Shown here: piece by piece, positions 1-64,000 of the stretch
How positions within the stretch are numbered: position 1 is the first letter of the stretch
Layout of the letters: every line of letters begins with the position of its first letter
Made by a program: the position numbers and the translations under genes
The notes under the pieces: model-generated
Databases searched by the model: none
Seen by the model: only the letters and a program-made list of their open reading frames with translations
Told to the model about the DNA's origin: nothing
NCBI GenBank assembly: GCA_035510715.1
Contig: DATKGQ010000019.1
Span: forward strand, 15,153 to 79,152
Origin: Candidatus Saccharimonadales bacterium
GTDB lineage: Bacteria; Patescibacteriota; Saccharimonadia; Saccharimonadales; UBA4665
Length of the DNA: 64,000 nucleotides
Direction of reading: 5' to 3'

Positions 1-159
1 TTTCATGGCTGCCTTAGCGACGGTCTTAAGCGTTTGATAACCTTGCCGGTGGCCTTCTTCAATGCTTAGGCCATGGGCCCTGGCCCAGCGGCGGTTGCCG
101 TCGAGAATTAGACCGATATGGACTGGAAGAACTAATGCTTCTGCTTCTTTTGTAGACAT
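1..159 (-). CDS. uppS: Undecaprenyl diphosphate synthase (cis-prenyltransferase), N-terminal part, runs off left edge
   Basis: Not in ORF track (partial). Reverse translation from ATG at 157-159 gives MSTKEAEALVLPVHIGLILDGNRRWARAHGLSIEEGHRQGYQTLKTVAKAAMK. DGNRRWA is the hallmark motif of UppS-type cis-prenyltransferases. Confidence 0.8.
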   Translation of the reverse strand, partial: MSTKEAEALVLPVHIGLILDGNRRWARAHGLSIEEGHRQGYQTLKTVAKAAMK

Positions 160-191
160 AGTGTAAGTATTATAGCTTAATTCTTATCAGA

Positions 192-749
192 TTACGTATC
201 TTTTAATTTTTTATCCATGGTTAATCTCCAGATTGAACAGTTGGTTACCTTTTGGGCGGTGGTCGGCTTGACGTCCTTATCCAGCAGTAGACGGGTTATC
301 CGGATCGGGCCGCCATGGGTAACCAGTAGCACCGTACCGTCCGGATAGGAGGCGTACAGCTGGTTTAAGAAGCTAATCAGTCTGGAACGCACCTGAGAGT
401 ACGATTCGCCGCCAGGCAGCCTGAAATGCAGCACAAAGCTGATTTTCGGTACCAGTTTAATGAACCGGCCCAGCGGCAGGCCCTGAAGCCGGCCGTAACT
501 GAATTCACGCAGGTCCGGGGTAAGTGTAAACGGAACTTTTTTGTATAATTTTTTCAGCGGCTTGGCCGTATCAATACAGCGCTGTAAGTCCGAACAGAAG
601 ATCGCGTCAAGCGGCTCACCAGCCAAGGTTTTAGCGGCTTCCGCCACCTGGCGTTTGCCAAGTTCGGAGAGCTGTCCGGGACGCTGGCCCTGAATGATAC
701 CAAGCCGGTTTTCCTCAGTTTCAGCATGCCGGATAAGAATAAGTCGCAT
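192..749 (-). CDS. Histidine phosphatase family protein (phosphoglycerate mutase-like)
   Basis: N-terminus MRLILIRHAETEEN carries the RHG/RHAET catalytic motif. THGG near the C-terminus matches the second catalytic His region. 185 aa. Confidence 0.75.
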   Translation of the reverse strand: MRLILIRHAETEENRLGIIQGQRPGQLSELGKRQVAEAAKTLAGEPLDAIFCSDLQRCIDTAKPLKKLYKKVPFTLTPDLREFSYGRLQGLPLGRFIKLVPKISFVLHFRLPGGESYSQVRSRLISFLNQLYASYPDGTVLLVTHGGPIRITRLLLDKDVKPTTAQKVTNCSIWRLTMDKKLKDT

Positions 750-1075
750 AGTAGAAGTTTATCAGATTACCCGCTTAGCTTCCTAACACCTAAGTTAGGT
801 AATTATACCGGCAATGCAGGTATTGGCAATTAGGGCGGTTCGGCTTCTATCCTAACCACAAACCGGCTATGCTTCAAGTTAAATTACACAGATAGATAAT
901 AAACAAATGAGTAGAGAATCAGCAGTCGGCTTTAGCCCTGATCAAGGAATACCCACAGACGAAGTTAATTGATATTAAACAGTCTGCTTGCCATTGCTGG
1001 ATAATCTCTATCCGCCCGTTAACTTTACATTCAATTTGCGGCTTGTTATTATCAACATAGGGATAAGCATTAATA

Positions 1076-1915
1076 ATGCAAACTGAAACACAAACAAGTG
1101 CCGAAATACCGACCGCCACTAAACGTAAGTTGCCCTTAGGTTTTAAGTTATTAACTATTTTTCTATCGGTTATTGTCATCGGGCTGGTACTGGTCATGGT
1201 ACTTGTCTGGAAGCCATGGCAGTCAAACATTAAAGCTTCGGACAGAGTGATTACAGTTAACGGTGAAGCAACCCTTACTGCAACTCCGGACGAATATGTA
1301 TTTACGCCAACTTATGATTTTACGGATGCTGACCAGCAAACTGCGCTGTCACAATTAACGACTATGAGCAATCAGCTTGTCAGCAAGTTAGAAGCCCTGG
1401 GCGTAGCGTCTAAAGATATCCAGACCAGCTCAAATGGTTATAGTTCGGGTGGTTATTTACCGATATCACCAGTACCAGTCTCCCAAGACAACGGCCAATA
1501 TACCTATGAGCTGGACCCGACAATCACCATCGATGACAATGCTAATCTGGCCCAGAAAGTCCAGAACTATCTGGTTACGACCAACCCGACTGGCGACGTC
1601 AGCCCGTCAGTGGATTTTAGCACTGCTATGCAAAACAGTCTGGCCGATAAAGCCCGGGGCCAGGCTGAACAAAATGCCAGGGCCAACGCTGAACAATCCG
1701 CCAAGAATTTAGGATTTAAAATTGCGGCTGTAAAAACCGTGGTTGACGGCGGCCTGAACAGCAACAATTACCCGACGCCCTGCAGTGGCTCGTCGGGTGG
1801 TATTTGTGCCGGTTCAAACATGGATTTAAACTCCAGTTCCAGCTCTAGCCTGGACCTCCAGCCCGGCCAGAACCAGCTTTATTATTCTGTTCAAGTCCAA
1901 TATTATATAAATTAA
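1076..1915 (+). CDS. SIMPL/DUF541-like membrane-anchored protein
   Basis: N-terminal TM segment (LLTIFLSVIVIGLVLVMVLVW). The following ITVNGEATLTATPDEYVF and the C-terminal LQPGQNQLYYSVQVQYYI resemble the start and end strands of SIMPL domains. Confidence 0.55.
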   Translation: MQTETQTSAEIPTATKRKLPLGFKLLTIFLSVIVIGLVLVMVLVWKPWQSNIKASDRVITVNGEATLTATPDEYVFTPTYDFTDADQQTALSQLTTMSNQLVSKLEALGVASKDIQTSSNGYSSGGYLPISPVPVSQDNGQYTYELDPTITIDDNANLAQKVQNYLVTTNPTGDVSPSVDFSTAMQNSLADKARGQAEQNARANAEQSAKNLGFKIAAVKTVVDGGLNSNNYPTPCSGSSGGICAGSNMDLNSSSSSSLDLQPGQNQLYYSVQVQYYIN

Positions 1916-2020
1916 GTCTTAAGTATTACTTGTCAAATAGCTATAGACACCCAATTCCCATAAATGAAACTATCAGTACAAAAGAATCATCAGTCTTGCA
2001 CTATTTATAATTAGCGGAGC

Positions 2021-2293
2021 TCAATAATCTTTGTCGCTAACCAGCTCGAAGTCTTCAACCTCGTAAGTATTCCCGTCAATTAGACTAAACAGTTTGCTAA
2101 ACTCCGGACTCTTATGAAACATTACCCGCTTTTCAATCATCTGGTCATGAGAATCCCAAAACATCAAGATAACAAATCGTCTTTGATCCGGATTATAAGT
2201 AATAGTAACGCGCTTGATACCCTTAATAAGTTCGCTTGAATTAACTATTTCTTGGAGGGCGGCCATTACGGCATCTTTCTCAACTCCGTCCAA
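2021..2293 (-). CDS. Hypothetical small protein, possibly ABM/dimeric alpha-beta-barrel-like
   Basis: 90-aa ORF in an AT-richer islet. The codon at 2293 is TTG and an ATG alternative lies at 2266. FWDSHDQMIEKRVMFHKSPEF weakly resembles ABM-domain motifs. Confidence 0.4.
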   Translation of the reverse strand: MDGVEKDAVMAALQEIVNSSELIKGIKRVTITYNPDQRRFVILMFWDSHDQMIEKRVMFHKSPEFSKLFSLIDGNTYEVEDFELVSDKDY

Positions 2294-2296
2294 TAA

Positions 2297-3355
2297 ATGG
2301 ATATGGGCGATCTACCAGAAAGCGAACGAGCTGGTCAATATTTAGTTCAACAAGGTGAGGAATTATATGGTTTACCTGAACCAGCTATCTTTAACAACAT
2401 GATAAATAATCTAAGGGACAAAGTTGTAAATTATCAAGGGACAGATGATACTGCTCTAACTATTAAGCAAGAATTGCTAGGTTTGTTGCCGGAAGATTTG
2501 CCTAGTACCGACAATACCCAAACCATTGATTATGCCGAGCTAATCAATTATTATCGACCACTTATCGAAGTCTATTTTGCTGGTTTATTGGCGGTCGTTC
2601 CAGACGACAAAGATAGATTTGAGCCCGAAGATATGGTGCAGGTCTTTGCTGCAGGTATTAGATATTATGAATCGATTGGACTTGTTGAGCCCGGTAAATG
2701 GGATTCGGAAATTAATCCTGATTCGAAATCAATCGCTACTAACCAAGAAAGATGTCGGATTGAAGTTGGGGCAAAGCGCAAATCAATGTCCAATATGGAG
2801 ATGAAACAGAGTTTATTACACGAAGATGGAATCCATCTTTTAAGGCGTCTCTTGGGAGATAAAGCTAGTTTTGCTGCTATGGGAACGGGTCTCGTCGGGT
2901 ATGAAGACCCCGAAGAAGGTATTTGTGTAGTAGTGGAGCAAATATATGAAGGTCAACCCCGAGATGCCGGCGTCCAATATTACACTTTATTAGGACTGGC
3001 CAGCGGTCTTGATGGGAAAAAACGAGATTTCAGGGAGACATATGAAATCGCCTGGCGACGGGAAGCCATGCTTAAATTAGTCGAGAACAATCAGGAACTA
3101 AGTGAAAAAGTCATATCTAAAGTAAAGAAGCAGGCATATATACAGTGTGTTCGTATCTTTCGTGGTACACCATGCAATTTACCAGGCGTGGTTTTCCCTA
3201 AAGATATATTTTATTTTGATGGCAATGAAAAAATCTGGCGTTATTTTGATGAAATTAAGGGTGATGAAGCAACTTTTAAAAAACTGTTTGTAGGCAAATA
3301 TAACCCAACCGATCCAGAACATCAAAAGTTAGTTGAAGCTGCAACCTGGTCGTAG
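2297..3355 (+). CDS. Putative atypical zinc metallopeptidase, DUF1704/MATCAP-like (HExxxH)
   Basis: 352-aa ORF with an ATG start. It has HEDGIH (aa 175-180, nt 2819-2836) followed about 26 aa later by PEEGICVVVEQ, which resembles the QEGLA motif of the DUF1704 family. No signal peptide or TM segment. Confidence 0.5.
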   Translation: MDMGDLPESERAGQYLVQQGEELYGLPEPAIFNNMINNLRDKVVNYQGTDDTALTIKQELLGLLPEDLPSTDNTQTIDYAELINYYRPLIEVYFAGLLAVVPDDKDRFEPEDMVQVFAAGIRYYESIGLVEPGKWDSEINPDSKSIATNQERCRIEVGAKRKSMSNMEMKQSLLHEDGIHLLRRLLGDKASFAAMGTGLVGYEDPEEGICVVVEQIYEGQPRDAGVQYYTLLGLASGLDGKKRDFRETYEIAWRREAMLKLVENNQELSEKVISKVKKQAYIQCVRIFRGTPCNLPGVVFPKDIFYFDGNEKIWRYFDEIKGDEATFKKLFVGKYNPTDPEHQKLVEAATWS

Positions 3356-3470
3356 TAATTTACTTGGAACTGGAATCCAAGACGCAAATATTGATTCTTT
3401 TAATATAATATGTTACTGTATTATTTATTATGTATTGTAAACCAGTTAAGAATAAGTTTAACTAAAAGCT

Positions 3471-5303
3471 ATGTGCGGAATAGTCGGTTATATTGGTAAA
3501 CGCCCGGCCGTCGGGATTATTATTGATGGCCTTAAAGATCTTGAATACAGGGGTTACGATTCAGCCGGGATAGCCCTGCTGGATAACAAAAACCAAGCCG
3601 GTTTTGTTATCAAACAGGCCGGACGAGTAGAAGGACTGGAAAAACTGATACTCGACAGCCAGGTCCCGGCCTCTTCTGTCGGCGTTGGCCATACCCGTTG
3701 GGCAACCCACGGGCTGCCGACAACAATTAACGCCCATCCCCAATTTAATACCGCCAAAACTATTTTTGTCGTCCATAACGGCATAATTGAAAATTATTTG
3801 GAATTAAAATCGTTCCTGATAACAAAAAAATATAAATTCATCAGCCAAACCGATACCGAAGTAGTACCCCAGCTGATAGATTATTACTACCGCAAGACCA
3901 AATCACTCGATAGAGCCTTCGAAGAAACTATTAAAAGCATCAAGGGGGCCTATGCCATTGTAATGGCAAGCACTTACCAACCAGATAAACTCTATGTCGC
4001 CAAGTTATCCAGCCCGCTGGTTATCGGTGTCGGCAAGAATGAATACATTATCGCGTCCGACCCGACCCCGATAATGCAGTACACCAAGGAAGTAGTCTAT
4101 CTTGAAGACTTCGAAATTGCGGTAATTGACCGCCATGGTTACCGGATTAAACACATCGAGAAAGATATTAATGTTGAAAGAAAAGCTGAACTGCTTGATC
4201 TTGATGTTAGCAAAGCCAGTATGGGTGATTTTCCGACCTATATGTTAAAAGAAATATTTGAAGCGCCCCAAACGATCATGTCAGCCACCCTCGGACGGGT
4301 CCGGCTGGAAACCAATACCGTTAAATTAGGCGGCCTGGAATCGGTCGAGGGACAGCTGAAATTTATTGACCGGATTGTGATTGTGGCCTGTGGCACTTCG
4401 TCCTATGCCGGACTGCTCGGCGAGTATCTGATTGAAGAGATAGCCGGCATACCGGTTGAGGTTCAATTGAGTTCGGAATTTAAATACCGCCATGAGCCAT
4501 TTTCGAGAAGTACCGCCCTGATTGCCATATCCCAATCTGGCGAGACAGCTGATACTATTGCTGCATTAAAAAAAGTTGATGATTATGGCGTGCTTAAACT
4601 GGGAATAGTCAACGTCGTGGGATCGACTATTGCCAGAATGACTGATGCCGGCGTCTATACCCATGCCGGGCCAGAGTATGCCGTGGCCTCTACCAAAGCT
4701 TTCATCGCCCAGGTAGTAGTGCTGATCCAAATCGCTCTTATGCTGGCCGGCCCTAACAAATTGTACAGACCGCTGCTCAAAGAGTTAATTGAGCTTCCCA
4801 ATAAGGTCCAGTTAGTACTCGACCAAGCTCCAAAAATTGAGCAAATTGCCAAAAAATATGTTAACTACCGGGATTTTATTTTCATCGGACGCAATTATGA
4901 TTATCCGGCCGCGCTGGAAGGAGCGCTTAAACTTAAGGAAATTTCTTATATCCACGCCGAAGGCTACGCCGCCGGTGAGATGAAACATGGCCCGATTGCT
5001 ATGATAGACAAGGACTTTCCGACTTTTGCCCTGGCCTGCGATTCCCCGCTGATAGATAAAACCTATTCCAATATTGAGGAAATTAAAGCCCGTGGCGGTC
5101 CGGTAGTAGCAATCGCCAATAAGGGCAATACAACCATTAAGAAGTTAGCCAATGATATTATCTACGTTCCAAAATCCCTGGAACAAACTCAGGCTATTTT
5201 AGAAGTTATTGCTATGCAATTGTTTGCTTATTACATTGCCAGCCAAAAAGGTCTTAACGTCGACAAGCCACGTAATCTGGCCAAGTCGGTGACCGTCGAA
5301 TAA
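3471..5303 (+). CDS. glmS: Glutamine--fructose-6-phosphate aminotransferase
   Basis: MCGIVGYIG N-terminal nucleophile Cys, tandem SIS domains, C-terminal KSVTVE. 610 aa, full length. Confidence 0.97.
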   Translation: MCGIVGYIGKRPAVGIIIDGLKDLEYRGYDSAGIALLDNKNQAGFVIKQAGRVEGLEKLILDSQVPASSVGVGHTRWATHGLPTTINAHPQFNTAKTIFVVHNGIIENYLELKSFLITKKYKFISQTDTEVVPQLIDYYYRKTKSLDRAFEETIKSIKGAYAIVMASTYQPDKLYVAKLSSPLVIGVGKNEYIIASDPTPIMQYTKEVVYLEDFEIAVIDRHGYRIKHIEKDINVERKAELLDLDVSKASMGDFPTYMLKEIFEAPQTIMSATLGRVRLETNTVKLGGLESVEGQLKFIDRIVIVACGTSSYAGLLGEYLIEEIAGIPVEVQLSSEFKYRHEPFSRSTALIAISQSGETADTIAALKKVDDYGVLKLGIVNVVGSTIARMTDAGVYTHAGPEYAVASTKAFIAQVVVLIQIALMLAGPNKLYRPLLKELIELPNKVQLVLDQAPKIEQIAKKYVNYRDFIFIGRNYDYPAALEGALKLKEISYIHAEGYAAGEMKHGPIAMIDKDFPTFALACDSPLIDKTYSNIEEIKARGGPVVAIANKGNTTIKKLANDIIYVPKSLEQTQAILEVIAMQLFAYYIASQKGLNVDKPRNLAKSVTVE

Positions 5304-5353
5304 TTAGCTGTTATCTAGGGTAAAAATTTAACGGAAAGTGTATACTTTCGATT

Positions 5354-6184
5354 ATGAACCCATCGAATCCGAACCCGTCCGGGAACATCAACCCCTCCCA
5401 ACCGGCTGACCGGGGAGCACCAGGCGCCTTGCACCCCTCAGATTATTATCATCACCAGAAAACCAATCACGGCAAAAGATTGATCGGTATTGTCGCTGGA
5501 TTGATAATTATTGTCTTATGCGGCGTGATCGTTGCCGGCTATGAGCACTACCACAAGAAAACGGCTACCGGACCGCCGGTTGTTTCATCGCTGCCCGCAA
5601 CCACTAAGATCGGTTTGCCGGCTGCCACCCAGCAATACAGTTCAACTAATCTCGGCCTCAGCTTTAACTACCCGCCAGGCTGGAAAATAACGGATACGGC
5701 TGGTACTAACGTATTGACCCTCCAATCTCCGTCTGAGGAATTGCTGACAACCCCCAACCAGCTGGTAAAAGGGAAAATCACGATGACGATTCAGAACCAG
5801 GCACCAGCAGTAATTGCCGGCTATCAAAGCGGCAACGCCTCAGCCGCTCTGGAATCGCAGCTGATCACCTACACCAACCCGACGGCCGGCCAGCGCGCTT
5901 CAACTTATATCAGTTTCCTACACTACGCCACTTCTACGTCTACGCCGGCCAGCAATATTGACGCCATTTACATTACCGGCAATTCCGGCTATCAGCTGAG
6001 CCAGTATATCCCGCTGGCTGATATCCAAGCAGTCAGTCCGGTAGTCGGTATTACTTTCAACCGCTGCGCCAATACCGCCTGCTTGACGAGCGGTCCGGCC
6101 AGCAGCATTACCAGCTCGTCCTGGAACACGACCAGTTTTTCAGGGACACTGCTGACACTGTTAAAATCATTATCGATTGATTAA
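5354..6184 (+). CDS. Membrane-anchored hypothetical protein (Pro-rich N-terminus, one TM, extracellular domain)
   Basis: 276-aa ORF. TM segment LIGIVAGLIIIVLCGVIVAGY. S/T-rich ectodomain. 8-nt overlap with the zwf start. Confidence 0.55.
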   Translation: MNPSNPNPSGNINPSQPADRGAPGALHPSDYYHHQKTNHGKRLIGIVAGLIIIVLCGVIVAGYEHYHKKTATGPPVVSSLPATTKIGLPAATQQYSSTNLGLSFNYPPGWKITDTAGTNVLTLQSPSEELLTTPNQLVKGKITMTIQNQAPAVIAGYQSGNASAALESQLITYTNPTAGQRASTYISFLHYATSTSTPASNIDAIYITGNSGYQLSQYIPLADIQAVSPVVGITFNRCANTACLTSGPASSITSSSWNTTSFSGTLLTLLKSLSID

Positions 6185-7574
6185 AAAATTGATGACCCCA
6201 ATTCCCAAACAATCGCCAACTTTGCTGGTTATTATCGGCATTACCGGCGATCTGGCCACCAGGAAAATATTACCGGCGCTGGACAAACTGGCTACCCGCC
6301 AGGCCTTGCCCGAAGATTTTCAGGTCATCGGTATCAGCCGCCAGGCGGTTAGCGTTAAACAGCTACTGGCCAAATTACCACCTCACCGCGCCGCTGTGAT
6401 AAGAAAACACGGCTGGCTGGATAAACATATTTCAATGTTCCAGATGGACTTAAGCCAAAACAGGGAATACGGCCGGTTGGCGGACTATCTGCAAGCTAAG
6501 AGTAAAACTTTCTCCGCCAAAGCCCAGATCCTATTTTATTTGTCAGTGCCGCCCCAAGTCTCACAACCGATTGTCGAACAATTAGGCCTCTCCGGCCTGG
6601 CACAGCCAGCTTCAACCAAACTGCTGCTCGAGAAACCGTTCGGGACTGACCTGATTTCAGCTCAAGATTTCATTAAACAACTGAACCGTCATTTTTCTGA
6701 AGCCCAGACCTACCGGATCGATCATTACCTGGCTAAAGAAATGGCCCAGAATCTGATTGTTTTCCGTAACGAGAATTCCCTATTCAAACGGACCTGGAAC
6801 AAGACTTTTATCGAAAAGATCGAGTTATCGGTGCTAGAGGATTTCGGCATTGAATCCCGGGTTAACTTCTATGAACAAACCGGCGCCCTGCGTGACGTAG
6901 TCCAAGGCCATCTGCTGCAGTTAACTGCCTTGACGCTAATGAGTCTGCCACCGCGCGGCCGTTGGCAGGCGGTACCGGCGCACCGTTTGCAAGCCCTAAA
7001 ACAACTCTCCTTGTTCGGGACCGGCTCTTCGGCCTATGAAGTTATCCGCGGGCAGTATCAGGATTACCGATCGGAAGTAAACAATCAAAAGTCCATCACC
7101 GAAACTTTCGTATCGCTTAAACTGCACTCGGCCGATCCGGTCTGGGCCGGCGTACCGATTATCCTGACTGCCGGTAAGGCGCTTGATGAGACCAAGTCGG
7201 AAATTACCATTCACTACCGTAAGACCCAGGAAGATGAAGCCGACCGGCTTATTTTACGGATCCAACCTGATGAAGGCATTGAGGTCCAGCTTTGGTCAAA
7301 ACGGCCGGGTTATGACCGCGAACTGGAGAAGGTTGATTTGTCCTTTGCTTATGAAGAGCGCCGCCATGAACTGGCCGATGCTTACGAACGGGTACTGCTT
7401 GACGCGTTCCACTCCGATCACAGTTTATTTGCCTCCAGCGCTGAAGTTGAGGCATCATGGCAAATATTACAACCATTGCAATCGTCCTGGGAAATGAGCG
7501 ACTCTCAAGATCTGCGCTTCTATGAATCAGGCAGCCGGCCAGATGAAATTATTCACAACGATGACAATTTGTGA
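6177..7574 (+). CDS. zwf: Glucose-6-phosphate dehydrogenase
   Basis: GITGDLATRKILPAL NADP-binding motif, EKPFG, RIDHYLAKE active-site motif. 465 aa. Confidence 0.93.
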   Translation: MIKKLMTPIPKQSPTLLVIIGITGDLATRKILPALDKLATRQALPEDFQVIGISRQAVSVKQLLAKLPPHRAAVIRKHGWLDKHISMFQMDLSQNREYGRLADYLQAKSKTFSAKAQILFYLSVPPQVSQPIVEQLGLSGLAQPASTKLLLEKPFGTDLISAQDFIKQLNRHFSEAQTYRIDHYLAKEMAQNLIVFRNENSLFKRTWNKTFIEKIELSVLEDFGIESRVNFYEQTGALRDVVQGHLLQLTALTLMSLPPRGRWQAVPAHRLQALKQLSLFGTGSSAYEVIRGQYQDYRSEVNNQKSITETFVSLKLHSADPVWAGVPIILTAGKALDETKSEITIHYRKTQEDEADRLILRIQPDEGIEVQLWSKRPGYDRELEKVDLSFAYEERRHELADAYERVLLDAFHSDHSLFASSAEVEASWQILQPLQSSWEMSDSQDLRFYESGSRPDEIIHNDDNL

Positions 7575-7684
7575 CATATCACACCAACTTCGTGTATGAA
7601 TTGTTACATCCAAGTTAGTGTTTATGCTATTTAATGGTGTCACTGCTACGTTATGAGCCCGAATCATTTTTAGGCACTAGCACA

Positions 7685-7708
7685 AAGCCCCTGACTAAGG
7701 GGCTTTTT
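7685..7708 (+). terminator. Rho-independent terminator downstream of zwf
   Basis: AAGCCCC-TGACTAA-GGGGCTT hairpin (7 bp, GC-rich core) running into TTTTT. Confidence 0.6.
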
Positions 7709-7732
7709 AAATATATCTGCTATAGTTGAAAC

Positions 7733-8128
7733 ATGACTAACGTACCGCGGGACGTAATTGAACAGATTATCAATCAGGCTATCAATAATTTACCCGAAGC
7801 CTACATTGACCGCCTACAGAATGTAGCCTTTATTGTTGAAGACGAACCGACTCCGCACCAGCGGGAATTACTTAGACTGCGCTCCGACCAGACGCTTTTC
7901 GGACTTTACGAAGGCATACCGCTCAGTAAGCGGCACGGAGCAATGAAATTATTACCGGATAAAATTACCATTTTTCAAAAACCGCTGGAATCGGCCAGCA
8001 GCAATATAAACGAATTATCTGACAGGATCAGCCGGACAGTCTGGCATGAAGTCGCCCATTACTATGGCCTGGACCATGACCAGATCCGCGTGCTGGAAGC
8101 CAAAGAACGCGGCGAGCAAGGTCCCTAG
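7733..8128 (+). CDS. Metallopeptidase family protein (zincin-like, DUF1025 type)
   Basis: 131 aa with WHEVAHYYGLDHD (HExxH plus a downstream His/Asp), typical of this small cytosolic family. Confidence 0.7.
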   Translation: MTNVPRDVIEQIINQAINNLPEAYIDRLQNVAFIVEDEPTPHQRELLRLRSDQTLFGLYEGIPLSKRHGAMKLLPDKITIFQKPLESASSNINELSDRISRTVWHEVAHYYGLDHDQIRVLEAKERGEQGP

Positions 8129-8137
8129 CATTTTATA

Positions 8138-8458
8138 TCAGACCCTGGGCCAAATAATCCGCCCAACAATGTACTCCAGCGGCAACCAGCCGAAACTGCG
8201 GCTATCAATGCTGCGCCTGGCGTTGTCGCCAAGCAGATACAGTTGGCCTTTTCTTATATCTTTAACCCTTTTAATCTTGTCTAACCGTTCATGTTTAATC
8301 ACCACGATCTGACCAACTGACAGTTTAGTGAAGAGATTCGAAGCAATGATGAGCTGTCCCGGACGGAGTGCCGGCACCATTGAGTTGCCTTTTACCCGCC
8401 GGATAAACAATGGTTTAGAGTTTTTTAGTCTCCGTAAAAATATTTGCGATTTCATCAA
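8138..8458 (-). CDS. sodX: Nickel-SOD maturation protease (S26 signal-peptidase-like)
   Basis: VKGNSMVPALRPGQ (catalytic Ser motif), KIKRV (Lys), GDNARRSIDSRSFGWLP. Sits immediately downstream of sodN. The annotated start overlaps the sodN end by 44 nt, so the true start is uncertain. Confidence 0.8.
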   Translation of the reverse strand: MMKSQIFLRRLKNSKPLFIRRVKGNSMVPALRPGQLIIASNLFTKLSVGQIVVIKHERLDKIKRVKDIRKGQLYLLGDNARRSIDSRSFGWLPLEYIVGRIIWPRV

Positions 8459-8798
8459 TTTGATTTAACAACTGCTGCGCCACGCCAGTGTCGGTAGTTT
8501 TCTTGCAGGCACCGGCTTGTTTGGTAGCTTTCCAAAATAGATCGTGCAAATCCGGATACTTTTCCAGATGCTCAGGTTTGAAATAGTCTGTCCAAAGCAC
8601 CCAAAGATGTTGTTTGACTAATTCGGCCCGGTGTTCCTTGATAAGAATAGCCCGGGTTTTATCTTCCTCGCTTAAGCCCGGGTATTTTTCCATGATGGCG
8701 AATATACTCTGGGCCTCAATTCTGGCTTGGGCCGGGTCATAAACACCGCAGGGTAAATCGCAATGAGCATAGACCGGTTTAATAAAAGGTAGTTTCAT
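8415..8798 (-). CDS. sodN: Nickel-containing superoxide dismutase precursor
   Basis: MKLPFIKPVYA propeptide followed by HCDLPCGVYDPAQARIEAQ, the Ni-hook His-Cys-x-x-Pro-Cys-Gly-x-Tyr. 127 aa. Confidence 0.9.
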   Translation of the reverse strand: MKLPFIKPVYAHCDLPCGVYDPAQARIEAQSIFAIMEKYPGLSEEDKTRAILIKEHRAELVKQHLWVLWTDYFKPEHLEKYPDLHDLFWKATKQAGACKKTTDTGVAQQLLNQIDEIANIFTETKKL

Positions 8799-8830
8799 AT
8801 TTTATCCTTCTGCTTATGGTACTAATTATA

Positions 8831-9484
8831 CTATTTTTTAGCTTTTTTACTGTGTGACTGCCGCCAGGCATTAATCTCGGCATGGTTGCCGTTTAATAAT
8901 ACCTTCGGCACCCTTAATTTTCTAAACAGCGGCGGCCGGGTATACTGTGGGAACTCAAGCGTTTGGCCGTCAGCAAAACTTTCAATGACGGCGCTCTGCT
9001 CGCCGCCCAGGACGCCTGGCAGCAAACGGACCACACAATCAATCAGTACCATGGCCGGTATTTCGCCGCCGGTCACGATGTAATCACCAATTGAAAGCTG
9101 TTCATCAACCAGCTTAGTCACCCGTTCATCATAGCCTTCATAATGGGCGCAGACAATAATCATATCAGTGTTAGTTTGGGCAATGTCAGCGGCTTTGGCT
9201 TGGGCTAACCTTCCCCCGCGCGGCGTCATCAGAAATACCTTGGCCGAAGGCAGCTTGGCTTTGGCGGCTTCAATGGCCGCGAACAGCGGCTCCGGCTTCA
9301 ATAACATGCCGTCTCCGCCACCATAAGGGACATCATCAACCTGCCGGCGCCTACCAAGACCATAGTCACGTAAATTCAGATATTCAAGACTGATAATGCC
9401 CTTATCCTGGGCTTTTTTCAGCATGCTGATATTCAGCACATGATCGAACATCTCCGGGAACAAACTGATAACAATTATTTTCAT
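8831..9484 (-). CDS. trmD: tRNA (guanine37-N1)-methyltransferase
   Basis: MKIIVISLFPEMF, DDVPYGGGDGMLL, SIGDYIVTGGEIPAMVLID are TrmD (SPOUT knot) motifs. 217 aa. Confidence 0.92.
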   Translation of the reverse strand: MKIIVISLFPEMFDHVLNISMLKKAQDKGIISLEYLNLRDYGLGRRRQVDDVPYGGGDGMLLKPEPLFAAIEAAKAKLPSAKVFLMTPRGGRLAQAKAADIAQTNTDMIIVCAHYEGYDERVTKLVDEQLSIGDYIVTGGEIPAMVLIDCVVRLLPGVLGGEQSAVIESFADGQTLEFPQYTRPPLFRKLRVPKVLLNGNHAEINAWRQSHSKKAKK

Positions 9485-9515
9485 ATCAATAAAGTATAAG
9501 CGATGTTAGCGGTAT

Positions 9516-9542
9516 AAAAAAACCTCGGTACTTGCCAAGGTT
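9516..9542 (-). terminator. Candidate rho-independent terminator between the KH-protein gene and trmD
   Basis: Minus-strand RNA reads AACCUUGG-CAAGUA-CCGAGGUU followed by UUUUU (8 bp including one G-U). Confidence 0.5.
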
Positions 9543-9641
9543 TATTTATCACATAAAGCCCCCAGACGGTTTCCCGAATGGCTCGCAATGAGCTTATTTA
9601 TTTTCTTGTTAGATTAACCATTATGCATGGTTACCACGCTA

Positions 9642-10175
9642 CTATACATCAAGATCATCTAGATCTTCAAGTTCTCTGCGGGTTTTACTGACAACATCTT
9701 CGTGATTGACTTCTTCGGCCGGCTCTTCTGGAGCAGTTTCTTCGGCTTGGTGATCATCATGATCGATTCTGGTTTCGGTATCAGTCGGCTCCGCGGCAGC
9801 CTGACTACCACTGCTGTCATCGGCTACGGCCGGCTGCGGTTGATCGCTAGCCGTATTATTATCATTACTAGCCGCCGGCGGTGCCGCGCTATACGAGTTG
9901 TTGTCATATGAATTACGGGGCTGCATTGGCCCGTTGTCAATGATTTTCAAGTTATATCGGGCATCGTTCTTGGTGCCGAGCGCACGCAGTAAAGTCCGCA
10001 GGCTCTGAGCCGTTGCTCCCCGCTTGCCGATCACCCGGCCTAAGTCTTCCGGATCGACAGTTAATTCCAGTAATACACCCTTTTCGTCAATCCGCCTATC
10101 GACAACTACCGCGTCTGGTTTGCTTACTAAGGACTTAACGATATATTCAACAAATTGCTGATCAATACTGTTCAT
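9642..10175 (-). CDS. KH-domain RNA-binding protein (YlqC-like) with a long acidic C-terminal tail
   Basis: VIGKRGATAQSLRTLL is the GxxG KH motif. The first ~80 aa are KH-like. The remaining ~95 aa are an acidic, low-complexity D/E/A/P/N-rich tail. Confidence 0.8.
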   Translation of the reverse strand: MNSIDQQFVEYIVKSLVSKPDAVVVDRRIDEKGVLLELTVDPEDLGRVIGKRGATAQSLRTLLRALGTKNDARYNLKIIDNGPMQPRNSYDNNSYSAAPPAASNDNNTASDQPQPAVADDSSGSQAAAEPTDTETRIDHDDHQAEETAPEEPAEEVNHEDVVSKTRRELEDLDDLDV

Positions 10176-10261
10176 GACAGAAATCTCCTATTTAGTCTTT
10201 ATTTATTATACTAGATAAAAATGCAATGAGTATAAATCTTTGCCCGGAAATAACTTTTGTC

Positions 10262-10789
10262 TTAAGTTTTCTCTGCCGGGACTTCTTTTTCGGGAACGGT
10301 TTCAGCCGGCGTCTCATCAGCTGGTTTTTTGTCTGGTACTGATTCCGGTTCTTCAACCGGCGGAGTGGCAGACTCTTCGGTTGCTGCGACTTCCTCTGGA
10401 GCAGATTTTGGTTCTTCAGCCGGTTCTGCTGTTTCTTCGGCTGTCTTTGGAGCAGGTTTTGGCTCTTCAGCCACTGCCGGACGATTGCGCCGTAATTTAT
10501 CAGTGTTTTTTACCGGCCGGGCGTGTTTCTCTTTAATCTGCACCCATTTCGGTAGAGTAATGCCTTCAGCCTTAAGGAGCCTGGCTACCCGGTCAGATGG
10601 ATGGGCGCCATGTTCGAGAAAAAATGCCGCTTTCTCTTTGTCAAGCACAATCGTCTTCTGATGCGGATCATAATGGCCAAGTTGAGTAACAATCTTACCG
10701 CGGGACGGGTGACGATGCGAATCTTGAACAATTAAGCGGAACATCGCGTGTCCACTGCGGCCGGTTCTTTGCATGCGTATAGCTAACAT
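10262..10789 (-). CDS. rpsP: 30S ribosomal protein S16 with a Pro/Glu/Ala/Lys-rich C-terminal extension
   Basis: MLAIRMQRTGRSGHAMFRLIVQDSHRHPSRGKIVTQLGHYDP is canonical S16. About 85 aa of PEEPK/PAE low-complexity tail follow. Confidence 0.92.
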   Translation of the reverse strand: MLAIRMQRTGRSGHAMFRLIVQDSHRHPSRGKIVTQLGHYDPHQKTIVLDKEKAAFFLEHGAHPSDRVARLLKAEGITLPKWVQIKEKHARPVKNTDKLRRNRPAVAEEPKPAPKTAEETAEPAEEPKSAPEEVAATEESATPPVEEPESVPDKKPADETPAETVPEKEVPAEKT

Positions 10790-10871
10790 ATTATTTCTAA
10801 CACCAACTTTATCTTAACGTTAAATAATAGTTTGATATTGTTGCTTATTCTACAGATTACGTCCTCTGTTG

Positions 10872-11600
10872 TCAATTATTGTCACCAGATTTATCAGCTG
10901 ATTGGGGATCATAAAACCGCAGCGCTGACTGGGCGGCTTGCTGCTGGCCGGCCTGTTTGCTGGGTCCGACACCGGTTCCTTGTATATGTCCGTTAATGTA
11001 GACCCCGACGGTAAAGGTCTTGTCGTGATCCGGTCCTTCTTCGCTGATAACCTTATAAATCGGCGTAAACCCCTGTTGGTTTTGAACCATTTCCTGTAGA
11101 TGCGATTTCGGATCCAGCCAGGAGCCGCTGACTAAAATATCATGAAAAGTTACCAGCAGGACATTGGTAATAAACCGCTTGACGGCTTCATAGCCCTGAT
11201 CAATATACAGGGCGCCAACGACAGCTTCGAAACTGTTGGCTAAGATTTGGGCCCGGGCTCGATCAGTTCCCCGTTTTTCGCCGCGGCTTAAGCGGAGCAG
11301 TGGTTCAAAACCGAGCTTTTCAGCGGCCGCGCCAATACTTTCGGTCCGTACCAGTGAACTGCGCCAGTTGGTTAAGATGCCCTCGGGCTCATCAAAATTC
11401 GAATAAAGATACTCGGTGGTAACCAGCTCCAGCACGGCATCGCCCAAAAACTCCAGCCGCTCATTATGCTCGTGAACGGTTTTCTTGTGCTCATTAAGAT
11501 AGGAACGGTGCGTAAAAGCGGTGATCAGTAAATTAATATCGTTAAAGGTGACTTGCAAGATGCTATTAGCAAAATTAATATAAAGATCGTTTGATTGCAT
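10872..11600 (-). CDS. rnc: Ribonuclease III
   Basis: NERLEFLGDAVLE signature plus a C-terminal dsRBD (GPDHDKTFTV...AAQSAL). Confidence 0.92.
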   Translation of the reverse strand: MQSNDLYINFANSILQVTFNDINLLITAFTHRSYLNEHKKTVHEHNERLEFLGDAVLELVTTEYLYSNFDEPEGILTNWRSSLVRTESIGAAAEKLGFEPLLRLSRGEKRGTDRARAQILANSFEAVVGALYIDQGYEAVKRFITNVLLVTFHDILVSGSWLDPKSHLQEMVQNQQGFTPIYKVISEEGPDHDKTFTVGVYINGHIQGTGVGPSKQAGQQQAAQSALRFYDPQSADKSGDNN

Positions 11601-11606
11601 AACGGC

Positions 11607-12101
11607 TTAAAGATTATTATCGCGGATCTTTTTTAATCCTACTAACATTAGTTTGCTGATATCCTCATATTCAATTTTATCAATAGCTTCTTGGGACGGA
11701 AACCATTTTACGGCGTTAAGCCAGTCTTCCGGCTTAAAACTATTGCTGTCCCCGAGCGCTTTAACCAGATAAATATGCATGGTCATTAAAACCAGCGTTT
11801 GAGTCCGCCGGTAACGGAAGTTAACTTTACCGAGCCAATTAAGGACCTGCATTTCTTTTAGTCCGGTCTCTTCGCGGATCTCGCGTTCGGCAGTTACGCG
11901 CGGCTCTTCACCGGATTCGACATGACCCTTGGGAATCGTCCAGCGGTCTTTGGCGTCTTGAATCAATAATATCTCTACTTTGCCGCTGGCATCGCGCCGG
12001 AAAATAACACCACCGGAAGTGGTTTCACTAACCGCTTCCGTAATTGTCGGTGGACGTTTGACCAACCGGCGGAATCCTTGGATTGGTTTCGGACGCTTCA
12101 T
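11607..12101 (-). CDS. NUDIX hydrolase
   Basis: [23 protein letters not shown] matches the Nudix box GX5EX7REUXEEXGU. Confidence 0.85.
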
Positions 12102-12595
12102 GTTTTCTCCTTGGGTTTACTCTTCTTGACAGTGGTTTTTGGTTTGCGGCTAGCTGGTTCTGTTTTGGCGGTTTCCTTCTGTCGTAGCACTGTTCCCAGT
12201 ACCCCGTTAATAAATTTGGAGGAGTTTTCACCGCCGAAGGCTTTGGCCAACTCAACCGCTTCATTAATGACTACTTTGGGCGGGATATCTTTTCCGTAGA
12301 TCAACTCATAAAGACCAATATACAGAACGATTCTATCCATCCGGGCGATCTGGTCGATCGGCCACTCCGGGGCCACCGGCTGGAGTATTTCGTTTAGCTT
12401 CTGCTGGTACTTGATAATGCCATGGACCAAATCCTCAACGAAAGTTGTATCATCGATCAGGTGATTATAACGCTCAATGTTGCGCGTTAGAATCGTATCC
12501 AATTCACCATTCTCGTCGCCGGCTTGGCGCCGAAAATCTTGCTCGTAGAGCGTTTGTAATGCAATTATTCGACCTAAGTGACGATTTGATGCCAT
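12098..12595 (-). CDS. nusB: Transcription antitermination factor NusB
   Basis: [34 protein letters not shown] and [24 protein letters not shown] are NusB motifs. Basic K-rich tail. Confidence 0.88.
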
Positions 12596-12629
12596 ATTGT
12601 TAAATACTGCTTATAACAGCTAGTCTAGT

Positions 12630-12791
12630 TTATTTAGCTGACTTTTCGGTCAATTTTTTTCCGGATTCGCGGCGGGTCGTATAGACTTTCACCGGCGAAT
12701 GGGCATTTACTTTACGGGCCAGATCAACAACGACGTGGCTACGCCGAGAACGGGTTCTACGAGCAGTCGTGCGTTTTTTGGGCTGTCCCAT
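12630..12791 (-). CDS. rpmF: 50S ribosomal protein L32
   Basis: Below the ORF-track size cutoff. Reverse translation gives MGQPKKRTTARRTRSRRSHVVVDLARKVNAHSPVKVYTTRRESGKKLTEKSAK (53 aa). The PKKRTS..R..RR.H N-terminus is typical of L32. Confidence 0.75.
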   Translation of the reverse strand: MGQPKKRTTARRTRSRRSHVVVDLARKVNAHSPVKVYTTRRESGKKLTEKSAK

Positions 12792-12919
12792 ATTGTATTT
12801 GACTCCTTTTGTTATATAACCGACAAATCGTTCCTAATTATAACCTAAAGAACCGCTTCAACACAACCTGTCCGGGTATAAAAAATTAAATCTTGAGATT
12901 TCATGGATAGTACTTATAA

Positions 12920-13285
12920 TTGGCTATCATGGGAATAAATGACTACGACAATTTCTTTCTGCCCACGGACGATTTAAAAAAATCCCGTGACTTTTATGAG
13001 AAACTCGGATTGAGCGTTAAGTTTGATTTCTCCGACCAGGGCATGCTGGCTTTTAAGATTAGCAATCAGGAGCCGGCCATTATTTTAAAAGATACCAAAA
13101 ATTTCCCGGATGCCAAGCCGACAATCTGGTTCGTAGTTGACGATGTCCAAGAAGAATATGAAAGACTGCAGGAAAAAGGCGTTGTTTTCCTATCAGAACC
13201 CTTTGAAATATTTACCGGCCGGGCCGCCGAATTCGATGATCCGTTTGGAAATAGATTAGGCATTACGGACTACACTAAACTTTAA
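12920..13285 (+). CDS. VOC family protein (glyoxalase/bleomycin-resistance fold)
   Basis: 121 aa. FYEKLGL...FDF near the N-terminus and DPFGNRLGI near the C-terminus are typical VOC strands. The 12920 start is TTG and an ATG alternative lies at 12929. Confidence 0.7.
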   Translation: MAIMGINDYDNFFLPTDDLKKSRDFYEKLGLSVKFDFSDQGMLAFKISNQEPAIILKDTKNFPDAKPTIWFVVDDVQEEYERLQEKGVVFLSEPFEIFTGRAAEFDDPFGNRLGITDYTKL

Positions 13286-13323
13286 GTCCGAATAACGATC
13301 CGCCAAGTTGTCTGATATTGCGC

Positions 13324-14538
13324 TTATGGCTTTATGCCGTAGTTTTGCTCAAGGTATGATTGACCATTTGTACCATCTTGCCCGTAGTGCTCATCGCGCA
13401 ATGCATCTTCATAACCCTCATCACCAGGGTATAATGTGTTTCCTCGCTTCACGGCATCATGTGCCCTAACTTCGCCAAATACTTTCTTTAGACTGGCAAC
13501 ATCGGCTTCACCAAGTTTCCGTGTTTTTTTCATTTCCACTTTGTCAAACTCTCCATCAGAGTCCTTACTAGTTTCAACTACCTCATAATAAGCAGTGTCT
13601 GTTTTGTGAGACCTATCATAGCCGCCGCTATTAAATGGAATTTTATCAAACATAGGTATATGCCACTTTTCGGCAGTAGTACCGAGCGGACCGTTAGTTT
13701 TGGTAATGTCTATTGAGCCGTCTAATCTATTATTGAACTTTACTTGCACCCACTTGTTGTGTCCGTGTTCTTGTAAAGTCTCCCACCCGCCCATAAACTT
13801 GTATGCAAGGTCTAGTGCTTCAAGATTCAGACTTAGCGGGTCGCCATCTTTTCGTAAACGCTCCGCTATTAAATGACTATAGCGTAAGAAAACTGCTTCA
13901 ACTTTATGGCCTGGGGCTTCTTTGAGTGCTTCTGCAAGCGATTTGCCCACCTCTACCTCGGCTTTTTTAAGGTCATACTGATTGCCCACTTCTCGTGGCG
14001 TTTTTTCTGCTAAGTTACTTTTGCGTCTACGTTCAGCTAATATCATGAGCTTTGCTTTTTCTGGGTTGTGGCTGTAGTCGCTAGACAAAGACTCATCATG
14101 CAGTTCCCCAGCGGAATTTTCAGCATCATCAGCCGCTTTCTCAAAAACCTCTGCGCGTTCCTCGGGAGTATTTTTGTCCTTAAGCCACCAGTCATATTTC
14201 CCGACATTAACTCCTTTTGTATCTTCGCGAACTGCCCTAGCCGCTGTGCGATATGTATCACCTGCTTCAGCCATATCTCGGGCTTTGTCTTCGTCCTGAA
14301 CGTAGCCTTCTTCACCCTCGCGGATTTGGGTTTTATCATCACTATCGTCTTCTGTCACCTGTCCGTCATCATGGTCAATAGATGCCATCGGTTTTGGTTC
14401 ACCAGTTTCTGCAGCCGATTGATCGGGGGTCCAGTCCGCAGTAGGCGGAGTAGTGTCTCTTGCCTCTGTTGATTCGCTGCCTTCAGGTGGGGGCGTGTCC
14501 TGCCCATTGTTAGATTGAGCTATTTCTTCTCCCGCCAT
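13324..14538 (-). CDS. Hypothetical acidic protein (orphan-like)
   Basis: 404-aa ORF. AAGGA Shine-Dalgarno about 8 nt upstream of the ATG. Own promoter-like element. Disordered D/E/T/P-rich N-terminal ~100 aa. No TM segment or signal peptide. No motif I recognise. Confidence 0.6.
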   Translation of the reverse strand: MAGEEIAQSNNGQDTPPPEGSESTEARDTTPPTADWTPDQSAAETGEPKPMASIDHDDGQVTEDDSDDKTQIREGEEGYVQDEDKARDMAEAGDTYRTAARAVREDTKGVNVGKYDWWLKDKNTPEERAEVFEKAADDAENSAGELHDESLSSDYSHNPEKAKLMILAERRRKSNLAEKTPREVGNQYDLKKAEVEVGKSLAEALKEAPGHKVEAVFLRYSHLIAERLRKDGDPLSLNLEALDLAYKFMGGWETLQEHGHNKWVQVKFNNRLDGSIDITKTNGPLGTTAEKWHIPMFDKIPFNSGGYDRSHKTDTAYYEVVETSKDSDGEFDKVEMKKTRKLGEADVASLKKVFGEVRAHDAVKRGNTLYPGDEGYEDALRDEHYGQDGTNGQSYLEQNYGIKP

Positions 14539-14579
14539 TTTATTTATCCTTTTGTTTATTTTTTAACTAAGCTATTGTT

Positions 14580-14608
14580 CATTTAAACAAAACTGTGGAA
14601 TATGTCAA
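14580..14608 (-). promoter_or_regulatory. Sigma70-like promoter for the 404-aa orphan gene
   Basis: The minus strand reads TTGACA (plus 14603-14608), 17 nt, TAAATG (plus 14580-14585). An 8-bp perfect hairpin GTAGCTAG/CTAGCTAC at 14612-14638 lies just after the leuS stop. Confidence 0.4.
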
Positions 14609-14663
14609 GGAGTAGCTAGGTAATTATTACTAGCTACCGGCTGGCCAGAAATAAAAATACAGC

Positions 14664-17123
14664 TTATTTGATAACAAAATTTATCAGCTTCTGCGGCACG
14701 TAAACTACCCGGGTAACTGTTTTATCTTTCAGGTACGGGATAACTTTTTCATTGGCCTGGGCGGCAGTGGCTACTTCGTCCTGGCTGGTTGGCAGCGGAA
14801 CATTTACTTCGGCCCGCAGTTTGCCGTTAACTTGGACGACGACCGTTACCGTGTACTCTGTTAGAAGCGATTCGTCCCATTCCGGCCACGCGGTTTTATG
14901 GATCGACTCGGTATGCCCAAGATCCTGCCACAGCTCTTCAGCGATATAAGGCGCAAACGGGGCCAGCAGACATAGCAACTGTTCCAGCGCTACTAGCCAC
15001 TCTTGCCGGTGGGAATAATTATCTTTGACTTTTAATTTATAGAGCTCATTGACGGTTTCCATTAAAAAGGCGACAGCCGTATTAAAGCCGAAATCCGACA
15101 TATCTCCGCTGACCCGCTTGATAGCCCGGTGCATCACCCGTTTTAACTCCAACGCTAATGACCCATCATCGGTTTCGGCTGGCGTTTCGGCTGGTTTGAC
15201 CGCTAAAAATTCCTGGGTAAGAGTCCAGATACGCTGCAGAAAACGGTAGGTACCGCCCAGGCCTTCGGTATTCCAGTTGGTGGCCTGGTCCCACGGTCCG
15301 ATAAATAATTCCATCAGTCGGATTGAATCGGCGCCATATCCCTGAGATATAAGACTGTCGGGTTCAATCGTATTGTGCTTGCTCTTACTCATTTTGGAGC
15401 CATCCGGCGCCAAAATCATACCCTGGTTGCGCAACCGCTTAAACGGTTCCTGGAAGTTAATCAGCCCTTCGTCAAACATTACTTTGACCCAAAAGCGGGC
15501 ATAGAGCAGATGCATGACGGCATGTTCGGGGCCGCCAATGTAATAGTCGACCGGCAGCCAGTAGTCAGCTTTGTCCTTGGTAAACGCGGCCTGGTCATTA
15601 TGTGGATCGGCAAAGCGCAGAAAATACCAGCTGGAACAGGCAAAGCCGTCCATGGTATCAGTTTCCCGCTCAGCCGGACCGCCGCATGTTGGACAGCTTG
15701 CCTTAAGGAACTCCAGGCTGTTGGCCAGCGGGCTCTGGCCGTCGCCGCGCGGCTGGTAATCACTGATTTCCGGCAGCAAGACCGGCAAGTCCTTGTCAGG
15801 AACCGGCACGCTGCCGTCTTTCGGGCAATGGATAATCGGGATCGGCGCGCCCCAGTAACGTTGGCGGCTGATCAGCCAGTCACGCATCTTATAGTTAGTC
15901 GTAGCCTGGGCAGCACCATCGGCCGCTAAGTCACTGACCATTTTCTGCCGAGCTTCGGTAGAGTTAAGGCCGTCATATTTACCGGAATTTATCAGCAGAC
16001 CTTCGCCTTCATACAGACCATCAGCCGCTTCCGGTGCTTTGATCACCTCTATAATCGGTAAATTAAAAGCCTCGGCAAAATCATGGTCCCGCTCATCATG
16101 GGCCGGTACGGCCATAATCGCTCCGGTACCGTAATTCATTAAAACGTAATCGGCTACCCAGATCGGTAATTTCTGCCCATTAACCGGGTTGACCCCGTAA
16201 GCGCCGCTGAAAACGCCGGTTTTTTGGCGTTTGGTTTCCTGCCTTTCGATATCCGAACGGACTTCTGCTTGTTTGACATAACTGTTGACGACGTCGCGCT
16301 GGTCATCAGAGGTAATAAGCTCAACCAGCGGGTGCTCCGGCGCCAGGATTAAGAAGGTGGCCCCGAATAAGGTATCCGGCCGGGTAGTATAGACATCAAT
16401 TTGCTGGTCGCTGCCGTCAATTTTAAAGCTGACCTGCGCGCCGCTGGAGCGTCCGATCCAGTTGCGTTGCATACTTTTAATGGCTTCCGACCAGTCCAGA
16501 TCATTGAGATCGTCAAGCAAGCGGTCGGCATAAGCCGTAATCTTAAAGAACCACTGTTTCAGGGCCTTCTTCTCAACATCGCTGCCACAGCGCCAGCACT
16601 TGCCATTCTCCACTTGCTCATTTGCCAGCACGGTTTTATCAACCGGACACCACCATTGCAGGCTATCCTGCTGGTAAGCCAGCCCCCGCTTGAATAGCAG
16701 CAGAAAAAACCACTGCGTCCAACGGTAATAAGCCGGGTCAGTCGAGTCAATCAGCCTGGACCAGTCATAGCTAAAGCCCATCTGCATCAGCTGCTGCTTA
16801 AACTTACCGGTATTTTTATCAACTGCCTGTCGCGGACTGATACCGGTTTTAATGGCATAATTCTCAGCCGGCAGGCCGAAAGCGTCCCAGCCCATCGGGT
16901 GGAGGACATTCAGGCCTTTCATCCGGCTATAGCGCGCAAATGCATCACCGATCGTGTAATTACGGACATGGCCGACGTGCATGGCCGTGCCGCTGGGGTA
17001 TGGGAAATACTCGGCGACATAGCATTTTGGTAAAGCAGAGTCGTCACTGACGCTATAAAGCTGGTCTTTCTCCCAGCGCTCCCGCCATTTCGGTTCAATT
17101 TCTTTCGGATTATATCGTTTCAT
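14664..17123 (-). CDS. leuS: Leucine--tRNA ligase
   Basis: 819 aa. YFPYPSGTAMHVGHVRNY (HIGH region), KMSKSK (KMSKS) and a CP1 editing domain are present. Confidence 0.97.
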   Translation of the reverse strand: MKRYNPKEIEPKWRERWEKDQLYSVSDDSALPKCYVAEYFPYPSGTAMHVGHVRNYTIGDAFARYSRMKGLNVLHPMGWDAFGLPAENYAIKTGISPRQAVDKNTGKFKQQLMQMGFSYDWSRLIDSTDPAYYRWTQWFFLLLFKRGLAYQQDSLQWWCPVDKTVLANEQVENGKCWRCGSDVEKKALKQWFFKITAYADRLLDDLNDLDWSEAIKSMQRNWIGRSSGAQVSFKIDGSDQQIDVYTTRPDTLFGATFLILAPEHPLVELITSDDQRDVVNSYVKQAEVRSDIERQETKRQKTGVFSGAYGVNPVNGQKLPIWVADYVLMNYGTGAIMAVPAHDERDHDFAEAFNLPIIEVIKAPEAADGLYEGEGLLINSGKYDGLNSTEARQKMVSDLAADGAAQATTNYKMRDWLISRQRYWGAPIPIIHCPKDGSVPVPDKDLPVLLPEISDYQPRGDGQSPLANSLEFLKASCPTCGGPAERETDTMDGFACSSWYFLRFADPHNDQAAFTKDKADYWLPVDYYIGGPEHAVMHLLYARFWVKVMFDEGLINFQEPFKRLRNQGMILAPDGSKMSKSKHNTIEPDSLISQGYGADSIRLMELFIGPWDQATNWNTEGLGGTYRFLQRIWTLTQEFLAVKPAETPAETDDGSLALELKRVMHRAIKRVSGDMSDFGFNTAVAFLMETVNELYKLKVKDNYSHRQEWLVALEQLLCLLAPFAPYIAEELWQDLGHTESIHKTAWPEWDESLLTEYTVTVVVQVNGKLRAEVNVPLPTSQDEVATAAQANEKVIPYLKDKTVTRVVYVPQKLINFVIK

Positions 17124-17142
17124 AACTTAACGCTTGAACCGG

Positions 17143-18306
17143 TTAGAATTGCTGCAAGAAATTGGTATTGAAGACAGTCGTTAAGTCATGGCGCTTGGCA
17201 AACCTGGCCTTGGCGAGCTCAACCAGATTTTCAACCAGATCAACGCTGGATAGTCCAGACTGCCGCCAGTTATGGATGGACAGGCTGCCGGGTAACGGAT
17301 TAACTTCGTTGAAATAGACTTTTTTGGTTTTGGAATCAATCAGCATGTCCACCCGGGCAATGCCGCTGCAGCCCAGAGCCCGGTAAACTGCCAGGCCGGT
17401 CTTTTCGGCCTTATCATATAAACTCTTCGGTAAGTCAGCCGGTATTTTGCTGTAGCCCTGCGCGCCCTTGGAACTGCCCGCCGGCTGGCTTTTCTTGCCA
17501 CCGCGCAGGTATTTGGTATCAAAATCAAAGAATTTATCGGTTTTATGCAGCGGTTGTTCCAGCAGGGCCGGCTGAGGCTTTTCGTTGCCGATGACCGGCA
17601 GCGTAACTTCAATCAGATTTTGGATGGCTTCCTCGACCAGCACCGTGTCGTCGTAGTGGGCGGCTACTTCCAAGCCGTTGGTCAGTTCTTTGGCGTTAAC
17701 TACCCGGCTGATACCGATACTGGAACCAAGATGGGCCGGCTTAACGAAAAGCGGATAGTGCAATTCCTTTTCGATCGATTCAACAATCGGCAGCAACTCG
17801 TATTTAATATTGTCAGACGAAAAACTCAAGTACTGGGCTACCGGAATACCGTTTGCGGCGGCTAATTGTTTGCTTAAAACCTTATTCATGGCAATCGCGC
17901 TAGCGCTGACACCGCAACCGGCATAGGGTACGCCGGTCAATTCCAGCAGCCCCATCAGGTCGCCATCCTCACCATAGGTGCCGTGCATGCTGGGGAATAC
18001 CAGATCGATTTTTTTCTGCCGGTGGCCACCGAGGGCATTGTATTTAACGAGTGTCAGCCCGTCCTTAAAACAGAGGCTGACCGGCTTGGTATGGTCGATA
18101 AAGTGCTGGATTTTACCGCTTGAATATAACTCGATGTCTTTCAGCTGGTCATCCCAGTACCAAGTACCGTTTTTGGCAATATAGACCGCTTCAACCCGGT
18201 ACTTGCCGGTCAGCTCCAGGGGCTTGATGATGCTGGCGATGGCAGTAATAATTGAAATATCGTGTTCGGCCGAACGGCCGCCAAAGATAACTGCAATTGT
18301 TTCCAT
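17143..18306 (-). CDS. ddl: D-alanine--D-alanine ligase
   Basis: VIFGGRSAEHDISI, HGTYGEDGDLMGLLEL, ATP-grasp region, ARVDML...YFNEVNPLPG. Confidence 0.9.
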   Translation of the reverse strand: METIAVIFGGRSAEHDISIITAIASIIKPLELTGKYRVEAVYIAKNGTWYWDDQLKDIELYSSGKIQHFIDHTKPVSLCFKDGLTLVKYNALGGHRQKKIDLVFPSMHGTYGEDGDLMGLLELTGVPYAGCGVSASAIAMNKVLSKQLAAANGIPVAQYLSFSSDNIKYELLPIVESIEKELHYPLFVKPAHLGSSIGISRVVNAKELTNGLEVAAHYDDTVLVEEAIQNLIEVTLPVIGNEKPQPALLEQPLHKTDKFFDFDTKYLRGGKKSQPAGSSKGAQGYSKIPADLPKSLYDKAEKTGLAVYRALGCSGIARVDMLIDSKTKKVYFNEVNPLPGSLSIHNWRQSGLSSVDLVENLVELAKARFAKRHDLTTVFNTNFLQQF

Positions 18307-18363
18307 ATTACTTTAGTATAAACAATAAAGCCGAATTGTTCTATCGGTTAGTTTTTGGCAATC

Positions 18364-19803
18364 TCAGGCGTAATTATCGGTCCAGTCGTTTTGGAGCAGA
18401 ACAAGATCGCCGGCAGCGACAAATTCCGACAGATTAGAGTAAAACTTCAACGGTTCCGGCTCGATCCTAAGCTCGCCCTTAAATCCGGCTGATTCCAGTC
18501 CGGCTCTAATATGCTTGGCGGCTGAATTTTTCATCAGTACGACAATATCGCAGCCGGAGGCCGCTATCAGCTCGCCGGCCAGATGATGGATAGCCTTTTT
18601 CTGCCTGCCCTGATCAACCAGTCCCGGCGTCACGTAAATTTTGCGCTCGGCCGGCAATTCAGCTAACAGGACAGTACCGGCCCTGATACCTTCTATATTG
18701 CCATTGTAAGTGTCATCAATAATCCAGGCTTCGCTCAGCTTGTAAGGCTCCATCCGGTGTTCAAAGGCGGTAGTTTTGGCAACGCCGGCAATGATCTGCT
18801 TGTCACTTAATCCGAACCCGTCAGCCAGTACCGCCGCCAGGGCTACGGGACCGATGTTGTGTCGGCCGAGCAGCTTGGTGTGAAGGTGCAGCGAACGTGT
18901 ATTCTTGTTTAAATGGAAGGAAGTCCCGTTAATCGACAGCCGGACATCATTTATTGTCCAGCCGGCCACGCCGTTTTTGCTGTAAAGAGTATATTCAGGC
19001 TTAATAAACGGTTCGGCGGCCAGCGACTCGCCGTTAACGTAGACATGCTTATTGTCCAGATAGGCGGCTAGGCTGAAAATATCCTCGCCGGCTTTGTCAA
19101 CGGTCTTATAGCGGTCCAGATGCGCCGGCGCCAGACCGGTAATAATGCCGTGTGTCGGCCGGGTAACATTGGCAAAGCGCAGAATATCGCCGGGCCGGTT
19201 TTCGCCGTATTCGACGATAATGATGTCAACGTCCTTACTGAGGGTCTTGGCAAAGATGGCGTGGGAAAGGGCAACGTTTTTATTGGCCGGCGTGGCAAAT
19301 ACTTTTTTACCTTCGCTCAGCACAGTTAAAAGTATTTCTTTCATGCTGGTCTTGGCATAGCTGCCGGCAATCGCGATTATAGGCGACTTGTGGCGGCGGA
19401 AGATATTTGCCGAGACGGCCACGAGATGGTCTTCGCGCGGTTGGACTATAAATACCCGGCCCAGCCATAACGGGACGATAACCAGATGCGCCCAGACTAT
19501 CGGGTAGGAGATAAGTATCAGCGCCCCGTAGCCCAAGCCATTGCTCAAGTGATGCCAGTGCCAGAGATATAACACCAGCAATCCGGCCAGTATCTGGACA
19601 GACATGCCCAGCAGTAATGAGGCTTGCAGTAAACGGGCCGATTTTGTCGGTACTAATTGACGTCGGACAGCGACTTTGGAAAAATCCTCCGTCCGCCAGA
19701 ACCACTTTAAATATGGCCAAACCCGATATTCAGTACTTTGCAGCATATAGGTTAAAACCGCGCTGAAACGCGGTGAATACATACTGATAATGCCTTTGAT
19801 CAT
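18364..19803 (-). CDS. murF: Mur ligase family protein, MurF-like, with N-terminal transmembrane region
   Basis: Central domain IAIAGSYAKTSMKE (P-loop with Ala in place of the usual second Gly). C-terminal DDTYNGNIEGIRAG...TPGLVDQG resembles MurF DxYNANP...GDMxELG. The first ~120 aa contain at least two hydrophobic helices. Adjacent to ddl. Confidence 0.7.
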   Translation of the reverse strand: MIKGIISMYSPRFSAVLTYMLQSTEYRVWPYLKWFWRTEDFSKVAVRRQLVPTKSARLLQASLLLGMSVQILAGLLVLYLWHWHHLSNGLGYGALILISYPIVWAHLVIVPLWLGRVFIVQPREDHLVAVSANIFRRHKSPIIAIAGSYAKTSMKEILLTVLSEGKKVFATPANKNVALSHAIFAKTLSKDVDIIIVEYGENRPGDILRFANVTRPTHGIITGLAPAHLDRYKTVDKAGEDIFSLAAYLDNKHVYVNGESLAAEPFIKPEYTLYSKNGVAGWTINDVRLSINGTSFHLNKNTRSLHLHTKLLGRHNIGPVALAAVLADGFGLSDKQIIAGVAKTTAFEHRMEPYKLSEAWIIDDTYNGNIEGIRAGTVLLAELPAERKIYVTPGLVDQGRQKKAIHHLAGELIAASGCDIVVLMKNSAAKHIRAGLESAGFKGELRIEPEPLKFYSNLSEFVAAGDLVLLQNDWTDNYA

Positions 19804-20552
19804 GCTAGAAACTCCTCTACCACCTTTATTACAGCCGCCGGTTGGTCGCGGTGGACATAATGACCGGCCGACGGTATTATTTTCAAACTTGAATTTTTTA
19901 TTAACTGTTGAAACCGCCGGCCAAAAGCCGGTGGCGTGGTTTGATCGTTTTCGCCGTAGACCAACAATGTCGGCAGCTTAAGCCGGCCGGCCTCGGCCTG
20001 GACATCATCAGCCACAATCCTTTTGAATGTCGGGCTCATATGCTCGGCTGTCAGCATATCGGAGCCGGCCTTCCGGTAAAGTGTCCGGCGGAGTTTTGAC
20101 TGGATTGAAGCCGGCAGCGGCGCAGCTAACAGTTTCCCGGTTTTGGCAACTGATTTAATAACAGCTGCCCGCTTAGAATCATTGTCACGGATTCCGGCAC
20201 TGGATAATAAAACAAGCTTGTCGGCTTTAAGCTGCCCGCTGCCCAAACCCCTGACGGCGATAGCTCCGCCGTTGCTGTGGCCGATATAGGCATAGACGTC
20301 CAAAACCCCAAGTTTTTGTAATAAATGCTCCACAAAGGCTGCAAAGTCGTCTAGGCCCCAGGCTCCGACCGGTATCTCACTGCCGCCAAAGCCCGGCAAA
20401 TCAGGCGTGATCACCTCATAGCGATCGGCCAGTATAGAGCTAAGTGTTGCCAGGCCGCCGGCCTGATCCGCCCAGCCGTGCAGCAGAATGATTGATTTAC
20501 CCTTGCCGCTACGGTCATAGCGCGTCAATAACTTGTCAACGACAATCTGCAT
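19800..20552 (-). CDS. Alpha/beta hydrolase
   Basis: HGW oxyanion region, GHSNGG nucleophile elbow, C-terminal GHYVH catalytic His. 250 aa. Confidence 0.8.
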   Translation of the reverse strand: MQIVVDKLLTRYDRSGKGKSIILLHGWADQAGGLATLSSILADRYEVITPDLPGFGGSEIPVGAWGLDDFAAFVEHLLQKLGVLDVYAYIGHSNGGAIAVRGLGSGQLKADKLVLLSSAGIRDNDSKRAAVIKSVAKTGKLLAAPLPASIQSKLRRTLYRKAGSDMLTAEHMSPTFKRIVADDVQAEAGRLKLPTLLVYGENDQTTPPAFGRRFQQLIKNSSLKIIPSAGHYVHRDQPAAVIKVVEEFLA

Positions 20553-20585
20553 ATATAAAAGTATACTCGTTAACTCATGGGAAGA

Positions 20586-22034
20586 TTAGAGTGATTGCTG
20601 CAGCAGGTTTAGCGAGTCGGATGTAGATGATGAGCCTCCTGAGAAAATACCGCTTAAATCCGGTCCCAGCTGAGTAAGCAGCTGCAGAACTGATTCAGCA
20701 TTGGCCGGCACGGTCACCGTTACCGGTTGGTTGAAGTGGCCAAGTGTCAGCGTGACACTTAATTGATCGCCGCTGCTATCGGTGGTCGATAAACTCAACT
20801 GGTCAACAATCTTATTGGATTTATCGATCCAGATGTCGAACGGGTATTTATTAAAGTTGGCACTGTTAATCATATTCTCAACCGAGGCAATTGAAGATTC
20901 ATCAATTGTCAGATCTTTCAGTTTGGCTGACTGCAAGCCCGTAAAGAAGGACTTAAGCATCCCAGAGTTAATCTCCATCTGGTAATGGTAGCTGGACTGG
21001 CCGTCAATTATCGCCGGAGCAAAGGTTTTCTGGGCGGTCAGAAACGGATGACTTTGATAAAGATTACCGATAGTGCTGGCTTCAGACTGGGAAAGCTTGC
21101 CGATGGAAAAGTTACTGTTAGTGTCGGACTTGGCGCTGCTTTCGATGCTCTGCAGCAAACTTTGATTAATCACAAACCATTGGTTGTTAATGTCGCCGAG
21201 GACGGTACCTAGCGAACTGGCTCCGGCAGCACCCGATGACTGAGCTAGCCCCAGAAGTTGGGACAGACCGGACAGGCCGCCGACTTTAATATATATATCA
21301 TGGCCGTCGGTGCTTGCCACGCTAACCGTGACATTCGTTACAATAGCATTAACTGACATATTGGCTTCGAACTTGCCGCCCTTGGCATAAGCACCGCTGA
21401 GCATACCATTAAATGTTTGGCCGATCGACTTATCGGTAATTGAAAACTTTGAATTAAACTGCAGGCTTGTTAAATTGTTGCCATAAAGCATGTTGACAAG
21501 CGATTGCTTGACGATATTGACCGGCCGGCTGGGTAAATAAAACTGGGTATAGGCGCCAAATAGGATAGCTAAAAGTACAACCACCACCACCGGAATACCT
21601 ATAAACATCTGACGGCGCTTTTTGGCCGGGGCCTTAACCGGTACCGTGGCGGCCGGACTGGACGCAACCGGATTATCGCCTGGCGCAGGCGGCGGCTGGG
21701 TAACTGTTGCGGGCGGGGTATCAAAAGGCGGCGGCGCCACAACCGGCGACTGGACTGAATCGTCATGGGGCGGGTCTGATGATTCCGGCGGCTGTATATC
21801 GGCCGAAGAAGCAGCTCCCATAGACGGTGAAATTACCTGGGGCTGGAAAGTTGTTGTTATCTTTGTTGGCACCGGCACATCAACCGGGTGTTCGGTTACT
21901 GGGTGAGGAAATACCGGCGGTTTAACCGGTGCGGCATCATGTACATCAGCCATTGACGGAATCGTTTTTGGCGAATTAGACGCTTGATCAATGTCAGCGT
22001 CTGGATTTGATTGATTATCGCGATCTGGAAACAT
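20586..22034 (-). CDS. Membrane-anchored hypothetical protein (Pro-rich N-terminus, one TM, large ectodomain)
   Basis: 482-aa ORF. About 140 aa Pro-rich N-terminus. TM segment MFIGIPVVVVVLLAILFGAY. S/N/L-rich ectodomain. Confidence 0.6.
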   Translation of the reverse strand: MFPDRDNQSNPDADIDQASNSPKTIPSMADVHDAAPVKPPVFPHPVTEHPVDVPVPTKITTTFQPQVISPSMGAASSADIQPPESSDPPHDDSVQSPVVAPPPFDTPPATVTQPPPAPGDNPVASSPAATVPVKAPAKKRRQMFIGIPVVVVVLLAILFGAYTQFYLPSRPVNIVKQSLVNMLYGNNLTSLQFNSKFSITDKSIGQTFNGMLSGAYAKGGKFEANMSVNAIVTNVTVSVASTDGHDIYIKVGGLSGLSQLLGLAQSSGAAGASSLGTVLGDINNQWFVINQSLLQSIESSAKSDTNSNFSIGKLSQSEASTIGNLYQSHPFLTAQKTFAPAIIDGQSSYHYQMEINSGMLKSFFTGLQSAKLKDLTIDESSIASVENMINSANFNKYPFDIWIDKSNKIVDQLSLSTTDSSGDQLSVTLTLGHFNQPVTVTVPANAESVLQLLTQLGPDLSGIFSGGSSSTSDSLNLLQQSL

Positions 22035-22091
22035 TATTGATACTACTAATGATTATTTTTAATTATTACAGACTAATATATAAAAAGCTAA

Positions 22092-22976
22092 TTATTGTTC
22101 GACAGTAAGCAATTTTTTCTCTAGGGCAGCGGTGGGAATAGTATGCGTCGGGACCGTTATGGCCGGCTGGACGCCGTAATCAGCATATAACTCGGTGTGA
22201 TTGCTGCCCGGATAATTGATCTCGACCAACTGCCGGGAAGCCGGGTTAATGGCAAATTGCACTTTGAGCGGCGTATCACCCTGGTAGTTGCTGGCGCTAA
22301 GCTCCGGTACGTTTTTATAGCCTTCGTCAAGCGCAAACTTCGTCAAGAGCCTGGCGTAAGCAACCGGCGCAACAGTTACCTGAAAGACGTCCACTGCCCG
22401 GCCGTTAACTTGCCCATATTGAACCTGTGAAAAATTGGCCGTAAAAACCTTATCGGCTTTGATCCGGTTTAACAGCCCGGCCCGTTCACTGGGCGGCAAG
22501 TCCCCTATTGGCACGATCCCAAGTAAGGACTGGCCGAACAAATGATCCAGCGGATCGGCTGTCAAGCCGCCAGTAGGACTTTTGCTCCAGATGCCGACAA
22601 TGCCGCTGAAGTTGAAAGGCTTACCATTGGCCGGCTTGACGGCAGTTTTAATAGCCGTATAACGCGTATAGTCAACTGCCGGCGTACCAATAGTTTCGGT
22701 CGACACCACGCTGTTATTCTCTGATAACACCGCGTTAGATATGGCAATATTATTCTTGCCAAGTTCAAGCGTTATGGTTTCCTTTAAATTCTGGCCGCTG
22801 CCACTCTCGGTCACCTGCCTGGTTACAGCCGAAGTAGCCATACTGTTGTTAAACATTCCCCAAAAGACTGCCTTGGGGCTTTCAAAGATATGCGACCACC
22901 AGAACCAGCCGCCGATAAAGACGACCACCACTATCAGCAGTGCGATTACTCTGATTTGTTCTCTAAATACCTTCAA
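22092..22976 (-). CDS. Membrane-anchored hypothetical protein
   Basis: 294-aa ORF. N-terminal TM segment VIALLIVVVVFIGGWFWW. Ectodomain without recognisable motifs. Confidence 0.55.
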   Translation of the reverse strand: MKVFREQIRVIALLIVVVVFIGGWFWWSHIFESPKAVFWGMFNNSMATSAVTRQVTESGSGQNLKETITLELGKNNIAISNAVLSENNSVVSTETIGTPAVDYTRYTAIKTAVKPANGKPFNFSGIVGIWSKSPTGGLTADPLDHLFGQSLLGIVPIGDLPPSERAGLLNRIKADKVFTANFSQVQYGQVNGRAVDVFQVTVAPVAYARLLTKFALDEGYKNVPELSASNYQGDTPLKVQFAINPASRQLVEINYPGSNHTELYADYGVQPAITVPTHTIPTAALEKKLLTVEQ

Positions 22977-23010
22977 GGCTTTTTGGACCTAATCCTTCCT
23001 TTTAAAGATT

Positions 23011-23087
23011 TGGTGGAGATGCGGGGAGTCGAACCCCGGGCCTCAGCAATGCGAATGCTGCGCTCTAGCCAACTGAGCTACATCCCC
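23011..23087 (-). tRNA. tRNA-Ala (anticodon CGC), CCA encoded
   Basis: The reverse complement GGGGATGTAGCTCAGTTGGCTAGAGCGCAGCATTCGCATTGCTGAGGCCCGGGGTTCGACTCCCCGCATCTCCACCA folds as a cloverleaf. G3:U70 is the Ala identity pair. Anticodon loop is TTCGCAT. Confidence 0.93.
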
Positions 23088-23334
23088 TTCCAGGAAATGT
23101 CTTATCAGCACTGTAATATCATACATCGTAGAAAGATTTTTGTTGTTATATAACACTTTTTACTTAAGAGTTGGTATTAGGGTTATAGGTAACGTCAAGC
23201 GGTAAATTGGTGGACTTGAGTGGATTGTTTTGGAACCAAGTTCATGAACAACTTATTGTTTGGTATAAAGAATTCCACACCGCATTGATAGGTCATACAA
23301 CAGATACTTATACTAAAATACATTAGCCCATTTG

Positions 23335-23589
23335 TTATCTATAAACATCTTTACGATGTCTGATACGGAGAACAAGGATTTTACCGTCGGATCTTAGCAG
23401 AACGATTAACCTATAAGCTCCAACGCGAAATCGGTGAGTGGCTCCTGCATAGTTAACAAGTGGTGTTGCAAATTCAAGTGAGTTTTCTGTGCTTTGCCAA
23501 TATAATAGTTTAGTTCTCAGCCGTGACTGAGTTTTATTTGGTAACTTATTCATGTCTCTTTTAGCCGATTCCGAAAAGATAAATTGCAT
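23335..23589 (-). CDS. Type II toxin, RelE/ParE family
   Basis: 84 aa. FSESAKRDMNKLPNKTQSRLRTKL...HRFRVGAYRLIVLL...ILVLRIRHRKDVYR is the typical RelE/ParE pattern. Starts 6 nt downstream of the antitoxin gene. Confidence 0.75.
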   Translation of the reverse strand: MQFIFSESAKRDMNKLPNKTQSRLRTKLLYWQSTENSLEFATPLVNYAGATHRFRVGAYRLIVLLRSDGKILVLRIRHRKDVYR

Positions 23590-23595
23590 AAGGTT

Positions 23596-23841
23596 TTAGT
23601 CTTCTAGGTTAGAGAATACTTCCTCGAGTGTGTAGGTTTTGTCCTTTGCGGCTTTCTTTAGAGTTGCTAGGAACTCAGTATCTTGTGATTCTAACAGATC
23701 TTCTAGATAGTCAAGGTCTATAAGAGCCAAATCAGGGCGGCCACGCTTAGTAATGATTGCCATTGTCTTTCCGCCTCGGACACTTTTAGCTATCGTAGCA
23801 TATGAATCACGTAATTCTGTTGCTTTCACTATCGTTGTCAT
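23596..23841 (-). CDS. Type II antitoxin, Phd/YefM family
   Basis: 81 aa. VKATELRDSYATIAKSVRGGKTMAIITKRGRPDLALIDLDYLEDL matches the Phd/YefM N-terminal fold pattern. Confidence 0.75.
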   Translation of the reverse strand: MTTIVKATELRDSYATIAKSVRGGKTMAIITKRGRPDLALIDLDYLEDLLESQDTEFLATLKKAAKDKTYTLEEVFSNLED

Positions 23842-24220
23842 ATTATCCTTTCATATATTTAAAGTATACATTTAAAACGTATACTTAGTCAATAGAAAAG
23901 CTTGATAGTGGGAATCTCTTGGACGCAATGGCATCAAATTAAAACTTATCTTATTGAAGTCTATAAATCAGTTCATGAGCAATCCATGATAATTAATGTT
24001 CTTAGTTCCCAACTATTTCAGGAACCCAAGGCAGTATCGTATAAGTTAAGCAAGTTCTAAGTAAATACTAGGTGGATGGTACGGCTTGCAATTCAGGCAA
24101 GAGTGATTTAACGGTAGATTTGGTTTCGTTGAATATGGTTAGACTAGCTGAAGTAGTAGCACATGTTGCTTGCGGGCCCACATAGTAGAATATAGCACTT
24201 TGCAATAAGCATAAGAGTAT

Positions 24221-24306
24221 TGGTGGGGATGAAAGGACTTGAACCTTCATAAGCCTAAGCTTACTAGCTCCTGAAGCTAGCGCGTCTACCGTTTCGCCAC
24301 ATCCCC
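24221..24306 (-). tRNA. tRNA-Leu (anticodon CAG), long variable arm, CCA encoded
   Basis: Reverse complement GGGGATGTGGCGAAACGGTAGACGCGCTAGCTTCAGGAGCTAGTAAGCTTAGGCTTATGAAGGTTCAAGTCCTTTCATCCCCACCA. Anticodon loop is TTCAGGA. Class II variable arm. Confidence 0.9.
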
Positions 24307-24352
24307 GCGGATTTAAAACTACTACTGTTAATCTTAACACAAATCCAGGGTC

Positions 24353-26113
24353 TTAATCGTCAACTTTAGCCCTGAGGATTTCCCAATTCTGAACATTATT
24401 AAACCGGTCGGTGGCCTCGTTAATGGTATGCTCTGTCAGGCCATAGACTGATTCGCGGGTCAGATACAGATAACGCGGCTGATACAGCCCTAGGGCCGGT
24501 GCGTCCTGCTGCCAGGCCTGCAGAAATGGTTCGTATTTAATCACTCTCAGCGCCGGATCATAACGCGTCCGACCGGCCTCCAGGGATTGGTCGACTACGG
24601 CAGAAGAGTATTCGGAAAAATTAACGGTCTGCTGATTGCTGCCCCAGTAGACATAGACGTCCGGATCAACACCGATTGAGATACCGTACAGCAGCGCGTC
24701 ATATTCTCGGAACGTAACGGTGTTCTGTAAATCAGTATTGTCCTGAATAATAACCTCGGCTTCAACACCTATCGTCCGCCACTCTTTGGCCAGCATACCG
24801 GTAACGTAACGGGATTCCGGATCATTATCAGCGTACAATTTGAAACGCAGGACTTGCCCGGCTTTATAACGCAGTCCGTTACTGCCCAGCAGCCAACCGT
24901 TACTTTGGAGTTCCTGGGCAGCGGCCAGCGTATTCATTGGTAACTGCTCAAAAGTCGGATTAAAGGCCAGCTGGCCGTTAAGCAACGGTTCCCTGACCGG
25001 GATAACCGGATAACCCAGCCCGTTAATAATGGCATTGACATCGGCTGCCTGGACCAGTGCCTGCCGGACTGCCGTATCGGATAAAATTGCAGTGGAAGTG
25101 TTAAAAAACACCATGTTAGCAGCCGTCAGCGGCATGCTGTAGGTTTGCAGTTGTTTGTCTTTGGCCAAAACGGCTAGGACACTATTCAGTCCGGACATAC
25201 CGTCAAGCTGGCCGGCTTGAAAGCTGGACACAAGTTGCCCTTGATCATGAAAAGCCCGGACAATAAAACCACTGAGCTTCGGTTCGCCGCTATTATAGCG
25301 GGCAAACGGCAAGAGCGTAATTTGTTCCTGCTTGGTTTGCGGAGTATTGCCTTCTACATTAAGGTTTTCCCATTCAAAGGGCCCCGATCCGACCGGATTA
25401 ATATTGAAAGCCGCTGTACTCAGCGTCTCAGCCGGAATGTTAGCTAGTAGGTGCCGCGGAATTATGCCGTTAGTTAAAGAGTACGGAAACGAGGTTAAAG
25501 GATTAGCCAGCGTAAAAATTACGGTTAACGACCCTTCAGCTGATACTTGGACGTCCTGCCAGTTACCGCTCAGCGGCGAAGCGGCATTTGGGTTTTGAAT
25601 AAGATCATACGTAAAGACGACATCACTCGAAGTCAGCGGCTGGCCGTCCTGCCAGACAAGGTGGGGTTTTAAGTGGACAGTGTATATTCTCCCAGTGGTA
25701 TCAACGCTCCAGCGGCTGGCCAGGTCGCCGACCAGCTGGTTCTGGTTGTTATAAGTCAGTAGACTGGAAAAAACCAGATGGCAAACCGCCGTATCAACCG
25801 GTGACGTCGCATAGATCGGGTTTGCAGTTGTAAAATCACCCAAAACACCCTCAGTATAGGTACCGCCCCGGACCGGTTGCAGGGTCTGGTAGTAATTGCT
25901 CAGCAAATTAATCTGAACCGCGACAATACCGGTTAGCAAAATGATCAGGCCAAGCCAGCTAATAATAAACCGGCGGACATTCAGTAGACGGTTTAAGCGG
26001 CGGATGAGATGTTTTTCTACATCCTGTCCGGTTTTGGAGCCGAACTTCTTAACTTGCCGCTGACTTTTGCGCAACCGTCTATGAAAACGCAGCCGGATTG
26101 TTTTAGTTGTCAT
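24353..26113 (-). CDS. ABC-transporter substrate-binding protein, family 5 (peptide/nickel type), membrane-anchored
   Basis: 586 aa. N-terminal TM anchor. Length and overall pattern (GGTYTEGVLGDF..NPI, WQDGQPLTSSDVVFTY) are typical of SBP family 5. No permease or ATPase genes are adjacent. Confidence 0.65.
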   Translation of the reverse strand: MTTKTIRLRFHRRLRKSQRQVKKFGSKTGQDVEKHLIRRLNRLLNVRRFIISWLGLIILLTGIVAVQINLLSNYYQTLQPVRGGTYTEGVLGDFTTANPIYATSPVDTAVCHLVFSSLLTYNNQNQLVGDLASRWSVDTTGRIYTVHLKPHLVWQDGQPLTSSDVVFTYDLIQNPNAASPLSGNWQDVQVSAEGSLTVIFTLANPLTSFPYSLTNGIIPRHLLANIPAETLSTAAFNINPVGSGPFEWENLNVEGNTPQTKQEQITLLPFARYNSGEPKLSGFIVRAFHDQGQLVSSFQAGQLDGMSGLNSVLAVLAKDKQLQTYSMPLTAANMVFFNTSTAILSDTAVRQALVQAADVNAIINGLGYPVIPVREPLLNGQLAFNPTFEQLPMNTLAAAQELQSNGWLLGSNGLRYKAGQVLRFKLYADNDPESRYVTGMLAKEWRTIGVEAEVIIQDNTDLQNTVTFREYDALLYGISIGVDPDVYVYWGSNQQTVNFSEYSSAVVDQSLEAGRTRYDPALRVIKYEPFLQAWQQDAPALGLYQPRYLYLTRESVYGLTEHTINEATDRFNNVQNWEILRAKVDD

Positions 26114-26138
26114 AACCTATCGGTCAAACTTTATGACT

Positions 26139-26351
26139 TTAAGTAGCAATGCTCAGAGCTAAGGACACCACAAAAGTCACAATCATTATAATTGTTAACT
26201 GAAATAATGTTTTATCGGTGCCGCGGCGGGTCATGTTGATTTCGCCGCTGCCGCCCAGGCCTGCCCCTAAAGAAGCGCCCCTGGTTTGGACAAGGATCAG
26301 GATTGTCATGATAATCATAGAACCGATAGTGATGTAATTAAGTAATGTCAT
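26139..26351 (-). CDS. secG: Preprotein translocase subunit SecG
   Basis: 70 aa with two TM helices. LILVQTRGASLGAGLGGSG....RRGTDKTLFQLT matches the SecG loop pattern. Confidence 0.75.
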   Translation of the reverse strand: MTLLNYITIGSMIIMTILILVQTRGASLGAGLGGSGEINMTRRGTDKTLFQLTIIMIVTFVVSLALSIAT

Positions 26352-26698
26352 ATACCTTCTAATATAGTTGTCACTAGATAGTTTATCAGTCCGATGACCA
26401 TACCGGCAAGTATCGCGGCACCAAAATTAGTGACGTGCAGCGGCGTATAAAGCTTGCTGGCTATAAAAACCATCAGGCCGTTGATGATTATCATGAACAG
26501 TCCCAGAGTCAGTAGAACTGCCGGCAGAGCCAGAATAACAATGACCGGCTTGATTACTATATTAATTATCGCCAGGACAAGTCCGGCAATCAGGATAACA
26601 TAAATATCATTGTTGTAACTGACCCGGTTACCGAGAATGGCCGCAGCGATCCAGATACCCAGACCGCAGACCAGCCAGCGGATGAGAAAACGGATCAT
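26348..26698 (-). CDS. Phage-holin-family-4 / YvlD-like (DUF360) membrane protein
   Basis: MIRFLIRWLVCGLGIWIAAAILG... with four hydrophobic helices. I chose the ATG at 26698. The ORF track extends to 26764. Confidence 0.65.
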   Translation of the reverse strand: MIRFLIRWLVCGLGIWIAAAILGNRVSYNNDIYVILIAGLVLAIINIVIKPVIVILALPAVLLTLGLFMIIINGLMVFIASKLYTPLHVTNFGAAILAGMVIGLINYLVTTILEGI

Positions 26699-26774
26699 CG
26701 GCCGTTCCTGAAAGTGACGCAGATGCATAAGCAGTATTGTATGCCAGCTGAGCAGCGGCGACAAGCAGGCTAAC

Positions 26775-28262
26775 TTAAAGCCACTTTTTAATCAGCTTGG
26801 CCCTATACGCACCGATGGATTTGGCAATATCGGCTTCGCTTATCCCGGCTAGGGCTCTCGGGCTGCCGAATTGTTTAATCAGTTTCTTTCTGGTTTTAGG
26901 TCCGATACCCGGAATCGTGTCCAGCCCGCTAGCCGTAAGCTGTTTTATTTTTAGAGACGAGTGGTAGCTGACAGCGAAGCGGTGTGATTCGTCACGGATC
27001 CGCTGCAGAAGTTTAATAAGATTCGCCGTCATTGGCAGATTAACCATGATGAAACGGCCGGTGGCACTGGAATTGCCGCTAAGTTTTTTCAACTCCGGCC
27101 CGTTTAAGCGGACACCGGAGCGCTCAATATCAATAACGATCTGCTCTTCCCGCTTGGCCAAGCCGATGAATGGAATTTCCCCGCAATTCCGGGCGTCACG
27201 GGCCTGCAGGGCGGCATCCAGCTGGCCTTTGCCGCCGTCAATCAAAATCAGGTCCGGATTGCCCCAGGCTTGACGGTTTTTATCACTTAGGCGCCGGAAA
27301 ATTGTTTCTTTCATATTTAGAAAATCGTTGTTAAGTTCCAGCTTGGTTTTGAATTTGCGGTAATCCGACTTGCTGCTAACGCCATTGACAAAAACCACCA
27401 TACTGGCCACTACGTCGGTGCCCTGGATGTGGCTGATGTCGTAACCCTCAATCCGTTTCGGCGGCCGGCTTAATCCTAGCAACTTCACCATTTCCCCCAA
27501 GGCATGGTCCTTGCTGATATCAATAAACTCCTTGTCGCCAAAAATGATCTGTTTTTTCAAATTCTGGATAGCAAACAGCTGATTGCGGATTTTGGCGGCC
27601 AGTTCAAAATCTTTTGTCTCGGCAGCCGCCGACATCTCGCGCACTAACTGCTTGGTAATTTTTTGCTGGTTGCCCTGTATATAGCTGATCAGCGCCCTTA
27701 AGTTTTTCCGGTAATCTTTCAGCGAGGTGCGGCCGGTTTCCAAGCCCGGGTCCAGCCCCAAATAATATTGCAGTACCGGACGCTTTTGCCCGGTCGGCTT
27801 TTTCATGGCAAACGGGAATACCCGCCTTAGTCGGCGCAAAGCTTCTTTGACGCTGTAGGCGTTCGGATAAGGACCAAAGTAGCGGGCCTTGTCATCTAGC
27901 GGCCGGCGGGTTAGGCTGACTGTCGGGTAATCACTGCTATAGTCAATCCGGATGTAAACCATCGACTTGTCGTCGCGCAGCAGAATGTTATAGCGCGGCA
28001 GGTAACGCCGGATCATTTCCGCTTCCAGGAACAAGGCTTCGATTTCACTATCCACCACCATCCAGTCGGTGTCGGCAATGTCCGCCACCAGCAGGGAGGT
28101 TTTCAGGTCGCGCGCCAGCGAAGCCTGGAAATATGAGCGGACCCGGTTCTTTAAATTGGCCGCTTTACCGACATAGATTATTTCGCCATGCTTATCTTTG
28201 TGAAAATAAACGCCAGGCTGCATCGGCAACGTTTTCAATTTAGCGGCTAAGTTTTTATTCAT
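26775..28262 (-). CDS. uvrC: Excinuclease ABC subunit C (compact, 495 aa)
   Basis: GIY-YIG (GVYFHKDKHGEIIYVGKAANLKNRVRSY), UVR motif (FELAAKIRNQLFAIQNL), C-terminal HhH (IPGIGPKTRKKLIKQFGS). Confidence 0.9.
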   Translation of the reverse strand: MNKNLAAKLKTLPMQPGVYFHKDKHGEIIYVGKAANLKNRVRSYFQASLARDLKTSLLVADIADTDWMVVDSEIEALFLEAEMIRRYLPRYNILLRDDKSMVYIRIDYSSDYPTVSLTRRPLDDKARYFGPYPNAYSVKEALRRLRRVFPFAMKKPTGQKRPVLQYYLGLDPGLETGRTSLKDYRKNLRALISYIQGNQQKITKQLVREMSAAAETKDFELAAKIRNQLFAIQNLKKQIIFGDKEFIDISKDHALGEMVKLLGLSRPPKRIEGYDISHIQGTDVVASMVVFVNGVSSKSDYRKFKTKLELNNDFLNMKETIFRRLSDKNRQAWGNPDLILIDGGKGQLDAALQARDARNCGEIPFIGLAKREEQIVIDIERSGVRLNGPELKKLSGNSSATGRFIMVNLPMTANLIKLLQRIRDESHRFAVSYHSSLKIKQLTASGLDTIPGIGPKTRKKLIKQFGSPRALAGISEADIAKSIGAYRAKLIKKWL

Positions 28263-28297
28263 AACAGCTCAAATGGCTTAAGATAAAAACTGAAATT

Positions 28298-29005
28298 TTA
28301 AGATTCTTTTTCGGTCGGCGTTGACCCGCTGCCTTCAGCGGCCGGTTCGGCACCTTCAGTTTCGGCGGCCTCTCCGGCCGTTTCGGCTTCTTCGGCCGGA
28401 GTTTCAGCTTCGGCGGCGCCACCAGCGGATTCATTGGCAGCAGCCAAAGCGCTCGGCTCGTAGACCGTGGCAATGGCGTGGGTCGGATCAGTCATAATTG
28501 TCACTCCGGGCGGCGGCACGATATCGCTTACCGAAACTTTGTCACCGATTTCAATCAGCCCTGAGGCATCGATGACCAGTTCGTCCGGCAAATCTTTCGG
28601 CAATGCTTCAACTTCCACGTTGTCAAGCTGGTTGATAACTACCAAGCTCATTTTTTCAGCCGGGATATCATCAGACAAGCGGACAGGGATTTCGGCGGTA
28701 ACTTTTTCATCGGATTTCACGGCCCCGAAGACAATATGGTTGAGCCGGTGTTTGCGCGGATCGAATTCGGCGGTCTTTATCAGGACGGTATAACTCTGGT
28801 CACCGACTTTTAACTGCAGTAGCTGATGCTTACCGGCCTGCAAATAGGCCCGGTGAAGCTGTAAATATGCGCCGCTGACATTAATTGACGGCTTGCCGTG
28901 ATCATGAATAACGGCCGGCAAAAAGCCGTCCCGTCTTAGTTGCTTGACAGCTTTGCCGGTAATAGTCCGTTTCTCAAGGGTCAGACTGATATCTTCATCT
29001 GCCAT
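28298..29005 (-). CDS. rplY: 50S ribosomal protein L25/Ctc with an acidic Ala/Glu-rich tail
   Basis: LTLEKRTITGKAVKQLRRDGFLPAVIH...VLIKTAEFDPRKHRLNHIVF is the L25/Ctc fold. The C-terminal ~45 aa are A/E/T/G low complexity. Confidence 0.88.
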   Translation of the reverse strand: MADEDISLTLEKRTITGKAVKQLRRDGFLPAVIHDHGKPSINVSGAYLQLHRAYLQAGKHQLLQLKVGDQSYTVLIKTAEFDPRKHRLNHIVFGAVKSDEKVTAEIPVRLSDDIPAEKMSLVVINQLDNVEVEALPKDLPDELVIDASGLIEIGDKVSVSDIVPPPGVTIMTDPTHAIATVYEPSALAAANESAGGAAEAETPAEEAETAGEAAETEGAEPAAEGSGSTPTEKES

Positions 29006-29087
29006 TAGTTAATTTCTCCTTTTCTTCTATAGTAATTATACCAGATACGATGCTAAAAACCAGTAGACGTAATTTCTTAAAACCGTT

Positions 29088-29714
29088 ATGGTAGGAACTA
29101 TGTTTAATCCCACCGAGCTGATCCAAAACGGCGGTGTTTTATTGGTCGGCCTGATCATATTTGCCGAATCCGGCATGCTCGTCGGTTTCTTCTTCCCCGG
29201 CGACACTTTATTGCTTACCGGCGGCATATTGGCTGCCCAGGGCAAACTGTCGCTGCTCTTTTTGCTTATCACGGTGATTATCGCCGCTATCGCCGGCGAC
29301 AATACCGGCTACCAGATCGGCTTTTCCCTGGGTCGGCGGTTATTTGCCAAGGGTGACGGTATCTTTTTCCGTAAACGCTACGTCGAAGAGTCCGAAAAAT
29401 TCTATGAGCGGTACGGCTCTAAAACCATGATGCTGGCGCACTTTATCCCGATTATCAGGACTTTCGCACCGATCGTGGCCGGCGCCGGCAAGATGCACCG
29501 GGTGCGGTTTGTTATTTTCGACGCCATCGGCGATACCGCCTGGGCCATCATCGTGACACTGCTCGGATATTGGTTCGGCAGCCGCATACCGAATATCGAC
29601 CACTACATTCTACCGACGGTTGCCACGGTTGTCATTTTAAGTTTCGGACCGGTTATCTACCACGTTGTCAGGGCCCTACTGGCCAGAAAAGGCAAATTGC
29701 CGCCGGAAGATTAA
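29088..29714 (+). CDS. DedA family (VTT domain) membrane protein
   Basis: ESGMLVGFFFPGDTLLLTGG, YERYGSKTMMLAHFIPIIRTFAPIVAG are DedA/SNARE-associated motifs. Confidence 0.85.
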   Translation: MVGTMFNPTELIQNGGVLLVGLIIFAESGMLVGFFFPGDTLLLTGGILAAQGKLSLLFLLITVIIAAIAGDNTGYQIGFSLGRRLFAKGDGIFFRKRYVEESEKFYERYGSKTMMLAHFIPIIRTFAPIVAGAGKMHRVRFVIFDAIGDTAWAIIVTLLGYWFGSRIPNIDHYILPTVATVVILSFGPVIYHVVRALLARKGKLPPED

Positions 29715-29797
29715 ACAAGACAAATACATTCTCGAATTAAGTACTTTAAGACTATTATTGCTAAACTAGTTAGATTAGTCTATTATATGTATTATCA

Positions 29798-30172
29798 ATG
29801 TACGCAGAAGAATGTAAAACTACCGTCGCTCTAGGAGCGGACTGGGGAAATAGATATATCGGCATAGCCCCTCCATTGACTGCTGATGAAGCTAAGGCTT
29901 TGGAGCATCTCGAAATTATCAGCTCCGGTGTCCAAATTGATCTTATAGATAGATTTGAACCGCCTTGCAGTGTGTTGACTGTTGAACTGGATGTGCGGCA
30001 CAACACTAGGCAACTTCGGACAAAACAAGCTCAGGAATTGGCGCACATAATTGCCTTCGCCTTAAAATTATCTAGAAAATGTGAAGTTAGAGAATTGCTT
30101 GTACCGGTAGGTATGGAAGGCCGCTATAGTTCACCCTTTAATCCAAAACCCTACCGATCAAATAACTGCTGA
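29798..30172 (+). CDS. Hypothetical protein (weakly supported)
   Basis: 124-aa ORF in an AT-richer wedge between convergent dedA and uvrA. No obvious Shine-Dalgarno. Competing antisense ORFs. No recognisable motif. Confidence 0.3.
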   Translation: MYAEECKTTVALGADWGNRYIGIAPPLTADEAKALEHLEIISSGVQIDLIDRFEPPCSVLTVELDVRHNTRQLRTKQAQELAHIIAFALKLSRKCEVRELLVPVGMEGRYSSPFNPKPYRSNNC

Positions 30173-32986
30173 TTAGAGTACAATTTTCTTTAAAAACTGG
30201 CCGGTATAGGATACCTTGCTGCGGGCCACTTGTTCGGGCGTACCTTCAGCGATAATTTGGCCGCCGCCTTCACCGCCTTCCAGGCCCATGTCGATCAGCC
30301 AATCGGCGTTCTTTATAACGTCGAGGTTATGTTCAATAATTATCACGCTGTTACCGGTTTCCACCAGGGCATGAAGGGTATGCAGCAATTTCTTGACATC
30401 GGCGACATGCAAACCGGTGGTCGGCTCGTCAAGAATATACAGCGTCCGGCCGGTCGGACGGCGGCTAAGTTCGCTGGCTAATTTGATACGCTGGGCCTCA
30501 CCGCCGGACAGCTGGGTGGCCGGCTGGCCGAGCGCAATATAACCCAGCCCGACATCGACTAAGGTTTGCAGTTTACGGGTGACGGACGGGATGTTCTCAA
30601 AGAATTCCAACGCCTGCTCGCAGGACATCTCCAGAATGTCGCTGATATTCTTGCCCTTGTAATGGACTTCCAGGGCTTCGCGGTTATAACGTTTGCCGTG
30701 ACAGACTTCGCAAGTGATATAAACGTCCGGCAAAAAGTGCATTTCAATTTGGATGATACCGTCTCCGGCGCAGTTTTCACAGCGGCCGCCCTTAACGTTA
30801 AAGCTGAACCGCCCGGGCGAATAGCCGCGTAGCCGCGATTCCGGCACGCTGGCAAACAATTCCCGGATGGGCGTAAACAAACCGGTATAAGTGGCCGAAT
30901 TAGAGCGGGGCGTCCGGCCGATCGGCGACTGATCGATAATAATAGCCTTGTCCAGCTCTTTTATACCTTCGATGTCATCATGGCGGCCGGAAACGGTGTT
31001 GGACCGGTGCAACCTGGCTAGCAGTTCTTTGGCCAGGATATTATTAACCAAGCTCGATTTGCCCGAACCGGAAACGCCGCTGACGACCACCATTTTGCCC
31101 AGCGGTATGGTCACATCGATATTTTTAAGATTGTTTTCGCGGGCACCGCGGATAACCAAGGCTTTGCCGTTGCCCAGTCGACGCTTTTTCGGTACGGCAA
31201 TTGTCAGTTTGTGGGCCAAGTATTGCCCGGTAATGCTGTCGGGGTTGTTCATGACTTCGGCCGGCGTGCCGCTGGCCACTATTTTACCGCCGTGCTGACC
31301 GGCAGCCGGTCCGATGTCCAAAAGATAATCGGCACTGCGAATAGTCTCTTCGTCGTGTTCCACCACGATTATCGTGTTGCCCAGATCGCGCAGATGTTTG
31401 AGGGTGGCAATCAAACGGGCGTTGTCCCGCTGATGCAGGCCGATACTCGGCTCGTCAAGAACATATAACACGCCCATTAATCCCGACCCAATCTGGGTTG
31501 CCAATCTGATCCGCTGGGCTTCACCGCCGGACAGCGACGCCGCGCCTCTTAGCAGTGTCAGGTAATGAAGTCCGACATCCATCAGGAATTGCAAGCGCGC
31601 CTGAATTTCCTTTAACACCTGGTTGGCAATCCGGGTTTGGGTATCATCAAGTTTTAACTTGGCGAAAAAGCCGATGGCCTGTTCGATCGATAAATTGCAG
31701 ATATCCATAATTGATTGGTCGGCGATAGTAATCGCCAAAACCTCGGGTTTCAGGCGTAAGCCCTTACAGACATAACAAAGTTTTTCCTGCATAAACCTCT
31801 CAATATCCCGACGGATGAAATCACTGTCGGTTTCGCGGTGGCGCCGCTCCAGATTCGGCACCACGCCTTCATAAGTCGTCTCAAAGCTCCGGCCACCGCC
31901 TAGACTTACCCGGTAGGTTTCATTACCGGTGCCATACATCAGCCGGTTGACGTTTTCCTTGGTTAACTCGGCCGTCGGCACATGTAGGCTGAAGCCGTAT
32001 TTATCAGCCACGGCTTGCATCTTTTTCATATACCAGGCTTCAATGTTAAACCGGTTAAAGGGCCGGATGGCCCCCTCGGCAATCGTCAGCCGGCCGTTGG
32101 GCATGACCAGCTCCGGATCAACTTCCAGCCTTGATCCCAGGCCGGTGCAGGTCGGACAGGCGCCGTGGGGGGCGTTAAAACTGAACGTCCTCGGTTCCAA
32201 TTCAGGAATCGAGATTTCCGGATGATCGTCGCAGGCGTACATCAGCGAATAGCTATACAAGTGGTTATCATCAGCGTTTAAAACAGCCAGTTTCTTATCG
32301 GCAACTTCGATGGCCTGTTCGATCGACTGCGCCAACCGGCTACGGCTGTCCTCATTGTTGACAACCCTATCGACTACAATCTCAATCGTGTGGCGGATAT
32401 TGCGGTCCAGTTCCGGGAATTCGTCTAGCGCGTAAATAATACCGTCAACCCGGGCCCTGGCAAAACCAACCCGCAGGTATTGTTCCGGGATATGTTCAAA
32501 GACACCTTTTTTATCAATTACGACCGGCGCCAAGATTAGTAACCGGGCGCTCGCCGGTAAGGCTGAAACCTGATCAATAATATTTTCAGTCGTCTGGCGG
32601 GTAACCGGTTTGCCGCAAACCGGACAATGCGGCGTGCCGATCCGGGCGAATAGAAGACGCAGGTAATCAAAAATTTCAGTCACCGTGGCCACCGTACTGC
32701 GCGGGTTGCGGCTGCTCGATTTCTGGTCGATACTGATCGCCGGACTCAGCCCGTCAATTTGATCGACGTCGGGCTTCTCCATCATTCCCAAGAATTGCCG
32801 GGCGTAGGCACTGAGTGATTCAACGTAGCGCCTTTGGCCTTCGGCGTAAATCGTATCAAAAGCCAAGCTCGACTTGCCTGACCCCGATAAACCGGTAATA
32901 ACCACGTATTTATTACGCGGTATAGTCACGTCAATATTCTTTAAATTGTGCTCCCGAGCACCTTTGACAACGATAAAATCTGCCAT
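30173..32986 (-). CDS. uvrA: Excinuclease ABC subunit A
   Basis: 937 aa. Two ABC modules (GLSGSGKSSLAF, GVSGSGKSSLV), LSGGEAQR signatures, zinc-finger Cys clusters. Confidence 0.97.
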   Translation of the reverse strand: MADFIVVKGAREHNLKNIDVTIPRNKYVVITGLSGSGKSSLAFDTIYAEGQRRYVESLSAYARQFLGMMEKPDVDQIDGLSPAISIDQKSSSRNPRSTVATVTEIFDYLRLLFARIGTPHCPVCGKPVTRQTTENIIDQVSALPASARLLILAPVVIDKKGVFEHIPEQYLRVGFARARVDGIIYALDEFPELDRNIRHTIEIVVDRVVNNEDSRSRLAQSIEQAIEVADKKLAVLNADDNHLYSYSLMYACDDHPEISIPELEPRTFSFNAPHGACPTCTGLGSRLEVDPELVMPNGRLTIAEGAIRPFNRFNIEAWYMKKMQAVADKYGFSLHVPTAELTKENVNRLMYGTGNETYRVSLGGGRSFETTYEGVVPNLERRHRETDSDFIRRDIERFMQEKLCYVCKGLRLKPEVLAITIADQSIMDICNLSIEQAIGFFAKLKLDDTQTRIANQVLKEIQARLQFLMDVGLHYLTLLRGAASLSGGEAQRIRLATQIGSGLMGVLYVLDEPSIGLHQRDNARLIATLKHLRDLGNTIIVVEHDEETIRSADYLLDIGPAAGQHGGKIVASGTPAEVMNNPDSITGQYLAHKLTIAVPKKRRLGNGKALVIRGARENNLKNIDVTIPLGKMVVVSGVSGSGKSSLVNNILAKELLARLHRSNTVSGRHDDIEGIKELDKAIIIDQSPIGRTPRSNSATYTGLFTPIRELFASVPESRLRGYSPGRFSFNVKGGRCENCAGDGIIQIEMHFLPDVYITCEVCHGKRYNREALEVHYKGKNISDILEMSCEQALEFFENIPSVTRKLQTLVDVGLGYIALGQPATQLSGGEAQRIKLASELSRRPTGRTLYILDEPTTGLHVADVKKLLHTLHALVETGNSVIIIEHNLDVIKNADWLIDMGLEGGEGGGQIIAEGTPEQVARSKVSYTGQFLKKIVL

Positions 32987-33137
32987 AAGCCGGCCTATTA
33001 TAACCCAAACTGCCGGAAATTAACAGAGTCTAAGGACCAACTTTAGGTTTTTAACATTTATGTTTTTTATCGATACGGCTACAAAATAACAATATTTACT
33101 ATCCGGACAGATAGCATAAGCATTCTAAATAATGTAT

Positions 33138-33167
33138 TTGTATTTTACGCATTGTTATATGTATAAT
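33138..33167 (+). promoter_or_regulatory. Sigma70-like promoter for a small membrane-protein gene
   Basis: TTGTAT (33138-33143), 18 nt, TATAAT (33162-33167). AAGGTGAGG Shine-Dalgarno 5 nt before the ATG at 33188. Confidence 0.45.
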
Positions 33168-33187
33168 TGCTTCAAAGGTGAGGCAAA

Positions 33188-33394
33188 ATGTTCCAAAATT
33201 TCATTATATTAGGTCTAATTCCGGGGACCCATGTTCAAATAAACTTTACCGACTGGATAGTTGTCGCCAGCGTGATAGGTTTATTTATCAGCATGTGGCC
33301 GTTAATCCGGTTTTATATGGTCCGGTTTATGATCCGGCATCAGCTGACATTCATTGTCCAAGCTTTGCTGACTGAAGTCCATCAAGCGGCATAA
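33188..33394 (+). CDS. Small hydrophobic protein (two predicted TM segments)
   Basis: 68 aa, MFQNFIILGLIPGTHVQINFTDWIVVASVIGLFISMWPLIRFYM... Good promoter and SD upstream. Its 3' end overlaps the convergent sbcB stop region by 44 nt. Confidence 0.5.
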   Translation: MFQNFIILGLIPGTHVQINFTDWIVVASVIGLFISMWPLIRFYMVRFMIRHQLTFIVQALLTEVHQAA

Positions 33395-34811
33395 GCTGGC
33401 GCGCCCAACCATCAAGTTCGGTCAGTAATTTTTGGTCGCGGGCAGAAAGTTTGTCGGTCTCAGCCAAAGATTGCAAACGGATAACAAACTTAGCGTAGCG
33501 GCTGAACGACCCGCCCTGCATTAAATGGCGTTGGCAATAATCATGCCAGCGTCTTTTTTCGGCTTCGGTCAGACTTTCAGGATAATTGCGGGCTTTATAA
33601 AGCGGCAGTAACCGCCTTAAACGCCGGTCGGTAAAATCAAATTTAGCTATCGCCAGCTCAGCCGGCAGTGTTCCCCGGACTGCTGAAAAAGATTTTTTAT
33701 CATTATCATCAAAAAAATTTTCGTATAACAAGGTATCAACGCTGGCGGCAAAACCACGGTCGGATTTATGGTTTGTCTCATCTGATAGGCTTAATGCTTC
33801 CTGCAGGGTCGGCCGCCATGACGGCAGGCATTCTTTAAGCTGATGCCAGTGCTTTGTTATGGCGTCCGTGTCAAGATTAAGCCTTAACCGGCTGGTTTCA
33901 TCAAGTACCTTTAACGGCGCGACCGGCGGGCAACGGTTATACCTGATAATTCTAATCGGGTTAGGCTTGGTCCGGTAGTCTTGACCGCCATACCAGCGCC
34001 CGGCCAGTTCTTCGGCGCTAAGTTCGATAAAATCAAGCGGGTTTTGTCGGAGGTCAAACAGCGCGGCTGCGCCTTGGCCGGATAACTCAAACAAAAAGAC
34101 AAAAACCGATGTTTTGTCATATTCATTCTGGTCCGCGCCGGCATAGATAAACGGTTCGGGTCCGGTTACCAGCTGCGCAATTTCACGCTTGTCACGGAAG
34201 TTCAGCAAATAAGCGAATAATCTCGGCTGGGTCCGATGGACTAACCGGGCCAAGGCGATACAGGCAGTGACGTCACTATGGGCGTCGTGGGCCTTAACAT
34301 GTTCCAGTCCGTTGGCAGCAGTTAGATTTTCAAGACTGTTGAGAGGTTTGCCATCGTTACTAACCGGCCATTTGATGCCGTCCGGGCGCAGTGCCCGCAT
34401 CATCCTGATCACATTTAACAGGTCCCAACGGCCGCGGTTGTCCCGCCAGTGCCATTCATAGGCATCGTAAAAATTCCGGTAATTTAGATAACGGATAAAT
34501 TCATCGTCAAAGGGGATGTTGTTATAACCGATAAAAATTGTGCCCGGCAGGGCGATCTGCTCATGGAAAATAGACAGAAAGGCGGCTTCGCTAAGCCCTT
34601 GCTTCAGGGTTTTTTGCGGCGTTATACCGGTAACCAAAATCGCCTGCGGATCCGGCAGGACGTCCTGGGTAAGTTTAATCAGGTAATTGAACGGTTGGCC
34701 GGTTAAGTTCAGGTTCTCATCCGTCCGTTGGCCGGCAAATTGCATTACCCGGTCTTCTTTGGGACTCAAGCCGCTGGTTTCCAGATCATAAAAGAAAAAA
34801 CTTTTTCCCAC
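33351..34811 (-). CDS. sbcB: Exodeoxyribonuclease I
   Basis: FFFYDLETSGLSPKEDRVMQFAGQRTD (DEDDh ExoI motif), YNNIPFDDEFIR, HDAHSDV. I prefer the GTG at 34811, which has AAGGAG 4 nt upstream. The track start is the TTG at 34859. Confidence 0.88.
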   Translation of the reverse strand: MGKSFFFYDLETSGLSPKEDRVMQFAGQRTDENLNLTGQPFNYLIKLTQDVLPDPQAILVTGITPQKTLKQGLSEAAFLSIFHEQIALPGTIFIGYNNIPFDDEFIRYLNYRNFYDAYEWHWRDNRGRWDLLNVIRMMRALRPDGIKWPVSNDGKPLNSLENLTAANGLEHVKAHDAHSDVTACIALARLVHRTQPRLFAYLLNFRDKREIAQLVTGPEPFIYAGADQNEYDKTSVFVFLFELSGQGAAALFDLRQNPLDFIELSAEELAGRWYGGQDYRTKPNPIRIIRYNRCPPVAPLKVLDETSRLRLNLDTDAITKHWHQLKECLPSWRPTLQEALSLSDETNHKSDRGFAASVDTLLYENFFDDNDKKSFSAVRGTLPAELAIAKFDFTDRRLRRLLPLYKARNYPESLTEAEKRRWHDYCQRHLMQGGSFSRYAKFVIRLQSLAETDKLSARDQKLLTELDGWARQLMPLDGLQSAKLGQ

Positions 34812-34827
34812 TTGGCTCCTTAACTTT

Positions 34828-36102
34828 TCAGTAGCGGATGGTTCTCTCGCCGACAACAATCGGCTGGCCGGCTTTAATGCCCTGCCGGATCAATTCATGC
34901 AGGATACCCATCTTCTTCATGATATCCCGGAGCCGGTAAAGGCTAGCCGGATTATCGGGATCGGTCCGGGCGGCAAACCGTTCGATCTTGTTGCCGCTGA
35001 CTGTAAAGCCGTCAGCCAGGCGTTCGACTTTCCAGGTATTAGTGTCGTCCGGTAAGCGCCAGACCGGCAACTGGGCAGTTTCGTCCGCCGGCTGGTGCGC
35101 TTGGCGGGTCTTCTCCCGGTTCACCAGCACAGTAATACGGCGCAGTAACGGCGCCAATCCCTGCCGGGCTTCAGCCGATATGGCAATTATCGGCGATTTC
35201 GGCGGGCTGACTGAGCGAATAAGCGTTTTCAGCTGGGACACGGCAGTTTTACTCATGTCCTCGGTCTTATTTAGAACAATGATTTGCGGCCGGGCGGTAA
35301 GGTCGGTTTTATACGCTTTCAGTTCGGCCTGGATGGTCTTATAGGCCTCCCGGACATCAATCAGCGTGGCGTCAATCAAGTGCAGGATAACCAAGGTACG
35401 TTCAATGTGGCGCAGGAAATCATCGCCCAGTCCCTTGCCTTCAGCGGCACCTTCAATTAACCCCGGGATATCAGCAAACAGCAGACTCGTATTACCCGGC
35501 ATAGCCACCACGCCAAGATTCGGGGTTAGCGTCGTAAAAGGATAATTATTAATTTCCGGGTGGGCATTACTGAGCGCTGCCAGCAATGTTGATTTACCGG
35601 CATTCGGCAAGCCGACCAGCCCGACATCGGCAATCAGTTTCAGCTCCAGATCAAGTTCGAATTCCTGACCGGGTTCGCCTTTTTCGGCTATTTGGGGCGC
35701 CTGGCGGGTTGAACTTTTAAAGTGGGCGTTGCCATAGCCGCCTTGGCCGCCGATGGCTACCACCACGCGGGCATCATCTTGGGCCAGATCGGCAATAACA
35801 TCCCCGGCAATACCAAGCAACATTGTGCCAATCGGCACCTCAACAATAATATCTTCGCCGCTTTTACCCCGGCAGCGCTGTTTGCCGCCATCCTCGCCGT
35901 CTTGGGCAACGAGCCTTTTTTGAAACCGGAATCGGGACAGAGTGTTCTGGTTGCGGCTGGCAACAAAAATCACATCACCGCCCTTACCGCCGTCACCGCC
36001 GTCAGGACCGCCGCGATCAACAAATTTTTCACGCCGGAAACTTACGTGACCGTGGCCGCCGTTGCCGGCTTTAATAAAAACATGCGTTTTATCAACAAAC
36101 AT
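34828..36102 (-). CDS. obg: GTPase Obg
   Basis: MFVDKTHVFIKAGNGGHGHVSFRREKF, GGPDGGDGGKGGDV glycine-rich Obg fold, GLPNAGKST G1, DIPGLIEGA G3, NKTED G4. Confidence 0.95.
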   Translation of the reverse strand: MFVDKTHVFIKAGNGGHGHVSFRREKFVDRGGPDGGDGGKGGDVIFVASRNQNTLSRFRFQKRLVAQDGEDGGKQRCRGKSGEDIIVEVPIGTMLLGIAGDVIADLAQDDARVVVAIGGQGGYGNAHFKSSTRQAPQIAEKGEPGQEFELDLELKLIADVGLVGLPNAGKSTLLAALSNAHPEINNYPFTTLTPNLGVVAMPGNTSLLFADIPGLIEGAAEGKGLGDDFLRHIERTLVILHLIDATLIDVREAYKTIQAELKAYKTDLTARPQIIVLNKTEDMSKTAVSQLKTLIRSVSPPKSPIIAISAEARQGLAPLLRRITVLVNREKTRQAHQPADETAQLPVWRLPDDTNTWKVERLADGFTVSGNKIERFAARTDPDNPASLYRLRDIMKKMGILHELIRQGIKAGQPIVVGERTIRY

Positions 36103-36140
36103 ACTTATATTTCATCATAAATCATTAATCTTTTCAATTT

Positions 36141-37358
36141 TTAATACACATAAATGTACGAGTCAGCGATATTAACCGGGATAGTACGGTAATCAACCCT
36201 GTCCCAACCGGTAGCATTCATCTCCGAAATATTGATACTGCCATCTGAGTTAACTGATTCGACGAACCCAACATGTCCTTCACCTTCCATACTAAGAACC
36301 ACTGCAGCATATTGCTGCGGCGTATTACCAGTGCTGAGACCAAAAGTGTGCGCCAGATAACCCCAGGACGAGGCATTACCAAGATCGTTGGGCAACGGCT
36401 TGCCGACCTGGATCCGGCGCATAGCAACCCAATAGGTGCAATAACCGTAGTCGTAGCCGTCGCCGCCATAAGTGGCTGCGCCGGCATTATAAAGATTGTA
36501 GGTTGGGAGGGTGACGACAACCGGTTCCTGGCCGTTGGGAATGACAATCTGTTCGCCGGTCGTCAAACCGCTCAGTTCGGCATCATTAAAGGAAATGATC
36601 TGGTCGGCGCTGGCACTGTAGGTCGAAGCCAGTTTCTGCGGTGTATCGCCAGCTTTGACCGTATAAACTATGCTGTTAATCGGCGGGATAACCAGTTTGG
36701 AGCCGACTTTAAGGCTGGTTCCGGATAAAGAGTTTGACCAGGTAATACTGTTAGCGGTAATACCGAATTTTACGGCCAGCGAGTTAATCGTATCACCCGT
36801 CTGGACTTCGTAAGTCTGAATATCACTGCGGCTTTTCAGGGCCGTGGCGACAACTTGCGGCTTGGCCACGACCACATTTTCGGCCGGCGTAATTGCCAAT
36901 TCGGCCTGGACAGTTTCGGATTGGTTGCGGACAGCCGTTTGTTCCGGTAAGTTGGCCATCACAGCAACAGTTTCGGCGATATCGGCTGAAGGCGTTTGAT
37001 CGAGCGGATTCACCGGATGGCTGTTAATGCCGGCGGTACTTAACGCGGCAGTTGTGATTTTCTGATTAGGCAACGTATTAAACCGCCAGATATAGATTAC
37101 AAGCAGTAAAATAACGACGTTTAAGGCCACCAACCCGTAGCGGACAGCTTTTTTGGGCACCAGCTCCGCCGGCCGGAAAAACCGGCGCCAGCTACTTTTA
37201 AAAGTATGCGTTTTGACTTTTACGATATTGCTTTGGATGACATCCGGTATTGTACGAATATTATCTCCTGGTGAACGATACTTCGATTGAAAAACCTTAT
37301 TATGTCTAAGCACTAGACTGGGTATGACGACAATAGGTTTAGCCTTTGAAGCCGTCAA
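36141..37358 (-). CDS. Membrane-anchored peptidoglycan hydrolase with 2x LysM and a C-terminal CHAP domain
   Basis: YEVQTGDTINSLAVKFGI and YTVKAGDTPQKLASTYS are LysM repeats. C-terminal GYCTYWV...GHVGFVESV fits the CHAP Cys/His pattern. TM segment near aa 75-95. The start codon is uncertain (TTG at 37358). Confidence 0.75.
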   Translation of the reverse strand: MTASKAKPIVVIPSLVLRHNKVFQSKYRSPGDNIRTIPDVIQSNIVKVKTHTFKSSWRRFFRPAELVPKKAVRYGLVALNVVILLLVIYIWRFNTLPNQKITTAALSTAGINSHPVNPLDQTPSADIAETVAVMANLPEQTAVRNQSETVQAELAITPAENVVVAKPQVVATALKSRSDIQTYEVQTGDTINSLAVKFGITANSITWSNSLSGTSLKVGSKLVIPPINSIVYTVKAGDTPQKLASTYSASADQIISFNDAELSGLTTGEQIVIPNGQEPVVVTLPTYNLYNAGAATYGGDGYDYGYCTYWVAMRRIQVGKPLPNDLGNASSWGYLAHTFGLSTGNTPQQYAAVVLSMEGEGHVGFVESVNSDGSINISEMNATGWDRVDYRTIPVNIADSYIYVY

Positions 37359-37433
37359 CCAACAATTATACCATGCAGCTTGGGCTGGCCACAGATGTCA
37401 TGCCTGTTTCTCAAGTAGTCTTTAACTTTCTTT

Positions 37434-38483
37434 TTACTGGCTGCACAGTTGATGACAATAGAGCGCCGTATTAGCTTGCTGCTGCTGGGCGGTCTGGGAA
37501 AAGTAGGTTGTGCCATTGTCACCGGTCACAAAATACAACCAAGCGGTGGCGGCAGGATGGGCGACAGCCTCCAGGGCCTGATCGGTGACTGTACTTATCG
37601 GCATCGGCGGCAAGCCGGTATGAATCAATGTGTTGTATGGTGAATCGTATGTCAAACTCGGCGGCAAGCCATTAATAATCGACCCGTAATAAGCCGTAAC
37701 ATCGCTGCCCAGCGGCATGCCGATGCCTAGTCTTTTCAGAAAAACCTGGGCGACTTGAGTCTGATCGCCTGGCTTGGAGACCTCGCTTTCAACCATTGAA
37801 GCCAGAATAACTCCCTGGTAGGTAGTCAGTCCTTCCTGCGTAAAGGCCGCCTGGAGAGCCGGCGTCAAATGCTTACCCATTTCGGTTAATGATTCCTGAA
37901 TTATAACTGACGGGTCAGTACTGGCAGCCTTCTGGAATGAGTCCGGATACAATAAGCCTTCCAGGCTGGCGCCAGGCGGTTTATCGGCCAGCGCCGGTAA
38001 ATTATCATACTGGTCCGGCTGCAGGGCTGAGTTAACGGATGCCGGTGAAAAACCGTCATTGATCAGGGTCGCTTTAACCTGGTCCAAACGCTGCCCGGGA
38101 ATAATTGTTACAAGCTTGGTAGCTACCTTACCCTTTGCTAAGATGCTGACTATCGATTGCGTAGTTTGATTGGAAGCCAATGCGTAGGTGCCAGCTTCCA
38201 GGTCAGTATTTACTGCAGTTGTCCGCACGTACCACTCAAACGCCCAACTGCTACGGATAAGGTTATCGTTATGCAGCAGGTCGGCTATCTGGTCGACTGA
38301 CATGCCGTTGGTGATATTTACTATTTTGCTTTGCGGCTGATTATTAACAGCTTTCAAGTCATCATTAAACCGGTGACGGACAATGATAATGGCTAGTATC
38401 AGAATGATGACAATAACTGAACAGATCATTAGGAACAGCTCCAGCCGTTGTCGGCGGCTTCTTTTGGTATAACGGTATTTCAT
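37434..38483 (-). CDS. mltG: Endolytic murein transglycosylase MltG (YceG-like)
   Basis: N-terminal TM segment. LEGLLYPDSF, ILASMVESE, NTLIHTGLPPMPIS are YceG-family motifs. Confidence 0.88.
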   Translation of the reverse strand: MKYRYTKRSRRQRLELFLMICSVIVIILILAIIIVRHRFNDDLKAVNNQPQSKIVNITNGMSVDQIADLLHNDNLIRSSWAFEWYVRTTAVNTDLEAGTYALASNQTTQSIVSILAKGKVATKLVTIIPGQRLDQVKATLINDGFSPASVNSALQPDQYDNLPALADKPPGASLEGLLYPDSFQKAASTDPSVIIQESLTEMGKHLTPALQAAFTQEGLTTYQGVILASMVESEVSKPGDQTQVAQVFLKRLGIGMPLGSDVTAYYGSIINGLPPSLTYDSPYNTLIHTGLPPMPISTVTDQALEAVAHPAATAWLYFVTGDNGTTYFSQTAQQQQANTALYCHQLCSQ

Positions 38484-38911
38484 GATGGTCCTATTTTAAG
38501 CTGATGCAGGAAATCATCCAAAATATATGTCGCCGCCAGAGCATCGATATCAGCCTTGGAGTACGGTTTACCCCGGGAAGAAAGCTCCGCTTCGGCTTGT
38601 TTGCTGGTCACAGCCTCGTCCTGTTTATATACCGGGATAGCAAAGTTCTTCTCCAACAAGTCAATAAAGTCTAAGGTATAGCGCGTTTGGTCAGTTTCCT
38701 GATGGTTTAATCCTCGCGGTACACCGACCACCAGGCCGACAGCATCATGCTGCTCAATAAGCTGGCTTAGCTGCTCAAAAATTGTCTCAGTATTTAGAAT
38801 AACAGATAGGGGTTGAGGCAGCCGGCTATCACTATGAGCGATTGCCACGCCGATCCGCTGTTTACCGATATCCAGCGCCAGATAGGTTTTATTGGCCTTC
38901 GGACTTGCCAT
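38480..38911 (-). CDS. ruvX: Holliday-junction-resolvase-like nuclease RuvX/YqgF
   Basis: YLALDIGKQRIGVAIA, VVGVPRGLN, DEAVTS are YqgF motifs. 4-nt overlap with mltG. Confidence 0.88.
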   Translation of the reverse strand: MASPKANKTYLALDIGKQRIGVAIAHSDSRLPQPLSVILNTETIFEQLSQLIEQHDAVGLVVGVPRGLNHQETDQTRYTLDFIDLLEKNFAIPVYKQDEAVTSKQAEAELSSRGKPYSKADIDALAATYILDDFLHQLKIGPS

Positions 38912-40669
38912 TCACGAGCTCTTTTTTATATCAATTGTAATCTTACTGGCGTTTTTGGGGGCAGTACTAACCCAGAACGGACTGTAATGGACATTCACGC
39001 TTGTGACGCCGGGATTAGCGCCGATAATAGTTCTGACCTCACCGGCCTTTTTCCCTTCAATTTGTTTCTTTAAGTTGGCCAGATTAAATTTAGGCCCGAT
39101 CGTAGCCGTTTCCGGGAAAGTGGCCTGGGCAGTGGTGGCCGCTTGGTTAACGATCGTGAAGTTCAAATTAGTCAGACCATAATTAATAATCGACTGATTG
39201 GCGGTATTAATTTGTTTGTTAATGGCACTATCGACGATTGTAGCCAAATAACTGCTTTTAACACCGAACATTGAGTAGGTGGTAGCCTCGGTAACAGTAA
39301 CCGAAGTAGCCTGGTCGCCGACATTGGCGCTTGTTGTAATAGTTGGTTGACCAGCTACGAATGAACCTGGGATAGTTAACAATTCGGCTTGTTGCAAACT
39401 GGTAGTAAGCGCTGATTTTATTGAAGAAGTATCGACTGAGCTTAATTGTTTTTCGGCATTATTAATGTCGGTCTGTGATACTACTTGGACGATATTGTCG
39501 GTACCGCCGCTGGCTGAGCCAGTAGCGGAGACGTCACTACGCCCGTTAACTTTAAAAGTACCACCTTGAATGTTGTATGCTGTTCCAGGATTTAGGGCAG
39601 CTATTTGGGTTGGGGCTGCTGAATATTCGAAACAATTATCAGCCTGGCTATATTTACCACCCTTAAATGTAGTAGTTTGTTGAGTAATATAAGTATACCC
39701 ATTCGCCGTAACTCCCGTACCTGCGGCGACAGGATTTGGCGCCTGTGTGGGTATAATTAAGCTTCCACAATTTTCATAGGCTGTCATTGAAATGCTGCCA
39801 TTAGCACTATTACCAGTATTCTTTTGTCCGGTTGTTGTCACCGATTGGGAAGTTGTTTTTGATGTTTGTTGGATCTGGGCCGGGACGGTCGAAGTACCGG
39901 TATTAACTGCGGTGGCCGTGGAATCAAGCGTTAGCGTAAAAGTATTATTTAGGCTGCTGGTCTTGGTATAAATGGTAACTGTCGCCTTGGGGAGAATCGA
40001 GTTGGCCAGTATAAAGCCGACCACCAGCACAATAATCAGCAGGAAACCAAGGATCAGCCGCACCCGGAATTTCTCAAAATTAGGTACTTTCAGTTTTTTA
40101 TCGGGTTTCTCGGACTTGGCTTCTTTTTCTTTATCTTCATCAGCCTCTTCTTCATCGCTATTGTCAATTTCGATCGCGGCATCTTCCGGAGCTGCTCTCG
40201 GAATTGGCAGGGGCGCCAGTTCCGGCATAATTTTTTTAGCTTCTTCAACCGGTTCTTTATCAGACAACCCGGCTAATACACCAATCGGCTGGTCGGCAGC
40301 CGACTTGGTATCAAAATCTTTGGCATCGTCTTCGCTGGCGTCAATATAATCATGACCCGTTGATCCCAAGTCTTCTTCCATACCTTCGGGTATTGCCGGT
40401 TTCGATTGCAGGGTCCTGGCGACATGCAATCCGGCTAAGCCGGCTAATGGCAGTAAACTGGTCTCAGAAGTAATTAAGACTACTTGTTTTTTGGCCGAGT
40501 CGGCAGCTTTTTTTAGTAATTTCATATTGACCGAACTCTGCAGCATAGTGGCACGCTTGGGCAATACTACGGCCACTAACTTGGATTCAGACGAGCTGAC
40601 TTTATCGATAATACTGGTTATCTCATCGTCAATGTCAATATAGACAGTGTCTTTTTGGGATGGTTTCAT
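38912..40669 (-). CDS. Bitopic membrane protein of unknown function, translationally coupled to ftsA
   Basis: 585 aa. About 95-aa N-terminal globular region, acidic linker, TM segment LILGFLLIIVLVVGFILA, and about 360-aa T/S/N/G-rich ectodomain. 4-nt overlap with the ftsA-like gene stop. Confidence 0.6.
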   Translation of the reverse strand: MKPSQKDTVYIDIDDEITSIIDKVSSSESKLVAVVLPKRATMLQSSVNMKLLKKAADSAKKQVVLITSETSLLPLAGLAGLHVARTLQSKPAIPEGMEEDLGSTGHDYIDASEDDAKDFDTKSAADQPIGVLAGLSDKEPVEEAKKIMPELAPLPIPRAAPEDAAIEIDNSDEEEADEDKEKEAKSEKPDKKLKVPNFEKFRVRLILGFLLIIVLVVGFILANSILPKATVTIYTKTSSLNNTFTLTLDSTATAVNTGTSTVPAQIQQTSKTTSQSVTTTGQKNTGNSANGSISMTAYENCGSLIIPTQAPNPVAAGTGVTANGYTYITQQTTTFKGGKYSQADNCFEYSAAPTQIAALNPGTAYNIQGGTFKVNGRSDVSATGSASGGTDNIVQVVSQTDINNAEKQLSSVDTSSIKSALTTSLQQAELLTIPGSFVAGQPTITTSANVGDQATSVTVTEATTYSMFGVKSSYLATIVDSAINKQINTANQSIINYGLTNLNFTIVNQAATTAQATFPETATIGPKFNLANLKKQIEGKKAGEVRTIIGANPGVTSVNVHYSPFWVSTAPKNASKITIDIKKSS

Positions 40670-42021
40670 ATCTTTAACATCCTGTCCAGTTTCTCGCGGA
40701 TGGAATCAGTCGGGGCATTACCGGCTTGTTGCAGAGTGTCAATACCGACTCTCAGCAACCCCATAGCCGTAATGAAAGTGTGGTCGGTAACATGGCCGGT
40801 TTTGTCAACAATGCCGACTACCTGGTCGGGTTGGATATGCTTGACAATCGGCTTTTTGGTAAACGGCAGTTCTTTATGCCACTGGGATTCCTGGAGTTCA
40901 TCCATCAGCATATCCAGGCTGGAGCCGCCGCCGCATAACAAAATGTGGTTGGGCAGGTGGTCGAGCCGGTTGAATTCGCCCAGCGCCAGTTCGACGCCGT
41001 CAATCCAGACGTCAAGAGTTTTTTGCAGGGCTTTCTCAACTTCCGGAATTTTACTCTGCGGCAAGTGATTCATGCCAAGGTCAAGCTTGTAATCTTCGGC
41101 TTGCCCAAACTCGACACCCAGATCCCGTTCAACCGAACGGGTATAGGCGCGGCCGCCGATACCGAACATTTTGGTGCCTTGGACGCCGCCTTCGTCAATT
41201 ACCGCGATATCCGTCGTACCGCCGCCGACATCCATCAGTATGGCGCTCATCGTGGCGTTAGGATCATTACCGATAACCGAGCGGGCCACGGCAAACGGTT
41301 CAGCGGCGATAGCCAGCAAATCAAGATCAAGTTCGTTGGCGGTTTTCTCCAGTGCGCCGAGATGAATCAGCGGCGCATAAGCCGTATAGAGCTGGACCAG
41401 CACCTCTTTGCCCTGGAAACCGATCGGGTTAGTGACTTTATAACTGTCAATATCAATACTGACGATAGCGCTGTTGACCAGCCGGACGCCAATATCTTTG
41501 CCGCCCAGTTCAATCATTACCTGCTGCTTGGCTGCCGCTTCGGCTCTTTCCTGGACGATATGAATAATACGTTCGACTTCGGCGATATCCATCGGTTTTT
41601 CGGAAACCTTGCGTCTGAAACGGACCGTGGTGGTTGTGCCCTTGACCAGTTCGCCGGCAATGCCGATGATCGCCGGACGGGCTGATACGCCGGCCTCAGT
41701 CTCAGCCTGATTGAGAGCTTTGTCGCAGTTTTCAACCACGCTGGCGATATCCGAAATCGCCCCGGCCTGCATGTCGCTCAAAGACTGGTGGGAGCGTCCG
41801 ACACCGATAATTTCAGCTTTGTCATTATCAACAATCTTGGCAATCAGCGCCTTGATAAATTCAGTGCCGATATCGAGCGCCACAATATACTGGTTCTTGT
41901 CCGATTTATTCTTGGAACGGATAGTATGTAACCCTTTATTGGCATTGGAAGCGGCTTGTCGGGCTCCTTTGGCAGTTTTATCGGCCAAAGATTTACCCAT
42001 TTTTTTAAATTTGGGAAGCAT
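40666..42021 (-). CDS. ftsA: Actin-like ATPase, FtsA-like cell division protein
   Basis: IVALDIGTEFIKALIA (phosphate 1), MDVGGGTTDIAVI (phosphate 2), LCGGGSSL (adenosine motif). 451 aa with a basic N-terminal extension. Confidence 0.7.
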   Translation of the reverse strand: MLPKFKKMGKSLADKTAKGARQAASNANKGLHTIRSKNKSDKNQYIVALDIGTEFIKALIAKIVDNDKAEIIGVGRSHQSLSDMQAGAISDIASVVENCDKALNQAETEAGVSARPAIIGIAGELVKGTTTTVRFRRKVSEKPMDIAEVERIIHIVQERAEAAAKQQVMIELGGKDIGVRLVNSAIVSIDIDSYKVTNPIGFQGKEVLVQLYTAYAPLIHLGALEKTANELDLDLLAIAAEPFAVARSVIGNDPNATMSAILMDVGGGTTDIAVIDEGGVQGTKMFGIGGRAYTRSVERDLGVEFGQAEDYKLDLGMNHLPQSKIPEVEKALQKTLDVWIDGVELALGEFNRLDHLPNHILLCGGGSSLDMLMDELQESQWHKELPFTKKPIVKHIQPDQVVGIVDKTGHVTDHTFITAMGLLRVGIDTLQQAGNAPTDSIREKLDRMLKI

Positions 42022-42057
42022 AATCCCTATGATTATAACACGCCCTACCCCCTAGAA

Positions 42058-43935
42058 TCACTGCAGGATGGCTTTAATCCGGCGGACGCCGGCGGACGAA
42101 CTTTCCTCTTTGATTATTTTAAACTGTTTACCGCCTTCGGCTAACTGGCCGGTATGTTCGACGTGCGGACCGCCGCATATCTCGCGTGAAAAATACTCGC
42201 CGCTGGGATCGCCGATGGTATAGACTTTAACCATTTCGCCGTAACGGTCGCCGAACGCCCCGGCCACACCGCTAGTCAGCGCCTGGGAGGTATTTTCCTC
42301 TTTCCAGCTGACAGGCAGATCTTTTCTAATTTGCTCATTAACTATTTCCTCAACCTGGCGGATTTGTTCCGGGGTCATTTTTTCGCCGTGAGAAAAATCA
42401 AAGCGCAACCGCTCAGCGGTAATATTACTGCCCCGCTGGACAACGTGGTCGCCAAGGACATTTTTCAGCGCCCGGTGCATTAGATGAGTGGCCGTATGGT
42501 ACTTGGTCGTAATTTCCGATTGGTCGGCTAGCCCTCCCTTAAATTCGCCTTTGGTGGCCGAACGGGAGCGCTCTTTTTGCAATTCCATCAATTCATCAAA
42601 CTTTTGCCGCCAGTCCGGATCCAGCTCAACGTTAGCCGTAAAAGCCTCTTCGACGCTCAGCTCAACCGGGAAACCGTAGGTATCATACAGCCGGAAAATT
42701 GTTTCACCGCTCAGCTTTTGGCCGGCCAATTTACTAAACTCCCGGACACCGGCCCGCAGTGTCTTGCGGAACAAATTCTCCTCATGATCGATAATATCAA
42801 TTACCGGCTGCTCAACCTCGGCCACTTCGGGCATATCCTCCCGGTACATATCGGTAATTACCGGCACGATTGATTTAGCCAGATCCTGTTCTATGCCAAG
42901 TTCAAAGGCAAACCGGACTGCCCGGCGGATTAACCGTCTCATGACGTAGCCTTGCTCCTTATTGCTGGGGACAACCTGGTCAATGGCCAGGAAAGTCGCC
43001 CCTCTGAGATGATCGGCAACGACGCGCATTGAACTGGTATGCGAGTCGTAATTCTTGCCGGAGATTTCTGCCAGTTTCTCAATGACCGGCCAAAGCAAAC
43101 TGCCCCTGTACATATCCGGCGAATCAATTACCGCGGCCGCCAGACGCTCCAGCCCGCCGCCGTAATCAACGTTCTTCTTAGGCAGTTTATCGAAACCGGC
43201 AGCAGTTTTTAAATACTCCATAAAGACCGAGTTGCCGATTTCGGCATAGCGCCCGCAGTCACAATTAGGATGGCATAATTCACCGTATTTTTTATCATGA
43301 ACGACATACGGGAATAGATAGAACACTTCGCTGTCCGGTCCGCCCGGTTCGCCGGCCGGCATTAAGTCGGCCCGGCCAGCCCGGCACCACCAGTTCTTAT
43401 CACCGTAAAAGAAAATCCGGCCGGCTTGTTCACCCACCCGGTAACCTTCTTCTGAACTGCCGATATCTACTTGTTTAGCCTCAATCCCGACACCCTTAAA
43501 TATTTCTTCCCAGATAGCCGCGCTTTCATTATCTTTTGGGATATTCTGGGCCTGGTTGCCGATAAAACAGCTGACATAAATCCGCTGGGGATCCAGACCG
43601 ATTACTTTAGTAAAGAATTCAAATATCGACGGCAGCTGATCCTGTTTAAAATAATCCCCGAGACTCCAATTGCCGAGCATTTCAAAAAAGGTCGTGTGAT
43701 GGTTGTCACCGACTTCTTCAATATCCTGGGCCCGTAAGCATATTTGGCTATCCACCAACCGAACACCAGCAGGATGCTCCTGGCCCAGCAAGTAAGGAAT
43801 CAGCGGCTGCATGCCGCTGCTGGTAAACAAGGTCGTCGGGTCATTCTGGGGGACCAGCAGGGCCCTCGGGATTTGGACGTGGTTTCTAGCCTTAAAAAAA
43901 TCGATATAGGCTTGCCGGATTTCTTGCGCTGTCAT
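42058..43935 (-). CDS. alaS: Alanine--tRNA ligase (compact, 625 aa)
   Basis: MTAQEIRQAYIDFFKARNHVQIP, FFEMLGNWSLGDYF (class II AlaRS core), editing-site HTATHLMH and CGGPHV motifs. It ends shortly after the editing domain. Confidence 0.9.
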   Translation of the reverse strand: MTAQEIRQAYIDFFKARNHVQIPRALLVPQNDPTTLFTSSGMQPLIPYLLGQEHPAGVRLVDSQICLRAQDIEEVGDNHHTTFFEMLGNWSLGDYFKQDQLPSIFEFFTKVIGLDPQRIYVSCFIGNQAQNIPKDNESAAIWEEIFKGVGIEAKQVDIGSSEEGYRVGEQAGRIFFYGDKNWWCRAGRADLMPAGEPGGPDSEVFYLFPYVVHDKKYGELCHPNCDCGRYAEIGNSVFMEYLKTAAGFDKLPKKNVDYGGGLERLAAAVIDSPDMYRGSLLWPVIEKLAEISGKNYDSHTSSMRVVADHLRGATFLAIDQVVPSNKEQGYVMRRLIRRAVRFAFELGIEQDLAKSIVPVITDMYREDMPEVAEVEQPVIDIIDHEENLFRKTLRAGVREFSKLAGQKLSGETIFRLYDTYGFPVELSVEEAFTANVELDPDWRQKFDELMELQKERSRSATKGEFKGGLADQSEITTKYHTATHLMHRALKNVLGDHVVQRGSNITAERLRFDFSHGEKMTPEQIRQVEEIVNEQIRKDLPVSWKEENTSQALTSGVAGAFGDRYGEMVKVYTIGDPSGEYFSREICGGPHVEHTGQLAEGGKQFKIIKEESSSAGVRRIKAILQ

Positions 43936-43972
43936 CAGAATCTATTGTAACAAAGGCACACTTTTTAATTAA

Positions 43973-45760
43973 CTATCTTTTTAGCATCACGGCAAAGGCT
44001 TCCGGCGGAATATCAACCTTGCCGAAACGTTTCAGCCGTTCCTTACCGCGCTTTTGTTTGGTCAGCAGTTTTATTCTTCTTGACACATCGCCGCCGTACA
44101 GCGAACCGGTCACGTCTTTGCGGTAAGCACTGATATCACCGCGGGCAATAAATTTACTGTTAATGGCTGCCTGTAAGCTGACCTGGAATTGTTGCCTGGG
44201 AATTACCTTCTTAAGTTTGTCAATGACTTGCCGGCCAACCGCGACTGCCTCGCTGCGGTGGACAATCATGCTCAGCACATCCAAGCGGTCGCCAGCCACG
44301 TAAAAGTCCAGCCTTACCAGTTCTTCCTGGCGGTAATCGTCAAGTTCGTAATTAAATGATCCGTAGCCGCTGGTTAAGCTTTTTAGTTGGTCATAGAAAT
44401 CAGTCAGCATATTGGCTAGTGGCGCGGTAAAGGTTATAACGCTCAGTTTGTCGTCGACATAGCTTAAGCTGCCGTGCTGCCCGCGCTTACTGGCGACCAG
44501 TTCCATGATGCTGCCGACATAGCTTTTAGGGCAGACAATTTCACCTTTAATCCATGGCTCCTTAATCGCCGTCACTTTGCTTTGATCGGGCATATCGGCT
44601 GCCGATTGAATTATAATTTCCTCGCCGCTAGTGAGCTGTACCCGGTAATCGGTTGACGGATTGGTAACCACCAGCGCTAAATCATATTCCCGCTCCAGCC
44701 GTTCACGGATAATCTCCAGATGCAGCAGTCCCAGAAAGCCAATCCTGAAACCATGGCCCAGCATTGGTGAACTTTCCGGTGTGAACTGGATGGCTGAATC
44801 ACTGAGGCTTAAGCGTTCCAGGCTGTCTTTCAGCGTCTGATACTGTTCATGGCTATCCGGAAAGAAGCCGGCGTAAACAAACGGTTTAACGTCCCGGTAA
44901 CCCGGCAAAGCCACAACTGACTCCTCGCTGGTTAGCGTTAAAGTATCGCCGACACTAGCTTCCCTGGCTGATTTAAAATTAGTCACGATGTAGCCGATTT
45001 CCCCGGCCACTAATCCCGCGGCCGGACACAATTGCGGCACTAACCGGCCGATTTCCAGCACTTGAGTCTGGCTGCCCGCCGACAGCAAACGGACATGATC
45101 ATGATGTTGGATACTGCCATCAACCAGCCGTAGATACAGAATAACACCCCTGTAATCATCATAATAACTGTCAAAAACCAACGCCCTAGCCGGCGAACGG
45201 CTATCGCCCCGCGGGCTGGGTATATCGGTAATCACTCTTTCCAGAACGGCTTCGATACCTTGGCCGGTTTTAGCGCTGACGGGCAATACCGATGACCGAT
45301 CGCATCCCAGCAGGCTGACAATTTCAGCCGTGACCGAAGCCTCGTCGGCGGCCGGCAGATCAATCTTATTAAGCACCGGAATAATGGTCAGATCGGCGGC
45401 TAAGGCTAAGTAAACATTGGCCAACGTCTGGGCCTGGATACCCTGCGAAGCATCAACCAGCAGCAGTGCCCCTTCACAGGCCGCCAAGCTCCGAGAAACT
45501 TCATACGAGAAATCGACATGGCCCGGCGTATCGATCAGATTAAGCTCGTAGCCATGATAGTTCATAGTAACCGGCGCTAATTTAATGGTTATACCTTTTT
45601 CGCGCTCTAAGTCCATCTGGTCCAGCATCTGTTCTTTCATCAGGCGATGCTCAACCGTACCGGTAATTTCCAACAGACGGTCGGCCAGGGTTGATTTACC
45701 ATGGTCAATATGGGCAATAATACAAAAATTACGGATTTTAGTCTGATCCATGACCTGCAT
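43973..45760 (-). CDS. lepA: Elongation factor 4
   Basis: IRNFCIIAHIDHGKSTLADRLLE, DTPGHVDF, NKIDL, and the conserved LepA C-terminal domain. Confidence 0.96.
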   Translation of the reverse strand: MQVMDQTKIRNFCIIAHIDHGKSTLADRLLEITGTVEHRLMKEQMLDQMDLEREKGITIKLAPVTMNYHGYELNLIDTPGHVDFSYEVSRSLAACEGALLLVDASQGIQAQTLANVYLALAADLTIIPVLNKIDLPAADEASVTAEIVSLLGCDRSSVLPVSAKTGQGIEAVLERVITDIPSPRGDSRSPARALVFDSYYDDYRGVILYLRLVDGSIQHHDHVRLLSAGSQTQVLEIGRLVPQLCPAAGLVAGEIGYIVTNFKSAREASVGDTLTLTSEESVVALPGYRDVKPFVYAGFFPDSHEQYQTLKDSLERLSLSDSAIQFTPESSPMLGHGFRIGFLGLLHLEIIRERLEREYDLALVVTNPSTDYRVQLTSGEEIIIQSAADMPDQSKVTAIKEPWIKGEIVCPKSYVGSIMELVASKRGQHGSLSYVDDKLSVITFTAPLANMLTDFYDQLKSLTSGYGSFNYELDDYRQEELVRLDFYVAGDRLDVLSMIVHRSEAVAVGRQVIDKLKKVIPRQQFQVSLQAAINSKFIARGDISAYRKDVTGSLYGGDVSRRIKLLTKQKRGKERLKRFGKVDIPPEAFAVMLKR

Positions 45761-45776
45761 TATAACAGTGGTCGGG

Positions 45777-47372
45777 CTAGTAACCGAAACGAATTGGTTT
45801 TAAGGCAATTTTTTTAAGCTTAGCCAGGATTGACTTAGCTTCTTCGAGTCCGAATAACACCGACATCGTCAGGTAGACTAATCCAGTCACACCGGCAATC
45901 AGCGATAATTTACTGCCCAGAGCAATTACGCCACGGTCTTTCAGCTCTAACGGGAACAACTGGACCATAATAAAGCCAGCCACCACGCTGAAACCGGTTA
46001 CTGAAATTATTTTGACCAGGCCATATAAGAATTTCAGGTCAAGTAATTTATGGTCACGTTTCACCATAATAATAGACAGCGTGAAGACTTCCAGCATGGC
46101 CGACAATGATTGGCTGATCGCCAGTCCGCTGACACCGTAGCCGTGAGGCGCCGGCCGGGCCAGAAAAGTCACCAAGGTAATGTTAATGATAATGATAATG
46201 ACTGATACGCATAACGGCGTAATGGTGTCTTTATGGGAGTAAAACCAGCGCGAGATAATCGTATAGAGCACCGCGAAGAAAATAAAGACCGTCAAGAAAC
46301 CGAAAATGGTGGCAATATTATTGCTGGCGTTGGTAAAAATTATCCGGGCCAGGTACCCCCGGGTATAGAAGCATATTACCGCTACCGGCATAGCTACCCA
46401 GATCATTGCCCGGACAACCTGTAAAAATTCCTTACGGAACAAATCCGGCCGGCCCTGCGACAGGCGGTTGTTCATTTGCGGAAAGGCAGCTGTGCTGATC
46501 GCCGTACCGATCAGAAAGGTCGGTGCTGTGGCCAGGACATAGGCGTTGGCATAAAAACTTATATTGCCGGTTCCCAGCCGGCGGGCAAAGTGGGTTTCAA
46601 CAATACTCTCAACCTGATCAATACCCTGGTCAAGCGAGCGTGGGGGTAACTGGCGGAGAACCGTTTTAAAATCTGCACTCCGCCAAAGAATTTTTGGCGA
46701 CCAGTGAAAGTTAGTTCCGAACAGGCCGGTGCAAACGACAGCCAGTTGCAGCACGGCGCCGCACAGGGCGCCGATACCTAGCCCGATAATTCCGATGTTA
46801 TGCCTAAAGATGAAGATACTGGCGATAATCAAGGCGTTATAGAACATTGGCGCCAGGGCATAAAAGAAAAACCGGCCGAGCGCCTGTTGGGTAGCGGTCA
46901 GAACACCGGATATGGTAAATAAAAGCGGGTTAAAGGCCAGAAAACGCATGATTGTGACAGTATTGTGCAGTTGCTGAGGCGTTAAGTTAGGCGAAATAAT
47001 GTAGTGCACCATCGGTTCGGCAAAAATGAAAATCAATACGCCGACAACGAACATGACCATTACCAGTAAGTTAAGCAGGCTGGTTGAAATTTCCCACATT
47101 CCCCGCTTATCACCCTTGTGCAGACGATCGGCTAAGACCGGCATGAAGGCTACGCCCAGTGCTCCGGCGGCCAAGGTAAAGAAGAAAAAGTCCGGAATAT
47201 TAAACGCCGCGAAGTAAGAGTCGGTACTGCCGGGACCGGTCAGCGGAAAGTTACCATTAACCAGTTTGGTCCTTAAGAAACCAAGCCCCTGACCAAGCAT
47301 AGCGCTACCGACCAGCAGAGTGGCAATATTCGTAAGACCGGGGTGTGTTCTTTTCTTCGTTGTTGGATTCAT
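45777..47372 (-). CDS. murJ: Lipid II flippase MurJ (MviN)
   Basis: 531 aa, about 14 TM helices. GFLRTKLV, YFAAFNIPDFFF and LAPMFYN resemble MurJ/MOP motifs. Confidence 0.85.
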   Translation of the reverse strand: MNPTTKKRTHPGLTNIATLLVGSAMLGQGLGFLRTKLVNGNFPLTGPGSTDSYFAAFNIPDFFFFTLAAGALGVAFMPVLADRLHKGDKRGMWEISTSLLNLLVMVMFVVGVLIFIFAEPMVHYIISPNLTPQQLHNTVTIMRFLAFNPLLFTISGVLTATQQALGRFFFYALAPMFYNALIIASIFIFRHNIGIIGLGIGALCGAVLQLAVVCTGLFGTNFHWSPKILWRSADFKTVLRQLPPRSLDQGIDQVESIVETHFARRLGTGNISFYANAYVLATAPTFLIGTAISTAAFPQMNNRLSQGRPDLFRKEFLQVVRAMIWVAMPVAVICFYTRGYLARIIFTNASNNIATIFGFLTVFIFFAVLYTIISRWFYSHKDTITPLCVSVIIIIINITLVTFLARPAPHGYGVSGLAISQSLSAMLEVFTLSIIMVKRDHKLLDLKFLYGLVKIISVTGFSVVAGFIMVQLFPLELKDRGVIALGSKLSLIAGVTGLVYLTMSVLFGLEEAKSILAKLKKIALKPIRFGY

Positions 47373-47449
47373 TTAAATAAGACTTACTCCAAGTATAAAA
47401 CAGCCATGACTACTATGTCACTTTAAAATTACACGAAAAATAAACTCAT

Positions 47450-48502
47450 TCAAACAATCAGGCCGCCGCCGACACAGTGGTTATCAGCTTCATAGATCAC
47501 CGCTGATTGACCAGCCGTAACAGCCCTGACATCTTCTGCCAAAGTCAGCCTCAACCGGTTGCGTGACAATTTCCGCATCCCGGTAATAGCTACCGGCGCC
47601 GAACGGTAGCGGACACAGACTTCGTGGCGGCTGGTTCCATCAGGCGGGCCGTTAATCCAGTGGATGTCGCCCAGGTCGATCGAGTGCCGCCATAACTGTT
47701 CATCCTGCAAGTCAGTCGTAACAAAAATCTTATTCCGCATAATATCTTTACCGGTGACATAGTAAGGCAAACCGCCGCCGACATGCAGACCATGGCGTTG
47801 GCCAATAGTATATAAAATTGCCCCGTCATGCGTACCGACCAGTTTGCCGTTTTGATCGATAATTGGTCCCGTGGTTTGGGGGCCGAGTTCGGCTACCAGG
47901 AATTCGGCAATCGGAATCTCGCCGATAAAGCATATCCCCTGGCTGTCTTTTTTGTCCGCCGTGGCCAAATTTAAATGCTTGGCGATAGACCGGATTTGCG
48001 GTTTGGTGTAGGTACCCAGCGGCATAATCGTCTGGCTCAGGGCTTTGGCGCTCACCCGGTACAAAAAATACGTCTGATCCTTATTGCTGTCTTGGGCCCT
48101 AAACAACTTACCGCCAACCAGCCGGGCGTAATGTCCGGTGGCAATCATATCAGCACCGTCATCAAGAGCAGTCTGTAAAAACAATTTAAATTTTATTTCC
48201 TGGTTGCATAAAACATCCGGATTAGGAGTACGGCCGGCCCGGTACTCTTCAAGCATAACTGCCACCACCTGCTGGCGGTACTGTAACTCAAAATCATAAA
48301 CTTTAAAGGGTATATCCAATTGCACGGCCACTCTTTTGGCATCCTGAAAATCTGTTTTCCAGGAACAGCTGTAGCCGGCTACACTAGCAGTCCAATTCTT
48401 CATATACACACCTGTCACACTGTAACCTTGTTGCTTGAGCAGGGCGGCGGTAACCGAGCTGTCAACGCCGCCGGACATACCGACATATACTTTTTTAGTC
48501 AT
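47450..48502 (-). CDS. mnmA: tRNA 2-thiouridine(34) synthase
   Basis: VYVGMSGGVDSSVTAALL PP-loop, NPDVLCN, ATGHYAR, KDQTYFL. Confidence 0.95.
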   Translation of the reverse strand: MTKKVYVGMSGGVDSSVTAALLKQQGYSVTGVYMKNWTASVAGYSCSWKTDFQDAKRVAVQLDIPFKVYDFELQYRQQVVAVMLEEYRAGRTPNPDVLCNQEIKFKLFLQTALDDGADMIATGHYARLVGGKLFRAQDSNKDQTYFLYRVSAKALSQTIMPLGTYTKPQIRSIAKHLNLATADKKDSQGICFIGEIPIAEFLVAELGPQTTGPIIDQNGKLVGTHDGAILYTIGQRHGLHVGGGLPYYVTGKDIMRNKIFVTTDLQDEQLWRHSIDLGDIHWINGPPDGTSRHEVCVRYRSAPVAITGMRKLSRNRLRLTLAEDVRAVTAGQSAVIYEADNHCVGGGLIV

Positions 48503-48531
48503 AATCTGATAATAATAGCAAATTAAACAGC

Positions 48532-49494
48532 TTACTGATAGCGCATTTGTTCATCACTGCGCTCAATCCGGCGCCGCAGACTGAACAGTTCATAACGTTG
48601 TCCGAGCCAAAATGAAATCAGCAGCAGCGGCAACATGACAACCGCCGGCCACCAAATTACTTTGGTAACTGTTTGGACCGGTGACGTGGTTGTCGCTAAT
48701 TGGGTTTTCGTGCCGTTGGCTAGACCGACTAATTGCAGAAAGGCCGTTTCACCGTTCTTGTCTGTCGCTTGGATTGTAATAGTATAGGTGCCGGCATCCT
48801 TATAAGTATGGGTAAGCGTGACATTCCCCTGGCTGGCTTCGCTAAGCAGCTGCCGCTGGCCGCCGTCACCCCAATCTATACTCAGCGCGTAGGGCGTCGT
48901 ACCGCCGTTAATAATTATCGGCCAGCTGATTTGTTGATTCGGATTGGCCCCCTGCTTGGCATATATGCTGGTCAGCGACAAACTTATGCCGAAGGCGGCC
49001 AATTGCGGGTTATTGTAGCTGACAGTTACGGAGTTGGATACCGGACCAGCCTGGCCGAGGTTGTCATAGTCGTCAGCCGTCAGCACATTCTGGTTATAAA
49101 AAAGTGTTACTTGCAGCGAAAAGCTGCCACCGGCGCACATTGTCGAACCAATAAAGGTGTTATTCGAAAATACTTTTATCAACAAACCATTCAGACAGAG
49201 GCCGGCAACGGTAATCGGTTGAGACGTAAAGGTTTGTCCGTTAGTCGGTGTTGTTATCGTGGCTGGTTGGCTCGGCGGCGGACCAGAGACAGTACCCTCC
49301 AGGCCGATTGAGCCGTTTTGGGGGTTTTGCGGCGCAGTCGCCGCTGCAGCCAAAGCACCAGAAGATAAGATTAATATTATACCTAGTAAAATACCAGCAA
49401 TATAGCGACAGATTTTACTGCCGAAGAGTTTTTTCCATAACAGATCATAAAAGACTTTTGAACGTGTGCGCACAACTAACCTAAAGTATAGCAC
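48532..49494 (-). CDS. Surface protein with signal/anchor, Ig-like domain, PKD domain and C-terminal TM anchor
   Basis: IDWGDGGQ....THTYKDAGTYTITIQATDKNG is the PKD signature. ITTPTNGQTFTSQPITVAG...GSFSLQV is Big/Ig-like. C-terminal helix VIWWPAVVMLPLLLISFWL followed by a basic tail. Confidence 0.7.
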   Translation of the reverse strand: MLYFRLVVRTRSKVFYDLLWKKLFGSKICRYIAGILLGIILILSSGALAAAATAPQNPQNGSIGLEGTVSGPPPSQPATITTPTNGQTFTSQPITVAGLCLNGLLIKVFSNNTFIGSTMCAGGSFSLQVTLFYNQNVLTADDYDNLGQAGPVSNSVTVSYNNPQLAAFGISLSLTSIYAKQGANPNQQISWPIIINGGTTPYALSIDWGDGGQRQLLSEASQGNVTLTHTYKDAGTYTITIQATDKNGETAFLQLVGLANGTKTQLATTTSPVQTVTKVIWWPAVVMLPLLLISFWLGQRYELFSLRRRIERSDEQMRYQ

Positions 49495-49550
49495 CTAAAA
49501 GCATAGGCACTTTTTCCCTAGCCGCAAAAAACATTTGTACCTTGGTGTAA

Positions 49551-50627
49551 TTAAGACCGGAATCGGATTTTATGAATCAGCCAGGACACGGCGTATAGCA
49601 CTGCACCCAGTACCACCAAAACGATGATCAAGAACCAGTACGGCAAGTACCAGAAAGTCGTGGTTGCCAGGATCTGCTGTGTCGGGTTGCCGTTCAAGCC
49701 GTAATAGACAGCCAATTCGGCGGTGTAACGGCCAGGCCCCAGTTTCGGGTTCTCACAGACAATCTGACTGGACTTCATCCCATTCGGGCCGGTAATTTGC
49801 TTACTTCCAACCTTAATACAGGCTTCAAAGCGCCTGGTTTGGCCAATTAGGGCCAGCGAATCATTGGGGTTTGCGCTGGTAATTTCGCGGACTACTTTGC
49901 CATGGAAATTCTTAAGCAGAATGCTGCCGGATGGTTGTTCGGCAACATTGCCTTCATTGTCCAGTAAATAGGCTAACTCTTTCGGCTCCGACGTAAAGAA
50001 CCAATTTATAAATTGTCCGGTTTGGTCATCGGCGCTAGGCACAAATGCGCCATACTGGACAAGACGCATCTGTTCGGTTGTCTTGCCGGGGACAGTCACA
50101 AAGATTAAGCTGGCACTCGATGCGGCCACGCCGAGATTGCCCTTGCCGCTAATACTTTGGGCGGCATATTCAACCGCGCTGTAGTAACTGCCTGCCCCCT
50201 GGTTAGCCGGTATGACGATGGTAAAAGGAATACTTGTGGATGATGAGGCGGCAACAGTCACAGTCTTGGGGATAGTAATAAATGGCTTGATTGACCAGGC
50301 TGTTTGCGGGGCGTTGGGCGCAATTATCAGTACCGGAGCACCGCTTTTATTGGCGGCCTTAAAATCAACAATCTTAACGACTACTGTCAAAGCCTGGGTT
50401 GAGCTCAGATCAGACAGATAAAGCGTGCCTGACTGCTGTTGGCCGGCATTAATCGTGAAGTCTTCCCTGGGGGTGATACCAAGCCCGTTAGATTGGGCGC
50501 TGGCGGTTAATGGTAAGAGCGTCAGCAATAACAGAATGGTGCTCATTACTCCGGTAATCAGAAGTTTTGCTAGTTGGAATGGACGCTTGGGGTAACTATT
50601 ACGGAACATTATACAAAATTCTATCAT
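49551..50627 (-). CDS. DUF916/DUF3324-like cell-surface protein (signal peptide, C-terminal TM anchor)
   Basis: Signal peptide ending LTASA-QS. ITPREDFTINAGQQQSGTLYLSDLS...VVVKIVDF and TIVIPANQGAGSYYSAVEY resemble DUF916 strands. C-terminal WFLIIVLVVLGAVLYAVSWL followed by HKIRFRS. Its start lies 1 nt after the upstream gene's stop. Confidence 0.6.
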   Translation of the reverse strand: MIEFCIMFRNSYPKRPFQLAKLLITGVMSTILLLLTLLPLTASAQSNGLGITPREDFTINAGQQQSGTLYLSDLSSTQALTVVVKIVDFKAANKSGAPVLIIAPNAPQTAWSIKPFITIPKTVTVAASSSTSIPFTIVIPANQGAGSYYSAVEYAAQSISGKGNLGVAASSASLIFVTVPGKTTEQMRLVQYGAFVPSADDQTGQFINWFFTSEPKELAYLLDNEGNVAEQPSGSILLKNFHGKVVREITSANPNDSLALIGQTRRFEACIKVGSKQITGPNGMKSSQIVCENPKLGPGRYTAELAVYYGLNGNPTQQILATTTFWYLPYWFLIIVLVVLGAVLYAVSWLIHKIRFRS

Positions 50628-50628
50628 T

Positions 50629-51660
50629 TTAGAAGCTTGCCGTACAGATATATGTTAGTGTCGTGTCGTAAATGCCGACGGTTTGTGACGAGGATATATT
50701 AACAATGTAGCTGACAGTCAGTTTCGCCAGATTTGTCGGACCAGGCGAATAAGCAACTAAATCGCCGGAGTTAAACTGGTACTCGTTGGACACGTCATAG
50801 GCTGTAGCCAGCATGGTTGAGCCGCCGGCCGGATCATTGCCGATTACCGGGTTGGTATTAGCCCGGAGATTGAGGCCGAATTGCGAAGTGCCGATAGTAT
50901 TTGCCGTTTGCGAAGCAAGATTTTTGATAACGTAACTACCCGAGGTCATGGTTGTACCGTTGACTGTTATAACAACACCCGAATTAGCATTGGTACCGAC
51001 TTCCATCATTGATGTCGCGGCCGAAGTTTTAAGTGAGCTGAAATCCCCGAATTGGATAAAATAGCCGCTGGCGGTTGAACAGTTACCGGGAATAGTCAGT
51101 CCGGCACAAAAGTCAAGAATCGGCGGCACCACGGTATTGATACTCACTCCCGTGGAAGTGGCTGATGCTACCGCGCCATAATCCGTATAGGGGCCTGTCC
51201 CGTCAAATGTGGGGAAAGTCGAGATACGGACAAAAAAAGTTTGCACCGGATTTGACGGATTAGCCATATTGCTAAAAATATACTGTACCTGTTCGGAGTG
51301 GCCCGGAGCCGGCGGACGCTCCAAAAGTATCATATTGCTATCCTGCTGATAGATTACAAAGCCCGTTTCGCCGCTTTGCTCTGCTAAAACGCCATTCGAG
51401 GCGTCAAGACCGGCCGGCGAATCGCAGGGTTCAATTACCAGCGGCATGGTACAAAACAAAAAACTGATCGAGCCAACATTGGTATTATCAGGCAGCGTAA
51501 ACGTAAAAGCATAGTCATTAACTGCCGATGGTACCGGACTACTGATCTCCAGGCTGCGGAAGTTTAATGCGGCGGCCCGGACTAACACCGGTGATGACAG
51601 GCTGATACCAATCATTACCGCCAGCAAACATTCTGCAAATGCATATTTTATCTTAGGCAT
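50629..51660 (-). CDS. Secreted beta-rich surface protein, paralog family member P3
   Basis: Signal peptide. Shares FTFTLPDNTNVGSISFLFCTMPL...C.SPAGLDAS, TFFVRIS, QFGLNLRAN and the C-terminal GIYDTTLTYICTASF with the 409-aa neighbour. Confidence 0.7.
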   Translation of the reverse strand: MPKIKYAFAECLLAVMIGISLSSPVLVRAAALNFRSLEISSPVPSAVNDYAFTFTLPDNTNVGSISFLFCTMPLVIEPCDSPAGLDASNGVLAEQSGETGFVIYQQDSNMILLERPPAPGHSEQVQYIFSNMANPSNPVQTFFVRISTFPTFDGTGPYTDYGAVASATSTGVSINTVVPPILDFCAGLTIPGNCSTASGYFIQFGDFSSLKTSAATSMMEVGTNANSGVVITVNGTTMTSGSYVIKNLASQTANTIGTSQFGLNLRANTNPVIGNDPAGGSTMLATAYDVSNEYQFNSGDLVAYSPGPTNLAKLTVSYIVNISSSQTVGIYDTTLTYICTASF

Positions 51661-51701
51661 TACTTAATACTTTACTATGCTTTAGTGAATGTTTTGAAGA
51701 A

Positions 51702-52931
51702 CTAATAGGTTGGAACAGCAATATAGGTGATTGTAGTGGTATAGATACCGGCCGGCGTAGCGTAGGCGATGTTAGCCATATATCGGACTGAACCGGTATC
51801 GCAGATAATGATGCCGGTTGATGACGAAATAATTTTAGGATTTGTGACGCTGGAAGTATCAAAAGCAAAATAGGCCGTACCCCCGGACGTAATCGTTCCG
51901 GCACCCTGGGAATAGTTAACCGGCGAAGAGCTGGGAGCTAAGTAGGCAAAACTGTAACCGCTGCCAGATTCGGTATCGCTGCTATCAAGCGCCAGGCCGA
52001 ATTGGGGAATACCTGGGGTACTATTGGCAGCCGTCGTACCGATAGCGGTAATGTTGTTGGTGCCGTTAGCCAGCGTTTTGCCGGAATATTCAATAACCAG
52101 CCCGTGCGTAGCATTAGTGCTAACCCGGAAGTAAGAGTGGGCGGAATAGGTAATAAGCGGACTCAAAACGCCATTGCTATCGCCAAGGGTCAGCGCTCCG
52201 GTATCGCCAAAGGGAGAACAATTACCAGCTGGCGAGGTAACAGTCGTGCCGACTGAGAAAGCCAACTCTTCCTGGACTTTAGCCGTAATATTTACTTGTG
52301 TGGCAGTCGAGCTGGCTACCGTACCCTGATCTACCGGAGTTGAAAAGGCATTATCAGAATATAGTGTAATCCTAACAAAAAATGTAGAGTTATCGGTTGT
52401 CGGGTTAGTAATATAATCTGTTGAAAGTCCGCCGAATGATATTGCCACCGCCGTTGATATATTTGTCTCGTCCCCCGGCGTTGTTCGGCTAACTTTAATG
52501 TCGCTAGTAGACGCGCTGCTTATAACAAATGGCGAACCGCCGGTGTCAGTCCAGCCGGTTTGAGATTGTACAGCAAGAACAGTGCTGGCGTTTAAGCCGG
52601 TCGGCGCGATGCAGGATGTGCCCGCTAAAGGAGTCGTGCAGTACAGAAAATCAATCGAACCGATATTTCCGGTTTGGGGCAAAATAAATGAGAACGTTTC
52701 GCCGGTCTCAGCTCCGTTACCGCCGCTGCCGGCAGCAGCCGGATTACCAGCCATGTCAGTAGTGATCGTACCATTGGCGGAGCTAGTAACCGACAAACTT
52801 CGCTGAATAAGTGCAGCCGGATAGGCGCTGACAAGCTGGACAGGTAAAAATTCCGTGGCAATCATAGCCACAAAAAATATGCCAATAAAACCGTACACCG
52901 CACGGACAATATTAGGAAATGATTTTTTCAT
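51702..52931 (-). CDS. Secreted beta-rich surface protein, paralog family member P2
   Basis: Signal peptide (VSA-YP). FSFILPQTGNIGSIDFLYCTTPL...CIAPTGLNAS, TFFVRIT, QFGLAL, C-terminal PAGIYTTTITYIAVPTY. Confidence 0.7.
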   Translation of the reverse strand: MKKSFPNIVRAVYGFIGIFFVAMIATEFLPVQLVSAYPAALIQRSLSVTSSANGTITTDMAGNPAAAGSGGNGAETGETFSFILPQTGNIGSIDFLYCTTPLAGTSCIAPTGLNASTVLAVQSQTGWTDTGGSPFVISSASTSDIKVSRTTPGDETNISTAVAISFGGLSTDYITNPTTDNSTFFVRITLYSDNAFSTPVDQGTVASSTATQVNITAKVQEELAFSVGTTVTSPAGNCSPFGDTGALTLGDSNGVLSPLITYSAHSYFRVSTNATHGLVIEYSGKTLANGTNNITAIGTTAANSTPGIPQFGLALDSSDTESGSGYSFAYLAPSSSPVNYSQGAGTITSGGTAYFAFDTSSVTNPKIISSSTGIIICDTGSVRYMANIAYATPAGIYTTTITYIAVPTY

Positions 52932-53028
52932 CTAGTTTATATAGTTTTTATTTTTTTACTACAAATTAGTTGTAGCATAAGCATCAAGCTTGTACAATAA
53001 GTTATCCACAGCCAGCACTATTTAGCAA

Positions 53029-53790
53029 TTAAAATGTCGGTACCGCCACAACGTCTACGTAGCCGGCCGTATTGGATATGTTACCGTACATCCCGGCCGG
53101 AGTTAGTGATGAAATGTTCTCTATAATTGACATCGTATATTGTGTTTCACCGGAGCTTGAATTACTGTAAGCAATGTTTGTGCCGGGCACAAACATAAAC
53201 TCGTTCTGATAATTATAATTAGGCTCGACTGCGCCGAAACTGAACGGCGGAGAACCGGCTGGTAACTGCAGCGGAACAGCCCCAATCGACGGGCTGGTAT
53301 TAGCGGTAAGGTTAACGCCAAATTGTTCCGTTCCCGGAAATGAATACGTCGGCGTCGTCAGGGGATTAAGGGGATGACCGCCCGGACCATCGGTCGGAGA
53401 ACCGCCGGAAAGCATAACAATGTAACCGGTACTGAGGTAATTCTCAACAGTAAAAGTTGTTGACGCATACGACACCGCAGAAGTGCTTAAATAACCCAGG
53501 TCGAATACCCCGCCAACCACATTAACCGCCAGTTCCGGAGTGTCTGTTGTATTAAAACCGTTTTGGGCCTGATAAGCACTCCCCTTGCTGTTGCCAACAC
53601 CAAGTTCGCCGATCGAAACTTGAGCCTGATAGCTGTTCGAAGTTGCCTGTAAGGCACTGCCGCTGCCGACAAAGACTTCATTAATCGAATAATTGGTCGA
53701 CGTATACTGCGCCAGAACCGTCGGCGAAATAATGAACAGGCCGGCCAAAATAAAACTTAAGACCGCCAAAATATAGTGCCATTTTTTCAT
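53029..53790 (-). CDS. Secreted beta-rich surface protein, short family member P1
   Basis: Signal peptide (VLA-QY). QFGVNLTAN and the C-terminal TPAGMYGNISNTAGYVDVVAVPTF are shared with P2 and P3. 253 aa, first gene of the operon. Confidence 0.65.
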   Translation of the reverse strand: MKKWHYILAVLSFILAGLFIISPTVLAQYTSTNYSINEVFVGSGSALQATSNSYQAQVSIGELGVGNSKGSAYQAQNGFNTTDTPELAVNVVGGVFDLGYLSTSAVSYASTTFTVENYLSTGYIVMLSGGSPTDGPGGHPLNPLTTPTYSFPGTEQFGVNLTANTSPSIGAVPLQLPAGSPPFSFGAVEPNYNYQNEFMFVPGTNIAYSNSSSGETQYTMSIIENISSLTPAGMYGNISNTAGYVDVVAVPTF

Positions 53791-53893
53791 GGTAACTTAA
53801 TTGTGCAATAAGCACAGTGAAAAAACAATCTGTTTACGCTTTTTCTTACTTCTTGTTATTATTAGTATTAAGTAAAGACTGGATGGGTATGAT

Positions 53894-54922
53894 ATGGAGC
53901 AAGGCGAGCCGGTAGAGGACAACGAGAACTCACTCGAAGGGTCCAGTACGGTTGTGGAATCCAGCGGCAATAACGCGGTACCGGTCAGTCAGCCGGAAAA
54001 TACCTCGGTTGAGCCGGTAGCTCCCCAACCGGAACCAATTGCCTCGCCCCCTGCCTCGCCGGCGGCAGCGCCCAAGCACCATGCCTTTAATTTCTTGAGG
54101 CATCTGAATATCTTTTTACTGTGTTTCATTTTGGTTTTTATTATCGCCGTGGTTATCGCGATTGTGGCCATTACTAAAAACCGCAACTCCACTTCCACGT
54201 CAACGCCAAGCGCTTCAACTTTAACCCAAAGCCAATTGGAAAAAATTGTCAATAACAGCAATACGACTTCAGTCGGCAGCCCCAATCAGGTTCTTAATAT
54301 TTCGGCCAGTACGATTTTTGGTGAACAGGTATTGATGCGCCAGGATCTGGATGTGGCAGGTAGTATCAAAATCGGCGGCAGTTTAGAATTACCGTCCCTC
54401 AGCGTACTTGGCACCGGTACGTTTGGGTTAATCCAAGCCGATAAATTAACGGTCTCCGGCGACAGCACCTTACAGGGTAATGTCAGTATCTCTCAGGCCT
54501 TGACTGTGGCCGGCACGACAAACTTCAGCGGCGCTGTTTCGGCCAACCAGTTGACAGTGCAATCACTGCAGCTTAACGGCGATATCGTTATCAATCACCA
54601 TATTGATACCGGCGGCCTAACACCGGCACGAACACCCGGGAATGCCTTGGGCAACGGCGGCACGGTATCAGTTAACGGCTCGGACACGGCCGGCGCAATT
54701 ACGATCGGTACCGGCAGCTCGCCGGCGCCAGGTTGTTTTGTCACTATCACTTTCGGCAAGGCTTTTAATAACACCCCAGACGTGGTTGTTACGCCGGTCG
54801 GAGTGGCAGCTAGCGGTATAGCATACTATATTACCAGATCGGCCACGGACTTTAGCATCTGCTCCAGCAGCACGCCGCCGGCTGGACAATCTTTCGGTTT
54901 CGATTACCTCGCAATTGATTAG
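53894..54922 (+). CDS. Membrane-anchored surface protein with beta-helix-like repeats and a lectin-like C-terminal domain
   Basis: Pro-rich N-terminus. TM segment IFLLCFILVFIIAVVIAIVAI. Repetitive region reading LDVAGSIKIGGSLEL...LTVSGDSTLQGNVSISQALTVAGTTNFSGAVSANQLTV. C-terminal TITFGKAFNNTPDVVVTPVG...YYITRSATDFSI resembles an H-type lectin fold pattern. Confidence 0.6.
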   Translation: MEQGEPVEDNENSLEGSSTVVESSGNNAVPVSQPENTSVEPVAPQPEPIASPPASPAAAPKHHAFNFLRHLNIFLLCFILVFIIAVVIAIVAITKNRNSTSTSTPSASTLTQSQLEKIVNNSNTTSVGSPNQVLNISASTIFGEQVLMRQDLDVAGSIKIGGSLELPSLSVLGTGTFGLIQADKLTVSGDSTLQGNVSISQALTVAGTTNFSGAVSANQLTVQSLQLNGDIVINHHIDTGGLTPARTPGNALGNGGTVSVNGSDTAGAITIGTGSSPAPGCFVTITFGKAFNNTPDVVVTPVGVAASGIAYYITRSATDFSICSSSTPPAGQSFGFDYLAID

Positions 54923-54960
54923 CCAGCCAGGATAAACAAGTTATCAGACTTTAAAAAAGT

Positions 54961-55272
54961 TTAAATATCGAGAAAAACTGTTACCTGGTTGGCTTTAACA
55001 TGCATAATGCCCCGGGCAATCCTGATACGCAGCGTATCATCAACAGTGTGGATTACTAGCTCGCACGGATTAAGCAGGGTAATAAAATTATGATGCCTGG
55101 GCAGGATGTCAAAAGGTCCGGTATTGTTAACGGCCGAGATACTCAGCGCGTCCCGGTCAAAGTAGGTCTGAAAAGGGGAATGGACTTTGACATGCAACTG
55201 TTCAACGGCTGACGGTTGGTTTAAAATAACCGTTTGATTAGAGCCGGGCCGGTCGGTCGGTAAAGTTGCCAT
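54961..55272 (-). CDS. atpC: F-type ATPase epsilon subunit (short, beta-sandwich only)
   Basis: 103 aa. FDRDALSISAVNNTGPFDILPRHHNFITLL matches the epsilon N-terminal domain (G.fgiLp.H.p....L). No C-terminal helical hairpin. Confidence 0.75.
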   Translation of the reverse strand: MATLPTDRPGSNQTVILNQPSAVEQLHVKVHSPFQTYFDRDALSISAVNNTGPFDILPRHHNFITLLNPCELVIHTVDDTLRIRIARGIMHVKANQVTVFLDI

Positions 55273-55274
55273 AA

Positions 55275-57426
<2,152 letters not shown>

Positions 57427-57430
<4 letters not shown>

Positions 57431-58902
57431 TTGGTTGCCTCGCTGGCAGCCGGTTCCGCGGCGGTCGGTGCCGGTTTTGTCTTAACGGCAATCAGACAAA
57501 GGGATTTAAGCTTATCACGGACGATGCTAAAATCTTTTTCACTTTTGATTTCGTTAACTAAAGCCGGCGCATTCTTTTTCAACAGCGCAACATCAACTTG
57601 CTCATTGTTGCCAAGGTTAAGAATGACATCGAGCATCAGCTGTTGGCACAGTAAGTTATAGGTCTCTCCCGGCCGTTGGTTAAACATCGAGTACAGTAAT
57701 TTGCCACGGATTAAATCCTGACGGGTTTGAAGGGCCAGTTCAGATCCGAAATGAGCATATTCGGAAGCTTGTTCATAGACCGCGAGAGACTGCTGGACCA
57801 ATTGGTTTTGTTTCTTTTGGCGGCTGTTCTGGCCGCGGCCGCCGACGCGGGTGACACTTAAACCGACATTGATTGCCGGACGGACGGTATCGCGGAAGAC
57901 TTTCATGTCCAATATCCACTGGCCGTCAGTAATTGACATCACGTTCGTCGGCAAATAAGCGGTAATGTCGCCGGCTGGCGTCAACACCAGCGGTATGGCC
58001 GTCAGAGAATTGTGATTATCGGCCAGTTTGCCGGCCCGCTCCAATAAACTGGAGTGCGCATAGAACATATCGCCGGGATACGAGTCACGGCCGGGACTGG
58101 CTCCGGAAAGTAAGGAAATTTCACGGTACACCTGGGCATGGCTGGTCAAATCATCGTAGATGACCAACACGTCACGGTTGCACTGCTGCCACAAGTACTC
58201 ACCCAAGGCACAACCGACATACGGCGCCAAGTAGCTTATGGTTAATGATTCGGCCATAGTTGACACGACGACAATCGAGTTTTTCATCGCGTTGTTGACT
58301 TGTAACTGATCAATCAACGTATCGGCGTCAGTACGCCGCTTGGCAATCAGTACATAAATAACGACTACATCCGTGCTGCGCTGGTTGATGGCCAGTTGCG
58401 TCGCCAGCGTACTCTTACCCGACTTGCTGTCGCCGAGAATGGCGATCCTTTGGCCGCGGACTAACGGGAATAAGACATCAACCAAACCGATACCGGTTTC
58501 AAGCTGGTTATCAAGAATTTCGCGTTTATAAAGCATCGGCGCGGCGGCAAAAATCGGCCAGACGGTGTCGGCAGCAATCGGCCCCTTGCCATCAAGCGGA
58601 TCGCCGGTTACCGAAACTACCCGGCCGATATAATCTTTGCCTACTTTCGTGACCAGCGAATCATGCTGTTCAACCACAACCATGCCGGTAGAAAGTTCCG
58701 TTGAACCCAAATGCAGGACAATCACGTGGTCTTCCAGAATCCGGTGTACAAAGCCCTTGCTGCCGTCTTCAAACATTACCAGGGCTCTTAAATTTATCGG
58801 TTGCAAGCCCTTAACCCTGATTAAAAAATGATCAACGGCGATAATTTCACCGACCGACCGGCCGGCAGCGACAAGTTTCTCAAAATGACGGCTGTTGCTC
58901 AT
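57427..58902 (-). CDS. atpA: F-type ATPase alpha subunit (divergent)
   Basis: Walker [12 protein letters not shown] (canonical is GDRQTGKT), [41 protein letters not shown]. Confidence 0.9.
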
Positions 58903-58919
58903 AATTAAATCCGGTTAGC

Positions 58920-59432
58920 CTATTGGCCCTTCAAGGCGCTAATTAATTGATCGCGTTGGTCGATAAAATGGCGGCGCAAGGAAAAATCATACTGTTTACT
59001 GGGCGTGCGGATAATACAGCCGGCCGCGATTCTTGGTTCCAGGCCGATTTTCAGCAGCAAATAGGGGTGGATATTAGTCCGCAGCCAGATAATTATCTTA
59101 ACCGTAAAAGCCGCGGTCGGGTCGGTAGCAAAACTTATATGCAGGACCGGCGCATTTTGTTTAACGGATAGCAGGAAAGCCGCGGCAGCCCGGCGGTCGG
59201 CTGTCTGCAACAGATTAAAATGATTCATGGCTACGAATTCGTCAAGTAAACGGCTGGTCCGGGGAAGTTTCATGCTGCTGCCCGGAGTCCGGATTGCCGC
59301 CTGCATCAAAAAATCATCCAGTCCTTCGACTTCCCTTATCAGACGGCTAACGTCTGCTGTGCCAACCACTTGGACGGGGAGTTGAATCTGGGCATTGGAC
59401 TCACCGTTAGGAGCCATGAATAATATCCTCAA
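58920..59432 (-). CDS. atpH: F-type ATPase delta (OSCP) subunit
   Basis: Position between b and alpha. C-terminal GLEPRIAAGCIIRTPSKQYDFSLRRHF matches the delta pattern (d.sliGG..i..g....D.S). The start is uncertain. Confidence 0.65.
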   Translation of the reverse strand: MRILFMAPNGESNAQIQLPVQVVGTADVSRLIREVEGLDDFLMQAAIRTPGSSMKLPRTSRLLDEFVAMNHFNLLQTADRRAAAAFLLSVKQNAPVLHISFATDPTAAFTVKIIIWLRTNIHPYLLLKIGLEPRIAAGCIIRTPSKQYDFSLRRHFIDQRDQLISALKGQ

Positions 59433-60045
59433 TAATCGATTTTTTGTTAGTTTCCAGATCGCTCAAGATAAATTCCAGCTGGTCGCTCAGGTCAATTTGA
59501 TTGCCGATAGCCGCCAGAACATAGTGATTGATAATTTCAGCCATATTGTCCTCAAACTGCCGGATCAGACGGGCTTTTTCGTCAATGAATTCTTTCTGGA
59601 CCTGCACGCTCAGGGTCCGCCGCTGTTCATCAACAGCGGCGTTGGTCTTCTGGATCGAATCCATGGCCAGCTGCTTGGCGTCATTGATGGACTGCTCATA
59701 TTTGGCAAATTCTTCTTGCAGCTTCCGGGTAATTTCCTGCTTCATGTAATCGTTAAGCTGCGCGGTTGTCAGGCGTAAATCCTGCTGCAGGAACATGGCA
59801 TTCTCACCGATAATTTTTTCAAAATGAAGCCGGCCGCGGTTTCTTAATTCTTCGCGGAATTGGTCATTGAAAATATGCTCGACGTCGCGTTCAGCAGCTT
59901 GGGCATAGGGTACTTCGGGCTTGGTTTTTAGGCGGGCAAGACTGCCCAGCCGCAATGCTAACCAGACAAAAGCCGCCAGCACCAGTATCAGTATGCTTAT
60001 GATTATGATCAGCCACCAAATGGTCATGGATTCCCCACCAGTCAA
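59407..60045 (-). CDS. atpF: F-type ATPase b-like subunit (N-terminal TM plus long coiled coil)
   Basis: 212 aa. TM segment IWWLIIIISILILVLAAFVWLAL followed by a charged helical region. Position immediately upstream of delta. Sequence similarity is weak, so the call rests on architecture and synteny. Confidence 0.55.
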   Translation of the reverse strand: MTGGESMTIWWLIIIISILILVLAAFVWLALRLGSLARLKTKPEVPYAQAAERDVEHIFNDQFREELRNRGRLHFEKIIGENAMFLQQDLRLTTAQLNDYMKQEITRKLQEEFAKYEQSINDAKQLAMDSIQKTNAAVDEQRRTLSVQVQKEFIDEKARLIRQFEDNMAEIINHYVLAAIGNQIDLSDQLEFILSDLETNKKSIIEDIIHGS

Positions 60046-60057
60046 ATATTGCTTACG

Positions 60058-60891
60058 TTAAACCCTCAGAAGTAAATATACCGCAAATAACCCGATAATA
60101 AAAACTATCAGACTGGTCAAAGTCACTTGGATCAGGCTCCGGATAATCGAACGCCTGGAAAGCGGGTTACGGCCAATTGATATAATGCTGCTTCTGATAC
60201 CGGCATGTAACATGCTGCCGGCAATAACCGCGCTAATGGCCAAAATGACCAGGCTGATGTAGACACGGCTTTCGCTGACCGGGCGGTTAGCGACAGTTTG
60301 CCCGGCAGTAATCAAAAAATTCGGTAAATCCGGCCGGGTATTCTGCATCAGCGGATTATGGGCAACATTTATGCTGACATCTATCAGGCCGAGCTGGACA
60401 GTTGATGAACCGCCCGAATTCTTGATAATTGTTGAGCCCAGACTGTCAGTAGTACCTGAGAAGTTTGACAGGGCTTTTCCCAGAACAATCTGATCACTTG
60501 AGTTCGCCTTCATGCCGACGCCATCGATCGATGAAATTGTAATGTAGTCGCCACTGTGGATCGAGCCGTTCTGACTGCTGACTAGGACCTGGTAATTACC
60601 AGTTGCGGCAACATAAGTCTGGTAAGCTGAAGATGAAGTTGACAGCGATACGGCAGCAGTATTGGGATTAACAACCACGCCGAACATTTTGGTGGCATTG
60701 GCTTGAGTCAAGGCTTCCACGTTCGATGAATTGCCGGGTTGAAGTTCAACAATCAAACCGACTTCCAGATTAGAAGAAGCACCGTAGCTTTGAACGACAG
60801 ACTGGGCCTTAGCCATCGGCAGAGTCAACCCAAAACAACAAAGTATGACAACAAGGGCGAGCCAAGTGTAAAAATGCTTAGCCATGATCAT
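60058..60891 (-). CDS. Secreted/anchored protein with a C-terminal c-subunit-like two-helix hairpin, unknown function
   Basis: 277 aa. Signal peptide (PMAKA-QS). About 175-aa S/T/N/G-rich ectodomain. C-terminal ISLVILAISAVIAGSMLHAGIRSSIISIGRNPLSRRSIIRSLIQVTLTSLIVFIIGLFAVYLLL. Lies 12 nt upstream of atpF. Confidence 0.65.
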   Translation of the reverse strand: MIMAKHFYTWLALVVILCCFGLTLPMAKAQSVVQSYGASSNLEVGLIVELQPGNSSNVEALTQANATKMFGVVVNPNTAAVSLSTSSSAYQTYVAATGNYQVLVSSQNGSIHSGDYITISSIDGVGMKANSSDQIVLGKALSNFSGTTDSLGSTIIKNSGGSSTVQLGLIDVSINVAHNPLMQNTRPDLPNFLITAGQTVANRPVSESRVYISLVILAISAVIAGSMLHAGIRSSIISIGRNPLSRRSIIRSLIQVTLTSLIVFIIGLFAVYLLLRV

Positions 60892-60944
60892 GCTTAAGTA
60901 TAACCCTAAAGCGATAGCGCCACCAAGGCTTTGAGCTGTTATTG

Positions 60945-62105
60945 TTAGCCGGCCAGATCTTTAAGAACCTTAACTGTCCGGTGCAAGTCGGACAGCGTCG
61001 TGTCCCGGCCCATACTGAACCGGAGCGAAGACCGGGCATAGTCAGCATTATGCCCGAGAGCCCTCAGAACATGCGACGGTTCCTGTTCGCTGGCGCTGCA
61101 GGCCGAACCGCTGGCCGCCAGAATACCAAGTTCATCCAATTGGAAAAGCAACCTTTCGTTATCTGTGCCAGGCAACGTAATATGAACATTGCTGGGCAAA
61201 CGGTGTGATTTGGAACCGTTGATTAATGCGTTTGCTAATAACCGGCTGATTTCATCAATGAATCTGTCTTGTAAATGTTTCATAGCATAACTGCCAGTCT
61301 TACTGTCCAATTGAGCCAGTTTTAGGGCCACTGAGAAGCCGACGGCACCAGCCACGTTTTCAGTACCGCTCCTATGTCCCATCTCCTGCCCGCCGCCTAA
61401 AATCTGCGGATTAATAACGGCGTGACGGGAGACATATAAAGCACCCGATTGTTTTGGCCCGTAGACTTTGCCGCCGTTAAGGGTCATCAGGTCGACGCCC
61501 AACCGGTCTACGTGAACATCCAGATAATTGCCGGCTTGACAGGCGTCGCTGTGAAAATACAGGGGCAGATCATTGCCAATAAGGCGCCGATGGCGGCGGA
61601 CTTCGGTTATCAGGTGCGAGACCGCCGGCAGCGGCTCAATAGTACCGATTTCATTATTAGCGTACATCACGCTAATCATGGCGGTATGGTCATCAATTAA
61701 GTTCCTTAAGGCATCAACGTCGACCAGTCCGTCAGGGTGAACCGGAGCCAGCCGGCAATCATAGCGTCCGGCCGGCGCCAATACTGACTCGTGTTCAATG
61801 GCGCTGACAATAATATTCGCCGCTGGGAACTGGCTCATAACACCGTAAATGGCAAGGTTATTGGCTTCGGTGCCACCGGCGGTAAAAATAATCTCCAGCG
61901 GTTTGGCGCCAAGTACCATGGCTACTTCCGCCCGGGCGGTATTTAATGCGGCGCTGACTTGCCGGGCAGCTTTATAGACTGCCGACGGATTATAAAAAGC
62001 GCCGGAGAAAAACGGTGCCATGGCCGCCAGCACTTTGTTGCCGACCGGCGTGGCGGCGGCATAATCAAGGTAGATTATCTTAGGTTGAGTTGTATTCTTA
62101 GTCAC
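60945..62105 (-). CDS. Cysteine desulfurase (NifS/IscS class V aminotransferase)
   Basis: IYLDYAAATP, FTAGGTEANNLAI, HSDACQ, NGGKVYGPKQSGALYV (PLP Lys), SGSACS active-site Cys loop. Confidence 0.88.
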   Translation of the reverse strand: MTKNTTQPKIIYLDYAAATPVGNKVLAAMAPFFSGAFYNPSAVYKAARQVSAALNTARAEVAMVLGAKPLEIIFTAGGTEANNLAIYGVMSQFPAANIIVSAIEHESVLAPAGRYDCRLAPVHPDGLVDVDALRNLIDDHTAMISVMYANNEIGTIEPLPAVSHLITEVRRHRRLIGNDLPLYFHSDACQAGNYLDVHVDRLGVDLMTLNGGKVYGPKQSGALYVSRHAVINPQILGGGQEMGHRSGTENVAGAVGFSVALKLAQLDSKTGSYAMKHLQDRFIDEISRLLANALINGSKSHRLPSNVHITLPGTDNERLLFQLDELGILAASGSACSASEQEPSHVLRALGHNADYARSSLRFSMGRDTTLSDLHRTVKVLKDLAG

Positions 62106-62122
62106 AGCTTAAGTTTTTTAAG

Positions 62123-62491
62123 CTACGCCACGGATTGATAGAGTTCAGTTTTGACCCGATAATTGTAGTGCCTGATAGCCGATAAGAAGTTACGTGTTTC
62201 GTTAAGATCGATGTAACGGGTAGGCTGGCCGTCCTGGGATTTTAAAATGCCGTTGGAACGGACGTCGTAACGGGTAGTCACCACGTAAAGCCGGCCGGTT
62301 TTTTCATCAATCCATTCTTCGTGCCAGATCCAGGTCCGTTCATCCAGACAGAAAAATTCACGGCGGCCACCCGGTTTGACCGGCCCGAAAAGCTGACCGC
62401 CAATTTTAGCTTCTTTCCTCATTAAATCGCGGTAGATCCTGGCTGAGCGGTCAGTTGATCGCTGATTGCGCAGGGTGTTAAGCAGCTTCAT
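62123..62491 (-). CDS. Hypothetical protein
   Basis: 122-aa ORF, basic, no TM segment. 14-nt overlap with the upstream ORF. Confidence 0.5.
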   Translation of the reverse strand: MKLLNTLRNQRSTDRSARIYRDLMRKEAKIGGQLFGPVKPGGRREFFCLDERTWIWHEEWIDEKTGRLYVVTTRYDVRSNGILKSQDGQPTRYIDLNETRNFLSAIRHYNYRVKTELYQSVA

Positions 62492-62831
62492 CGTTTATCC
62501 TCCCGTAAACCCGGTCCAGTTCAGCCCTGGCTGACGCCATCAAAGACAGATTGGCAAGAGCTTCAGATACAGGAGTGGCAACCGGATTAACAACTACGGA
62601 TTCGGCGGGTTGGGCGATTGGAATTATTGCCGGCTGGGCAACTATTTCAGGTTGCCTTGAAACAGGCGCAGCATTATTGATGAGTTCAGCCAGTGATTTC
62701 TGGAATTGAACCATGGCCGCCCTGATAGCTAGCTCCACTGCCATATCCCCAGTCTGAGCCCGCACCGCTTCATGAGATTTATCTTGATTGCGGATCTCTT
62801 GTGGTCCTGGTGTGAAAATCGTGTTAGGCAA
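62478..62831 (-). CDS. Hypothetical protein
   Basis: 117-aa ORF, A/P/V-rich middle, no TM segment. 11 nt downstream of tatD. Confidence 0.45.
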   Translation of the reverse strand: MPNTIFTPGPQEIRNQDKSHEAVRAQTGDMAVELAIRAAMVQFQKSLAELINNAAPVSRQPEIVAQPAIIPIAQPAESVVVNPVATPVSEALANLSLMASARAELDRVYGRINDEAA

Positions 62832-62842
62832 AACTTACTCTC

Positions 62843-63619
62843 TTATTTTAAATTAAATAATGTTTCAGCATTACGGGTCGTTGACAGAGCAATAGACTTA
62901 AGGGGCTCTCCTCTTAGGTTACTTATAAACTCCGCAATGACGGGTATGTATTTTGACTCATTAACTTTACCACGATAAGGTGTTGGAGTCAAGAAGGGAG
63001 CGTCAGTTTCCAGCAGTATTTTGTTAAGCGGAACAGCTTTCACGGCCGCCAGCTGAGCTTCATCACGGCTGAACGTCGGGATACCGTTTAAACCGATATA
63101 CAGCCCGCGGGAGAGCGCCTGGTCCAATTCTTTGGTCGTAGCATTAAAACTATGGACTACGCCCCGTAGACCCTTAAAATTATCTAGTACCGGCCAAAAA
63201 TCAGCAAAGGCCTCGCGGACATGAAAAACCAGCGGCAAATGCTGCGATAATGCCAGATTTATCTGAAATTCAAGTAATTTTATCTGCATTTTTGAGGGTT
63301 CGCGGCGGTAGTAATCCAAGCCGCACTCACCGACAGCGACAATCTTATCATTGGGTAAAAGTTGGGCTAGGGCATTTAAGGAGCCCAGGTCATCACCGAT
63401 AGCTGATGCTTCATGGGGATGGATGCCGATGGTGGCATACAGGCCGGGATGTTTGGCCGCCATAGCGATCGCCAGCCGGCTGTCATCAAAGTTGCAGCCG
63501 ACACAAATCAGCCGATTTACTCCGGCCTGTTTGGCTGCCTTGATAACCGCTTTGGGGTCTAGGCCGTAGCCGGGCATATGAACATGGCAGTGGCTGTCAA
63601 CAAAATTCAGCGCCATCAA
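62843..63619 (-). CDS. tatD: TatD family metal-dependent hydrolase/DNase
   Basis: FVDSHCHVH N-terminal metal motif, AVGECGLDYYR, VFHVREAF, GVVHSF, ETDAPFL. Confidence 0.9.
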   Translation of the reverse strand: MMALNFVDSHCHVHMPGYGLDPKAVIKAAKQAGVNRLICVGCNFDDSRLAIAMAAKHPGLYATIGIHPHEASAIGDDLGSLNALAQLLPNDKIVAVGECGLDYYRREPSKMQIKLLEFQINLALSQHLPLVFHVREAFADFWPVLDNFKGLRGVVHSFNATTKELDQALSRGLYIGLNGIPTFSRDEAQLAAVKAVPLNKILLETDAPFLTPTPYRGKVNESKYIPVIAEFISNLRGEPLKSIALSTTRNAETLFNLK

Positions 63620-63699
63620 TAATACCCCCTGATAATTTACAATTAGTCTTCAATAATAGTTTATCGTTTTTTGGTTAAATGGCCAAAGCCACAAAAAAA

Positions 63700-63954
63700 T
63701 TATTTCTGACGAGGTAATTTATTAATCGCTGCAGCAGCCGCCAGTTTGATGGCCTTTTTAGCTGATATTCCTGTAGCCTTGACCGATTCCAGCTCACCTT
63801 CTAAGAACCTTTTGTCGCCAGGATTAGTACTCACCAATCTTGTAACCAGGTAGCCCCCGATAGAGCGAGCTTTCTTTTGGAATTCTTCGGCGATTCTCGG
63901 CGGCAGTTCAGGATGCAAACCGATACGATGGCAATTCTCATAATATCCTTCCAA
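63700..63954 (-). CDS. Hypothetical small protein
   Basis: 84-aa ORF with a TTG start in the track. It lies near the right window edge, so the true start may be further upstream. Confidence 0.4.
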   Translation of the reverse strand: MEGYYENCHRIGLHPELPPRIAEEFQKKARSIGGYLVTRLVSTNPGDKRFLEGELESVKATGISAKKAIKLAAAAAINKLPRQK

Positions 63955-64000
63955 ACCCTCTTTGCTATAATTTACAAACCAGATAACGATCTGATCGTTT

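Follow-up and report, generated by a model that had tools for sequence, protein, structure and literature searches.

We examined five genes lying side by side on the minus strand of a 64-kb stretch of DNA (hereafter, the window) from a Saccharimonadales bacterium. The ORF listing of the window bore out the coordinates and lengths given in an initial annotation: P1 at 53029..53790 (253 aa; precursor mass 26.5 kDa), P2 at 51702..52931 (409 aa), P3 at 50629..51660 (343 aa; 36 kDa), P4 at 49551..50627 (358 or 352 aa; mature pI 9.1), and P5 at 48532..49494 (320 or 313 aa). The reported 1-nt spacing between P3 and P4 applies to the first ATG of P4 only, whereas the start preferred by gene callers and the family consensus lies 18 nt downstream, yielding 352 aa and a 19-nt gap; the same sources give 313 aa for P5. 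A hydrophobic, signal-like stretch was present at the N-terminus of all five proteins, and C-terminal transmembrane (TM) segments were located in P4 (residues 333–351, with a basic tail KIRFRS) and P5 (279–297). P1–P3 are rich in S/T/G/N/A (45–53%) and poor in charged residues (D/E/K/R, 6–9%), as had been described, and are true paralogues with similarity well above chance: P2 and P3 share 31% identity over their full length (E = 6e-29), and P1 shares 34% identity over 139 aa with the C-terminal domain of P3 (E = 1e-9). No further paralogues of P1–P3 were found in the window.

The NCBIfam models used were NF058578 (PamR), NF058579 (PamT), and NF058581 (pilin_C), with cutoffs of 300, 240, and 55 bits, respectively. 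P1 matched the CPR_pilus_PamT equivalog with 293 bits over residues 6–253 and pilin_C with 125 bits, P2 and P3 matched pilin_C with 98.5 and 164 bits, and P5 matched the CPR_pilus_PamR equivalog with 405 bits; P4 matched no NCBIfam model. Pam, described only recently, is a thin surface fibre of ultrasmall parasitic (CPR) bacteria whose subunits interlock via a swapped beta-strand, and the PamA and PamB filaments of Ca. Mycosynbacter amalyticus JR1 have been solved by cryo-EM (bioRxiv 10.64898/2026.03.03.709456; hereafter, the Pam preprint). Because the NCBIfam Pam models match and the Pam preprint, with its 2026 structures, describes the same operon, the locus is no longer the "undescribed" surface fibre suggested initially, and P1–P3 belong with confidence to a described family through their Pam pilin C-terminal domain. 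We conclude, with a probability of roughly 0.88, that the locus is a pam operon encoding a Pam-type pilus, that is, a surface fibre specific to CPR bacteria that is built by donor-strand exchange and needs no usher. The broader proposal of a multi-subunit surface assembly, both secreted and membrane-anchored, in an episymbiont-type bacterium (Saccharimonadales) holds.

The order T, pilin, pilin, chaperone, R was kept in nine Saccharimonadales MAGs at 25–74% identity, so that the conserved synteny asked for at the outset extends to relatives with identities down to about 25%. Their full layout comprises the ATP synthase, a divergent gene, T, one to three pilins, the chaperone, R, an optional pilin plus chaperone, and mnmA, and homologues come nearly all from Saccharimonadales or Patescibacteria. 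P1 orthologues are the first operon gene in seven relatives, P5 orthologues occur in all nine, and the homologues of P3 (n = 2428) are all annotated as "hypothetical" and derive from Saccharimonadales. In M. amalyticus, the operon reads PamC-B-R-D-E-A-T and is flanked by the ATP synthase and a tail-fibre-like gene (10.64898/2026.03.03.709456). The present locus shares with it the order T-A-E-D-R, both neighbours (adjacency to an atypical ATPase operon had been noted before), the PamT and PamR equivalog matches, three paralogues carrying the Pam pilin C-terminal domain, pilins whose two domains are joined by a conserved linker, a chaperone-like protein with two Ig domains and a C-terminal TM helix, and an origin in Saccharimonadia. 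The masses of P1, P3, and P5 (26.5, 36.0, and 34.6 kDa) also match those of M. amalyticus PamT, PamE, and PamR (25.6, 38.6, and 32.8 kDa; 10.64898/2026.03.03.709456). P1 is taken as PamT, a single-domain pilin predicted to form the tip or initiate the fibre, whereas P3 and P4 are placed as PamE and PamD by synteny and size, and P2 as PamA by gene order only.

The two systems also differ. Five genes are present here versus seven in M. amalyticus, and the PamA-position pilin has 409 aa versus approximately 520–555 aa, i.e., it is shorter by approximately 110–145 aa; sequences of seven-gene relatives such as L013 are only about 25–45% identical to those here. Neither the pilin PamB nor its partner chaperone PamC, a pair that some relatives possess, was found at the locus or anywhere in the 64-kb window, and the fibre here may therefore deviate from the M. 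amalyticus pilus with its two segments. Filaments with linker-strand exchange have been demonstrated for M. amalyticus only (10.64898/2026.03.03.709456), whereas the results for the present locus are the family membership of P1, P2, P3, and P5, the modelled fold of P4, and the conserved synteny. On the other side of P1, a plus-strand gene (53894..54922) encodes a 342-aa protein with a single TM segment (73–91), a beta-rich ectodomain, and weak Bactofilin-like and H_lectin matches in Pfam. In each of the seven relatives whose contig spans that side, this gene and PamT are arranged head-to-head. Its product is probably the "tail fibre-like protein" of the Pam preprint, whose pam neighbourhood network includes the corresponding gene (10.64898/2026.03.03.709456); it is a conserved companion that possibly belongs to the Pam system.

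P1 consists of a signal peptide (residues 1–27), a Gly/Ser/Tyr-rich N-terminal region (28–83), and a truncated Ig-like pilin domain (93–253). P2 has a signal peptide (1–36), an N-terminal beta-sandwich domain (NTD) with a C98/C107 pair, a linker (219–229), and an acceptor C-terminal domain (CTD; 245–409), and P3 is organized similarly, with a signal peptide (1–29), NTD (30–170), linker (176–187), and CTD (198–343); its AF2 model (pLDDT 88.2) contains two beta domains. Both P2 and P3 carry TFFVRI[TS] as claimed, together with the 37-residue motif that holds the Cys pair, and G[IM]Y with the C-terminal strands quoted for P1–P3 was also recovered. QFG[LV]xL is common to P1–P3, but the longer form "QFG[LV]xL..AN" matches nothing as typed; the corrected motif is QFG[LV]xLxAN, with its AN part in P1 and P3 only. 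The C-terminal strand of P3, GIYDTTLTYICTASF (50632..50676, minus strand; equivalents at 51705–51749 in P2 and 53032–53064 in P1), contains G329, Y331, T334, T336, Y337, and F343, which are invariant in the pilin family. In the 64-member family, this strand is tied with the P3 linker strand, TVVPPILDFCAG (residues 176–187; 51100..51135, minus strand), as the most conserved 10-residue window (information 3.6), and V178, L182, F184, and C185 of the linker are invariant. Conservation in the pilins is highest in the linker strand, around the QFG loop, and in the terminal strand, the same pattern as reported for PamA and PamB (10.64898/2026.03.03.709456). In the solved PamA and PamB filaments, the linker between NTD and CTD is the donated strand (10.64898/2026.03.03.709456). 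The initial idea of donor-strand-type assembly therefore stands, but the shared C-terminal strand assigned to that role belongs to the acceptor domain. The P3 linker is the predicted donor strand, and by analogy with the cryo-EM structures, the P2 linker VQEELAFSVGT (residues 219–229; 52245..52277, minus strand), which aligns with it, would serve likewise.

P4 comprises a signal peptide, two Ig-like domains (residues 47–181 and 182–328), and a C-terminal TM helix (330–357), all but the first of which are seen in its AF2 model (pLDDT 87.8). Foldseek placed EfmWxLIP1, both alone and in complex with a long WxL protein (9i1y, 9i25), at the top (E = 3e-11), followed by the chaperone-usher chaperones CfaA, CsuC, DraB, and Caf1M; the strand-donating chaperones CfaA, CsuC, Caf1M, DraB, FaeE, and CupB2 scored 1e-9 to 1e-6. 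At the sequence level, Pfam WxLIP_PGBD matched P4 below threshold (E = 7.7e-4), as it did in 56 of the 60 P4-family members, the family profile reached no PDB sequence other than EfmWxLIP1, and trimmed domain 1 aligned with WxLIP in hhalign (Prob 78%, E = 2e-5). The resemblance to DUF916/DUF3324 suggested earlier thus has a sub-threshold sequence signal for DUF916 and none for DUF3324. In its modelled fold, P4 resembles DUF916-type WxLIP proteins above all else with a solved structure, ahead of chaperone-usher chaperones, and its sequence likeness is weak yet reproducible in the domain equivalent to DUF916; this link is not mentioned in the Pam preprint (10.64898/2026.03.03.709456). A long beta-hairpin (residues 146–179; 50091..50192, minus strand) is disordered at its tip, where residues 166–168 have pLDDT values under 50, and A169, L174, F176, V179, P180, and G181 are invariant. 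By analogy with the G1 strands of chaperone-usher chaperones and the WxLIP hairpin, which becomes ordered upon WxL binding, it is a candidate complementing strand.

P5 has a signal peptide to approximately residue 54, a conserved N-terminal strand, an Ig-like region, a PKD-like domain, and the TM segment. The two domains proposed for it were recovered, PKD above the Pfam cutoff (27.4 versus 23.5 bits; residues 200–250) and Ig-like as a weak match (79–158). The strand NGSIGLEGTVSG (residues 60–71; 49282..49317, minus strand) is the predicted plug of the last pilin's groove, and its pattern P-x-x-G-S-x-[GA]-[LM]-x-[GAT] is kept in 10 of 10 PamR orthologues; the PamR N-terminus is likewise predicted to insert into PamE, a low-abundance subunit in M. 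amalyticus (10.64898/2026.03.03.709456). PamR is predicted to carry two tandem FnIII/Ig-like domains like those of RbmA, a biofilm matrix scaffold of V. cholerae (10.64898/2026.03.03.709456). Unlike RbmA, P5 adds the N-terminal strand, a TM anchor, and a PKD-type signature, and its role as an RbmA-like terminator and membrane tether is a proposal; in Foldseek, RbmA was seen only among the P4 matches.

The initial comparison with Firmicute Csc/WxL clusters was correct in part: P1–P3 do not belong to the WxL proteins, whereas P4 is closest in fold to a WxLIP. These clusters combine a WxLIP (DUF916 + DUF3324 + TM) with WxL proteins, both small and large, and with an LPXTG protein. In a CPR version of such a complex, P4 would be a WxLIP keeping non-polymerising P1–P3 on the wall, and the product would be an adhesin complex, not a filament. 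Beyond the P4 matches above, the two share the P4 architecture, its basic character (as in L. plantarum WxLIPs), and the cluster logic of a small protein with the shared domain only, larger N-terminally extended ones, a TM protein with two Ig domains, and a further small protein that is anchored. Their C-terminal strands are also alike (G-x-Y-x-T-T-[IL]-T-[WY]), but this strand of P3 is the sole segment aligning with WxL, and not significantly. We regard this reading as very improbable: the WxL domain in Pfam matched none of the 64 pilin-family members nor P1–P3, hhalign of the pilin and PamT profiles against WxL gave Prob below 1%, W-x-L motifs, an LPXTG partner, and sortase are absent, P4 domain 2 lacks DUF3324 sequence similarity, and the phylum differs. 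Moreover, P1, P2, P3, and P5 exceed the curated Pam cutoffs, and the orthologous M. amalyticus proteins form filaments, whereas we found no report of filament formation by WxL proteins in the literature.

Chaperone-usher pili (Pap/Fim, CFA/I, Csu, Caf1) share donor-strand exchange with Pam: a truncated Ig-like pilin domain is completed by a strand of a boomerang-shaped two-domain chaperone and then by that of the next subunit, with the tip subunit first and the terminator last (PapH-like logic). The chaperone matches of P4, the presence of PapG among the P3 fold matches, and weak matches to Pfam "Fimbrial" in 4 of 64 pilin relatives (best E = 0.015) point the same way. Nevertheless, membership in the classical, archaic, or spore-coat-U (SCPU/Csu) systems, the last of which had been raised initially, is essentially refuted. 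PapD_N, PapD_C, and SCPU had zero Pfam matches in any member, no usher gene was found in the operon or the scanned ORFs, and the chaperone here is TM-anchored, not soluble and periplasmic. Pam cells are described without an outer membrane or trans-envelope assembly machinery, and the two-domain Pam pilins donate an internal linker instead of an N-terminal extension (10.64898/2026.03.03.709456), in an extended, not coiled, fibre. Whole-chain Foldseek of P3 returned generic two-domain Ig-like adhesins only (including ClfA, SdrG, CNA, AgI/II C-domains, BslA; E = 1e-4 to 1e-3, low TM-scores), as would be expected of unrelated adhesins or sortase-type pilins (MSCRAMM, AgI/II, TasA-like) clustered by chance. 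This is hardly tenable given the curated Pam matches and the strict conservation of the operon in distant relatives, and LPXTG, sortase, and isopeptide-domain families gave no matches.

For the Pam-type pilus, we propose that Sec would export all five products and that P4, held in the cytoplasmic membrane by its C-terminal helix, would lend a beta-strand to the incomplete Ig-like CTD of every new pilin. P1, having that domain alone, would initiate the fibre at the distal tip; P2 and P3 would then join head-to-tail, each placing its linker strand in the preceding subunit's groove; and P5 would stop growth by inserting its N-terminal strand into the last pilin while its TM helix ties the fibre to the membrane. 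Folding energy would power assembly, with no ATPase, usher, or sortase. This scheme parallels the Pam preprint, which has not undergone peer review and describes TM-anchored chaperones and PamR as a tether; there, the function of the chaperones, the order of the subunits, and the role of the terminator are proposed on the basis of AlphaFold (10.64898/2026.03.03.709456). A host-attachment organelle, as suggested initially, is plausible. The pilus is probably used to grab host cells, and the fibre would probably make the first contact with them.

We found that the five-gene locus belongs to the Pam pilus system of CPR bacteria; curated models, or fold together with synteny, assign four of its five genes. 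The open reading frames P1 (53029-53790), P2 (51702-52931), P3 (50629-51660), P4 (49551-50627), and P5 (48532-49494) all lie on the minus strand, at exactly the positions reported in the initial annotation, which had considered either a WxL/Csc-like locus or an undescribed surface fibre. NCBIfam release 20 contains curated models for the Pam system: the PamT equivalog NF058579 covered the full length of P1 (293.1 bits, cutoff 240), the PamR equivalog NF058578 matched P5 (405.2 bits, cutoff 300; transmembrane (TM) segment at residues 279-297), and the Pam pilin C-terminal domain NF058581 scored 124.6, 98.5, and 164 bits in P1, P2, and P3, respectively (cutoff 55). Additionally, PamT aligned with the C-terminal domain (CTD) of the P3 family in hhalign with a probability of 99.8% (E = 3e-30). 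By gene position, P2 is the putative PamA, P3 the putative PamE, and P4 the putative PamD. The masses of P1, P3, and P5 (26.5, 36.0, and 34.6 kDa) fit those of PamT, PamE, and PamR (25.6, 38.6, and 32.8 kDa), and P3 is identical to the GenBank MAG protein VMQ52_02180. The system cannot be called undescribed, given these curated models and a 2026 bioRxiv preprint with cryo-EM; it has been described very recently and in that preprint alone, and the present locus adds another member. A Pfam search of P1-P3 returned no match, which is why no family had been recognized for them. A PHROGs search of all six proteins and single-sequence searches of PDB sequences with P2, P3, and P4 also gave no matches, and the P3-family profile retrieved only spurious PARP14 matches from PDB sequences.

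The thin Pam filaments of the Saccharimonadia parasite Ca. Mycosynbacter amalyticus have been resolved by cryo-EM at 2.8 and 3.6 Å (10.64898/2026.03.03.709456). Their subunits, PamA and PamB, are both two-domain pilins. To polymerise, each inserts its interdomain linker strand into a neighbour's CTD, an open and truncated Ig-like domain, and conservation in the pilins is highest at this donated linker and at the site that binds it (10.64898/2026.03.03.709456). PamE is a minor pilin, and PamT is a single-domain tip pilin described without the linker strand; PamR is RbmA-like, carries an additional strand at the N-terminus and a TM helix at the C-terminus, and is proposed to be both terminator and tether (10.64898/2026.03.03.709456). 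PamC and PamD are chaperone-like proteins with two domains and a C-terminal TM helix, PamD being predicted to pair with PamT and PamA and PamC with PamB, and ATP synthase genes are conserved next to the pam genes, as is a 'tail fibre-like' gene (10.64898/2026.03.03.709456). Earlier cryo-ET showed that such filaments anchor M. amalyticus to its Gordonia host. Extracellular filaments and linker-strand exchange have been shown experimentally only for PamA and PamB and only in M. amalyticus, whose Pam proteins include WP_260763287 (PamA), WP_260763280 (PamB), WP_260763277 (PamC), WP_260763284 (PamD), and WP_260763285 (PamE).

The arrangement of the locus was constant in nine divergent Saccharimonadales MAG loci, in which P3 relatives shared 35-71% identity (25-74% across all five proteins), and the same gene order recurred on contigs from ENA, JGI, and Logan assemblies. 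This order starts with ATP synthase beta and epsilon and a divergently oriented gene for a membrane protein of 342 aa; it continues with PamT, between one and three two-domain pilins, a P4-like protein, and PamR, and ends with mnmA. Three of the loci (L009, L012, and L013) carry an extra pilin and a second P4-like protein between PamR and mnmA; the seven genes of L013 reproduce the published layout, including a pilin of PamA size (555 aa) and one of PamB size (390 aa). The window contains no PamB/PamC pair, neither downstream of P5, which is separated from mnmA by 29 nt, nor at any other position, and two relatives (L007 and L008) share the five-gene core without it. Since its presence varies among relatives, the pair does not define the family, and since PamC is predicted to pair with PamB, the two appear to form a cognate module whose gain or loss affects both together.

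The divergent gene (53894-54922, plus strand) stands head-to-head with PamT in all seven relatives covering that side. Its product combines an N-terminal tail rich in Pro and Glu with a single TM segment (residues 73-91) and a beta-rich ectodomain; the ectodomain matched Bactofilin-like (E = 1e-4) and H-type lectin (E = 0.06) domains weakly, and the protein matched no NCBIfam or PHROG family. It is probably the 'tail fibre-like protein' of the preprint and could be a membrane-anchored adhesin acting with the pilus. The F1 ATP synthase genes directly upstream of the pilus locus are encoded on the minus strand, comprising epsilon (54961-55272), beta (55275-56582), gamma (56579-57430), and alpha (57427-58902), and this adjacency is kept in L008, L009, L014, and L015. 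On the other side, mnmA (47450-48502), which is a conserved downstream neighbour in L007, L008, L009, L012, and L013, and murJ (45777-47372) continue on the minus strand, and their co-transcription with the pilus genes is possible. A promoter and terminator scan yielded counts equal to the shuffled expectation. No GC anomaly was detected across 48-54 kb, and we therefore dropped a reading of the locus as a horizontal-transfer island. Among the close homologues, a few carry Nevskiaceae or Candidatus Binatia MAG labels, which probably reflects mis-binning of Saccharimonadales contigs and not true non-CPR occurrences.

The paralogy of P1-P3 proposed in the initial annotation is real: P2 and P3 share 31% identity over their full length (E = 6e-29), P1 aligns with the C-terminal half of P3 (34% identity, E = 1e-9), and the 64 kb window contains no further relatives. 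Their composition was also reproduced (S/T/G/N/A, 45-53%; charged residues, 6-9%), as were the export and anchoring features, namely a signal-like hydrophobic N-terminal segment in all five proteins and a C-terminal TM segment in P4 and P5. The shared motifs quoted for the pilins are present, but one should read QFG[LV]xLxAN, with AN only in P1 and P3. In the AF2 model of P3 (pLDDT 88.2), a short linker joins an N-terminal beta-sandwich (residues 33-167) to a C-terminal beta domain (213-341). In a 64-member alignment of the P3 family, the most conserved stretches were the linker TVVPPILDFC (176-185), TTMTSG (236-241), QFGLNLRAN (260-268), and the last strand YDTTLTYICT (331-340), with the linker and the C-terminal strand tying as the most conserved segment; this sequence pattern agrees with the linker and binding-site conservation reported in the preprint. 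The shared C-terminal strand is real and invariant, but its suggested role as the donor was rejected in favour of the linker, which is conserved here and donated in the solved filaments; in this family, the C-terminal strand is part of the acceptor domain. After this strand, an invariant aromatic residue forms the exact C-terminus of every pilin; by analogy with chaperone-usher (CU) pilins, such an end could allow the terminal carboxylate to dock in a chaperone cleft.

The last strand of P3 (TYICTASF) contains an odd cysteine, Cys339 (50641-50643), which is at least 90% conserved in the alignment of the PamE-position family, besides two invariant pairs (C70/C79 and C185/C194); it could be a free thiol or form an intermolecular disulfide at the fibre base. 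In P1, residues 28-92 (53515-53709) include a Gly/Ser/Tyr-rich region of about 55 aa with short 'S-x-x-Y-...-G' repeats, which is conserved in PamT orthologues, and the strand that follows, PELAVNVV, lines up with the P2 and P3 donor linkers. The PamR orthologues of P5 have a conserved mature N-terminus (P-x-x-G-S-x-G-L-E-G), which fits the proposal that PamR inserts into the last pilin.

The 1-nt junction between P3 and P4 holds only for the first ATG of P4; the family consensus, like the gene calls on 24 metagenomic contigs, places the start at an ATG 18 nt downstream. No NCBIfam model matched P4 or the two chaperone-like proteins of L013 (11017-12078 and 14784-15872 of that locus), so all three will probably keep the label 'hypothetical' even in records that now name PamT and PamR. 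The AF2 model of P4 (pLDDT 87.8) comprises two beta-sandwich domains (residues 49-328), a long hairpin with a low-confidence tip (146-179), and a C-terminal helix (330-357). Its best three PDB matches in Foldseek were to Enterococcus faecium WxLIP in 9i1y and 9i25, which represent the protein free and bound to a long WxL protein (E = 2.8e-11 to 8e-11), and the CU chaperones CfaA, CsuC, DraB, Caf1M, FaeE, and CupB2 ranked behind (E = 7e-9 to 4e-6). The Pfam domain WxLIP_PGBD (DUF916) was sub-threshold in P4 (19.9 bits vs. a GA of 27.3), as it was in 56 of 60 family members, and EfmWxLIP1 was the sole match of the P4-family profile among PDB sequences (E = 0.7). Compared with seven genuine WxLIPs in hhalign, the full-length P4 family reached a probability of 96.6% (E = 7e-10); we set this score aside as inflated by the signal peptide and the TM helix, because PamR also reached 71% through its TM region. 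After trimming, the probability was 69% overall and 78% for domain 1 (E = 2e-5, 88 columns), with control families at 0.5-8%, and domain 2 (the DUF3324 part) gave no sequence signal. The DUF916/DUF3324 likeness suggested for P4 is seen in fold and architecture and, weakly, in the domain-1 (DUF916) sequence, but not in the DUF3324 sequence, and P4 is at most a putative WxLIP.

WxLIP and P4 alike have two Ig-like domains preceded by a signal peptide and followed by a TM helix, and P4 is basic (pI 9.1), as are the WxLIPs of L. plantarum. An AlphaFold prediction has a hairpin strand of WxLIP completing the WxL beta-sandwich (PMC10599100). By analogy, P4 may work like WxLIP, to which it may be distantly related. 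The preprint compares PamC and PamD with FimC and PapD only, and WxL is absent from its text (10.64898/2026.03.03.709456); in the literature collection searched, we found no paper linking WxL clusters to donor-strand assembly or to Pam. A tentative reading, which we consider rather unlikely, is that the Pam chaperones (P4; PamC/PamD) and WxLIP derive from one strand-donating, TM-anchored Ig-tandem ancestor, with CPR Pam operons and Firmicute Csc/WxL clusters as two branches of one ancient usher-less strand-complementation system for surface assembly in single-membrane envelopes.

Membership of the pilins in the WxL/Csc group was not borne out. A motif likeness is visible (WxL TGTYSTTITWELSADP vs. 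P2 AGIYTTTITYIAVPTY) and is statistically not significant, and the WxL motif positions of P1-P3 hold Tyr or Ile in place of Trp. There was no WxL match in P1-P3 (E up to 1) or in 64 relatives. We collected eight Csc/WxL clusters by tblastn against plasmids; compared with the 13 genuine WxL domains that they encode, the pilin and PamT profiles gave hhalign probabilities of 0.9% and 0.6%, with the C-terminal strands alone aligning. Homology of the Pam CTD to the WxL domain was not supported. In Foldseek, the whole-chain P3 model matched two-domain Ig-like adhesins of a generic kind and integrin calf domains only (TM 0.2-0.3), and the WxL chain of 9i25 was not among its best 50 matches. Nor does the gene content correspond to a Csc/WxL cluster of Firmicutes, as the locus has neither WxL (PF13731) proteins nor a small LPXTG-anchored partner; Csc/WxL clusters carry LPXTG genes, whereas no LPXTG motif was found here and P5 is TM-anchored instead. 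The plasmid-borne Csc/WxL clusters (L016-L023; L. plantarum, L. brevis, Lc. garvieae, E. innesii, and E. faecalis) are complete, and one small L. plantarum protein in the WxL position, annotated as 'hypothetical protein', ends GTYSGTIDYNIS, with Tyr for Trp as in Pam pilins.

The likeness to SCPU/Csu pilins seen by the initial annotation fared no better: SCPU matched none of the 64 pilin-family members, Pfam 'Fimbrial' matched four of them (best E = 0.015), PapD-family domains (PF00345/PF02753) were found in none of the 60 P4-family members, and no outer-membrane usher was found in the operon or the window ORFs scanned. CU chaperones are soluble and periplasmic, whereas P4 is TM-anchored and resembles them at the fold level only, and CU pilins donate an N-terminal extension, whereas the Pam donor is an internal linker. 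On these results, the locus is not a chaperone-usher/SCPU system. Nor is it a sortase-assembled pilus: no LPXTG, pilin motif, or sortase gene was found in the operon or the window ORFs scanned.

For the Pam pilus encoded here, we infer a most likely assembly route that extends beyond the linker-strand exchange of PamA/PamB. All five proteins would be exported by Sec, and membrane-anchored P4 would complement new pilins with a strand. P1 would initiate the fibre, P2 and P3 would add head-to-tail by linker-strand exchange, and P5 would cap and tether it. Such a route would need no usher, ATPase, or sortase, none of which was found in the operon or the scanned window ORFs.

In public records, four of the five genes are 'hypothetical' under automated annotation. 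The locus represents a compact five-gene version of the system (tip, two pilins, one chaperone, and tether) in an uncultured Saccharimonadales lineage and shows the PamB/PamC pair to be an optional module. In addition, P4 reproducibly resembles WxLIP, and this resemblance could be tested as a link, in evolution and in mechanism, between Pam pili, Gram-negative CU pili, and WxL/Csc clusters, the poorly understood adhesion clusters of lactobacilli, enterococci, and Listeria. If the common-ancestor reading were true, WxL proteins may also exchange strands, or Pam pilins may be highly diverged WxL-like domains. As a class of surface fibre, Pam pili are specific to CPR bacteria and newly recognised, and they probably serve these ultrasmall parasitic bacteria as the first-contact organelle.

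Follow-up and report, generated by a model that had tools for sequence, protein, structure and literature searches.

The window analysed here, a stretch of 64,000 nucleotides from a Candidatus Saccharimonadales bacterium, carries on its minus strand a gene (60058..60891) for a 277-residue membrane protein, hereafter X277, which was characterized through its open reading frame and translation, 2053 homologs, a family alignment and AlphaFold2 modelling. The translation agrees with the sequence quoted in an earlier interpretation made from the DNA letters alone (the sequence-only reading). The family consensus begins at the third residue, M3; judged from the sequence, the corresponding codon, ATG 60885, is probably the start of the gene. 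At the other end, the TAA stop codon lies 12 nt ahead of TTG 60045, the first possible start of the next open reading frame, which encodes a protein resembling the b subunit of the peripheral stalk. The sequence-only reading had given this 12-nt distance as the spacing between the two genes, and it holds when counted from TTG 60045. However, the consensus N-terminus of the b-like family is MTxWW; therefore, translation probably starts at ATG 60027, and the real gap is about 30 nt.

X277 is predicted to be composed of a signal peptide, an extracellular domain and a C-terminal membrane hairpin, all of which had been proposed from the sequence and are borne out by the full-length AlphaFold2 model (mean pLDDT 82). 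The signal peptide (aa 1-29; 60805..60891, minus strand) consists of a predicted helix at residues 4-21 and an A-K-A/Q cleavage motif, and the cleavage site is conserved as A-x-A/Q in the family alignment, with A29 present in 94 and Q30 in 110 of 114 sequences. It is followed by a beta-sandwich domain (aa 30-180; 60352..60804, minus strand), the strands of which are modelled with confidence, and by a short helix at residues 191-201. The hairpin (aa 207-277; 60061..60273, minus strand) is modelled as two helices spanning residues 207-241 and 243-276. With Foldseek, the ectodomain matches phage capsid cement or decoration proteins in the PDB (E 2.5e-4) and, in BFVD, phage "preneck appendage" or tail-associated proteins, with E-values as low as 1.7e-9; the Pfam family Phage_cement gives a weak match to X277. 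Compared as a whole with Pfam and NCBIfam, X277 produced no meaningful match, and no other assigned function was found for the family.

The genes downstream of X277, all on the minus strand, encode the stalk and catalytic head of an F-type ATPase. The first of them (59407..60045) specifies a putative b-like peripheral-stalk protein, so named for its position and for its architecture of an N-terminal transmembrane helix and a long helix; it matched no Pfam, NCBIfam or PDB sequence, and comparison of its family profile with the PDB was uninformative. This gene is nonetheless conserved and colinear in 80 of 82 loci. Next comes a delta/OSCP-like gene (58920..59432; TIGR01145, E 2e-3), which probably starts at ATG 59417. 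Almost all of the best PDB matches to its family profile, with E-values between 5e-3 and 0.1, are OSCP or delta chains, and the C-terminal domain aligns in register. The remaining genes encode proteins resembling F1 alpha (57427..58902; PF00006, E 8e-70), gamma (56579..57430; PF00231, E 5e-25), beta (55275..56582; PF00006, E 4e-64) and epsilon (54961..55272; PF02823, E 4e-13 over residues 26-101 of 103). The operon thus reads X277, b-like, delta, alpha, gamma, beta, epsilon, and X277 does occupy the place of atpB/atpE, as the sequence-only reading had pointed out. The gene upstream of X277, 53 nt away, encodes an aminotransferase, and the operon contains no candidate for subunit a. An hmmsearch of the window and the 82 loci detected no c-subunit-like open reading frame within 10 kb; over the same distance, no gene for subunit a was found around the operon and no second alpha/beta pair in the 82 loci or the window. 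A look-up made through a gene at the edge of the window showed 10 kb of unrelated genes.

Measured against NCBIfam equivalog cut-offs, every F1 subunit falls short: alpha scores 408 bits with its best model (cut-off 554), beta 428 with TIGR01039 (463), gamma 70 with TIGR01146 (194), epsilon 41 (67) and delta 18 (57.5). These scores, together with the missing genes for subunits a and c, led to rejection of a canonical ATP synthase as the identity of the operon. In the beta-like translation, Walker A (GGAGVGKT), Walker B and the catalytic motif GER(I)RE are all intact, and the epsilon-like protein consists of the beta-sandwich domain alone, lacking the C-terminal helices. At the level of sequence, then, the F1 portion (alpha, beta, gamma and a short epsilon) is divergent yet intact in its catalytic motifs. 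N-ATPases ("alternate F1F0", atpDCQRBEFAG) were also considered, being likewise second F-type operons found besides a canonical one. N-ATPases retain both a and c, complete with the sites that bind ions, whereas the X277 operon has neither subunit, and this identity was rejected as well, the scores with TIGR03324, TIGR03305, TIGR03323 and TIGR03166 being far below their cut-offs.

The most conserved part of X277 is found in the hairpin, the cytoplasmic loop of which (G240-R241-N242-P243-L244; 60160..60174, minus strand) aligns with subunit c's R-Q/N-P loop. Residues G240 to P243 are invariant in 259 of 259 family representatives and L244 is present in 251, while Y229, G231, R233, Q255, G267 and Y272 are nearly invariant across the family. 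The likeness of this loop to that of subunit c, noticed in the sequence-only reading, was upheld by hhalign, which matched it, in register, to residues R41-Q42-P43 of E. coli c, and the Arg and Lys residues flanking it fit a positive-inside pattern. The absence of the ion-binding carboxylate was likewise confirmed. Position 261, which lies 20 residues beyond R241 and corresponds to Asp61 of E. coli c, is hydrophobic (L, I, F, V or M) across all 259 representatives and acidic in none; the window protein carries Leu261, and both of its hairpin helices are free of Asp and Glu. With 2053 homologs, relatives encoded in 299 GTDB species genomes and an invariant GRNP motif, the hairpin is a genuine family feature rather than a product of chance.

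Whether this hairpin descends from subunit c or merely resembles it was addressed by structure and by profile comparison. In topology the two are alike, each being a two-helix hairpin with its ends outside, a polar loop in the cytoplasm and a small-residue face on helix 1 (AtpE; PF00137/COG0636). A model of the hairpin alone (pLDDT 94) was compared with the PDB using Foldseek, and the best 50 matches listed were all F-type c subunits, most of them superposing with TM-scores of 0.75-0.88 and rmsd values of 1.1-1.9 Å. For a query of 73 residues, the corresponding E-values (0.06-1.4) are not significant in themselves. With the full-length model, c subunits were the only matches to the hairpin part. 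At the sequence level, the NCBIfam model "F0F1 ATP synthase subunit C" was matched by single hairpins in 8 of 29 cases in one set and 5 of 10 in another; these matches are marginal (E 4e-3 to 0.17, below thresholds), yet among 18,950 models this was the only one to recur. No ATP-synt_C match was obtained when 29 X277 hairpins were compared with Pfam, nor did the X277 hairpin profile retrieve any c subunit from PDB sequences at E<=10. The sequence-only reading had proposed a profile comparison with subunit c; made directly, it showed weak similarity that was not significant, hhalign of the X277 family with subunit c giving P 0.044 to 0.008 and aligning the loop alone.

A clearer relationship emerged through a paralog lineage in which the loop reads A-R-Q-P-L (ARQPL). 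Profile-profile comparison of this lineage with subunit c yielded a probability of 89.9% and E 1.7e-6 for an alignment of 53 columns in register that covers both helices; in a control with 400 shuffles, the best score was 18, compared with 35 for the real alignment. In turn, X277 hairpins align with ARQPL hairpins at 98.4% and E 1e-14. When PDB sequences were searched by hmmsearch with the ARQPL hairpin profile, c subunits were the top matches, and two paralog clusters bear the JGI name "subunit c/K", an independent COG-based annotation. An alternative is that the hairpin is a convergent look-alike, since tight membrane hairpins superpose on subunit c and an R-N-P turn could arise independently. 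The weak direct profile comparison, the modest Foldseek E-values and the lack of a Pfam match are all in keeping with convergence. It is nevertheless considered improbable in view of the ARQPL alignment, the c subunits at the top of the ARQPL search, the COG-based naming, the sole recurrent NCBIfam match and a gene order that fits atpE-atpF-atpH-atpA-atpG-atpD-atpC. Of the two options offered by the sequence-only reading, a coincidental hairpin and a module derived from subunit c that was recruited, in the manner of the mycoplasma F1-like X0 ATPases, as a non-translocating partner of the F1 and stator genes, the latter is thus favoured by the c-like structure, the ARQPL link and the linkage to atp genes, although direct profile similarity remains weak. 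Homology of the X277 hairpin to F-type subunit c, with retention of the topology and the cytoplasmic R-N-P loop, is largely supported. X277 differs from subunit c in carrying Leu261 instead of the ion-binding carboxylate, in having no partner gene for subunit a, in its N-terminal fusion to a signal peptide and an extracellular beta-sandwich of about 150 residues, and in scoring below the Pfam and NCBIfam thresholds.

Comparison of related genomes showed that X277 and the b-like, delta, alpha, gamma, beta and epsilon genes are colinear, with short gaps, in all 82 loci, which represent 80 GTDB species, as far as each contig reaches. A stop codon lies between the X277 and b-like genes in those loci where the two look fused. 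One subclade has a b-like protein devoid of the transmembrane helix, which leaves X277 as the operon's sole membrane protein there. On the epsilon side, the operon adjoins a conserved surface-protein cluster (48532..54922), composed of a divergently transcribed gene for a transmembrane-anchored beta-helix protein (53894-54922, plus strand) and genes for five surface proteins, secreted or anchored (48532-53790, minus strand). Of the 55 species loci with enough sequence, 52 have these neighbours after epsilon. Searches of Pfam with the cluster proteins returned weak WxLIP_PGBD, PKD and bactofilin-like matches alone.

The constant linkage to atp genes that the sequence-only reading had raised for checking therefore holds without exception in the loci of 80 species, but it does not extend to distant paralogs. 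The ARQPL paralogs (loci L084, L090 and L091) head the same surface-protein cluster with no ATPase genes in between, and a second group of paralogs, distinguished by Glu224 (loci L087-L089), is encoded between an L21 gene and the gene for a giant transmembrane-anchored fibre protein, with no ATPase genes nearby. Thus, the family can function without an adjacent F1. These arrangements, along with the similarity of the ectodomain to phage appendage and cement domains, lend themselves to a different explanation, in which X277 is the base or anchor of the surface-protein or fibre cluster and is not an ATPase subunit, its adjacency to F1 genes reflecting inherited order or loose co-regulation. Such a role is judged unlikely. 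It does not readily accommodate the strict colinearity and short gaps across 80 species, the lack of any other membrane partner in the operon (and, in one subclade, of any other transmembrane protein), or the position of X277 in the atpE slot immediately upstream of the b-like gene. Moreover, the hairpin derives from the very subunit that docks gamma and epsilon, and its loop has been kept invariant.

The interpretation preferred here is that Saccharimonadales possess a second, non-respiratory F1-like ATPase in which X277 serves as the membrane subunit, and the evidence as a whole makes a reasonably good case for it. Three complete Saccharimonadales genomes were annotated by BlastKOALA with two sets of atpA/atpD/atpG and one set of atpB/atpE/atpF (PMC12592800, Table S5). 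Since some Saccharimonadales thus have a canonical a/b/c set of their own elsewhere, the X277 operon is taken to be a second, F1-like ATPase. In the sequence-only reading, a canonical atpB/atpE pair elsewhere had been regarded as speaking against a role for X277 in an ATPase; such a pair does exist in some members of the order (PMC12592800), yet it conforms to the two-enzyme pattern of mycoplasmas, and no other function is assigned to the X277 family. The same gene counts could also mean that the F1 and stator genes supply a spare or alternative head for a canonical Fo encoded elsewhere, with X277 uninvolved. This seems very unlikely, given that the operon brings its own b-like and delta-like stalk, that its F1 subunits have all diverged strongly from canonical models and that X277 equals the F1 genes themselves in conservation and in tightness of linkage. 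In addition, CAILAD01 bins contain alpha, beta, gamma and epsilon but lack a, b and c (PMC12592800, Table S5).

As the proposed membrane subunit of a second ATPase, X277 finds a close parallel in the F1-like X0 ATPases of mycoplasmas, comprising the Type 3 clusters MSC_0618-0624 and MMCAP2_0575-0581 (MIB-MIP) and the Type 2 G1-ATPase of M. mobile, which serves gliding (PMC12994834, PMC3369863). In both systems, divergent alpha, beta, gamma and epsilon subunits occur beside a canonical F1Fo (on the Saccharimonadales side, in the other genomes reported in PMC12592800), and the divergent F1 set is clustered with a non-Fo membrane protein and linked to surface machinery. One mycoplasma X0 subunit shares the architecture of X277, with a signal peptide and, at the C-terminus, a pair of transmembrane helices (PMC12994834, PMC3369863). 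Unlike the mycoplasma clusters, which include the 12-transmembrane-helix Protein 1 and the small cytoplasmic Protein 2 and lack homologs of b and delta, the X277 operon encodes no 12-transmembrane-helix protein, possesses a b-like gene and a delta/OSCP homolog, and retains the canonical atp gene order. The alpha- and beta-like proteins score 262, 380, 327 and 331 bits with the MSC_0619, MSC_0618, MMOB1660 and MMOB1670 models, the respective cut-offs of which are 520, 570, 600 and 850 bits. X277 displayed no sequence similarity to any of the NCBIfam models of the mycoplasma clusters. A non-respiratory F-type ATPase homolog with a beta subunit that clusters with Ca. Saccharimonadia has also been described, and passages of that paper propose for it a cell-surface role in symbiosis and not in energy conservation (PMC10066038). 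In the window and in 52 of 55 related loci, the operon adjoins a secreted-protein and fibre cluster instead of type IV pilus genes; the passages mention neither a membrane subunit like X277 nor an origin of one from subunit c (PMC10066038). The annotated parts of the window contain no type IV pilus genes. In the literature on Saccharibacteria combined with atpE/atpB or "F1-like", no paper describing the X277 subunit was found.

From these features, a working model of the complex can be drawn. The X277 hairpins would probably oligomerize in the manner of a c-ring, and by analogy with F1Fo, the invariant GRNPL loop may serve as the docking site for the foot of gamma and epsilon. The carboxylate and subunit a are both missing; therefore, the complex should be unable to translocate ions, and ATP hydrolysis by F1 would consequently be spent on rotation or conformational work. 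This work could be passed via the hairpins to the extracellular domains and from there to the adjacent cluster of surface proteins and fibres, much as gliding legs and MIB-MIP, both surface machines, are served by the F1-like X0 ATPases of mycoplasmas. In short, the machine probably spends ATP on mechanical work at the surface of the cell and pumps no ions. A consideration that weighs against X277 as an ATPase subunit is that, with no subunit a and, in one subclade, no transmembrane stator, a means of reacting torque within the membrane is hard to see. A bolder version of the model, tentative and rather doubtful, envisages an ATP-driven rotary motor in which a ring of c homologs devoid of ion binding, each bearing a phage-appendage-like ectodomain, carries the rotation produced by cytoplasmic F1 to the outside and so turns or cranks the adjacent fibre and adhesin cluster.

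In mycoplasmas, F1-like ATPases with no part in ATP synthesis function in gliding and antibody cleavage; such enzymes have also been noted in Omnitrophota and Saccharimonadia. To our knowledge, the membrane "X0" proteins of these enzymes have no recognizable relatives from which the coupling of the cytoplasmic motor to the outside of the cell could be deduced. X277, as a single small membrane partner with an anchor traceable to the c-ring subunit, a retained loop of the kind to which the central stalk binds, a lost ion site and a gained extracellular domain, provides a concrete and testable model of force transmission across the membrane. If the rotary motor were real, it would constitute a new class of surface motor and a tractable model for the "X0" role. 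Members of the family are encoded in no fewer than 299 species-level genomes, and genetic tools now exist for the phylum Saccharibacteria. On the preferred interpretation, many Saccharibacteria genomes scored as having a "nearly complete F-type ATPase" carry a non-respiratory machine of the X277 type; metabolic reconstructions that assume proton-coupled ATP synthesis in such genomes are therefore likely to be wrong.

Acidic residues do occur elsewhere in the hairpin of some family members: among the 259 representatives, Glu255 is found in 14, Asp or Glu at position 224 in 8, all of them divergent, and an acidic residue at position 260 in one. Position 224 lies 17 residues before R241, the same spacing that separates Ala24 from Arg41 in E. 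coli c. In work attributed to Miller, Oldenburg and Fillingame in 1990, the carboxylate of E. coli c could reportedly be moved from position 61 to position 24 with function retained. Together, these points might suggest that ions still cross the hairpin ring by way of a non-canonical site, either Gln255 or Glu255 or, in some lineages, Glu224, with no need for subunit a. This is regarded as highly improbable, for Ala224, Gln255 and Leu261 are the residues of the window protein and of most family members, no subunit-a-like protein is encoded nearby, and the Glu224 variants are precisely those unlinked to ATPase genes. As a separate observation, the paralog set with the ARQP loop carries a second A-[HR]-N-P-L motif, located in its ectodomain.

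Seven tightly packed genes on the minus strand of the window form one operon, as established by ORF calls and domain searches. The first encodes X277, a 277-aa protein (60058-60891) with a signal peptide, a beta-sandwich ectodomain, and a C-terminal two-helix hairpin. It is followed, on the same strand, by genes for a b-like protein of 212 aa with one N-terminal TM helix and then a long helix (59407-60045), a delta-like protein of 170 aa (58920-59432), alpha (57427-58902, 491 aa), gamma (56579-57430, 283 aa), beta (55275-56582, 435 aa), and an epsilon subunit reduced to its beta-sandwich (54961-55272, 103 aa). This order is exactly that of atpE-F-H-A-G-D-C. The upstream neighbor of X277, a class-V aminotransferase gene, lies just 53 nt away; thus, atpB, atpE, and atpI have no room. 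The sequence-only reading had described a helix 2 without Asp or Glu and 12 nt between X277 and the first possible b-like start, and both descriptions, together with the hairpin sequence it quoted, proved correct on re-reading. Judging from family consensus, translation probably begins at M3 in X277 and at the ATG at 60027 in the b-like gene.

The seven genes are colinear in two loci of X277 relatives from other genomes (L001 and L002, 48% identity) and in all 80 GTDB species loci, as far as the contigs run; among these loci, every case of a missing operon gene coincides with a contig end. Within 10 kb, neither a c-subunit-like ORF nor a second alpha/beta was found in L001, L002, the 80 GTDB species loci, or the window. 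In one subclade (L038, L040, L048, L063, and L065), whose loop reads GRNPM and which has Glu255, the b-like protein has no TM helix and is longer, and the X277 homolog is the operon's only membrane protein. The b-like protein of this subclade measures ~280-300 aa, has an apparently duplicated coiled coil, and starts MG(L/I)F....

The 2053 homologs of X277 are all unnamed or "hypothetical"; where an organism is given, it is Candidatus Saccharimonadales. Relatives are encoded in 299 GTDB species genomes, the best 80 being Saccharibacteria MAGs. Searched against 1.84 billion proteins, a profile of the hairpin alone matched 661 cluster representatives, with the hairpin at the extreme C-terminus in every full-length match among the best 150. 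G240-R241-N242-P243 is invariant (259/259 aligned representatives), and L244, R233, Y229, G231, Q255, G267, and Y272 are near-invariant. The AlphaFold2 model (pLDDT 82) comprises a signal-peptide helix, a beta-sandwich (residues 30-180), a short helix, and the long hairpin. The ectodomain resembles phage capsid cement/decoration proteins (PDB structure search, E 2.5e-4) as well as phage "preneck appendage" and tail-associated domains (BFVD, E down to 1.7e-9). It ends in a second A-[HR]-N-P-L motif (V-A-H-N-P-L, aa 176-181, window 60349-60366), in which N179 and P180 are invariant and which precedes the G-R-N-P-L loop by 61 residues; this motif may reflect either duplication or chance.

The proposal that the hairpin derives from subunit c was examined by profile comparison, in which the direct match was weak. 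Using hhalign, the X277 family and nine c subunits were aligned in the loop alone, in the correct register, with P of 0.03-0.044 for shallow alignments and 0.008 for 259 sequences; c subunits were absent among the Pfam and PDB sequence matches of the family profile. When the hairpin was modeled by itself (pLDDT 94), F-type c subunits made up 50/50 top PDB structure matches, most of them with TM-scores of 0.75-0.88, rmsd 1.1-1.9 A, and identity of 14-26%. In scans of single hairpins against 18,950 NCBIfam models, the sole recurrent match was NF005521, "F0F1 ATP synthase subunit C", with hits from 8 of 29 hairpins in one set and 5 of 10 in a second, divergent set (E down to 4e-3); in two of these sequences, nearly the entire hairpin aligned colinearly.

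A bridging lineage was found on the L084 contig, from a distant lineage, which encodes an X277 paralog with an A-R-Q-P-L loop; two clusters among its relatives are named "F0F1-type ATP synthase membrane subunit c/V-type subunit K" by JGI. Fourteen ARQPL hairpins matched a c-subunit alignment with 89.9% probability (E 1.7e-6), the 53 aligned columns taking in the loop and both helices; the c-subunit alignment, entered by hand, behaves as intended against the PDB. The score of 35 compares with at most 18 among 400 column-shuffled controls, and reversed controls gave P of 0.28-0.45. The best PDB sequence matches of these hairpins are c subunits (e.g., 1yce, E 4.9e-3), which account for seven of nine matches. 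The ARQPL hairpins in turn match X277 hairpins at 98.4% (E 1e-14), and the full-length paralog is 30% identical to X277. On account of the structure match, the NCBIfam scans, the ARQPL bridge, and the gene order, the X277 hairpin very probably descends from subunit c. At the position equivalent to Asp61 (R241+20 = L261), all 259 representatives carry a hydrophobic residue, and the hairpin has no accompanying subunit a; we therefore conclude that it is not a functional subunit c.

The F1 part is real but not canonical. As read from the translations, beta retains Walker A (GGAGVGKT), the catalytic GERIRE motif, and Walker B, and alpha carries the SVTR arginine-finger motif. Measured against NCBI curated equivalog cut-offs, the yardstick for canonical subunits, alpha scores 408 bits (cut-off 554), beta 428 (463), gamma 70 (194), and epsilon 41 (67). 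The subunits also miss the thresholds set for the "alternate F1F0" models and for the mycoplasma models MSC_0618/0619 and MMOB1660/1670. The top PDB matches of the 170-aa protein's profile (34 orthologs) are almost only OSCP/delta chains (E 5e-3 to 0.1), with its C-terminal domain in register, and by these matches it is a delta/OSCP homolog. The b-like gene is putatively named, from architecture and position. Epsilon has a ~23-residue N-terminal extension and no C-terminal helical domain. In bacterial F1Fo, that domain inhibits ATP hydrolysis; its absence is consistent with an enzyme running as a hydrolase.

By BlastKOALA, Ca. Saccharimonas aalborgensis, GWC2_44_17, and Ca. Mycosynbacter amalyticus possess two atpA/atpD/atpG sets and a single atpB/atpE/atpF set, TM7x and RAAC3 one of each, and the CAILAD01 bins alpha/beta/gamma/epsilon without a/b/c (PMC12592800, Table S5). 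A non-respiratory F-type ATPase homolog has been described whose beta groups with Saccharimonadia and whose alpha groups with mycoplasma types 2/3, and a homolog of this kind has already been noted in Saccharimonadia (PMC10066038). Given these counts and this homolog, the X277 operon most plausibly represents a second, F1-like ATPase. In most Saccharibacteria papers, such genes simply count as an F-type ATPase of "varied completeness" (PMC12592800, PMC8407418), and our literature search found no paper on the membrane subunit, its subunit-c origin, or the surface-cluster link. We file the operon as of the F1-like X0 kind, outside the mycoplasma families, because it lacks the 12-TM subunit that defines them, possesses, unlike them, delta and a b-like stalk, and falls short of the curated alpha/beta cut-offs.

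X277 has the topology of subunit c, exposing both ends outside and placing its basic loop, with the invariant GRNPL, on the cytoplasmic side. In F1Fo, the gamma/epsilon foot grips the cytoplasmic loop of subunit c. Helix 1 carries a small-residue stripe (213, 220, 224-226, 230-231, 234-235, and 238) and helix 2 the invariant G267, a pattern compatible with tight oligomeric packing. Ion translocation is very unlikely, as both the carboxylate and subunit a are missing. In the most economical model, ATP would be hydrolyzed by F1, and the central stalk would drive a putative X277 oligomer by rotation or cyclic push; the ectodomains would carry this movement outside the cell, acting on or organizing neighboring surface proteins. 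Such a model mirrors current thinking on how mycoplasma F1-like X0 enzymes act. Its weak points are the putative ring, the paralogs without an adjacent ATPase, and the membrane, where no stator is evident.

Of the 55 loci that extend far enough past epsilon (within L001 and L004-L078), 52 have the same downstream neighbors as the window: a TM-anchored beta-helix protein transcribed divergently (53894-54922, plus strand) and a run of five secreted/anchored proteins (48532-53790, minus strand). These give weak WxL-interacting-protein, PKD, and bactofilin-like signals, nothing stronger; the weak WxL-interacting-protein domain lies in one protein and the PKD domain in another. Three secreted proteins share a C-terminal motif, roughly ...Y.TT.TYI..P(T/S)(F/Y). 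In distant lineages, an ARQPL paralog heads the same cluster with no ATPase genes between (L084, 1981-2808 and 9749-10588; L090, 10001-10822; L091, 622-1425); thus, the main Saccharimonadales clade has six F1/stator genes between X277 and the surface cluster. In L084, two ARQPL paralogs flank the cluster.

In another divergent type (P0240, P0241, P0247, P0250, P0251, P0260, P0266, and P0267), helix 1 has Glu or Asp at position 224. This position, R241-17, has the same spacing as Ala24 from Arg41 in E. coli c; Ala24 is a site to which the essential carboxylate can be transferred and still work. The Glu224 paralogs (L087-L089) are flanked by the L21 gene and a gene for a giant TM-anchored fiber protein, not by ATPase genes; the fiber-like protein has a "TICLDxNNC" motif. 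Linkage to atp genes holds in L001, L002, and the 80 GTDB species loci and fails in distant paralogs, so that it is not universal at the family's edges. Taken together, the paralogs and the position of the surface cluster link X277 to the surface proteins no less strongly than to the ATPase. The annotated parts of the window showed no clear type IV pilus genes; at 38912-42021, a 451-aa protein with an FtsA/PilM-like actin fold precedes one of 585 aa that has no Pfam match.
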